Positions 1 through 32,000 of a stretch of 32,000 nt of DNA are shown here, piece by piece (position 1 is the stretch's first letter; every line of letters starts with the position of its first letter). The stretch comes from Candidatus Thorarchaeota archaeon. Its GTDB lineage: Archaea > Asgardarchaeota > Thorarchaeia > Thorarchaeales > Thorarchaeaceae. The notes beneath the pieces are model-generated. The model searched no databases. It saw nothing but the letters and a program-made list of their open reading frames with translations, and was not told where the DNA came from. Location: positions 240,001 through 272,000 of the forward strand of contig SHMX01000003.1 in the NCBI GenBank assembly GCA_008080745.1. Direction: 5' to 3'. The translations under genes and the position numbers were made by a program.

Positions 1-387
1 TGCACCAACCGCAACAAAATCTATTGGAGGGTTATTTGTGACATCAAGACCTCGCGCTATGAAATCTTCTTGAGCTCCTCCTTCACCAATAACAAAGCAC
101 CGAGCTTCTGGTTGTCTATTAGATATGTAGGCAGCAGCTGCGGCACCTGCACTGAAAGTCTTGTCGAGGTCCACTTTATAACCTGCCTTCGTAACCGCAC
201 TGTGAATTTGCCTTGAGGAAAGTCGACCCACATTTGTAAGAATAGCTGGTGTTTTTCCTAAATCTAAAAGATGATTCCATAGATTTAAAGCATCAGAAAA
301 TGGATTTGGATGATCAACATCCCGAATCATGGTGTTATCCACATCAAATAGCCAGAGAGATTTTTTATCCAATGAATATTCTGACAT
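1..387 (-). CDS. HAD-superfamily class IIA hydrolase (NagD-like), partial; C-terminal part runs off the window start
   Basis: Hand translation from ATG at 387: MSEYSLDKKSLWLFDVDNTMIRD...ILTNVGR...FSAGAAAAAY...FVIGEGG. HAD motif I DxDxT and motif II (LTN) are present. The frame is open to base 1. Not in the ORF track. Confidence 0.85.
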   Translation of the reverse strand, partial: MSEYSLDKKSLWLFDVDNTMIRDVDHPNPFSDALNLWNHLLDLGKTPAILTNVGRLSSRQIHSAVTKAGYKVDLDKTFSAGAAAAAYISNRQPEARCFVIGEGGAQEDFIARGLDVTNNPPIDFVAVGA

Positions 388-422
388 ACTATTGTGGACA
401 ATACTAAGCTTAATGAAATTGT

Positions 423-776
423 CTAGTCACCGTTATTTTCAAGCAGGGGAATAACGCAGATGAATCTGAAGTTTCCGTTCCCTTCAGTATTGTCATATCC
501 GTGGGGAGCTTCAGAGGGGACAAATATCACATCATCTTTCTTAGCGGGTCCTTCAAAATCACCAAGTAATTTTGCTGTGCCTTCTAAAACAAATATTTCG
601 TGTTCTTCAGGATGCGTATGGATAGGAATGATACCACCCGGACCAATATTGAACATTCGCATCGCATAATTCTTGGCCCCTGTTCGACGTCCAACTAACC
701 ATCTAACCGTAACATTTCGAGAACCAGGAAAATTAACTTCTTGTTCTTCGCGTTCTTGATAGTTTATGCAATACAT
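423..776 (-). CDS. Cupin-domain protein
   Basis: Cupin motifs PIHTHPEEHEIFVLEG and FVPSEAPHGYDN. GAGGT SD-like motif 9 nt before the ATG. Confidence 0.9.
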   Translation of the reverse strand: MYCINYQEREEQEVNFPGSRNVTVRWLVGRRTGAKNYAMRMFNIGPGGIIPIHTHPEEHEIFVLEGTAKLLGDFEGPAKKDDVIFVPSEAPHGYDNTEGNGNFRFICVIPLLENNGD

Positions 777-959
777 GATTCTAGAACCTCTCTCTGTAAA
801 CTTATCTCCCGTTCAATTTCGAGTTCTCCGAATATAATAGCTTTAGGATGTGACCGTATTTCGAAAGCCCAACATAGAAAGGTTAATTTTGTAAGACCAG
901 CAATTGTCCATGTTATATCCACAAGGCAATCTAGCCTGCGTGAAAAAAAGGGGATAATA

Positions 960-1481
960 ATGACAGAAGAAGATACCTATCTGCGGGCAAAGCTCACGGA
1001 AATCAAAGGTTCTATCGATAGACTAACAGATTTATTGAATCGAATGATAGAGGTGATTGCAAAAATAACTGAAGTTGAAACAGCTACCTCGGATTTGGCT
1101 TTAGCAGTTGCTGCAAATAGTGAGAAGATTGATGAAGTTTTGAAGAAGATTTCAAGTATATCGATTGCTGCTCCAGCTGGAACTACAGCAGGTGGAACCC
1201 TATCAGACAAACAAGCGGTCTCATCATTACAAGCAGTTCTTGAGAATTTGGAATCACAAATTCGAGAAGGAGTTATTGCCAGCGATCTTGCTGTCAAGAT
1301 TGGTGAAGCAGCCGATGCTATGGAGCAGCGAGGTGGTACAGGTCCACTAATTTTGAAAATGAACAGATGGGGCAGAATCCTCAAGACATATGGTCGAGTT
1401 GATACAATTAGTCCCACTGACCTGAAAAAACTCAGAGACGACCTCAAAGAATGGCAAAAAGAAGTTGCTCAACTTCGATAG
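960..1481 (+). CDS. Hypothetical protein: N-terminal coiled coil, Ala/Gly/Thr linker, C-terminal helical bundle resembling the Vps28 CTD
   Basis: Start reassigned from 741 to ATG 960 (MTEEDTYL) because the 5' extension overlaps the cupin gene and looks non-coding. Heptad pattern in residues ~8-65. The C-terminal W-x3-L-x6-D-I...L..DL pattern matches Vps28 by eye only. Confidence 0.75.
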   Translation: MTEEDTYLRAKLTEIKGSIDRLTDLLNRMIEVIAKITEVETATSDLALAVAANSEKIDEVLKKISSISIAAPAGTTAGGTLSDKQAVSSLQAVLENLESQIREGVIASDLAVKIGEAADAMEQRGGTGPLILKMNRWGRILKTYGRVDTISPTDLKKLRDDLKEWQKEVAQLR

Positions 1482-1497
1482 ATCTATCATGGATATG

Positions 1498-1525
1498 ATC
1501 TCTTGTGATTATTCTCACAAGAGAT
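1498..1525 (+). terminator. Perfect 11-bp inverted repeat after the 960..1481 gene
   Basis: ATCTCTTGTGA-TTATTC-TCACAAGAGAT, starting 17 nt after the stop codon. Confidence 0.55.
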
Positions 1526-1577
1526 TATTTCCACACCTTTAAGTAGCTTTGAGAGATACGAAACATGGCATAGGGAG

Positions 1578-1931
1578 TTGCCTATTGTGACGGCTGAAAC
1601 TAGAGATGAATTTTCTCAAGTTCTTTCTAAGATTGAAAAAATACCTTCCCCACATAAGGAAAATGTCTTGGATATTTGGGAACGTTGGCTAGAGAGTAAA
1701 CCACAACAACCATACTTTGAAGATTGGTTTATCTTTGCACAACAATATGATAATCAACAGGAACTTTTTACAGAAACGCGAGTATACATTAGAATGGTTC
1801 GTAATGCTTTGAAAGATCTAGAAACACCCAAGACGATATATCGAAAGGTGAGAAAAGCGATTGTTTCTATAGCAAGTTTCTTCTTCGTCATTTTTCTTGC
1901 AATCTCACGATTTGCTCGAGCAGGGGATTAA
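1578..1931 (+). CDS. Hypothetical tail-anchored membrane protein
   Basis: 117-aa ORF with TTG start after GGGAG. Soluble helical N-terminus, basic patch RKVRK, then one C-terminal hydrophobic segment (AIVSIASFFFVIFLAI). Confidence 0.7.
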   Translation: MPIVTAETRDEFSQVLSKIEKIPSPHKENVLDIWERWLESKPQQPYFEDWFIFAQQYDNQQELFTETRVYIRMVRNALKDLETPKTIYRKVRKAIVSIASFFFVIFLAISRFARAGD

Positions 1932-1986
1932 AATTACTCGTATTGAACGAGGAGTCATTTTATATTATCCATAACCCTGAATCATC

Positions 1987-3492
1987 TTGTGCTTGAAAAT
2001 GAAAGCCAGTATGACCTCAATACCTGATAGTATGAAAGATGCGCTCCACAGAGCTGCAGATATTGTTCGTAGTAGCAAACATCCACTGGCTATTTCTCAC
2101 ATTGATGCAGATGGAATAACTGCAATGGCAATTGTCGTGTTCCTCTTGGAAAGAACAAATCTTCAACCGATTTGGAAGAACATTCACCAGTTAAATTCTG
2201 AAACTATTTTAGAAGTTAGAGATCTTGTTAGAGAGCATAAACCAGATCTTGTCATCTTTAGTGATTTGGGAACAGGTCAAATTCGTCTAATTCATGAATA
2301 TATTGAACCTGAACCATATGTGAATCATATAATAATCTTAGATCACCATTTACCACCCAATCATTCAGGACTAAGTGAAGGGCCTTTTAAATCAGATAAA
2401 ATCCTTGAGATAAATCCCTCTAATCACGACCTAAGTGGAAGCTATGATGTATCAGGTGCTGGTGTTTCCTTCCTTCTTGCATATACTCTCTCCACAGAAA
2501 ATTCGAACCTCGCTGAGTTAGCTGTTGTTGGAGCTTCTGGAGACCTCCAAGCATATTATGGAAAGGGTTTCGTAGGAGTCAATAAGGAAATTATCCAAAT
2601 AGGAGAAGAAAATGGATTCATTCGGGTAGATAGAGACCTCACTTTCTTTGGGATAAATACAAGACCTTTAGCACAGTTATTGGAATATGCTACGGATCCG
2701 TATCTACCAGGCATTACTGGAGATCGTGATGCATGTTACAGACTTTATGATGAACTGTCAATCCCATTGAAGGATGAAATGGACCGATGGAGAATCTGGA
2801 TGGACCTATCACAAGATGAGAAGAAAAAAATCGTTCAAGCATTGTTCAACCATATTTTACAATTCTATGATCATCCTAAGGTAGCCTCTGGAATTGTAGG
2901 AAACATCATTACACTTCCAAAAAGACCTGAAAGAACAGAGATGAGAAGTGCTAAAGAATTCTCTACATTATTGAATGCATGTGGAAGGAATAGGCGAGCG
3001 GAAGTGGGCGTTAGAATTTGTCTAGGAGATGTTGATGCTCTTAGGGAGGGTATTACACTACTTCAGCAACATCGAGCAAACCTTGCAAGTGCTCTCAGAC
3101 GACTTGAAACAAATGGATATGATGAAACAGAAAGCATGTACATCGTTAACGACCCAGAAACTCCTGATACCATCATAGGAATCATTATTGGAATGGCACA
3201 GGGATCTCGAATCGTTCCCATTGATAAGCCAATAATTGGAGTCAGCACCAATACATCCAATGAAGGACCTCGCGTTAAAATATCAGGAAGAGCAAGGAAA
3301 AGTCTTGTTAAACGGGGTCTCAATTTAAAAGAGGTTTTCTCCACAGCATCGGTTATTGTAAATGAAAGTGCAGAGAAGAAGGTAGCTGAAGCAGGAGGAC
3401 ATCCAATGGCTGCCGGAGCCTTTGTTCATGAAGATTATCTTGATGAATTCTTAGAAATAGTATCAGCAGAGATTAAGAGGACAGTGAAATAA
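1987..3492 (+). CDS. DHH-family phosphoesterase, archaeal RecJ/Cdc45-like, with DHHA1 domain
   Basis: Motifs SHIDADG, FSDLG, ILDHH, GDLQ and C-terminal GGHPMAAG. True start is probably ATG 1999 or 2011. Confidence 0.9.
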   Translation: MCLKMKASMTSIPDSMKDALHRAADIVRSSKHPLAISHIDADGITAMAIVVFLLERTNLQPIWKNIHQLNSETILEVRDLVREHKPDLVIFSDLGTGQIRLIHEYIEPEPYVNHIIILDHHLPPNHSGLSEGPFKSDKILEINPSNHDLSGSYDVSGAGVSFLLAYTLSTENSNLAELAVVGASGDLQAYYGKGFVGVNKEIIQIGEENGFIRVDRDLTFFGINTRPLAQLLEYATDPYLPGITGDRDACYRLYDELSIPLKDEMDRWRIWMDLSQDEKKKIVQALFNHILQFYDHPKVASGIVGNIITLPKRPERTEMRSAKEFSTLLNACGRNRRAEVGVRICLGDVDALREGITLLQQHRANLASALRRLETNGYDETESMYIVNDPETPDTIIGIIIGMAQGSRIVPIDKPIIGVSTNTSNEGPRVKISGRARKSLVKRGLNLKEVFSTASVIVNESAEKKVAEAGGHPMAAGAFVHEDYLDEFLEIVSAEIKRTVK

Positions 3493-3500
3493 AAACGGAT

Positions 3501-3515
3501 GGGGGCATTGCCCCC
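3501..3515. terminator. Short GC-rich hairpin between convergent genes
   Basis: GGGGGC-ATT-GCCCCC in the 34-nt gap between two stop codons. Confidence 0.45.
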
Positions 3516-3526
3516 TATTATTGGAA

Positions 3527-4039
3527 TTAGTATTCTTCAGCAGTTAGTGATGCGCCGATTATTCCAGGGATGAATAGAAGCGCAAAGCTTACACCAAGGT
3601 CAATGACCATATTGCTAGCTAGAGCAGTTAGTTCAGCCTGGGTGAAGGCAGCACCTACTGTTAGAGCAGCATATCCTACAAAGAATAGAGCTAATGCAAT
3701 AATTGATACGAATAACATTCGTACACCACTCTTTGAGAGAAGTCCTGCTATAAATCCTGCTACTCCAAGAGCTGCAATAGGTGCATAGACTCCATTAAGA
3801 GCAAAAGTATAGGGGAAAATCAACTCACCAAATAGTAATGCTCCTTGATATTTTGCAAGATCAACAACATTGGGATCTTGAACTATATTTCCTATTGTGG
3901 TAACGTCAAGAGCAAGAATCTGAAAGATTCCAATAACTATTGCTGTCACTAAACAAACTAAGAGCGCGATTATTGTTCTAAACATTTTTTTCTGCACTTC
4001 CTCACAAAATCGAAGGTAGCTCTTTATTGTAATATCCAA
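3527..4039 (-). CDS. Hypothetical integral membrane protein (~4 TM)
   Basis: Several hydrophobic segments. The start may be the internal Met (MFRTIIALL). Confidence 0.75.
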   Translation of the reverse strand: MDITIKSYLRFCEEVQKKMFRTIIALLVCLVTAIVIGIFQILALDVTTIGNIVQDPNVVDLAKYQGALLFGELIFPYTFALNGVYAPIAALGVAGFIAGLLSKSGVRMLFVSIIALALFFVGYAALTVGAAFTQAELTALASNMVIDLGVSFALLFIPGIIGASLTAEEY

Positions 4040-4100
4040 AAGTACCTTTTATATCTCTTGGCACTGGATAATACAAATTCTGTTATTTTTTTGCACAGTT

Positions 4101-4553
4101 TTACCAATATGTTTGTTGAAGTTCTCTAATATTTTGTTCTGCATTACGTATCAATCCTAAAATGCGAGGAGGAATCTCTTCATGGGGAAGATTTTCCAAT
4201 TCAAACCACTGAACTTCACCATCAGGGAACTCTGGACGAATATCTTCGGTAAGAGCTCTTGCAAGATAGTGATTAAGAAGAAAATGAAATTCTATGTCCC
4301 CTTTGTTATCCTGCATTATTACATCAAAGGTTGCAAAGAAAGCGTGAATTTCCGATTCCACACCAGTTTCTTCAAGAATCTCTCTCTTTAGGGCATCCTT
4401 CTGGGTCTCTCCAACCTCCACACCACCGCCAGGCAAAGTCCAGAGTCCCTTGCTAGGAGGTTTATCTCGCCGAAGGAGAAGTATACCCTTTCTTCCAACG
4501 ACAATACCAGCAACACCAGGAATAGGGAATTCAGGATATCGACGAGAATTCAA
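4101..4553 (-). CDS. NUDIX hydrolase (ADP-ribose pyrophosphatase-like)
   Basis: Complete Nudix box GGGVEVGETQKDALKREILEETG. Confidence 0.92.
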   Translation of the reverse strand: MNSRRYPEFPIPGVAGIVVGRKGILLLRRDKPPSKGLWTLPGGGVEVGETQKDALKREILEETGVESEIHAFFATFDVIMQDNKGDIEFHFLLNHYLARALTEDIRPEFPDGEVQWFELENLPHEEIPPRILGLIRNAEQNIRELQQTYW

Positions 4554-4567
4554 CTTGACAGCACCAG

Positions 4568-5728
4568 TTATACTATAGCAAAACCTTCAGGTAAATGAAC
4601 TGGGTTATGACATCCATTGCAGCGAACAGTTTCAGGAAGTTTAATCACATTTCCTTTATTCTTAGATGGAATACGCATGAATTTATCACATTGATGACAA
4701 TGAACTTTGATGTAATTTCTTAGACGAATCGCAGACCTCCATGCTTCAAGAGACTCTTCATGCATTCCCAATTCATTGTATTCTGTTGCAAGAGCAACCC
4801 AAGGCGCTGCAGCATAACAATCATCTTTGGTTCCAGCTTGTAGAGAATCTAACATCTCATCTACCATATTGAGATGTTTATACACATAATAGAAACCCCG
4901 CCATGCTTGAGTCTGATAGGATATTTCCTTTTCAAACTTATGAAGCGTTTCTTCATATTCTGGTAGGCCAAGCTTGTTTTGTATAACCGCTAGACGTCCA
5001 AGAGTGTGAGTACATGTGGGTTTTAGTTGGTATGACCGCTGAATGTGCTGAAGAGCACTTTCATAATCCTGTTTCTGTATCTCAAGTTCAGCCTTGAGCA
5101 CCCATGTTTTGTAATCAGAAGAAACTAGCTCAACAGCTTTTTCTATGATAGGAGTAGCCTCTGTGTATTTTCCTAGCATAAGAAGAGTATAAGCATAGTT
5201 GATAATCCCCATTGAGGAATCGGGTTGAAGTTTGTGAATATATTCCCACTCAGCTGCAGCTGCAGTGCGATCACCTAATCGATTGAATGCCATAGCATTT
5301 AGGGCTCTTAGAGAAATGGTATCGGGAAAATAGACAGTCGCATCCTCTATGGTTTCAACAGTTTCCGCATATTTTCCACGAGCATAGAGCACTCCTGCCA
5401 AGTCTTCCCACGCCTCTGGTTGAAGAGAATCTAGTTTTATTGCTTTTAGCAGGCTACGTTCAGCTTCATCAAGCTTCTGAAGTGATTTCTGCGCGCGTCC
5501 CAAAAACAAATACAATACACAGTGATCCTCCACAAGATCTTTGGCCTTTTCTAATATATCAAGAGCATCTTGTGGTTGTTCGTTTTGAACGTAAGCAATA
5601 CCCAAATACATTAGAATATCGGGATCTTCGGCATTCACCTCGACTAGCTCCTCTAGAATAGATACCGCTTCTTCGAAACGCCCATTTTCTAGGGCATCTA
5701 CAGCAATCGCCAGTCTTTGCATTGTCAA
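4568..5728 (-). CDS. TPR-repeat protein with C-terminal zinc ribbon
   Basis: Multiple TPR-like repeats (e.g. AVSILEELVEVNAEDPDILMYLGIAYVQ). C-terminal CHQC...CNGC pair. Confidence 0.85.
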   Translation of the reverse strand: MTMQRLAIAVDALENGRFEEAVSILEELVEVNAEDPDILMYLGIAYVQNEQPQDALDILEKAKDLVEDHCVLYLFLGRAQKSLQKLDEAERSLLKAIKLDSLQPEAWEDLAGVLYARGKYAETVETIEDATVYFPDTISLRALNAMAFNRLGDRTAAAAEWEYIHKLQPDSSMGIINYAYTLLMLGKYTEATPIIEKAVELVSSDYKTWVLKAELEIQKQDYESALQHIQRSYQLKPTCTHTLGRLAVIQNKLGLPEYEETLHKFEKEISYQTQAWRGFYYVYKHLNMVDEMLDSLQAGTKDDCYAAAPWVALATEYNELGMHEESLEAWRSAIRLRNYIKVHCHQCDKFMRIPSKNKGNVIKLPETVRCNGCHNPVHLPEGFAIV

Positions 5729-5817
5729 ATTATATGTCTCCTCGATTCCAGCTGCAGTAATTCATTAGTCAATGCTTCATGCGAAGGTCCACATTTTTGT
5801 TATAAGTACCATACGAT

Positions 5818-6675
5818 ATGGCAAAAGTGATGAATTTGATAAAATATGCTACGCCCTTCTCAATTTTACATGCAGTAAGCTTACTAGCTCATCGATCAAG
5901 AATCGAGAAATTCAAGCAAGCATTAGAACAAGTCATCACTCCAGATACTTATTGTATTGACATAGGAACGGGGACAGGAATCTTAGCTATATTGGCAGCC
6001 AAAATAGGAGCTAAGAAGGTCACTGCTATAGACATCAATCCCGAGTCGATAGAATATGCTAAGAAAAGTGCAGAGCTGAATAATGTTGGTAGAAAAATCG
6101 AATTTGTTAGAACACATTTCAAGGATTTCATTCCTCCAGACCGAGCAGATGTTGTTACATGTGAGATGCTCTCTTCAATGCTGTTCATCGAGCAACAGAT
6201 TCCGGCCAGTTATGAGATAGTTCAGAAGATGATGAAACCAGGAGGAATATTGGTACCGTCCAGAGCAACCGTATTTCTGGTACCAGTTGAGAGTGAATTT
6301 CAATGGAATAGATTCACGTATGGTAATCTATCATTTCCAAAAGTACCTCAGACTACTAGCAAGCGGGTAATTAGAGACCTAGCCCCCCTCCAAATATTGG
6401 AGGAATTTGATTTTTACCAAATCAAAGAGTATCAAAAAGTAGAAAGAAAACTAGAATTCAAAATAGACGAAACAGGATCAGTTCATGGCCTTGTGGGTAT
6501 GTTTGAAGCGGAATTGCTACCCAAAATAAAACTTACAATGGATGATGGATGGAGAGAGCTATTTCTTCCCCTCGAAAATAATATTGAAGTGAAGGAGGGG
6601 GATATTATTCAGATCGATATATCCTATATTCCAGGTGAGTTTGATTCGCTCCAAATAAGTTCAAGAATCAAGTAG
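5818..6675 (+). CDS. SAM-dependent methyltransferase with protein-arginine-methyltransferase (PRMT)-like architecture
   Basis: Motif [11 protein letters not shown], post-I VTAID, double-E-like loop [10 protein letters not shown], motif MKPGGILVP, and a beta-barrel-like C-terminus (VHGLVGMF...GW...VKEGD). Confidence 0.8.
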
Positions 6676-7194
6676 CATCAACTTGAAATCTTTCTTAACC
6701 TTTGATACTTTTGGATCAATGACAAATCTGCAGTAGCTCTGATTGGGATTCTTTTTGTAATAGTCTTGGTGATAGTCCTCCGCAGGATAGAATTTTTTGA
6801 GTGGCGCGACCTCAGTCACGATGGGGTTAGCAAAATTCTTACGACTGTTTAATGCTTCAATCATATCTTCTGCAATTTTCTTCTGGTCTTCATCTTGATA
6901 CAGAATTATTGAGCGGTATTGCCTACCCACATCATTCCCTTGACGATTCAATGTAGTAGGATCATGTGTAGCAAAAAAGACTTCAAGGATTTTACTGAAG
7001 GAGATAACTTCAGGATCATAGGTTATTTGGACAACCTCTGCATGATTAGTCAATCCTCTGGAAACTTGCTGATAAGTAGGATTTTCAACCTCGCCACCAG
7101 CATATCCAGAAACGACAGACTTGACACCTTTCAATTGTTGATAGACTGCTTCAACACACCAAAAGCAGCCTCCTCCAAGCGTTGCGGTTTTCAT
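6661..7194 (-). CDS. msrA: Peptide-methionine (S)-S-oxide reductase
   Basis: GGGCFWC active-site motif, [25 protein letters not shown]. Confidence 0.97.
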
Positions 7195-7310
7195 AATTGA
7201 CTTTTCGTACTAGTACTAATCAACTGTTGGTTACAGGAAAATGTGTTTTTTTCGAGCTGGGGACACACTTTTAACGAAAAGTTTAGGCCGAAGAACATGG
7301 TGAAATCCCT

Positions 7311-7976
7311 ATGGAACTTAAGGGACCTCTCTGTTACGTACTGGATTACGATGATATTGCTAATTATGCCTATCAAACAGCCAAGAAAATCAAAGATTCT
7401 GAGTGGCGTCCAGATGCTATCGTAGGAATCGCTCGTGGAGGTTGGGTTCATGCAAGAATTCAATGCGACCTACTTGGTGTGAAGGAATTATTTAGCGTTA
7501 AAGTATCTCACTGGGGTGTTACAGCAACAAAAGATGGTAAGGCAAAGCTCACCTGCCCTCTTGTTGGTGATATCGAAGGAAAGAAAGTATTGGTAGTGGA
7601 TGACATTACTGATACTGGTGAGAGCCTTACCATGGCTGTTGAGCATATTGAAGAAACCGGAAAGCCAAAAGAGGTACGCACTGCAACTCTAATGCATATC
7701 GCAGGTTCCAAGTTCGTACCAGACTATTATGGTGTTGAAGTGACATGGGCTTGGGAGATATGGCCCTGGAATTTCTATGAAGATCTTACAGCTCTTATTA
7801 TGAAGATCTTTGAGGGAGAAGATATCAAGGAATTAACAACACCACAGTTGAAGAAGCATTTGAGAGAATACAACAATATCGTACTCTCAGATGAACAGCT
7901 CTCAAAAGTCAAGGCACATATGGGATATCTTGAGAAGATTGAATATCCTCAGGATAAAGTTTGGAAACTAAAATAA
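7311..7976 (+). CDS. Type I phosphoribosyltransferase (archaeal purine-salvage Gpt/Hpt-like)
   Basis: GIARGG, PRPP-binding loop VLVVDDITDTGES, and C-terminal W-x2-W-P-W-like motif. Confidence 0.9.
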   Translation: MELKGPLCYVLDYDDIANYAYQTAKKIKDSEWRPDAIVGIARGGWVHARIQCDLLGVKELFSVKVSHWGVTATKDGKAKLTCPLVGDIEGKKVLVVDDITDTGESLTMAVEHIEETGKPKEVRTATLMHIAGSKFVPDYYGVEVTWAWEIWPWNFYEDLTALIMKIFEGEDIKELTTPQLKKHLREYNNIVLSDEQLSKVKAHMGYLEKIEYPQDKVWKLK

Positions 7977-7982
7977 TGCCTT

Positions 7983-8011
7983 ATTACTCTGGATTTTTCG
8001 TCCGGAGTAAT
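7983..8011 (+). terminator. Hairpin followed by T-rich tract after the PRTase gene
   Basis: ATTACTCTGGA/TCCGGAGTAAT forms 11 bp with one G-U pair on the + strand, followed by CAACTTTCTTTTCCTCTTTT. Confidence 0.6.
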
Positions 8012-8100
8012 CAACTTTCTTTTCCTCTTTTGAGTCAGTATCTATAAATGGAAGATAATCAGAGATTGATATAGTTTAGAGCCATAAGAGTTGAATTAAG

Positions 8101-8961
8101 ATGGCATTCGAAGCAAAACTTAATCTTGTGCCAATTGATAGAGCACAAAAAGAATATATCGAGAGCCTCCTTCCAATTGAGATTGGTATGTTTGGAGGAA
8201 GCGGAAATTATGATCCAACAGTTATTGAAGATCCTGCAGAGGTGAAAGTCTTTACCCCCTACGGAGCAACTTCAGACCACTTCATTTTAGGAAAGGCAAA
8301 AGGCAGAAGTTTTGTATTTCTTGCACGTCATGCAAGGGGTCATACTATTCTCCCACACCAAATCAACTACCAAGCAAATATTTGGGGAATGAAAGCTCTA
8401 GGAGTTAAGAGGATTATCAGTCCAGCAGCTTGTGGTAGCTTACAGCCAGAACGTATCAAATTAGGCGAATTTGTGATTGCGGATCAAATTTTCGACAGAA
8501 CATTTGGTCAACGCAAAGATACATTCTTTGAGGGAGGGCCCGTAGGTCATCTGCCATTTGCAGAGCCCTTCTGTTCTGAACTCAGGAAAGTTGCAAAAGC
8601 GACAGCAGATTCACTTGAGTACAAGGTTCATGAAAAAGGAACTTACGTGTGTATCAACGGTCCGCGATTTTCCACACGAGCAGAATCAATGTTCTTCCAC
8701 AATCAAGGATGGGATGTCATTGGTATGACTGCATATCCTGAAGCAGCTTTAGCTCGTGAGGCGGGTATATGCTTTGTTAATATTTCAATGCCTACAGACT
8801 ATGATGTCCATGCAGAAGAGCATGTCACACATGAGATGGTTCTCAAGACAATGTCAAAGAATGTTGAGAGAGTACGCAAGCTGACTTTTGCAATGATTGA
8901 TAATATTCCCAAAGATGCAGGCTGTGATTGTCAGACTGCTATGATAAATGGCCTTTTTTAA
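8101..8961 (+). CDS. mtnP: S-methyl-5'-thioadenosine phosphorylase (PNP/MTAP family)
   Basis: GGSG, TPYG, LARH, ANIWGMKALG, GPRFSTRAES, DVIGMT, EAALARE, TDYD. Confidence 0.9.
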   Translation: MAFEAKLNLVPIDRAQKEYIESLLPIEIGMFGGSGNYDPTVIEDPAEVKVFTPYGATSDHFILGKAKGRSFVFLARHARGHTILPHQINYQANIWGMKALGVKRIISPAACGSLQPERIKLGEFVIADQIFDRTFGQRKDTFFEGGPVGHLPFAEPFCSELRKVAKATADSLEYKVHEKGTYVCINGPRFSTRAESMFFHNQGWDVIGMTAYPEAALAREAGICFVNISMPTDYDVHAEEHVTHEMVLKTMSKNVERVRKLTFAMIDNIPKDAGCDCQTAMINGLF

Positions 8962-8972
8962 TGATAGTAACT

Positions 8973-8997
8973 AAGGAGTCCATTCAATGGACTCCTT
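8973..8997. terminator. Perfect 12-bp inverted repeat between convergent genes
   Basis: AAGGAGTCCATT-C-AATGGACTCCTT between the MTAP and FNR-like stop codons. Confidence 0.6.
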
Positions 8998-9013
8998 TTC
9001 ACATTTTCAACGC

Positions 9014-9733
9014 TTAGTGAATATCCATCCAGACAAATTTCTCAAGGACAATTTTATCATCAGAAAAACCAAGTTCCTCTGCAGCTGACTTCATGGCCTT
9101 CAAGAACCCAGGAGGCCCACAAATATACACAGTTCGATCTTTGTCTTTGAGGTGTTTTTGAAGTAAATCTTTGTCAATCCGACCGTACTCATATCCTGAT
9201 TGTTTCTCTTGTGTTAATGCAAGTACAAGGTCATCACCAAAGGTTTCTCGAAGTTCTTTCTCCAATATAATGTCTTTTTTCATTTTATTCGAGAAAATCA
9301 GAAGGTTGTCCTCTATTCGTTCATGCTTTCGTAAATGTCTGAATATTGCAATGAAGGGGGTAATTCCGGCCCCACCAGCTATAAAATATCCAGGTTCGTT
9401 ATATGTAAGGCTGCCAAAGGGGTTTCTGATAGTAATATTATCTCCAGCTTGCAAATCATGTAATCGAGTAGTAACTCCATCATGTGAAGGATAGCCCTTG
9501 ATGGTAAATTCTAACACTTCATCCTCATTTAGAGATGTAAAAGTAAAGGGTCGTAGCTCATCGTCCCAATCATCGCGTTCCAATGAAACCAAGTTTGCTT
9601 GGCCTGGGATAAATGAGTAACCTTTTGGCTTTTCCACAATAAATCGCTTTACATCATGAGTGACAAATTCAGTCATGAGCACCTTCACCTTCTGAGGGTT
9701 GCTCTCAGTCGGTATTTCTTTTACGTCTGTCAT
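9014..9733 (-). CDS. FAD/NAD(P)-binding oxidoreductase (ferredoxin/flavodoxin reductase-like)
   Basis: RPFTFTS flavin-binding motif, FIAGGAGITPF, YICGPPGF. Confidence 0.9.
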   Translation of the reverse strand: MTDVKEIPTESNPQKVKVLMTEFVTHDVKRFIVEKPKGYSFIPGQANLVSLERDDWDDELRPFTFTSLNEDEVLEFTIKGYPSHDGVTTRLHDLQAGDNITIRNPFGSLTYNEPGYFIAGGAGITPFIAIFRHLRKHERIEDNLLIFSNKMKKDIILEKELRETFGDDLVLALTQEKQSGYEYGRIDKDLLQKHLKDKDRTVYICGPPGFLKAMKSAAEELGFSDDKIVLEKFVWMDIH

Positions 9734-9810
9734 CCTATTCCTCTTCTTCTTAACCTATAATTAACTATGATTAAGACACTATTTACCTCTTGCGAAATAG
9801 CAAAATTAGA

Positions 9811-9853
9811 TATAAAAAGAACAAAGATCGTGAGCCCGAATAATCGGGCCCAC
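9811..9853 (-). terminator. Intrinsic-terminator-like hairpin plus U tract downstream of microprotein 1
   Basis: Minus strand GTGGGCCCGA-TTAT-TCGGGCTCAC (10 bp, one G-U pair), then GATCTTTGTTCTTTTT. The wobble only works on the minus strand. Confidence 0.65.
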
Positions 9854-9892
9854 ATATCCAAAATCTACTTCTATGACATCTGGGAATGAGGC

Positions 9893-9991
9893 TTACCAAT
9901 CATCGTCTTCGTCGTCTTCCCAGTCCTCGTCATCATCATCTTCCCAATCGTCGTCGTCTTCTTCCCAATCTTCGTCGCGATATGGTTTCAT
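9893..9991 (-). CDS. Acidic Trp-repeat microprotein 1 (32 aa)
   Basis: Hand translation MKPYRDEDWEEDDDDWEDDDDEDWEDDEDDDW*. SD GAGGTGA (10002-10008) 10 nt upstream. Synonymous GAT/GAC and GAA/GAG mixing. Downstream terminator-like hairpin. Below the ORF-track length cutoff. Confidence 0.8.
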   Translation of the reverse strand: MKPYRDEDWEEDDDDWEDDDDEDWEDDEDDDW

Positions 9992-10116
9992 TTTGGATTT
10001 TTCACCTCACGACAGTGAGAGTAAAAGTATGAGTTAAATTTACGCTCCGATATTTGTAGTTTTTATTAGGTCCAAAGTTTCGATATAAGACTTATAATGG
10101 CTTATTTAATAATTAT

Positions 10117-10135
10117 AGAGGTTAACATAACCTCT
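10117..10135. promoter_or_regulatory. Operator-like palindrome in the divergent AT-rich intergenic region
   Basis: AGAGGTTA-ACA-TAACCTCT, perfect 8-bp arms with 3-nt spacer. Confidence 0.35.
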
Positions 10136-10264
10136 TACATTTAATGGTGATTATAAATGTACAAAAAGATAATATATAGCACTTATAACCGAGTGTGCTT
10201 ATGTCACCAAGTGGTTGTTTTTTACTAATCGTAGTAATAATAGGGAAGAGAATAGCTATATCCT

Positions 10265-11155
10265 ATGAATAGTATAGGGAGTAGAAGAGCTATGACACGA
10301 CCAAGAACACGTACCCCTGAATCCCCTGTACATGTAATTGTCCAAATTGCCAAATCAAAGCAAAGGGCGCCCAAGATACCCGAGTCAGAAGAGGTTGAAA
10401 AGATAGCGAAAGGAGTTTATCGAATTTTTGGCAAACCAGAAAGGCACAAACATCATTTTCATGACATTCCTCATATTGCATTCCGAAGAACAAAAGAAAT
10501 TCCAAGCACACGTTCCAAATCTCTTGACGATGTACTAAGAAGAACATATGCGTTGGTGGTATACAGATACGAAAATCCCACAGCTCAACAGAAGAAACGA
10601 ACTCAAAGATTGATTAGACGATCCCCGTGTATTCGTCTCCGGCCGGGTGTACTTGTCTTTCCGCATCTAAAGGCAAAACAGATGTCAAAAGTATATCAGA
10701 AGAGAGATAAGACCAAGCTATTCACCGCTAAAGAATTCGCTTCAAAAATGGAAGAGTTTGGAGCGAAGGTAATACGATGGGGACGTCTGAAAATATCAGG
10801 ACCCCGTAGTTTTGGATTACTTGAGCAATCATTAAAGAATATGATAGAAAGCGAGGAAAAGGCAATTGTTGACAAATTCAAGCAATTGAAGAAAGAGGCC
10901 AAAAATTCAGAGGTTTCGATTAAGAAACTCAAAGAGAGATACAGAGAGCTTTCTGGAAGATATAAACTTCAGAAAACCTCCTGTGAAGTGATTAGAGAGG
11001 TCTGGAAATTCGACTGTGAAAAACAACTAAGGAGAGTATACAACATCATGCTCCAGACACGAAGAGCTATATCTGAACAACAATCAAGTATGAAAAGACT
11101 AACTGAGAGGGAAACTATCGAAGAATCATCTGCAGTTGATCACCAGTCGTCATAA
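10265..11155 (+). CDS. Strongly basic hypothetical protein; central region resembles a Cas2/PaaX-central/ChrB_N ferredoxin-like fold, followed by coiled-coil helices
   Basis: About 70 K+R versus 34 D+E by hand count. YALVVYRYENPT...RTQRLIRR...RLRPGVLVFP fits the beta-alpha-beta pattern by eye. The start may be the Met at 10292. Confidence 0.7.
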   Translation: MNSIGSRRAMTRPRTRTPESPVHVIVQIAKSKQRAPKIPESEEVEKIAKGVYRIFGKPERHKHHFHDIPHIAFRRTKEIPSTRSKSLDDVLRRTYALVVYRYENPTAQQKKRTQRLIRRSPCIRLRPGVLVFPHLKAKQMSKVYQKRDKTKLFTAKEFASKMEEFGAKVIRWGRLKISGPRSFGLLEQSLKNMIESEEKAIVDKFKQLKKEAKNSEVSIKKLKERYRELSGRYKLQKTSCEVIREVWKFDCEKQLRRVYNIMLQTRRAISEQQSSMKRLTERETIEESSAVDHQSS

Positions 11156-11244
11156 TCCTCTTCGATGTCATCATCCCAAAACTCTTCTGGCCAATCCTCG
11201 TCCGATTCATCGTCATCATCCGGAATTTCTTCATAAACTGGCAT
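11140..11244 (-). CDS. Acidic Trp-containing microprotein 2 (34 aa)
   Basis: MPVYEEIPDDDDESDEDWPEEFWDDDIEEDYDDW*, preceded by GAGG 8 nt upstream of the ATG. It is the C-terminal part of the tracked 11140..11439 ORF. Confidence 0.7.
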   Translation of the reverse strand: MPVYEEIPDDDDESDEDWPEEFWDDDIEEDYDDW

Positions 11245-11348
11245 AAAACATTCCTCATAGAACTTACTGAACAAGCTGTTATTTTTCTTATGCATCCAAC
11301 ACCGAAGGAGTCTTAGCAGGTATGAACAATTTGATAATGTGGAGAGAC

Positions 11349-12149
11349 ATGACAAGGATAGCAGTTGGACAGATGCAACCAAAGATTCTAGATAAACATG
11401 AAAATATACTTCGTACAAAGGAAATTTTGGATAAAGCATTGGAAGAAGATGTAGAAGTTCTTGTTTTGCCAGAGCTGGCTAATTCTGGTTATGCTTTTCA
11501 CAGTAATCTGGAAGTGAGATTGATTGCTGATGAAATCCCCGATGGGGAATACTGTCGGATTCTTGCCGAATGGTCAGAAAATAGCCGAATGATTGTTGCT
11601 GGTCTCTGTGAATCTGATGGAAAACACGTTTACAATTCAGCAGTAGTTTTTGGTAATGGAGAATATATTACGACATATAAAAAAATCAACCTATTTAATA
11701 GGGAACTTGATTGGTTCGAACCGGGTCAAACAGAACCTCCCGTTTTTACATTTGCAGGAAACCGATATGGAGTTATGATTTGTTTTGATTGGGCATTTCC
11801 CGAGATAGCAAGAATCTTAGCACTGAAAGGTGCACAGATCATCCTTCATCCAGCAAACCTAGTTCTACCATATTGTCAAAATGCAATGGTGACTCGATGC
11901 ATTGAAAACCGTGTTTTTGCAGCAACCGCCAATCGAATCGGGGAGGAACGAGGTTTGAATTTTTCCGGCATGTCTCAGATAGTAAATCCAAGTGGAGAAG
12001 TGATTGTAAGAATTCCGGATGGAGAAATTGGACTGCGATATGTGGATATCAATCCGCAGAAAGCAGATAATAAGATGATTACAGAGAGAAATGATGTCAT
12101 TAGAGACAGGACACCTGAATTGTATGACCGATTAGTCTTTAGGCGGTGA
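11349..12149 (+). CDS. Nitrilase/carbon-nitrogen hydrolase family protein
   Basis: Catalytic triad motifs LPELANSGY (E), YKKINLF (K), ICFDWAFPE (C). Start moved to MTRIAVGQ after GGAGAG. Confidence 0.93.
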   Translation: MTRIAVGQMQPKILDKHENILRTKEILDKALEEDVEVLVLPELANSGYAFHSNLEVRLIADEIPDGEYCRILAEWSENSRMIVAGLCESDGKHVYNSAVVFGNGEYITTYKKINLFNRELDWFEPGQTEPPVFTFAGNRYGVMICFDWAFPEIARILALKGAQIILHPANLVLPYCQNAMVTRCIENRVFAATANRIGEERGLNFSGMSQIVNPSGEVIVRIPDGEIGLRYVDINPQKADNKMITERNDVIRDRTPELYDRLVFRR

Positions 12150-12509
12150 ATGATGGGGTGTCTTTCCAGCCCATTTTTCCGCAGGATATTTGACTTCATT
12201 CTTCTTCATCTTTTGAAGAATAGCAGTAGTTGGAGAAATCCCTAAGGAATCTGCTAGACGTAACAGATAGATGATAATATCCGCTATCTCGTCAGATACA
12301 GATTCGCGAAAAGAATGATCTGTTTTTACTGATTCAACCTCATCATCGGTGCGCCATTGGAAAATCTCCAAAAGCTCTCCCGTTTCAATTGCTGCAGATA
12401 TTGCTAAGGCGGTAGGACGGTGGAAATAGTCCCAGTCTCGCTCATGCACAAATCTTCTTATGATCTGTTGTAAATCTTCGAGACTGGTTTTTCTATCTTC
12501 CACAGACAA
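12132..12509 (-). CDS. MazG-like nucleotide pyrophosphohydrolase (DCTPP1/RS21-C6-like)
   Basis: FVHERDWDYFH, ETGELLEIFQW, DEIADIIIYL, KMKKNEVKYP. Confidence 0.9.
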   Translation of the reverse strand: MSVEDRKTSLEDLQQIIRRFVHERDWDYFHRPTALAISAAIETGELLEIFQWRTDDEVESVKTDHSFRESVSDEIADIIIYLLRLADSLGISPTTAILQKMKKNEVKYPAEKWAGKTPHHSPPKD

Positions 12510-12515
12510 TCGATG

Positions 12516-13052
12516 CTACCTTCCTTCAGAGGTCACGACTCTCTGGATTAACCATAGACTGTATACGGAAAAGAGTATAATTATACCAGCAATTCCAACA
12601 AGAGAACCTGAAAATCCAGGTACAATTGAATTACCTGTAGCTATTTGAACGATGATATCTGCAAGTGCAATAATAATCGAACCATACATTACGAAAAGGT
12701 TAGTCAAGCCACCATAACGAATCATTCTTCCCTCGGCCATCTTCCAAGCTTTTATGGCCATAACAGATCCTGCACCAACTATCACCATAAGAAAATACAG
12801 GCCAACTAAAGTCCATTTCCAATAATAGCTAATATCAGGAGGCATAAGAACTACCACAGCAATACCTATGATCGAGAGAATGAAAGTAACTTTGGGATAT
12901 GGGTCTGCTAAGAACTCTTTCCAGCGGTCCACTCTGGGTTGTTCATATGTTCTAACAGGTTCCTCATATTCATCTTCTTCTGCATCTGGAAAAGTTTCTT
13001 CATACTCTTCCTCTTCATATTCTTCATCAAAGGTGTCTTCGTCTGAAACCAT
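12516..13052 (-). CDS. Hypothetical membrane protein (~4 TM) with acidic N-terminal tail
   Basis: N-terminus DEDTFDEEYEEEEYEETFPDAEEDEYEE, then four hydrophobic segments. Its stop lies 6 nt before the MazG-like start. Confidence 0.8.
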   Translation of the reverse strand: MVSDEDTFDEEYEEEEYEETFPDAEEDEYEEPVRTYEQPRVDRWKEFLADPYPKVTFILSIIGIAVVVLMPPDISYYWKWTLVGLYFLMVIVGAGSVMAIKAWKMAEGRMIRYGGLTNLFVMYGSIIIALADIIVQIATGNSIVPGFSGSLVGIAGIIILFSVYSLWLIQRVVTSEGR

Positions 13053-13179
13053 CGATTTTCTCCTCTGCCTGTGATTATCTTCGTTGGAACAAAGGTATGT
13101 TAAAACACTTGTGTAAGATGTTATTCATAAGAGAGTTTAGCCGAGTAAGCATTAAATCATTGAAGGAAGTAGGTTCCAT

Positions 13180-13791
13180 ATGACAGTTGATGGGCAAACT
13201 GCAGAAGAATGGATATCCAAAGCGAGACTTCTTCGCCAACGAGGCCAAAACAAGAAGGCAATTGAAGCATACAACAAAGCTCTCCACATTGATCCACAAA
13301 ATCTCGAAGCACTTAATGAAGTAGGACTGGTTCAAATACATGTTGGAGACCAAATGTTAGCGATAGAAACCTTTGAAAAAGCGATTGGTGCGAATCCAGA
13401 AGATCCTCGGGCATACGCAAATAAAGCTGAAGCGTATCTGACTGTGGGAGATTTCGATAATGCATTAGCAGCAGCTGAGACAGGTCTGGAAAAATCACCA
13501 GAGGACGCAGATCTCTGGGTAAAAAAGGCGAGGTCTCTAGAGAGTCTTCTCCGAATTGATGATGCTATTGATGCATACAATGAAGCGTTGAAGTATGATT
13601 CTGAAGAGCCCGAAACATGGAAAGCTCTGGCCCTCTGTTATGATGCAAAAATGGAGTGGGAGTCAGTCGCGCGAGCCTATCGTATAGCTGCGAGTCTACA
13701 TCTTAAGCGGGGCGAAAGAAGAGACGCCGATTATTGTGAGCGATTCGCTACTGATGCCGAAGATTCAGCCTCAGATGAAAAAATGGCATAA
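13180..13791 (+). CDS. TPR-repeat protein
   Basis: Five to six canonical TPR units (AIEAYNKALHIDPQN, AIDAYNEALKYDSEE). Confidence 0.88.
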   Translation: MTVDGQTAEEWISKARLLRQRGQNKKAIEAYNKALHIDPQNLEALNEVGLVQIHVGDQMLAIETFEKAIGANPEDPRAYANKAEAYLTVGDFDNALAAAETGLEKSPEDADLWVKKARSLESLLRIDDAIDAYNEALKYDSEEPETWKALALCYDAKMEWESVARAYRIAASLHLKRGERRDADYCERFATDAEDSASDEKMA

Positions 13792-13802
13792 AATAAATGG
13801 TA

Positions 13803-13821
13803 GGGCTGTCTAAGACAGCCC
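13803..13821. terminator. Perfect 9-bp inverted repeat between convergent genes
   Basis: GGGCTGTCT-A-AGACAGCCC. Confidence 0.5.
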
Positions 13822-13848
13822 GGATGCTGTATTCCTGAAATCGAATTT

Positions 13849-15504
13849 TCATCTAAACTTTTTCTTGATTGCCTTTCGATACTTGTAAGAAATCCCACTG
13901 CATACAACAGCAATAGTACCAATGATGATCAATAGAAGATTCTCTATAATTAGGTCCATCAAAGTTGGTTCTGGAGGGGGTGTGGGTATTGTTGGTGCAA
14001 CAGACCCCAGAGAGTCTCGCACTCGTATAACCATTGGAACACCCTCATGCCATGTAGATCCTTCTCGAATCTTTCCAACTACAGTTATATTGGTCATATC
14101 AGGCTGGCCCGAGATGAGATAGAAATAGTTCTCGAGATCGTCTTCTGCACTCTTGGTGATATTGTCAGTAATAGTCACATTATTCCAAGCACCGGAATTT
14201 ATCCGAATTGCTAATTCTACTTCATCGATATCATTGTAGAGTTCATGACCATAAACGGTCACATTGATTTCTGTCGAACTCTTTGGTATATTAGGAGTCC
14301 AGTATACGTTGACATCATCTAGCGACTCTGCACCAGCGATTGCCCAATCGAAATCAAAGACATCCAAGTACCATTGAGCGACATCTTCATTCTCTATGAT
14401 GACTCCAGCCTCTCGGTTCTCAGTGATACTACCATCACTATAATTGATGCTACTAACGAGTACCATCCTGCCATCCACTATGATGCCTTTGTTGTGATTA
14501 GCAGTAAACCATCGAGTGTCTTGCCAGACAATAGGAATATCATGCTCAAGAAAAATCTCTTCAATCTCAATCCAGTCTTTTTCTTCCTCGGAGATTACAC
14601 GGACAGTAACACCCCGATCTTTTGCAGCAAGTATTGCTTCTATTATTTGATCAACTGCACCCTCATCTCCAACACTTGTGAAGTAAGGAATCTGAATATC
14701 AAGAGTAGCTTGAGCAGCGTTGATACAATAGAGAATACCTTGCAGACTGGTGTCTGGACTTACAATAGGTGTGACATTCATGGCACCACTAAAGGTTCCT
14801 GCTGTTGCAAAGGGATTGCTGTAAGTACTACTTGTTCCTGTATAGGTAAGAGGACTTCCTGTTCCATGCGCACCAGAATCATAATCGATACCATTCCCCC
14901 AATCATAATCAAACACGGATCGATAAAAATCAGTGACTTGAGTATCGGTCATGGCAATTGACCATTCCCTATTTGCTTTATTGTCGGGTTCTGGAAATGA
15001 TGTCTTTGCCCAGTTTCCAGAATGAATAATAGTAGTTTCATTATCGATGATTACAAATTTTTGATGAGCGAATGTAAATTCTGCATCATTAGTCCATTTA
15101 ACTTCATAACCCAGATTGGTAAGATTGTTTGCAACATAATCATTCTCTGACGTATAACCCAAGCTATTCCAACCAAGTAGGAATTTCATCTCAAGGGTTG
15201 GTTTTGTATCATGAAGTTCATGAATTAATTCTAAGATGTATGGATTATTGATTCCATAAATCTCAACATATATGCTCTCTTCAGCACTATTCAAGAAATG
15301 CCAGAGTGCATCCTTGCTTCCATCTGGAGAAACAAATGTAGTGACATTCATATTTGTTGAGATAGTATTCATGGAGAATTGAGAAGGAGAATACATATGA
15401 CTCGTATACGATGAATCTAATGCTGGATTTCCCAAGAGCGGAATGAACCCAGATAGCATTAGAATGGTCAAGAACAGAGCTAATGGTTTTGGTGCTTTCT
15501 TCAA
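13849..15504 (-). CDS. Secreted, membrane-anchored phospholipase D-superfamily protein
   Basis: N-terminal signal peptide, two HKD motifs (HQKFVIID, HNKGIIVD), Pro/Thr linker, C-terminal TM helix and basic tail. Confidence 0.9.
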   Translation of the reverse strand: MKKAPKPLALFLTILMLSGFIPLLGNPALDSSYTSHMYSPSQFSMNTISTNMNVTTFVSPDGSKDALWHFLNSAEESIYVEIYGINNPYILELIHELHDTKPTLEMKFLLGWNSLGYTSENDYVANNLTNLGYEVKWTNDAEFTFAHQKFVIIDNETTIIHSGNWAKTSFPEPDNKANREWSIAMTDTQVTDFYRSVFDYDWGNGIDYDSGAHGTGSPLTYTGTSSTYSNPFATAGTFSGAMNVTPIVSPDTSLQGILYCINAAQATLDIQIPYFTSVGDEGAVDQIIEAILAAKDRGVTVRVISEEEKDWIEIEEIFLEHDIPIVWQDTRWFTANHNKGIIVDGRMVLVSSINYSDGSITENREAGVIIENEDVAQWYLDVFDFDWAIAGAESLDDVNVYWTPNIPKSSTEINVTVYGHELYNDIDEVELAIRINSGAWNNVTITDNITKSAEDDLENYFYLISGQPDMTNITVVGKIREGSTWHEGVPMVIRVRDSLGSVAPTIPTPPPEPTLMDLIIENLLLIIIGTIAVVCSGISYKYRKAIKKKFR

Positions 15505-15586
15505 CAGAATAACCTCTAATATGTTACAGTAACTATAGTTATATCACTTATAACTCAATTTACGTAGCAATAAAAGGAGAATTGTC

Positions 15587-15844
15587 ATGAAACTATTCTA
15601 CAGAATTAGTCCGGAAAAATATGATTCATTACTAGAAGAGGTTGAAAAGAAATTTAGCATGAATAAAGAGGTCGATGAAGATCGGACGATACTGATGCTT
15701 GATGATATATCTCAGATTGAGATTGTTCGTGGAAACTACAATCCTAGAACGGATGATATCGCACAGGTGATGGTTGTCTTGAATGACGATTCACTAAGAG
15801 AGTATTTTGACTCGGTCTTTGGTGAGCCGTATAGAGTAAGATAA
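15587..15844 (+). CDS. Small hypothetical protein
   Basis: 85-aa ORF with GGAG SD upstream, in an otherwise empty interval. No family recognised. Confidence 0.75.
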   Translation: MKLFYRISPEKYDSLLEEVEKKFSMNKEVDEDRTILMLDDISQIEIVRGNYNPRTDDIAQVMVVLNDDSLREYFDSVFGEPYRVR

Positions 15845-15859
15845 AAAAGATATCACAGA

Positions 15860-15893
15860 CAGGGATGCGATTTCATTTCGACATCCATCCCTG
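15860..15893. terminator. Hairpin between convergent genes
   Basis: CAGGGATG...CATCCCTG, 8-bp arms around an 18-nt partly self-pairing loop. Confidence 0.45.
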
Positions 15894-15924
15894 CCGTCCT
15901 CCAGTGTTCTTGAGTACCTGTCAG

Positions 15925-16110
15925 TTACTCGCCTTCTTCGATAGCGCCCTCGGGACAGCTATCAACACAGGCATAACATTCTGTGCACTCGTCAGCACGT
16001 TCCTTAATGTATACCGCAACATCTTCAATCTTGTATAGAGTTGGATCTACAGGGCATACATCAGCGCATGTACCACATGCGGTACAATTGTCATTTACTA
16101 TCCAGATCAT
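15925..16110 (-). CDS. 2[4Fe-4S] ferredoxin
   Basis: CTACGTCADVCP and CTECYACVDSCP motifs. Confidence 0.93.
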   Translation of the reverse strand: MIWIVNDNCTACGTCADVCPVDPTLYKIEDVAVYIKERADECTECYACVDSCPEGAIEEGE

Positions 16111-16388
16111 TGCTGAGTCACTTCTTTTGAAACTCTTCAGAGTTCTGTAGGCTCATGCCGTACGAATTGCATTTAAATCTCAGGGTTTGATGAATTTTGA
16201 AAGAGCGCCTAATAGGGGTGCATATTTGGGACCAATAACGTGTTTCTGCAAATTTGTATTTAGATGATTAGCTTCTACTTGTCGAATACAAAATGTTCAA
16301 AAGCACAATCGAAGGCCGAGCTGAAAGAGTTGTTGACTAGTAGGCATATCTACCCCTATTTAGTTATGGCTCGAAAAGGTGATTTCCG

Positions 16389-18041
16389 TTGGTTGAAACC
16401 TTCGGTGAAGAGCATTCTGAAACGAAATTCGCAAGACGACTCGGGCTTGCAGGAGCAACTAACATTGGTTTAGGTGCCATGTTAGGTGGTGGTATCTATG
16501 TCATATCAGGAATTGCTGCTGGTATGATAGGCCCAGCAATTGTATTAGCATATCTAGTCGCAGGTATATTGAGTGTATTTACAGCTGTTAATTATGCTGA
16601 ACTGGCATGTTCAATACCAAAACAGGGTGGAGGGTACACGTTCGTCCACGATGTGCATGGAGGATCACCAGCATTTGCTACTGGCTGGTTTCTGTTTATT
16701 GGAAATACCGTAGCTTGTGGGCTCTACGCCATAGCCGTGGCCCACACATTAGCTGTGTTTATTCCAGACTCTACGCTCATGACAGTAGGAATCATTGCAT
16801 TCATTCTAGTGGTCATAACCGCTATAACAAACTCAGTTAGTGTAAGAGGTGTTGCAAGTGTGCTAGGTATTTTGAATATATTGCAAACCTGTGTGTTGAT
16901 TTTATTCATAGGTGCAGGTGTATTCTTTATCGATTCTTCAAATCTTGCAAATATCGTGGCGGAAGGAGCGGGTACCTTTGAATTCATAGCAACAGTCTCA
17001 TTTGTTTTCATTAGTTTCGTTGGTTTCGAGATGGTCACCACTGCCAGCGAGGAAATCAAAGAACCCCACAAGAATATTCCCAGAGCGATAATGCTAACGA
17101 TACTCATTGCAACAATAGTCTACATGCTTGCAACTTTTGTTATAGTTGGTGTAGCAGGATATCAAAATGTGGCTACAAGTGAAAGACCCATTGCTGATGT
17201 GTTCGTCTTGTTCAGCGGTAAATTTGGGTATTTCTTGGGATTAGCAGGAATGGCTGCCTCAAATTACGCTGCATTAAATGCTACATTCCTCGCAAGTAGT
17301 CGGGTTGCATATTCACTAGGCAGGGACAACTACTTTCCACAAGCACTTCAAAAAGTTCATCCAACCAGGAAAGTTCCTTTGCAGGCGCTTCTCTTGTCTT
17401 TGATAGTTGCATCAGCAGTTGCATTAACAGGTAGTGCTGAATTTGCAGCATATCTAGCTGATTTCGGTTATCTGGTTGGTCTCACTCTAGTTAATGCGTC
17501 GGTAATCGGGTTGCGTCAAAAGAATCTCAGTGTTCAAGGAGTTTTCAAAGGTCCATTCTTTCCAGTATTTCCAATACTAGCCATTGTATCACATCTTATC
17601 CTCGTACCATTTCTACACATTGAGGTCCTAATCCTTGGAGTAATTGGAACAATAATAGGGATAATTGTGTACTATGGTTATAGTAGAGATAAGAAACATA
17701 CTCACAAGGTTCGAGTTATGACTCTGGACGAGAGTAAGGATAAGTATCCCCCCGTAAAAATGAGTCTCCTCAAGGAGCATTTCAACATTAATGAACCCAT
17801 CGAAGAGGAAATAGAACCTTCTCTAAAGGACGAATGCAAAGAAACAGTAGTCGAAAAACACGATGACCAAAAAGTCAAACCAGAATGTACTGAAACTGAA
17901 GACACCAAATCTCCAACCGAAGAGAAAGGTCCAGAGAGCATGGATGAAGAGATTACCAAGTCGAAAGAAGAATCAGCTCAAGATGACACAGAGAAAAATT
18001 CTGGAGCAGTACAAGAAGAATCTGAAGATGAATCTGAATGA
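16389..18041 (+). CDS. APC-family amino acid permease with acidic C-terminal tail
   Basis: GAMLGGGIY, NYAELACSIPKQGGGY, SFVGFE, EEIKEPHKNIP and about 12 TM segments. TTG start preceded by AGGTGA. Confidence 0.92.
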   Translation: MVETFGEEHSETKFARRLGLAGATNIGLGAMLGGGIYVISGIAAGMIGPAIVLAYLVAGILSVFTAVNYAELACSIPKQGGGYTFVHDVHGGSPAFATGWFLFIGNTVACGLYAIAVAHTLAVFIPDSTLMTVGIIAFILVVITAITNSVSVRGVASVLGILNILQTCVLILFIGAGVFFIDSSNLANIVAEGAGTFEFIATVSFVFISFVGFEMVTTASEEIKEPHKNIPRAIMLTILIATIVYMLATFVIVGVAGYQNVATSERPIADVFVLFSGKFGYFLGLAGMAASNYAALNATFLASSRVAYSLGRDNYFPQALQKVHPTRKVPLQALLLSLIVASAVALTGSAEFAAYLADFGYLVGLTLVNASVIGLRQKNLSVQGVFKGPFFPVFPILAIVSHLILVPFLHIEVLILGVIGTIIGIIVYYGYSRDKKHTHKVRVMTLDESKDKYPPVKMSLLKEHFNINEPIEEEIEPSLKDECKETVVEKHDDQKVKPECTETEDTKSPTEEKGPESMDEEITKSKEESAQDDTEKNSGAVQEESEDESE

Positions 18042-18044
18042 TCC

Positions 18045-19859
18045 TCAAGGAAGAGGATCCTCTTTTTCAATCCATTCTTTAAGAGCTCGAGCACATTTCT
18101 CAGTCATTCCCTCCACATCTGATAACTCCTTAATAGATGCAGAACGTACACCATCATAACTACCAAATTCTTTTAGCAGAGATGTTCTTCTTTTGAACCC
18201 GATACCAGGTACTTCTTCGAGGATAGAACCACTGAACCTTTTTTCTCTCAGCTTATGATGGTACTTCTGCGCAAATCTATGAGATTCATCACGCACGCGT
18301 TGAACCAAGTGTAACGCGGAAGAACTCTTATCCAACTCTATACCTTCGGGGTAATCTCTTGTAAAAAGAATTTCATCTTGTTTTGCCAATGAAGCAACTT
18401 GAAGGTATTCAAGGCCTAGAGATTTCAGCGCATCAAGTGCGACATTTAGTTGTCCTTTTCCACCATCAATGAGGATTAAATCGGGAAGTGAATGGCCTCG
18501 TTCAAGAACACCCCTATAACGACGATACACGACTTCTCGCATCATAGCATAATCATCTGGAGTTTCCTTAATCCGAATTCTGAACATGCGATACCATTTC
18601 TTATACGGTTCACCGTTTCTGAAGACGACACATGATCCTGTAGGGTCAGTACCCTGGATGTTGGCTATGTCAAAACCCTCAATATGCATGGGAGCACGAC
18701 TTAGACCTAATGCATCTTTCAGAGATTTTACGCCATTATCAACAATCTCCTCTTCAGAATCGCCCAAAATGAGTATCTTTCGTAGTGCTCGGAAAGCATT
18801 GTTATTTGCCATCTCAATGAGACCTTTCTCTTCATGTGTACGAGGAATTAGAATCTGAATTGTCCTTGAGGTATTTTCACTCAACCATTTACTCATCATC
18901 TTCATGCGTTTGATTTTCTGTGGAAGAAGAATATCATCAGGTAGTTGTGGAAGTGAGAAGTAATATTGTTCGACAAATGCAGTGAGAACTTCAGAATCGG
19001 GAGTATCAAGGCTTAGCTCGAAATAGAAATTATCTTGACCAATTAACCTACCACCGCGAATAATCAATAATTCAACAAGAGCCGCTTCTTCGGTTCGAGA
19101 TATACCAAGTACATCACGGTTCTTTCCATCTGGTGTATAGACTCCCTGTCTACGCATCATAATCTCAATGTCTGTCATTCGGTCCCTTATTTCAGCAGCT
19201 AACTCAAAATCGAGGTTTTCAGAGGCCCTGTCCCTTTTCGCTTCAAGAATCTTCAGAAGACTTTCCGCCTCACCATCAAGAAAGAAACACATCTGTTCGA
19301 CTAAAGAGCAATACTCATCTGTTGGGATATGATCTTTGCAGGGACCTGCACATCGTTCAAGATGATAATCCATACATGCACGTTTCACCCGATTTGGTTC
19401 TCTGCACATGGCAATAGGGATAAACTTGCGAACGGTATCAAGAAATTTCTCAAGTCGTTTAGAAGAACGATAAGGGCCGTAATATCGAGCGCCATCTTGC
19501 TTAAAATCACGAGTGACCTCAAATGTAGGAATATCAGATTGAATATCAACTCGAATCCAAGTACTTCGTTTATCATCTTTTAGAGCAATATTGTAGGGAG
19601 GCATGTGTTTTTTGATTAGCGTGGCCTCAACAATCAGAGCTTCTTTCTCGGTCCTTGTTACAATAGTTTCCAAGTCACTTGCTCGCTTCATAAGCTCCCA
19701 AGTCTTTCGGTCAAGTCCCTTGGTCCGAAGATAAGAACTTACTCGCTTTCGAAGAGCTTTGGACTTGCCAACATATAGAACCCTTCCGTCCTCGTCTTTC
19801 CATAAATAGACCCCCGGATCAGTTGGTAGATCTTGAACAAGAGAGGTGAGATCGGACAT
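18045..19859 (-). CDS. uvrC: Excinuclease ABC subunit C
   Basis: GIY-YIG (PGVYLW...LYVGKS), Cys-rich region, UVR motif (LDFELAAEIRD), RNase H-like GFDIA/DDY/DGGKGQ, and HhH (VPGIG). Confidence 0.96.
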   Translation of the reverse strand: MSDLTSLVQDLPTDPGVYLWKDEDGRVLYVGKSKALRKRVSSYLRTKGLDRKTWELMKRASDLETIVTRTEKEALIVEATLIKKHMPPYNIALKDDKRSTWIRVDIQSDIPTFEVTRDFKQDGARYYGPYRSSKRLEKFLDTVRKFIPIAMCREPNRVKRACMDYHLERCAGPCKDHIPTDEYCSLVEQMCFFLDGEAESLLKILEAKRDRASENLDFELAAEIRDRMTDIEIMMRRQGVYTPDGKNRDVLGISRTEEAALVELLIIRGGRLIGQDNFYFELSLDTPDSEVLTAFVEQYYFSLPQLPDDILLPQKIKRMKMMSKWLSENTSRTIQILIPRTHEEKGLIEMANNNAFRALRKILILGDSEEEIVDNGVKSLKDALGLSRAPMHIEGFDIANIQGTDPTGSCVVFRNGEPYKKWYRMFRIRIKETPDDYAMMREVVYRRYRGVLERGHSLPDLILIDGGKGQLNVALDALKSLGLEYLQVASLAKQDEILFTRDYPEGIELDKSSSALHLVQRVRDESHRFAQKYHHKLREKRFSGSILEEVPGIGFKRRTSLLKEFGSYDGVRSASIKELSDVEGMTEKCARALKEWIEKEDPLP

Positions 19860-19934
19860 ATTCAGTATTCTCCTACTAAGGTATTTGCATTGTACCTATG
19901 TAAGCATAGACCTTTTGGTACAACCGAGGTGTTT

Positions 19935-22793
19935 TCAACTCAAGGGACCATACACAACTTCCGGACCATAAAGAACAGCTCTGAGATGGTTGCCAGTATA
20001 GGATTCTACAACCTCACTCAGTTCCTCAGGTGTCCCTGTAGCAATAACGGTTCCCCCACCAATTCCCCCTTCTGGACCCAAGTCAATCAAATGGTCTGCT
20101 ACTTTAAGGACATCAAGATTATGCTCAATAATGATGATTGAATGGCCAGCATCTACAAATCGATTCAGCACACGGAGCAGAGTATGGATATCAGATGCAG
20201 ATAGACCAGTTGTTGGTTCATCAAGGATATACAAAGTTGGCTCTAAATTTCGTCGCCATAGCTCTGAAGCGAGTTTCATTCTTTGTGCCTCACCACCAGA
20301 TAGTTGTGTTGCTGGTTGGCCCAATTGAAGATATCCTAAACCAACATCAACCAAAGTCTGGAGACGGTCTGCAATCTTCGGAATATCAGAGAAGAATTCT
20401 AGTGCTTCATCAATTGTCATATGTAAAACTTGAGAGATATTCATTCCCTTGTATTCAACCTCAAGCGTTTCACGATCAAATCGTTTACCCTTACATGCAT
20501 CACAGGTCATGAAAACATCACTCATGAAGTGCATCTCTACTCTGATGACACCACTACCACGACATTTGCTACATCGACCGGATCGTGTGTTAAAACTAAA
20601 CCTACTTGGAGTATAGCCGCGTTTCTTTGCCTCGGGCATTTTCGCAAATAGTGAACGAATATGATCGAAGGTTTTGGTATAGGTTGCAGGGTTTGATCTG
20701 GGAGTCCGGCCGATACTAGATTGATCTACCAAAACAAGACGTTCAATGTGCTCCACACCTTCTATAGAATCGTGAGTACCAGGAGTAGTACTTGCGTTGT
20801 TGATTTCTCTAGCAAGCGTTTTGTAGAGTGTTTCATAAACTAACGTACTCTTTCCGGAACCGGATACTCCAGAACAGCAAATCAACGTCCCGAGAGGAAA
20901 TTCAACATCGATACCTTTCAGGTTATTTTGTCGAGCATTTCTAACCCGAAGTACTTTACCATTTCCTTTCCTTCTTTTTTCCGGTACAGGAATCTGTTTC
21001 TCACCAGCGAGATATTGAGCAGTTAGAGACTTGGGATGGGTGAGTACTTCTTTAGGACTACCAGAAGCAACAATTTCACCACCATGACGCCCCGCTAATG
21101 GTCCTAAATCAATGATATGGTCTGCTGCTGAAATGGTATCTCGATCGTGTTCAATAACTACAACCGTATTACCCAAGCTTCTTAGATTATAGAAGGTCTC
21201 AATCAGTCTATTGATATCACGAGGATGCAATCCAATACTCGGTTCATCTAGACAATATAGTACACCAGTAAGAGCGGATCCAATTTGAGTTGCAAGACGA
21301 ATACGTTGACTCTCACCTCCAGATAATGTGCGGGATAGTCTATCCAGATTGAGATATTCTAGTCCAACAGCCATGAGAAATTTCAGTCTTGCTTTTATCT
21401 CTTTGAGAATGAGATTTGCAATCTTCATCTCCCGTTCTGATAATTCAATTGATTCAAAAAATTTTAGAGCTTCCTCAATGGTCAATGAAGTTACTTTGTC
21501 AATGGACATATTGCCAACTGTAACTGCGAGGCTTTCAGGACGCAATTTTCTTCCATCACAATCTGAACAAGTAGTCTGTCTAGTGAAATTATCAGCAATA
21601 TTTTGAGCCCGTCGCCTATACCATGATTTATCGCTTGAATTCCCCTCTGCAAATACCCTTTTGAGCCAAGGAATGATACCAAGCCAGGCACGGGTCACCT
21701 CCCAGGAGGTTCCATCTTCTTTCTCACGTCCATATGTGATGTCTATAGGTGGGTCGCCCCAAAGCAACATTCTACGGTGTTTTTCCGAGAGTGCAGAAAG
21801 AGGAGCCTCTTTTGAAAAACCAACGATATCGGCTAAAGAGTCGATTCGTCTCATCAAATATCTTCTATTCTCAAAAGCTCTCTTTGCGATTTCATGTACA
21901 GTCATGCTCTCCTTGGGGATAACCAAATCAGGGTCAACATCCATCGTAATTCCTAACCCATTACATTGAGGACAAGCACCATCAGGACGATTATAGGAAA
22001 ACATCTTTGGGTTAAGTTTTTCATACTGCACTCCACAATAGGGACACATCAAACGTTCAGCAAAGGTCAGATCTTCCTTTCCTTCTCGGGATACAATAGC
22101 GGACCCATCACCTGTTTCAAGAGCGGTCTCTATAGACCCAGTTAATCTCTCTCGATATTTATGACTAAGTTCCAACCTGTCAACAACCACATCGATATCG
22201 TGCTTCTTACGACCATCAATTTCCACCGAGTCGATATCTATTACTTCACCATCAATACGTACCCTTACAAATCCATTCTCTAGTAGACTCTGGAGAACAT
22301 CTTCGTGAGTCCCAGGTTCATCCCGAACCACGGGTGCCAAAATTAGTATCCGTTCACCACCGTTGTCTTCTAGCAATACCTTTGCCGCTGATTCAGGTGT
22401 AAGCTGTTCCATGGCACGCCCACATTCAACACAGTGAGGAATTCCAATATTCGCGTAGAGAAGACGTAGATAATCCTGAATCTCTGTACTTGTCGATACT
22501 GTGCTTCTAGGGTTCTTAGACCTACCTTTCTGTTCGATAGATATTGCTGGTGGAAGTCCTGTGATGCTCTGAACCTTCGGTTTGTCCAGACGACCAAGAA
22601 ATCTCCTAGCGTAGGATGAGAGGGACTCAACATACCTTCTCTGCCCTTCAGCAAATATGGTGTCAAAGACAAGAGTACTTTTCCCCGAGCCTGATGGTCC
22701 AGTAACAACAACCAGACGATCCCGAGGAATATCAACATCAATGGCCTTCAGATTATGTTCTTCCGCCTTTCGTACAGATATGAAACCGGTCAT
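19935..22793 (-). CDS. uvrA: Excinuclease ABC subunit A, second paralog
   Basis: Two Walker A motifs (GPSGSGKS, GVSGSGKS), two LSGGE signatures, zinc-binding CxxC modules, UvrB-binding and insertion domains. 952 aa. Confidence 0.95.
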   Translation of the reverse strand: MTGFISVRKAEEHNLKAIDVDIPRDRLVVVTGPSGSGKSTLVFDTIFAEGQRRYVESLSSYARRFLGRLDKPKVQSITGLPPAISIEQKGRSKNPRSTVSTSTEIQDYLRLLYANIGIPHCVECGRAMEQLTPESAAKVLLEDNGGERILILAPVVRDEPGTHEDVLQSLLENGFVRVRIDGEVIDIDSVEIDGRKKHDIDVVVDRLELSHKYRERLTGSIETALETGDGSAIVSREGKEDLTFAERLMCPYCGVQYEKLNPKMFSYNRPDGACPQCNGLGITMDVDPDLVIPKESMTVHEIAKRAFENRRYLMRRIDSLADIVGFSKEAPLSALSEKHRRMLLWGDPPIDITYGREKEDGTSWEVTRAWLGIIPWLKRVFAEGNSSDKSWYRRRAQNIADNFTRQTTCSDCDGRKLRPESLAVTVGNMSIDKVTSLTIEEALKFFESIELSEREMKIANLILKEIKARLKFLMAVGLEYLNLDRLSRTLSGGESQRIRLATQIGSALTGVLYCLDEPSIGLHPRDINRLIETFYNLRSLGNTVVVIEHDRDTISAADHIIDLGPLAGRHGGEIVASGSPKEVLTHPKSLTAQYLAGEKQIPVPEKRRKGNGKVLRVRNARQNNLKGIDVEFPLGTLICCSGVSGSGKSTLVYETLYKTLAREINNASTTPGTHDSIEGVEHIERLVLVDQSSIGRTPRSNPATYTKTFDHIRSLFAKMPEAKKRGYTPSRFSFNTRSGRCSKCRGSGVIRVEMHFMSDVFMTCDACKGKRFDRETLEVEYKGMNISQVLHMTIDEALEFFSDIPKIADRLQTLVDVGLGYLQLGQPATQLSGGEAQRMKLASELWRRNLEPTLYILDEPTTGLSASDIHTLLRVLNRFVDAGHSIIIIEHNLDVLKVADHLIDLGPEGGIGGGTVIATGTPEELSEVVESYTGNHLRAVLYGPEVVYGPLS

Positions 22794-25666
22794 TATTCAA
22801 CAGCCTCCATTTCTAGAACCTCACGGAGGTAGATACCAGTATAGGACTCACGGGTTTCTGCGACAGTTTCAGGAGTACCTTCTGCAACAAGATATCCACC
22901 TTCATCGCCGCCTTCGGGTCCAAGATCTATTACCCAATCAGCTGTCTTGATTACGTCCATCTGATGTTCAATCACAAGTACTGTATTCCCCAGATCAACC
23001 AGTTTATGAAGCACTTCGAGAAGTTTCTTGATATCAGCAAAATGTAAGCCTGTTGTAGGCTCATCTAACATAATCAAAGTTTGTCCCGTTGCGGGTCTTG
23101 AGAGAAACTTGCTCAATTTGATTCGTTGTGCTTCTCCACCCGATAGGGTTGTAGCGGGTTGTCCAATTTTTACATAGCCCATTCCTACATCACATAATGT
23201 TTGTAATCTCTTTTGGATGCGGGGGACATTCTCAAAGAATTTTAGTGCTTGATCAATTCGCATATCCAAGACGTCAGCGATATTCTTTCCCTTGTATCGT
23301 ACTTGAAGGGTCTCGCGATTATATCGTCTACCTTTACAATCGCTACATGTGACCTGAACAGGGGGTAGGAATTGCATCTCAATCTCCTCAACGCCTGCAC
23401 CTTTGCACTTTTCACATCGGCCACCTTTAACATTGAAGCTAAATCGACCCTTTTTGTAACCTCGAATCTTTGATTCAGGAAGACTAGCAAAGAGCTCACG
23501 AACAGGAGTCCATAACCCAACATATGTAGCAGGATTAGAGCGTGGTGTCCTTCCAATTGGACTCTGATCAATAACAATTACCTTGTCAAGTTGGTCAACA
23601 CCCTCCAGGCCATCATGATCACCGGGTTTTGCTTCAGCGCGATGAAATTCTCTTGCTAAAGCTCGCTGAAGAGTTTCAACTATCAAGCTTGACTTTCCGC
23701 TTCCGGAAACCCCAGTAACTGAAATGAATAAGCCTAAGGGAATATTTACATCTATATTTTTCAGGTTGTTATGACGGGCACCCTTGATTTTCAGGATTCG
23801 ACCATTTGGTTGTCTTCTCTCAGAAGGAATGGGAATTTGTAAAACACCTCGAAGGAACTGAGAGGTGATAGACTCCTTGCTCTCTAGAATCTCTTCAAGA
23901 GTTCCAGCAACAACTAGTTCTCCACCTTCAGACCCTGCCCCGGGACCTAGGTCAACAATATAATCAGCGCTCATCATGGTTTCTTCGTCATGTTCTACCA
24001 CTAATACTGTATTACCCAAATCGCGCAGACGCATAAGAGAACGTAGAAGTCGTTTGTTATCCCTGGCATGAAGACCAATAGATGGTTCATCACAGACATA
24101 GGTGACACCTACAAGATTGGAGCCAATCTGACTTGCCAGTCTAATTCTCTGTGCCTCTCCTCCAGAGAGACTTGGAGCTCCTCGGTTCAGAGTGAGGTAT
24201 TCCAATCCGACCTCCTCCAGAAAACCAATCCGACCTCTAATCTCACTAAGGATTGGTTCAGCCACAGGTTGATACATCTCATCAACTTCTACATCATCAA
24301 AGAATTCGCTCAATTGTTTGATTGACATCTTGTCGAGCTGGTTAATTGATAATCCATTGAATCTGACAGACTGTGCCTCGGGTCTCAGACGAGCACCATT
24401 ACATACTGGACAGGGCTGTTCAGACATGAGGGATTCGAACTCTCTTCTTCTACCCGCAGATTTTGTTTTTTCATAGAGTCGTTTTGCAGTATTCACTATT
24501 CCTTCATACTGTCGAGTATAGGTTCCAGAATACGATACTTTCCAATCCTCATTACCACCCTCCCAAGAGAATACAAAATCACCCTCAGCGCCATAGAGGA
24601 TGAGATCTTTATGTTCTTGAGGTAGTTCACTCCACATCAGACCGAAGTTAATTCCAAATCTCTCCGATAGACGAGATTCCCAATTATCAGCCCATTTTCC
24701 CATTCCGCGAAATGCATTGAGTTCTCGTAACACGACAGAGTGGTCGGGTACAAATAAATCCGGATCAAAATCACGTATCACACCAATACCCGTGCATCTC
24801 TCACAGGCACCTTGTGGAGTATTCCAAGAGAACATACGAGGTTCCATTTCAGGGAGGCTGATTCCACAATCAGGACAAGCCAAGAATTCGGAAAGAGTGA
24901 TTTCATCATCGTCAGTAACAATTGTCACAACACCATCCGCCATATTCAAGGAAGTTTCTACAGCCTCGGCAATCCGACTACGTTGTGATGTATCATTTTG
25001 TACTCTATCAATGATTACTTCAATAGTATGCTCAAAATATCGGTCCAGAGATAACCCGTCATGAATGTCAATTATCTCACCATCGACTCTCGCACGAATG
25101 AATCCCTTCTGAATTAGCTCCCTGAACTCCTTTCGGTATTCACCTTTACGTCCACGAACAATGGGTGCGAGAATCATGATTTTTGTGTCTTCGGGGAGAT
25201 TTAGTACACGATCAACAATCTGTTGTGCAGTCTGGGGTTCTATTCTTCTATCACATTTGGGACAATGTGGAACACCTACTCGAGCATACAAAAGTCTAAG
25301 AAAGTCATAGATTTCTGTAATAGTGCCAACTGTGGAACGTGGATTCCTGCTAACACTTTTCTGATCGATGGAGATGGAGGGTGAGAGACCTGACATATAG
25401 TCAACTTTCGGTTTTTCCAGCATACCAAGAAATTGGCGAGCATATGCACTTAGAGACTCCACAAATCGACGTTGTCCCTCGGCAAAGATTGTATCAAACA
25501 CAAGGCTACTTTTACCTGAACCCGATACACCAGTCACAACTGTGAGTGTATCTTTAGGAATCTCAACATCAATATGTTGGAGATTGTGTTCCGCTGCCCC
25601 CAATACTACTATTGATCGGGGGCCATATGTTGGCTCTTGTTTTTTGCTTGTAGTCTGTGTCTTCAC
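22793..25666 (-). CDS. uvrA: Excinuclease ABC subunit A, first paralog
   Basis: GTG start 2 nt after the uvrB stop. Two GVSGSGKSS, two LSGGEAQR, DEPSIGLH/DEPTTGLH, TPRSNPATY. 957 aa. Confidence 0.96.
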   Translation of the reverse strand: MKTQTTSKKQEPTYGPRSIVVLGAAEHNLQHIDVEIPKDTLTVVTGVSGSGKSSLVFDTIFAEGQRRFVESLSAYARQFLGMLEKPKVDYMSGLSPSISIDQKSVSRNPRSTVGTITEIYDFLRLLYARVGVPHCPKCDRRIEPQTAQQIVDRVLNLPEDTKIMILAPIVRGRKGEYRKEFRELIQKGFIRARVDGEIIDIHDGLSLDRYFEHTIEVIIDRVQNDTSQRSRIAEAVETSLNMADGVVTIVTDDDEITLSEFLACPDCGISLPEMEPRMFSWNTPQGACERCTGIGVIRDFDPDLFVPDHSVVLRELNAFRGMGKWADNWESRLSERFGINFGLMWSELPQEHKDLILYGAEGDFVFSWEGGNEDWKVSYSGTYTRQYEGIVNTAKRLYEKTKSAGRRREFESLMSEQPCPVCNGARLRPEAQSVRFNGLSINQLDKMSIKQLSEFFDDVEVDEMYQPVAEPILSEIRGRIGFLEEVGLEYLTLNRGAPSLSGGEAQRIRLASQIGSNLVGVTYVCDEPSIGLHARDNKRLLRSLMRLRDLGNTVLVVEHDEETMMSADYIVDLGPGAGSEGGELVVAGTLEEILESKESITSQFLRGVLQIPIPSERRQPNGRILKIKGARHNNLKNIDVNIPLGLFISVTGVSGSGKSSLIVETLQRALAREFHRAEAKPGDHDGLEGVDQLDKVIVIDQSPIGRTPRSNPATYVGLWTPVRELFASLPESKIRGYKKGRFSFNVKGGRCEKCKGAGVEEIEMQFLPPVQVTCSDCKGRRYNRETLQVRYKGKNIADVLDMRIDQALKFFENVPRIQKRLQTLCDVGMGYVKIGQPATTLSGGEAQRIKLSKFLSRPATGQTLIMLDEPTTGLHFADIKKLLEVLHKLVDLGNTVLVIEHQMDVIKTADWVIDLGPEGGDEGGYLVAEGTPETVAETRESYTGIYLREVLEMEAVE

Positions 25667-25668
25667 GG

Positions 25669-27648
25669 TTACTTACCCTCGACCTTTTTTCTCAGCTCAA
25701 TAATCTGATCTCTAAGACTAGCAGCCTTCTCAAACTCTAGATTTCGGGCTGCTTCTTTCATCTGCTCCTCTAAATCAATAATATAATCCTGAATTTCCTC
25801 CAGCTCAACCTCATCAAATTCACTTAGCTTAGATTGAAGGTCCTTATCACGAGAGGACATGCCCTGTGCAATGTCTGTAATATCCTTCTGAATTGATTCA
25901 GGTGTGATTCCATGTTCGTCGTTGTATCGAAGTTGGTAGACACGCCGCCGATTTGTTTCATCGATAGCAGCCCGCATGGCGTTTGATACATGATCTGCAT
26001 ATAGAATGACGCTTCCATGCACATTTCGTGCCGCTCTTCCCATGGTCTGAATGAGTGCCCACTCACTCCTCAAGAAGCCCTCTTTATCGGCATCAAGAAT
26101 AGCTACTAATGAAACCTCAGGTAGATCAAGTCCCTCTCGAAGTAAGTTTATGCCAACGAGTACATCGAACGTTCCAAGTCGTAACTCTCGGATAATCTCT
26201 ATACGCTCCACAGTTCCAATGTCTGAGTGCAGATATCTTGCTCGAACTCCATTCTCTACAAGATATTCAGTAAGCATCTCGGCGGTCTTCTTCGTTAGTG
26301 TAGTTACTAGAACGCGTTCGTTTCGTTTGACAACAACATCAATCTCAGACATAAGGTCATCAATCTGATTCTCTATAGGACGTAAAGTAATTTCAGGATC
26401 AATAAGACCTGTAGGACGTACGAGCTGTTCTACAATCTGTTTGCTGTGTTTCTTTTCGTAAGGTCCCGGAGTTGCTGTAGTGAAGATAACATGTTTCATA
26501 TACTTCTCGAATTCATCAAAGCTCAAGGGTCGGTTATCATAAGCTGATGGCAAACGAAAACCATAGTCAACTAGACTGGTCTTTCGAGCTCTATCTCCAT
26601 GATGCATTCCTTTTACTTGTGGTAGGGTCATATGACTCTCATCAATAATCATCAAGAAGTCATCAGGGAAATAATCTAGCAATGTATATGGTTTCTCACC
26701 CTTCTGCCGTCCATCAATGTATCTGGAATAGTTCTCAATCCCCGAACAGAATCCTGTTTCACGAAGCATCTCAAGGTCATACAATGTTCTTCTCTTGATT
26801 CTATCAGCCTCTATGAGCTTCCCCTGTTTTCTGAACTCCTCCACCCGTTCATACATTTCCTGCTCAATCAAGTCGATTGCATCTTCAACCTTTTCTTGTT
26901 GAGTCACATGATGACGGGCGGGGTAGATGCGAACCCAAGTGTCCTGCCCCTGGTTAGACATTGTGACAGGATGATGATATGATAACCGTTCCACCTTATT
27001 CCCATCTAATTGAATTCTATATGCACTTTGTGAATAGCCAGGTATAATATCTATAACATCACCACGGACCCGAAACACTCCGGGCTTAATCTCCATATCA
27101 TTGCGTTCATATTGCATAGCAACTAAATTTTCGAGGATCTCCCGGCGATCAATCTTATCGCCGACATTCAGAAAAAGAGAGAGTTTTCCATAATCTTCAG
27201 GATTGCCGAGGCCATAGATACAAGAAACGGATGCGACGACTAATACATCATCACGACTCAGTAACGACATTGTGGCTGAGTTGCGTAGCCGTTCTATCTC
27301 ACGGTTTATGTCGGTTTCTTTCTCAATATACATGTCCTTACTTGGTACATAAGCTTCTGGTTGGTAGTAGTCATAATAACTGGTGAAGTATTCAATGGCG
27401 GCATCAGGGAAATATCGTTTGTATTCAGAAGCAAGTTGGGCAGCAAGTGTCTTATTATGTGAAACGACCAGAGTAGGGCGATTATATGCCTCAACCACGT
27501 TAGCTACGGTAAAGGTCTTTCCTGAACCAGTGACCCCTAAAAGGGTCTGTTTGTCAAGACCAGATTCTAATCCTTCAATCAAATTTTCGATAGCTTTCGG
27601 TTGATCACCTGTGGGCTTAAATGGGGCATCTAGTTTGAAATCTGACAT
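25669..27648 (-). CDS. uvrB: Excinuclease ABC subunit B
   Basis: GVTGSGKT, YYDYYQPEAY beta-hairpin region, DESH, GINLLREGLD, QTMGRAARN, C-terminal UVR motif LEFEKAASLRD. Confidence 0.97.
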   Translation of the reverse strand: MSDFKLDAPFKPTGDQPKAIENLIEGLESGLDKQTLLGVTGSGKTFTVANVVEAYNRPTLVVSHNKTLAAQLASEYKRYFPDAAIEYFTSYYDYYQPEAYVPSKDMYIEKETDINREIERLRNSATMSLLSRDDVLVVASVSCIYGLGNPEDYGKLSLFLNVGDKIDRREILENLVAMQYERNDMEIKPGVFRVRGDVIDIIPGYSQSAYRIQLDGNKVERLSYHHPVTMSNQGQDTWVRIYPARHHVTQQEKVEDAIDLIEQEMYERVEEFRKQGKLIEADRIKRRTLYDLEMLRETGFCSGIENYSRYIDGRQKGEKPYTLLDYFPDDFLMIIDESHMTLPQVKGMHHGDRARKTSLVDYGFRLPSAYDNRPLSFDEFEKYMKHVIFTTATPGPYEKKHSKQIVEQLVRPTGLIDPEITLRPIENQIDDLMSEIDVVVKRNERVLVTTLTKKTAEMLTEYLVENGVRARYLHSDIGTVERIEIIRELRLGTFDVLVGINLLREGLDLPEVSLVAILDADKEGFLRSEWALIQTMGRAARNVHGSVILYADHVSNAMRAAIDETNRRRVYQLRYNDEHGITPESIQKDITDIAQGMSSRDKDLQSKLSEFDEVELEEIQDYIIDLEEQMKEAARNLEFEKAASLRDQIIELRKKVEGK

Positions 27649-27653
27649 CTACT

Positions 27654-27877
27654 CTAACCTCGGTCTCTGCAGCTCTCGTCTGTAGCTAAGTAATCTTTGT
27701 GGTACCGTCACGATACCAAACCTTCCGAGGTCTCTGTTACATGGACATTCTTCAACCAATCAGTGCATTAGAATGTACAGAAACGACCTGGGGAGATGAC
27801 CGAGACTAACTACCTTGATAAGAAAGTTAGGCTCGTAGATTCCGAGCTTGGGTTACGGGCTGTTGTTCAATCAACAG
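27654..27877 (-). ncRNA. Candidate structured leader or intercistronic RNA upstream of uvrB
   Basis: Multiple nested stems found by hand. G-U pairs mostly favour the minus strand. The closing stem covers the uvrB SD. No known Rfam family recognised. Confidence 0.55.
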
Positions 27878-27885
27878 GTGAGTAG

Positions 27886-28602
27886 CTAGTTCTCTTTTTC
27901 TAGTGGAGTTTTATTTTCTTCAGATTCTTTCATGAAGAAAGTAAGCAATAAGACATACCCAACCATGGGCAGAATAAAGTTGAGTGTGACACTTAGAAAG
28001 TATATGATTCCCATACTAAGAGCTAAGATTATCCAAGCAAAGGGAAACAAAACGAGATACCTTCCTAAAAATTTGGTAAGCTTTGGATCTGTGGTCTTCC
28101 GATAGATTTCGAGAAAAGCCCGCCCAAGAATAATAAATCCACTAAAGAATAGTATCATACTAGAAAGTGCAAGAAACATGGATTCGGGATCTGTAGGGGT
28201 ACGTACTGCAAAAGAAAAAAGAGAATATAGGAATATTAAGAGCCCACTAGCCACAAAAAGGTCTTGATTATGCTCATTTCTCAAATGAATTAATGCTGCG
28301 AACAAGAGAGATGATCCAACAATAAACGCAATTTTGAACAGAATGGTATGAATTAGAACCCCTGTGAAAAAGAATACAAAATAAGAAGCGGAATCAATCG
28401 TGATTAAAACCATTACACCAAGTGTACCCCAAAGCATCGATTCGTTCCTTGAAGTTGAACCCTTATCACAATCAGGACATATCACTATCCCATTGACTGT
28501 TAGTTGACATTCCTCACAGATCGGACGAGTACACCGATTACAGGCAAAAGGTGTTTCTCTATCGGGGTGATAGTAGCAGGATACCATTATGATTTGCTCC
28601 AA
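27886..28602 (-). CDS. Membrane protein with N-terminal B-box-like zinc finger
   Basis: CYYHPDRETPFACNRCTRPICEEC...CPDC followed by about 6 TM segments. The start may be ATG 28587. Confidence 0.82.
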   Translation of the reverse strand: MEQIIMVSCYYHPDRETPFACNRCTRPICEECQLTVNGIVICPDCDKGSTSRNESMLWGTLGVMVLITIDSASYFVFFFTGVLIHTILFKIAFIVGSSLLFAALIHLRNEHNQDLFVASGLLIFLYSLFSFAVRTPTDPESMFLALSSMILFFSGFIILGRAFLEIYRKTTDPKLTKFLGRYLVLFPFAWIILALSMGIIYFLSVTLNFILPMVGYVLLLTFFMKESEENKTPLEKEN

Positions 28603-28732
28603 TTATCCTAAATGTTCTCATAACATAGATGGAGTTAAGGGTTTTCTAAATTCGCCATCTCCTTTTCAAGAATACTTCTTTGTTACAACAATACACTAAT
28701 ACGTTCTAACACGAATATAGTTAACGATAGTT

Positions 28733-29161
28733 ATGCCACATTTCGGTCTAATCCCTCATGGTCTATCTCCAAAAGAAGAGCTTATGTTTAGAGCTAAGCT
28801 TCATGTTCGAGGAGGAAGGATAAGATATGAACGAGGGGAGATTCCGGATGCTATTGCTGCATTCTATGACTCATTTATTTCTGCAATGCGGAGTAAAGCG
28901 ATGGATCACTCTGACAAGATAGATGATAGTGATGATGAAAAGGAACTCTTCAATTTTCTTAGAGAAAAGGGAATAATCAACTCATTCACAGAAGACGACT
29001 TTGAATCATTCCAAGATTTACTTGATAGGGCATTTAGGAACGTTGTTGTATCCCAAGAGCTTGGAAATTTTCTTGATACCTTTAATCGGGTGATGTCTGA
29101 ATTAGGGGTTATCCCCATCAAAGATGGAGAACTCCCTGAGGAACAATCGGTCACGCTATAG
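28733..29161 (+). CDS. Hypothetical alpha-helical protein
   Basis: 142-aa ORF with ATG start and protein-like composition. Overlaps the convergent gene by 11 nt. Confidence 0.75.
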   Translation: MPHFGLIPHGLSPKEELMFRAKLHVRGGRIRYERGEIPDAIAAFYDSFISAMRSKAMDHSDKIDDSDDEKELFNFLREKGIINSFTEDDFESFQDLLDRAFRNVVVSQELGNFLDTFNRVMSELGVIPIKDGELPEEQSVTL

Positions 29162-30401
29162 CATCTTTTCCAAGAGTAAATTTGAAAAATGACCTGAATC
29201 TATGTTCGTAATCACCCAATACAATGATATGATGATTAGCAATTGATTGCTTCAGAAAGTATTCTATTGGTTGATGCATTTTGATTCGAATTTGTGTCCT
29301 GCATCCATCCTCGTTTTCCTGATTGTCTATAATAGTTCCTTTGGAAACCCAATAATCAGTTAGATCAAACCCACCGACTTTTACAATGGTAACTTCTTGA
29401 GGTTTGAATCTACCTCTTATTGCCACACTTGAATCGGTCTCGAAATGTGTTACCAAATCGTGCGACTCCACCATACTTCTAGGGAGTGTACAATGAGCAA
29501 AAGTTGTAGTATTTTCTTCTTCATCAACTGCAATAACATTAGCCATAAATGATGGGTTTCCAGTGAGTAGTTTCACGATGAACATAGTAAAGGTTGAAGG
29601 AATATCTCCCTCGCAACCCGCCACTAAATCTTCTCGTTCATTAAGTACAGATAGAGCGTTACAAGCTGTAACTCCAGTTCCTTCGAATAGTGAAAAACAT
29701 TGGATTGTCAATGCATCAATCTTTTCTAGTGAGAGAATATTTTCAAGTCCGTTCAATACTCTGATTGATTGATTTACAGACTGCCTAGATACTTCAACTT
29801 GTTCAGCATTATTCAAAAAAATGTCAAGAGAATCTTTACTTGATTCATCATAGAGAGATTGAGAGATAACCTCTAAATCAAAGGGGATAATCTTCATGCC
29901 CCAATTCTTTTCAACAGTTCTGTGTTCTACTTCTGACGCAATCAGCCATGAGGACGGTTCTCCAACGACTAACATCTTTGATTCTTTTATTCTAGAAACT
30001 ATCTCTGTAAAGTCAACCCAAACTTCCAGTTGTTCTACTAGTTCCTCCAAAGTACCATGAACAATCTCACCTTCTAATTCCTCCTTCTGAAGGTAAGCTC
30101 TAATCTCCATTGATGCGGGCAGGGAATTATTGCTAGGATGACTGAATAGAATAATTGATTCAGGAGGAGATATTTCTTCTAGGAAATCTTTTACATTTTG
30201 TTCAGTACCTCCCGTTCCAATGAATAGGTATAGTCGTTTCCCATAACTTCGATCAGAAGAAAAACGAGATGTGTATTCTTTAGCAGAATAGAGTTGAACA
30301 CCATCTATAGCAATCTTTTCAGATATATTGGATACAACCTCATCGGGAGCGATAATTGAGAAGAAAGTAATTATTGGAAGAGGCATGCAAATATGTGCCA
30401 T
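29151..30401 (-). CDS. L-fucose/L-arabinose isomerase-like family protein (substrate unknown)
   Basis: GCEGDIP, FAHCT, THFE, CRTQ and NHHIIVLGD motifs typical of the FucI/AraA C-terminal family. Confidence 0.8.
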   Translation of the reverse strand: MAHICMPLPIITFFSIIAPDEVVSNISEKIAIDGVQLYSAKEYTSRFSSDRSYGKRLYLFIGTGGTEQNVKDFLEEISPPESIILFSHPSNNSLPASMEIRAYLQKEELEGEIVHGTLEELVEQLEVWVDFTEIVSRIKESKMLVVGEPSSWLIASEVEHRTVEKNWGMKIIPFDLEVISQSLYDESSKDSLDIFLNNAEQVEVSRQSVNQSIRVLNGLENILSLEKIDALTIQCFSLFEGTGVTACNALSVLNEREDLVAGCEGDIPSTFTMFIVKLLTGNPSFMANVIAVDEEENTTTFAHCTLPRSMVESHDLVTHFETDSSVAIRGRFKPQEVTIVKVGGFDLTDYWVSKGTIIDNQENEDGCRTQIRIKMHQPIEYFLKQSIANHHIIVLGDYEHRFRSFFKFTLGKDAIA

Positions 30402-30424
30402 TCAAATCCTAAGAGGATTTCGTT

Positions 30425-30988
30425 TCATTCGATTGAGCATAATACAGAATCAAGCTGGCATACCAGACAGTCAATTTTTTTGTTCCTTAGACAGAGAGTA
30501 ATCATATCCCAGTAGACCTGATTTGAGAAGTCTAACTCTATCAAAGAATATAGATACTCAAGTGCTTGATGAAATGCTTTCCGTAATATTGCTAATCTTG
30601 CTAGACTAAGAAGACTCTCTTTATCGGTTTGATCCAACTCAAATGCCATCCTAAATGATGACTCTGCTTCAGAAACATTTCCTTGTATCTGACGTACCTT
30701 AGCCCAGAGACGCCAAGTCCAGGAATTGCTTGTATCAAGTTCCAACGACTGTTGAATAGCACTCGCTGAGTCTGAAATTTGATCTGTCAACATATAGACG
30801 ATAGCCAAAATGTTCCAAGTCTTCGAATCGAGAAAATCCAAAGACATCAATGACACACATTTCCGAAATATACCTGAATCGTCTGGGGTAAGTCGCTTAG
30901 CTTCAGAATTATCATCTTCAGATTGATCCAGTAACTGAAATAACTCTGATGCATCACTTCCGGTTGTACTCATGATTAGACCTCGCAC
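30425..30988 (-). CDS. TPR-like repeat protein
   Basis: AIQQSLELDTSNSWTWRLWAKV, FRMAFELDQTDKESLLSLARL. The start may be MSTTG. Confidence 0.75.
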   Translation of the reverse strand: MRGLIMSTTGSDASELFQLLDQSEDDNSEAKRLTPDDSGIFRKCVSLMSLDFLDSKTWNILAIVYMLTDQISDSASAIQQSLELDTSNSWTWRLWAKVRQIQGNVSEAESSFRMAFELDQTDKESLLSLARLAILRKAFHQALEYLYSLIELDFSNQVYWDMITLCLRNKKIDCLVCQLDSVLCSIE

Positions 30989-31423
30989 CTACAAAAATAT
31001 GGTATTAAAATTACTAGAAGTTTGGGAAGAAATATTCCAAGAATTAAGAGTATTTTAAATATAATTTTATGATTTCATAGCCGTCCACTATAGAAAATAA
31101 GTTTTATGAACTCATATAATAATTAAATAAAGACCCCATAAATATCATTGATTGTCGGTTTTGCTAATTAGTTGCCTTTTGTAACCGTTCATTGTTTAGT
31201 GGACAATCTTGGACATCAGAGCGTTGGCCTCCCAGGTAACGGCACTGGGTGAGACTCTGTCCTGGTCAGGGATACTATGTCTTTCAACCATATCTTTCCT
31301 CCGTATCAAGCTATATAAACCCCTATCGGAATCGGTCCAGCAATGTCCAAGTTTTAAGAAGCTGTTCGCAACCCCGAAAAGACACAATACTGATGACCAA
31401 ATTATCGGTGAAATAATTACTTC

Positions 31424-32000
31424 TCAAAGAGATGGGGGCTGAAAACCACCTAACATCTCTTCAAGATAACTTCCCAGCTTTAGTATTAGGCTCTCGTTTC
31501 CATGATTTGAAATGACTTGAAATCCAATAGGTAATCCAGTATTGGTAGTTCCACCAGAGAGAGCTACAGAAGGTAATCCAACCAAACTGTAAGGATGAGT
31601 GTAGCTTAGCAATTCCAAAGGATTGAATTCACTACTTGAAGATTCACCATGAGGAAAAGCAGGAATGGCAGAGATAGGACAGATAATTGCATCATACTTC
31701 TTCATGAACTGGAGTATTTTACTTCGATATGTATCCCACTTGATACTCCAGAAATAGAATTCTAAACCAAGCATAGCTCCATCGCCTTTTGCAGTCTTTG
31801 CTTTTGCTAACCAGGAGTCTGCGAGATTGTATATTTTATCAGGATACATCTCAATAGGCTCTTCCCATTCACGAATCTCAGGAATCGTATCTCGATCTAT
31901 GTTTGCGGAGAATCGATTGAGTCCACCACCAACATCGTAGAATTCGTGAGTTGCTGGAGGATATTTCTCTTCAAGGTCCAAATCAAGCTTCTCCAGACTC
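31424..32000 (-). CDS. Amidase-signature (GatA-like) family protein, C-terminal part, partial
   Basis: YDAIICP...AFPHG, YTHPYSLVGLPSVAL, GLPIGFQVI. The frame stays open upstream of 31981 to the window edge. Confidence 0.85.
   Translation of the reverse strand, partial: SLEKLDLDLEEKYPPATHEFYDVGGGLNRFSANIDRDTIPEIREWEEPIEMYPDKIYNLADSWLAKAKTAKGDGAMLGLEFYFWSIKWDTYRSKILQFMKKYDAIICPISAIPAFPHGESSSSEFNPLELLSYTHPYSLVGLPSVALSGGTTNTGLPIGFQVISNHGNESLILKLGSYLEEMLGGFQPPSL

Follow-up and report, generated by a model that had tools for sequence, protein, structure and literature searches.

A short gene encoding a highly acidic peptide punctuated by tryptophan, unannotated in the Thorarchaeota archaeon examined here, is conserved in Asgard archaea, is genetically linked to a gene for a strongly basic protein, and has been duplicated together with it. 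This linkage is the strongest result of our analysis. We describe the pair from the window (the whole stretch of 32,000 nucleotides that was analysed), in which the peptide gene, here called micro1, lies beside its basic neighbour (Table 1). Most likely the micro1 peptide binds the neighbouring protein, and we treat the two as a candidate interaction. The best overall explanation that we can offer is a tentative one: micro1 would encode a disordered polyanion that forms a cognate pair with the adjacent ChrB_N/PaaX_M-like basic protein.

Table 1. Positions in the window of micro1, its putative expression signals and the related genes.
Feature	Position	Strand	Remarks
micro1, acidic Trp peptide ORF	9893..9991	−	32 codons; ATG 9989-9991, TAA 9893-9895
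Shine-Dalgarno GAGGTGA	10002..10008	−	10 nt before the micro1 ATG
Putative A/T-rich TATA-like promoter region	10017..10046	−	AGCGTAAATTTAACTCATACTTTTACTCTC
Terminator-like hairpin and T tract	9812..9854	−	stem 9854-9829, 11 pairs
Basic protein gene	10265..11155	+	296 aa, divergent from micro1; 24% K+R, net charge about +36 to +38
micro2, second acidic Trp micro-ORF	11140..11244	−	34 codons, ends DYDDW

The predicted product of micro1 is MKPYRDEDWEEDDDDWEDDDDEDWEDDEDDDW. As the original prediction had it, 23 of the 32 residues are acidic and tryptophan stands at positions 9, 16, 24 and 32; the net charge is −21. The Asp and Glu codons are mixed (GAC 9, GAT 7, GAA 6, GAG 1), and Tandem Repeats Finder describes the DNA as a degenerate tandem repeat of 21–24 nt with about 3.5 copies and a 74% match. 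The mixed codons had been taken to argue against a simple microsatellite, and indeed there is no pure microsatellite here, but the DNA is still a degenerate tandem repeat. Together, the codon usage and the repeat define micro1 as a diverged repeat of 7–8 codons, and the peptide, as deduced from the DNA, is a diverged repeat of a Trp-acidic unit of 7–8 residues. The earlier term "multivalent linear-motif peptide" stays a reasonable description.

A scan of the whole source genome (an Asgard assembly of 3.16 Mb in 19 contigs, 41% GC) returned only three stop-to-stop frames that end in tryptophan after a tail at least 55% acidic, and four under a looser rule for acidic tails ending in tryptophan; micro1 is thus more than a chance frame. 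Two of these frames flank one gene, that of the 296-residue basic protein. The exact micro1 peptide was not found in a collection of 15 billion proteins; the ESM Atlas contains it letter for letter as a nameless entry, and its neighbours there (scores 0.81–0.85) are also unnamed. Searches of PDB sequences with phmmer gave no match for micro1 or micro2, and Pfam, DSS1_SEM1 included, gave none for the peptides, either in a scan of the genome or in an hmmscan of six peptides. In the literature on Asgard DSS1 and on small acidic proteins of Thorarchaeota we found no description of an acidic-Trp peptide family. The micro1 family is thus undescribed in the literature searched, whereas the underlying principle, a disordered ligand with acidic and aromatic residues that docks on a basic surface, is known.

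The expression signals named in the original prediction are all present. The GAGGTGA heptamer is perfect, and since it precedes only 0.5% of the long ORFs in the source genome, it is not a background feature. Most micro1 orthologues retain (G)AGGTGA 5–10 nt ahead of the start, while nearby intergenic DNA is otherwise poorly conserved. Further upstream, the block GAGTTAAATTTACGCT of the putative promoter region is invariant between genomes G000 and G001, and in most orthologues TTTTAC/TTTAGA boxes precede the ATG by 30–45 nt. Downstream, the 11-bp hairpin begins about 39 nt past the micro1 stop and is followed by ATCTTTGTTCTTTTTAT; its folding is more stable than that of shuffled sequences (z = −3.5). 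At the equivalent place downstream of the micro1 orthologue, a genome of the same genus has a different hairpin, again followed by a T tract. A leader-peptide or attenuator role for micro1 was rejected because the gene 3′ of the ORF varies among relatives: it is the FNR-like gene here, and a convergent MTAP gene or nothing elsewhere.

To collect orthologues, we retrieved basic-protein homologues from public contigs and related genomes, then inspected the DNA on either side. Orthologous acidic-Trp ORFs that keep the ATG, the GAGGTGA and the stop were found at about 50 loci. An equivalent ORF, with ATG, Shine-Dalgarno sequence and usually Trp-stop, adjoins every detectable homologue that has an assembled flank, with two exceptions; loci L099 and L100 have full flanks and no acidic ORF beside the basic-protein homologue. 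The peptides are 25–37 residues long and acidic/aromatic throughout, with one tryptophan per 6–8 residues, and the consensus in Thorarchaeota is M-x-F-D-D-E-D-x-W...D-D-D-D-D-D-W-stop. Among 32 distinct orthologues the terminal residue is Trp in 26, Phe in two and Glu in two. Aligned identity with the same-genus genome is 93% in the micro1 ORF, compared with 78% in the FNR-like gene, 68% in the basic gene and 48–67% in intergenic DNA; in this comparison the micro1 ORF is the best-conserved DNA of its locus.

Could the frame be incidental, and the GA-rich tract an untranslated element of DNA or RNA, or a repeat prone to slippage? The degenerate tandem repeat speaks for such a reading, and a run of GAN codons is bound to leave five of six frames open. 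Substitutions summed over six independent close pairs number 6, 7 and 49 at the first, second and third codon positions. This third-position bias cannot by itself choose the frame, because an antisense Ser-rich frame shares the wobble positions of the micro1 sense frame. Other features do distinguish the two strands. The sense frame preserves its ATG, the Shine-Dalgarno sequence at a fixed spacing, its TGG codons and a stop right after the last TGG, across families whose flanks cannot be aligned, and length differences among the 32 distinct orthologues never break it. In most orthologues the antisense frames lack an ATG, and they have no conserved start; the antisense Ser-rich ORF (9873–10037, plus strand) was rejected on that ground. 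We therefore regard the untranslated reading as very unlikely, and micro1 is, judging from these comparisons, very probably a real protein-coding gene. The earlier claim of an authentic microprotein gene equipped with expression signals of its own is supported, and the conservation that had been proposed as a check is found in relatives: ORF, Shine-Dalgarno sequence, start, stop and aromatic spacing are kept while third positions vary.

The basic protein has an alternative start at 10292 that would give 287 residues. Pfam assigns no family to the window's own 296-residue protein. Its 47 database homologues are all annotated as hypothetical, come from Asgard MAGs or metagenomes, and have net charges of +21 to +35; none of the 47 is fused to the peptide or carries a fused acidic tail. 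An exhaustive profile search found only 105 clusters of the family among 1.84 billion representatives, and besides its members from Asgard archaea the family has only a few unplaced relatives from metagenomes. Across it only R115 and P133 are invariant, both within a basic motif, QQKKxxQRLxxR...IRLRPG.

AlphaFold2, given an alignment of 18 sequences, models the basic protein with a pLDDT of 86 and a pTM of 0.78, as an N-terminal beta-rich domain, a ferredoxin-like domain of beta-alpha-beta-beta-alpha-beta order, and a bundle of three long helices. Its top Foldseek match is E. coli PaaX, a weak one (E = 7.5e-3). One of 18 family members matches Pfam PaaX_M (PF20803; E = 1.1e-4), and a remote homologue carries a faint PaaX_M record. 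Residues 85–292 superpose on ESM Atlas clusters that contain ChrB_N only, with TM scores of 0.65–0.76 by matched row. The N-terminal half modelled alone gave only generic ferredoxin-fold matches in the PDB, including Cas2 (Z 5–6.6), and other PDB fold matches were of the spectrin-like three-helix kind. We read the modelled protein as ChrB_N/PaaX_M-like and lacking the winged helix of PaaX; its charge and its weak likeness to ChrB_N and PaaX suggest that it may bind nucleic acid. A type II toxin-antitoxin pair, with a Cas2/VapD-like toxin and an acidic antitoxin, was tried and rejected. Such a pair would be expected to form a bicistronic operon of patchy or mobile distribution and to have a conserved catalytic Asp on strand beta-1 of the Cas2-like fold. 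In Thorarchaeota, by contrast, the two genes diverge from each other at a syntenic locus present once per genome, and the basic family has no conserved Asp at the position used by Cas2-type nucleases.

In Thorarchaeota (family f1 of our survey), the peptide gene lies upstream of the basic gene and divergent from it, with a median gap of 261 nt. The locus is single-copy, syntenic across genera and placed between MTAP and nitrilase genes; in the window its neighbours are the genes for MTAP, the FNR-like reductase, nitrilase and MazG. In families f12 (labelled Hodarchaeota by NCBI, as judged from one member that was looked up) and f16, the peptide gene lies downstream of the basic gene on the same strand, and the MTAP, nitrilase and FNR-like genes are not nearby. 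Further pairs occur in f6, in f21, in a second f12 genus and in Atabeyarchaeia, one genome of which has an acidic ORF with Phe/Leu in place of Trp. A K-rich/E9-10-W ORF adjoins two of the four remote metagenomic homologues of the basic protein. The pairing thus persists although gene order, orientation and the other neighbours vary.

Peptide and basic gene were also surveyed across 151 Asgard genomes, the peptide as the codon pattern [DE]5-W-stop with the reversed pattern as a control. The pattern occurs in 21 of 26 f1, 13 of 19 f12 and 3 of 5 f16 genomes and is almost absent elsewhere; the reversed control is near zero. The basic family is found in 16/26 f1, 17/19 f12, 3/3 f13, 3/5 f16 and 2/3 f21 genomes. 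Among the 151 genomes, which are related and so not independent observations, 32 combine pattern and gene, 10 show just the pattern, 14 just the gene, and 95 lack both. In at least 24 genomes no more than about 1.2 kb separates the two, and mostly less than 0.6 kb.

Three f12 genomes hold two copies of the basic gene, each paired with its own type of peptide: type A (...Y-x-x-P-P-E-D-D-E...D-E-E-D-W) or type B (M-x-P-P-R-Q-K-R-Q-Q-E-E-E-E-W...P-E-E-D-W). In a maximum-likelihood tree the basic copies adjacent to type B make up a clade of their own (support 100/100), separate from those adjacent to type A, which indicates that the peptide/basic pair was duplicated and diverged as a unit. The members of the pairs are of opposite charge, the peptides from −16 to −26 (−35 in the Trp-less form from Atabeyarchaeia) and their partners from +17 to +41; covariation between the charge of a peptide and that of its partner was not significant (rho −0.30, p 0.09). 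We consider it probable that the peptide is a functional partner of the basic protein.

The arrangement in Thorarchaeota also fits a regulator and its target, with the basic protein as the transcription factor of the micro-gene and the peptide's own job elsewhere. Divergent genes that share an intergenic region, here of about 260 nt, are typical of such pairs; PaaX and ChrB, which the basic protein resembles in fold and profile, are regulators; and a Lys-rich micro-ORF that follows the acidic ORF in many relatives can be counted on the same side. Even so, this reading seems improbable to us. The PaaX winged-helix DNA-binding domain is missing from the basic protein, and the DNA between the divergent genes yielded no conserved operator; its palindrome at 10117–10135 is not retained within the genus. 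Moreover, the peptide gene lies downstream and co-directional in f12 and f16, so there is no conserved promoter region that the two genes share.

The Lys-rich ORF (MAKKKPAKK...KKKKK) stands directly 3′ of the acidic ORF and is spread over four families; it is absent from the window and from the source genus. Jobs that can be envisaged for a peptide acting elsewhere are the buffering of cations, the formation of condensates with the Lys-rich micro-peptide, and the binding of other proteins.

At least four Thorarchaeota genomes in which no basic homologue was detected, a profile search included, keep an acidic-Trp micro-ORF between MTAP and nitrilase, so peptides of the micro1 kind can work without the basic gene. 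The second micro-ORF of the window, micro2, shares 16 nt with the basic gene at the 3′ end of the latter and diverges from the nitrilase gene. ORFs related to it, whose core reads EEWGDEW or PEEFWDD, are present in other Thorarchaeota, some of which have no basic gene. Trp-terminated acidic tails are found on larger proteins as well. In the source genome they end a Zn-ribbon protein (C1:65669-65971) and an ArsR-family HTH protein (C2:16613-17488), and another Thorarchaeote has one on its TBP; the source genome's own TBP ends EGEDWD. The recurrence of the same Trp-ended acidic tail on unrelated DNA-binding proteins suggests a shared docking motif.

These tails, and the micro-ORFs that persist in genomes without the basic gene, favour the main rival to a dedicated pair, namely that the peptide is a general acidic adaptor hub like DSS1/Sem1, with the basic protein as one client or a co-regulated neighbour. 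Like the peptides, DSS1/Sem1 (PF05160) is small, disordered, very acidic and stand-alone, and its conserved Trp/Phe residues insert into pockets of its partners. The micro2 core (WDDD-x-EED-aromatic) may resemble the WDD region of DSS1. However, DSS1 has about 70–90 residues, two acidic/aromatic sites and a C-terminal helix, whereas the peptides are half that length and lack the helix. PF05160 gave no match even at E ≤ 10, in a search where the composition filters of HMMER may hide weak matches. The known partners of DSS1 are PCI proteins and BRCA2; a search for PCI (PF01399) gave one match just above the cut-off and three below it, all weak and of wHTH type, and control prokaryotic genomes match too. 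Tight linkage to, and co-duplication with, a single gene family are better suited to a dedicated partner. We hold the hub to be unlikely, and the remaining readings (regulator and target, non-coding tract, LysW-like carrier, Arp2/3 ligand) to be weaker than it.

Eukaryotic short linear motifs were the analogy drawn in the original prediction: the peptide might act like the acidic "A" motif of WASP, cortactin or Arpin on an Arp2/3-like machine, or like a W-acidic motif that binds TPR proteins. The sequences do look alike, with an acidic stretch and Trp at the C-terminus or close to it, and the acidic tail of Arpin has a C-terminal tryptophan. Yet ARPC4-like genes (PF05856), the sole Arp2/3 subunit that was searched for, were found in 0/26 f1, 0/19 f12, 0/5 f16 and 0/3 f13 genomes, four families that bear the peptide and basic genes, as opposed to 4/4, 12/13, 6/6 and 7/7 in other families of Asgard archaea. 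The two distributions are therefore anti-correlated, and the Arp2/3 analogy is left unsupported in the lineages concerned. Actin-related or TPR genes are not linked to the ORF. We judge a role of this kind highly improbable, and the evidence points to the neighbouring basic protein, which the original prediction had named only as one of several candidate partners, rather than to eukaryote-style partners, as the partner of the peptide.

Equally doubtful to us is a carrier like LysW/ArgW, or a substrate for C-terminal modification. LysW is small and acidic, with Trp near its C-terminus, and some micro1 orthologues end in Glu, as LysW does in its EDWGE motif. Against this, Glu is terminal in only the two orthologues counted above and Trp in 26 of the 32, the peptide has neither Cys nor an N-terminal Zn-ribbon domain, and neither an ATP-grasp ligase of the lysX/argX type nor lysine or arginine biosynthesis genes are nearby, here or in relatives.

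For the pairing of micro1 with the basic protein, a mechanism can be sketched. Translated, micro1 would yield an intrinsically disordered polyanion of about 25–37 residues in which runs of Asp and Glu are split by Trp every 6–8 residues. This peptide would rest on the positive surface of its partner; charge would hold it there, with the Trp side chains and the carboxylate of the terminal Trp as anchors. It would neutralise the partner, compete for the surface with nucleic acid or with other polyanions, and so could act in trans as an antagonist, switch or escort of the basic protein. We infer the binding from genetic coupling, charge complementarity and the precedent of ObgE and YbiB described below. 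The full sequence of binding and competition is possible, and we put it forward with some reserve.

A broader proposal is that the hyper-acidic Trp peptide, the basic ChrB_N-like protein and, in many lineages, the poly-Lys micro-peptide form an undescribed and vertically inherited Asgard polyelectrolyte module, a switch of ultra-high affinity that mimics nucleic acid. This we think a long shot. If true, the module would be a disordered switch acting on chromatin, RNA or transcription factors, and the tails on the TBP, ArsR-type and Zn-ribbon proteins would plug into it. It would then be a prokaryotic counterpart, possibly a forerunner, of acidic disordered regulators of the DSS1 and prothymosin-alpha type.

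Genes as short as micro1 just reach the minimum size for gene callers and search tools or fall short of it, yet this one is among the best-conserved elements of its locus and is common to several lineages of Asgard archaea, among them the group labelled Hodarchaeota, which is placed close to eukaryotes. Acidic-Trp motifs, usually discussed as linear motifs of eukaryotic proteins, are here predicted to exist as independent gene products in the prokaryotes most closely related to eukaryotes. If the peptide binds and neutralises a dedicated basic protein, the pair would be a compact example of disordered-polyelectrolyte regulation in archaea, and one open to experiment, given that the peptide is within reach of chemical synthesis and the partner yields a good model. 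Binding would, in addition, assign a function to an orphan family of about 105 sequence clusters that is specific to Asgard archaea.

Among known systems, the basic protein is closest to the ChrB_N and PaaX_M–PaaX_C families (PF20229, PF20803, PF08223), with which its model appears to share a Cas2-like ferredoxin domain followed by a helical bundle. It differs from PaaX and ChrB in lacking the winged helix of the one and the ChrB_C domain of the other, in having an extra N-terminal ferredoxin-like domain, and in being far more basic. On the side of the peptide, the tip of bacterial SSB and the tail of phage T7 gp2.5, both from ssDNA-binding proteins, are acidic C-terminal tails that finish in an aromatic residue. 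They share with micro1 the acidic run, the aromatic end and the free carboxylate, and they are nucleic-acid mimics that dock on basic patches. Those tails, however, are tethered to OB-fold proteins and have one aromatic residue, whereas the peptide here is untethered and has 3–5 spaced Trp.

The closest likeness came from a profile of the 32 orthologues, which, searched against the PDB, found a single sequence, a peptide from the C-terminal tail of ObgE (8bft_B); the profile aligns to its segment DDEDWDDDWDEDD, in which Trp lies inside a D/E run as in micro1. The disordered tail of ObgE (EEDDEDWDDDWDEDDEE) binds the positive DNA-binding groove of YbiB (PDB 8BFT; PMC10123104), two Trp in it are required for nanomolar affinity to YbiB (PMC10123104), and ObgE blocks DNA binding by YbiB (PMC10123104). 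This tail belongs to a bacterial GTPase of 390 residues, whereas the product of micro1 would be free-standing and 32 residues long. The partners have unrelated folds, TrpD2 in YbiB and ChrB_N/PaaX_M-like here; the likeness is not one of homology, and binding, experimental for ObgE, is a prediction for micro1. What the two acidic sequences have in common is the Trp set in a run of Asp and Glu, and the ObgE tail peptide, EEDDEDWDDDWDEDD, is nearly the repeat unit of micro1.

In Thorarchaeota that lack the gene for the basic protein, the MTAP gene adjoins the gene for a CN-hydrolase/nitrilase; in other Thorarchaeota an insert made up of the acidic micro-ORF and the basic gene is flanked by MTAP on one side and by the nitrilase on the other. 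In the light of methionine salvage, the flanking pair could represent an MTA phosphorylase and an omega-amidase-like enzyme. Between the acidic micro-ORF and the basic gene, the divergent intergenic region of the window holds a near-perfect palindrome, conservation of which was absent in a same-genus genome. Basic-protein matches at three loci in related genomes (L003 in G002, L004 in G017, and L014 in G012) carry a single in-frame TAG early in the open frame, close to its 5′ end, and the match at L011 (G018) a single in-frame TAA there; the true N-terminus may simply be shorter.

A second acidic Trp micro-ORF, micro2, overlaps the stop end of the basic gene in the window by 16 nt and is divergent to the nitrilase gene. 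Relatives show an EEWGDEW-type form of it, and a micro2-type ORF is kept in Thorarchaeota genomes without the basic gene (loci L049, L051, and L086).

Directly 3′ of the acidic micro-ORF, many relatives from four families have a Lys-rich micro-ORF of ~21 codons (MAKKKPAKK...KKKKK). The window contains no copy, and the closest resemblance in its genome (G000) is MAKDKKGKKDKKPKPKK. Near the module in a genome labelled Hodarchaeota lies an Arg/Lys ORF resembling ribosomal protein eL41, which is probably unrelated to the module.

Coordinates of the features discussed (C, contigs of G000; L, loci examined).
Feature	Location	Strand	Details
MTAP	window 8101-8961		PNP_UDP_1
Palindrome	window 10117-10135		AGAGGTTA-ACA-TAACCTCT
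micro2	window 11140-11244	-	MPVYEEIPDDDDESDEDWPEEFWDDDIEEDYDDW
CN-hydrolase/nitrilase	window 11322-12149		
Lys-rich micro-ORF	L009:2747-2812		
Lys-rich micro-ORF	L010:994-1059		
Lys-rich micro-ORF	L012:2781-2855		
Lys-rich micro-ORF	L028:1952-2014		
Lys-rich micro-ORF	L069:1228-1299		
Lys-rich micro-ORF	L081:1389-1442		
Lys-rich micro-ORF	L101:2731-2799		
Closest G000 resemblance	C10:10735-10788	-	
eL41-like ORF	L069:2229-2297	+	22 codons, MRKKWKKKRARKIRRKRRKKQK
Zn-ribbon-type protein	C1:65669-65971 = L094:1670-1972	+	100 aa
ArsR-family HTH protein	C2:16613-17488 = L093:1614-2489	-	PF01022, 8e-8
TATA-binding protein (TBP)	C4:345976-346491 (-); L092:1501-2109		

Acidic tails ending in Trp were also seen on larger proteins. 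The Zn-ribbon-type protein of G000, which had no Pfam match, has a Cys-rich Zn-ribbon head joined by a basic linker to an acidic tail of 60 residues with a DDEDW end; its orthologue in G132 (L091) has the identical ending. In the ArsR-family protein the N-terminus is a basic coiled coil and the acidic tail ends in EEEDLEDDW; the gene next downstream ends in DDVDDLDWDDEE. The G000 TBP has EGEDWD as its C-terminal end, and that of G122, another Thorarchaeote, ends in ...EGEDWGQNESDDDEDW, the same acidic, Trp-terminated tail that the microprotein has.

Follow-up and report, generated by a model that had tools for sequence, protein, structure and literature searches.

The canonical class I UvrA is a homodimer, with solved chains from G. 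stearothermophilus (2R6F/3UWX), T. maritima (3PIH), M. tuberculosis (3ZQJ/9GA2-5) and the Ct-UvrA 9GXK series, and its ATP sites are formed within a single chain, not across the dimer (PMC7835731). A standing question is how the symmetric UvrA2 dimer becomes a pre-incision complex that is asymmetric and carries a single UvrB on the damaged strand (PMC11985968, PMC7835731). Class II proteins (D. radiodurans UvrA2 2VF7, DrrC, Ecm16 7SH1) represent an additional UvrA-family gene per genome; they lack the UvrB-binding domain and the first Zn module and have a role outside nucleotide excision repair (NER) (PMC9328131). A pair of uvrA genes fused into one has already been reported for Planctomycetes (PMC8567305, Fig. 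13). The literature searched contained nothing specific on class I UvrAs that occur in tandem or as heterodimers, be it in Thorarchaeota or in archaea at large, and no biochemical study of any double UvrA, fused or split. Heterodimeric ABC proteins such as the TM287/288-type exporters share the idea of paralogous halves that replace a homodimer and fix its asymmetry.

The locus described here, from a 98% complete Thorarchaeota (Asgard) MAG of marine sediment origin, has the domains and motifs of the canonical homodimer and differs from it in encoding two unlike protomers. The sequencing runs listed for it were two DNA runs of a single marine-sediment study, which may have supplied the assembly, and no RNA run.

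The uvrB-uvrA-uvrA-uvrC cluster

The window (the whole stretch of 32,000 nucleotides analysed) contains the following genes and junctions.

25669-27648, minus strand: uvrB, first gene of the cluster, 659 aa (NF003673 1024 bits, cut-off 743)
25664-25671, minus strand: uvrB stop TAA, CC and uvrA-a GTG start (2-nt gap), read directly, with GAGGG upstream
22793-25666, minus strand: uvrA-a (Aa), 957 aa, GTG start, N-type full-length UvrA module, class I by profile and motifs
22790-22795, minus strand: uvrA-a stop/uvrA-b start overlap TAATGA, read directly
19935-22793, minus strand: uvrA-b (Ab), 952 aa, C-type full-length UvrA module, class I by profile and motifs
19860-19934, minus strand: uvrA-b/uvrC spacer of 75 nt, read directly, with AGGAG preceding the uvrC ATG
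18045-19859, minus strand: uvrC, 604 aa (TIGR00194 549 bits), with GIY-YIG, UVR, RNase H-like and HhH domains

The two uvrA genes meet in TAATG (22791-22795), which holds the uvrA-a stop and the uvrA-b start with a 1-nt overlap and has GGAGG upstream. The next in-frame codon after the uvrA-a stop is TGA, and the ATGA 4-nt overlap that is usual in relatives is still in place. Aa and Ab are the sole UvrAs encoded in the genome, in which uvrB is single-copy and no class II-like UvrA was found, and the cluster is its single UvrABC nucleotide-excision-repair cluster. With these as the only UvrAs and uvrB in single copy, the genome being 98% complete, NER must run on Aa and Ab, which have to be its sensor and not accessories to another UvrA.

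Domains and motifs of the two copies

Aa and Ab are 49% identical across 945 aligned residues, and either can be aligned over its whole length with every solved full-length UvrA chain. Both score above the cut-off of NF001503, the NCBIfam UvrA equivalog (Aa 1395.8 and Ab 1330.2 bits, cut-off 1147), and of TIGR00630 (1333.8 and 1284 bits, cut-off 729.8), and PF17760 (UvrB-binding domain) and PF17755 (insertion domain) are matched in each. Two copies each of the GxSGSGKS Walker A motif, the LSGGE signature, the DEPxxGL Walker B motif and the xEH H-loop are present in both proteins, in addition to six CxxC pairs that form three Zn modules. A minor deviation in the ATPase motifs is a distal D-loop His replaced by Ser in 17 of 19 Ab sequences, and the signature-I Ser is Ala in 17 of 21 Aa orthologues, with the Aa of the window keeping Ser. 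Equivalog match, ATPase motifs and domain set place Aa and Ab in class I; unlike class II UvrAs, both keep PF17760 and its flanking CxxC pairs. The initial annotation had described two coupled full-length UvrAs, both with a UvrB-binding domain, inside an archaeal uvrB...uvrC cluster, and this description is confirmed by the ORFs, junctions and domain matches; its further statement that each copy keeps the insertion domain, the zinc modules and both ATPase sites is borne out by the profile matches and by motif reading.

Residue-level conservation was referred to 82 single UvrAs, using the columns at least 90% conserved among them (n=346-347). Aa has lost 18-22 and Ab 21-24 of these columns, so that 93-94% are kept in each. 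Complementary erosion of motifs between the two copies was considered and rejected, with 2 shared losses against 1.3-1.5 expected by independence and no domain-level pattern.

Conservation and selection in relatives

The gene order uvrB-uvrAa-uvrAb is conserved in all 18 Thorarchaeaceae loci that were fetched whole, covering 16 genera, and is also found in one genome of a second family of the same order. The Aa/Ab junction in these relatives is mostly a 4-nt ATGA overlap, with a 1-nt overlap in two, and the distance between uvrA-b and uvrC varies widely, the extremes being a 4-nt overlap and a spacer of about 1.3 kb. No UvrA copy without its partner was found among the complete Thorarchaeaceae loci, and because the two are kept together in every one of them, their pairing is far beyond chance. 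Absence of the tandem pair from relatives was one of the outcomes that the initial annotation had named as refuting its proposal, and the pair survives this comparison across both family and order.

Compared with a same-genus genome, for which synonymous sites are saturated, pN was 0.075 and 0.079 for the two UvrAs, 0.061 for UvrB and 0.114 for UvrC. Tree lengths were likewise 3.86 and 3.84 for the two UvrAs and 3.52 for UvrB. Aa and Ab are under strong, equal purifying selection. Evolutionary rates of UvrB, Aa, Ab and UvrC were also compared for covariation along 29 branches; in this weak and uninformative test the Aa-Ab correlation (r 0.32, p 0.09) did not exceed those of the other pairs.

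Fused double UvrAs in other lineages

Two Asgard families encode proteins of 1916-1972 aa with two full NF001503 matches each, and double UvrAs of ~1900-2300 aa occur in Asgard archaea other than Thorarchaeota as well as in Planctomycetota, Armatimonadota and Chlamydia-type records. Ab is matched at E<=1e-50 by at least 7999 proteins with lengths of 1667-4760 aa, and BLASTP of 16 long proteins found the N-terminal module full-length in every case and the second module full-length in 14 and shorter in 2. The rarity implied by the initial annotation was therefore overstated, as two-module UvrA units are widespread as fusions and are present in the literature (PMC8567305). The fused forms resemble the Thorarchaeota pair in having two complete, non-identical class I-type modules in one genetic unit, with matching module order. 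They differ in that the Thorarchaeota modules are two polypeptides, encoded by overlapping genes within uvrB...uvrC, whereas the Asgard fusions fetched have neither uvrB nor uvrC within about 4.5 kb. Against the Chlamydia-type model NF001885 (1809 positions), these Asgard fusions score 1349-1389 bits, below its cut-off of 3054.

For one fusion type, the best trees place Aa with the N-halves (SH-like 99, 97, 97) and, weakly, Ab with the C-halves of the same fusions (SH-like 83, 89 and 43, the group with 89 including a third paralogue), and the gene order Aa to Ab matches the module order N to C. AU tests on 52 rows rejected neither Aa and Ab as one clade (p 0.18) nor N-halves and C-halves as one clade (p 0.39, LG+G4). 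Ab and the C-halves of the fusions that group with it have 7 lost conserved columns in common versus 1.2 expected, and they share P768S and Q534P; by strict counting, shared derived residues number at most 1 for every pairing of modules, too few to be informative. Among Thorarchaeaceae, no open frame longer than about 1020 aa was found, and a conserved stop parts the two ORFs in all loci. On this comparison of sequences, the Aa/Ab pair is most likely the unfused counterpart of the double UvrA, with putative orthology of its modules to the fused halves. The widespread double UvrA would then also occur in Asgard archaea as two separate genes set within a complete uvrB-uvrC operon.

The UvrB-binding domain of the second module

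The UvrB-binding domains and the loop motif that distinguishes them lie at the following positions.

24914-25234, minus strand: Aa UvrB-binding domain, residues 145-251 (PF17760 E 5.9e-37)
25136-25156, minus strand: Aa RGRKGEY motif, intact
22086-22391, minus strand: Ab UvrB-binding domain, residues 135-236 (PF17760 E 5.5e-30)
22305-22325, minus strand: RDEPGTH of Ab at the RGRKGEY position

The lysine of this motif, K174, is kept in all 82 single UvrAs and all 21 Aa sequences. For the fusions, N1/C1 and N2/C2 denote the N- and C-halves of two double-UvrA types; K174 is kept in 8 of 8 N1 and 7 of 9 N2, and among second modules in 0 of 19 Ab, 4 of 8 C1 and 0 of 9 C2, where C2 apparently stems from an independent duplication. 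As judged from these alignments, the second module of double UvrAs recurrently loses the universally conserved K174 lysine motif, and loss of the RKGE lysine from the UvrB-binding domain of the second module is a further likeness between the fused and the split form.

The canonical UvrB-contact residues are retained in Ab. Its UvrB-binding domain was predicted on UvrB domain 2 with a score of 0.70 (best of 3 controls, 0.03), a score that shows likeness and not binding, as a like complex (3FPN) is already solved. In calibration, 58 of 80 solved complexes attained this mark, as did 2 of 110 mismatched pairs, and the Ab-UvrB predictions had at least 88% contact agreement between runs and a partner pLDDT of at least 81. 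A heterodimer with only one UvrB site through erosion of Ab was dropped as a candidate, the loop at Ab 157-163 being outside the predicted UvrB interface.

DNA wedge, zinc hairpin and dimer interface

The two copies also carry different DNA wedges.

25430-25444, minus strand: Aa wedge YARQF (corresponding to Ct-UvrA Y62/Q65/F66), canonical; residue roles from PMC12796330
22599-22613, minus strand: Ab wedge YARRF, Gln to Arg; residue roles from PMC12796330

The wedge Arg is present in 19 of 19 Ab sequences, versus 1 of 82 single UvrAs. Tip residues of the Zn3 hairpin are altered in Ab, and E854F/Y and Y865I/L are specific to Aa. Y55, S82, A84 and the wedge residue Q65 of Ct-UvrA are cross-protomer contacts (PMC12796330); at these contacts, Aa has clade-fixed F55/S84 and Ab has clade-fixed Y55/P82/R65. 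In each copy, clade-fixed changes affect positions of the wedge, the hairpin tip or the interface that hardly vary among single-copy UvrAs. Thirteen of the 14 conserved dimer-interface positions are kept in Aa and likewise in Ab, and substitutions are not concentrated at the dimer interface as published, since 1 of 14 changed per copy equals the background loss rate. ATP-binding-I contact residues are near-identical between Aa and Ab.

Heterodimeric and alternative readings of the pair

The locus is best read, with moderate confidence, as encoding an Aa·Ab heterodimer of 1:1 composition. What we infer, namely 1:1 synthesis, formation of a heterodimer and a functional consequence of its asymmetry, would proceed as follows. 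The overlapping stop and start would yield about equal amounts of Aa and Ab, which would pair via their ATP-binding-I domains into a heterodimer replacing the usual UvrA2 homodimer. Aa·Ab would then scan DNA, recruit UvrB via the UvrB-binding domain of either partner and pass the site on to UvrB and UvrC. Such a dimer would be permanently asymmetric, with the Arg wedge, the Zn3-hairpin tip and the eroded RKGE loop on the Ab side and E854F/Y and Y865I/L on the Aa side, and the pair probably works as a two-part asymmetric sensor. The heterodimer reading gains support from the fused double UvrAs of other Asgard lineages and bacteria. Against it, neither sequence bars homodimers, and each has its ATPase motifs and Zn modules unimpaired; in contrast to heterodimeric ABC proteins in which one ATP site is degenerate, all eight motif sets of Aa/Ab are canonical. 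The heterodimeric UvrA-UvrA' damage sensor put forward in the initial annotation is accordingly strengthened by the fused forms in Asgard archaea and bacteria and weakened by the catalytic and nearly all interface residues being kept, which allows homodimers.

Alternatively, Aa2 and Ab2 could be two separate homodimeric sensors that share UvrB and UvrC, differ in lesion class or DNA context, and are co-transcribed merely as NER genes. Each copy is complete, with canonical catalytic motifs and almost fully conserved interface residues, and docking of Ab on UvrB is still predicted; the Arg wedge and Zn3-hairpin tip of Ab and the changes of Aa could reflect lesion preferences, for which bacterial UvrA and class II UvrA2 set a precedent as specialised paralogues (PMC9328131). 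This arrangement is possible yet doubtful, given that the stop/start overlap is kept across 16 genera with the copies never apart, that Aa and Ab have identical evolutionary rates, and that the repeated fusion of two such modules in other lineages would force them together. A mixed population of AaAa, AbAb and AaAb, formed by free association and widening the damage spectrum, agrees with the near-identical ATP-binding-I contacts, as nothing enforces partner choice. It seems improbable, being hard to square with a selected tight 1:1 coupling and with single-chain fusions elsewhere, and the clade-fixed differences at contacts 55/82/84 suggest some tuning of the interface. A redundant duplicate, with one copy working and the other a dispensable or decaying spare, would fit the loss of the universally conserved RKGE loop from the Ab UvrB-binding domain and is very hard to credit when both copies keep 93-94% of the universally conserved columns, are retained in every complete family locus and have a pN of about 0.08 with synonymous sites saturated.

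The Aa·Ab heterodimer may also be read in a stronger form, as an obligate, hard-wired asymmetric UvrA whose protomers have fixed, different roles, which we regard as unlikely. Aa would contribute the canonical wedge and the intact RKGE loop, and Ab the Arg wedge, the altered Zn3-hairpin tip and the eroded loop. These roles could be those of 'recognition' and 'support' protomers or of a UvrA2UvrB1 intermediate, states that homodimeric UvrA adopts only transiently. If this were true, double UvrAs, split or fused, would be a mechanistically distinct class of NER sensor that evolved more than once.

Many Armatimonadota, Planctomycetota and Asgard double-UvrA records are annotated simply as UvrA. 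Other Asgard genomes also encode class II-like (~830 aa) and double class II-like (~1630 aa) forms.

Gene cluster and genome context

Four genes on the minus strand make up the cluster, and their naming by NCBIfam models is unambiguous:

25669-27648, minus strand: uvrB (NCBIfam, 1024 bits against a cut-off of 743)
22793-25666, minus strand: uvrA-a, GTG start, product Aa of 957 aa (NF001503, 1395.8 bits against 1147)
19935-22793, minus strand: uvrA-b, product Ab of 952 aa (NF001503, 1330.2 bits against 1147)
18045-19859, minus strand: uvrC (TIGR00194, 549 bits)

Aa and Ab are 49% identical end to end. In Pfam searches each copy shows the UvrB-binding domain (UBD, PF17760) and the insertion/DNA-binding domain (PF17755), and pattern checks found two Walker A, two LSGGE and two Walker B motifs, H-loops and six CxxC pairs per copy, in agreement with the initial annotation, which had credited both copies with the UBD, insertion domain, zinc modules and both ATPase sites. 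The junctions described there were likewise borne out (TAA-CC-GTG from uvrB into uvrA-a, TAATG where the two uvrA genes meet); since TGA is the codon following the uvrA-a TAA, the ATGA overlap usual among relatives has been retained. A 75-nt spacer separates uvrA-b from uvrC, which is preceded by AGGAG. None of the surrounding genes, which comprise a PLD-like protein, an amino-acid permease and unannotated ORFs, is related to repair, and for the flanking ORFs 27886-28602 (238 aa), 28733-29161 (142 aa), 29151-30401 (416 aa) and 12516-13052 (178 aa) Pfam gave no match at E<=1e-5.

The window's assembly (3.16 Mb, 19 contigs, 98% complete) contains no further UvrA-like gene above 50 bits and one uvrB, so any NER here must run on Aa and Ab. 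The sole public runs containing the window DNA are from marine sediment.

Conservation and constraint

UvrA genes were surveyed in 41 relatives and then in 332 Asgard genomes. Nearly all genomes of the window's family, Thorarchaeaceae, carry two adjoining full-length UvrA matches, the exceptions being fragmented assemblies. The initial annotation had proposed a synteny survey of the tandem pair, and the pair is kept in relatives: all 18 whole loci fetched, from 16 genera, have the order uvrB-uvrAa-uvrAb, and genome G025, which represents another family of this taxonomic order, has the same tandem, interrupted by a contig end. The two uvrA genes overlap by 4 nt in most loci, and by 1 nt in the window and in its congener; the uvrB/uvrAa junction is as tight, and the gap to uvrC varies from overlap to ~1.3 kb. 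In two other Asgard genomes, one in-frame stop each was found in the full-length UvrA matches G293:C4:346633-349443 (TGA) and G153:C759:5296-8157 (TAA), which may be pseudogenes or assembly errors.

Constraint on Aa and Ab is strong and equal, with pN against the congener of 0.075 for Aa, 0.079 for Ab, 0.061 for UvrB and 0.114 for UvrC, saturation of the synonymous sites, and summed branch lengths over 16 genomes of 3.86, 3.84 and 3.52 for Aa, Ab and UvrB. These data disfavour simple redundancy of the two copies, a reading we consider hardly credible.

Relationship to fused double UvrAs

In two further Asgard families, f5 and f20, single ORFs of 1916-1972 aa contain two complete NF001503 matches each. 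A search limited to long proteins returned at least 7999 matches to Ab at E<=1e-50, with lengths of 1667-4760 aa. All are annotated simply as UvrA, and they belong to records of Armatimonadota, Planctomycetota (among them the isolate Tundrisphaera sp. TA3), 'Asgard group', 'Heimdallarchaeota' and Bathyarchaeia. By BLASTP, the N-terminal module was full-length in all 16 long proteins tested and the second in 14, being shorter in P0121 and P0117. With an NCBIfam UvrA model of 1809 positions (NF001885) also in existence, the fused double UvrA is a known and common kind, for which our literature search found no biochemical study. The f5/f20 fused loci L136, L151 and L152 have neither uvrB nor uvrC within ~4.5 kb, whereas the Thorarchaeota pair, two chains rather than one, sits between uvrB and uvrC.

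Trees were built from the Thorarchaeota pairs, the fused halves, Asgard single UvrAs and bacterial and methanogen UvrAs. In FastTree (81 rows), the proteins of one fusion type were divided between the two copies: their N-halves joined Aa (99), their C-halves joined Ab (83), and the internal order of the two groups was mirrored. In a second type (Armatimonadota/Tundrisphaera) the N-halves and C-halves were sister to each other (99), suggesting that this type was duplicated independently. IQ-TREE under LG+C20 PMSF gave 97 for Aa with N-halves and an unstarred 89 for Ab with C-halves, a third divergent paralogue falling inside the latter group; a 52-row tree gave 97 and 43. In AU tests, neither a clade uniting Aa with Ab (p 0.18) nor one uniting the N with the C halves (p 0.39) was rejected. 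Independently of any tree, Ab and the type-1 C-halves have lost 7 universally conserved columns in common against 1.2 expected, and share P768S and Q534P; the gene order Aa to Ab also equals the module order N to C. From the trees, the shared lost columns, these two replacements and the matching order, we regard the Thorarchaeota pair, with moderate confidence, as this double UvrA in a split or pre-fusion state.

Differences between Aa and Ab

Across 346 reference columns conserved at >=90% in 82 single-copy UvrAs, Aa has lost 22 and Ab 24, with 2 lost by both against 1.5 expected; there is no complementary erosion. Motif checks and conserved columns revealed no degenerate ATP site in either copy; all sites are canonical, unlike those of degenerate-site ABC heterodimers.

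Every Aa, 82/82 single UvrAs and almost every first module of a fusion carry the lysine of the UBD loop RGRKGEY, which is missing from 19/19 Ab, 4/8 type-1 and 9/9 type-2 C-halves and the third paralogue. Its loss is a recurrent first/second-module asymmetry, type 2 being of apparently independent origin, and in each double-UvrA lineage it is specifically the second module that loses the loop. The window positions of this loop, and of two Aa replacements described further below, are:

22305-22325, minus strand: RGRKGEY loop position, UBD of Ab
25136-25156, minus strand: RGRKGEY loop position, UBD of Aa
23105-23107, minus strand: E854 position of Aa
23072-23074, minus strand: Y865 position of Aa

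In Ct-UvrA, ATP-binding-I dimer contacts involve R54, Y55, S58, A63, F66, L67, G80-I85, L507, M508 and V510, and Y62, Q65 and F66 form a DNA 'wedge' at the dimer centre (PMC12796330). At these contact positions Aa has F55 and S84, and Ab has Y55, P82 and wedge R65, each in at least 95% of its own clade; single UvrAs have S82 in 81/82, A84 in 77/82 and R65 in 1/82. At the Zn3-hairpin tip, Ab carries L767M and P768S and Aa D769P. E854, present in 82/82 single UvrAs and all other module types, is F or Y solely in Thorarchaeota Aa (F15/Y6; F in the window), and Y865, a nearby tyrosine ahead of Walker B-II, is I or L in Aa alone; the two replacements may be a correlated change.

Predicted UvrB docking

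Complex prediction paired UvrB 152-252 with Ab 118-250, using a 19-row alignment for each. The score was 0.70 and that of the best control 0.03, a mark that 58 of 80 solved complexes and 2 of 110 mismatched pairs had reached, with at least 88% contact agreement between runs and partner pLDDT of at least 81. The model shows a retained canonical UvrB interface in Ab (171-176, 204-208 and neighbours), a pass that indicates likeness rather than binding because a like complex (3FPN) is already solved. The eroded Ab loop lies outside this predicted UvrB domain-2 interface, which leaves a reading with just one UvrB site per heterodimer unsupported, and that reading was dropped.

Interpretation of the pair

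The best reading, and in our view a moderately probable one, is that coupled translation would supply Aa and Ab in equal amounts, which would assemble as an Aa·Ab heterodimer in place of UvrA2, a genetically fixed asymmetric sensor and counterpart of the fused double UvrA. It is favoured by the absence of any other UvrA in the genome, the strict co-conservation with overlapping stop and start, the equal constraint, the repeated fusion of two such modules in other lineages, the recurrence of first/second-module differences and the positions of clade-fixed differences, which fall on cross-protomer contacts. On the other side, each copy retains everything needed for acting alone, and orthology to the fused halves is short of proof; two specialised homodimers are possible but doubtful. 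Both copies keep 13/14 conserved dimer-interface positions, the background rate, so the sequences permit homodimers and heterodimers, and an interface so conserved would confer no exclusivity; a free mixture of Aa and Ab dimers is improbable.

The pair belongs to a known but uncharacterised kind, here in split form, and lies within a complete uvrB-uvrC operon of Asgard archaea; our literature search found no paper on a split double UvrA of this kind. With two separately mutable protomers, protomer-specific questions on UvrA asymmetry would become directly testable.

Other Asgard UvrA paralogues

Some Asgard genomes, but not that of the window, encode the third UvrA-like paralogue, which is full-length (944-974 aa) and very divergent. 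It has lost 81/346 universally conserved columns, including wedge Y62/Q65/F66 (T/T/M) and the UBD RKGE loop, and forms a separate clade (100), which one tree places close to Ab and the C-halves.

L138:4492-7416 (genome G006): third paralogue
L139:3274-6108 (genome G015): third paralogue
L154:4455-7316 (genome G093): third paralogue
L147:3452-8326 (genome G001): double protein of ~1620-1643 aa, also in G006, G010, G015, G093, G107, G118, G167 and G188

Each of the double proteins matches UvrA partially in two places, covering model positions ~250-942 and ~403-939, and resembles a double class II-like UvrA that lacks UBDs. Class II UvrA differs in this respect from the Aa/Ab pair, where the UBD is present, and the window genome has neither single nor double class II-like forms. 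Class II-like single UvrAs of ~830 aa are found in many Asgard genomes.
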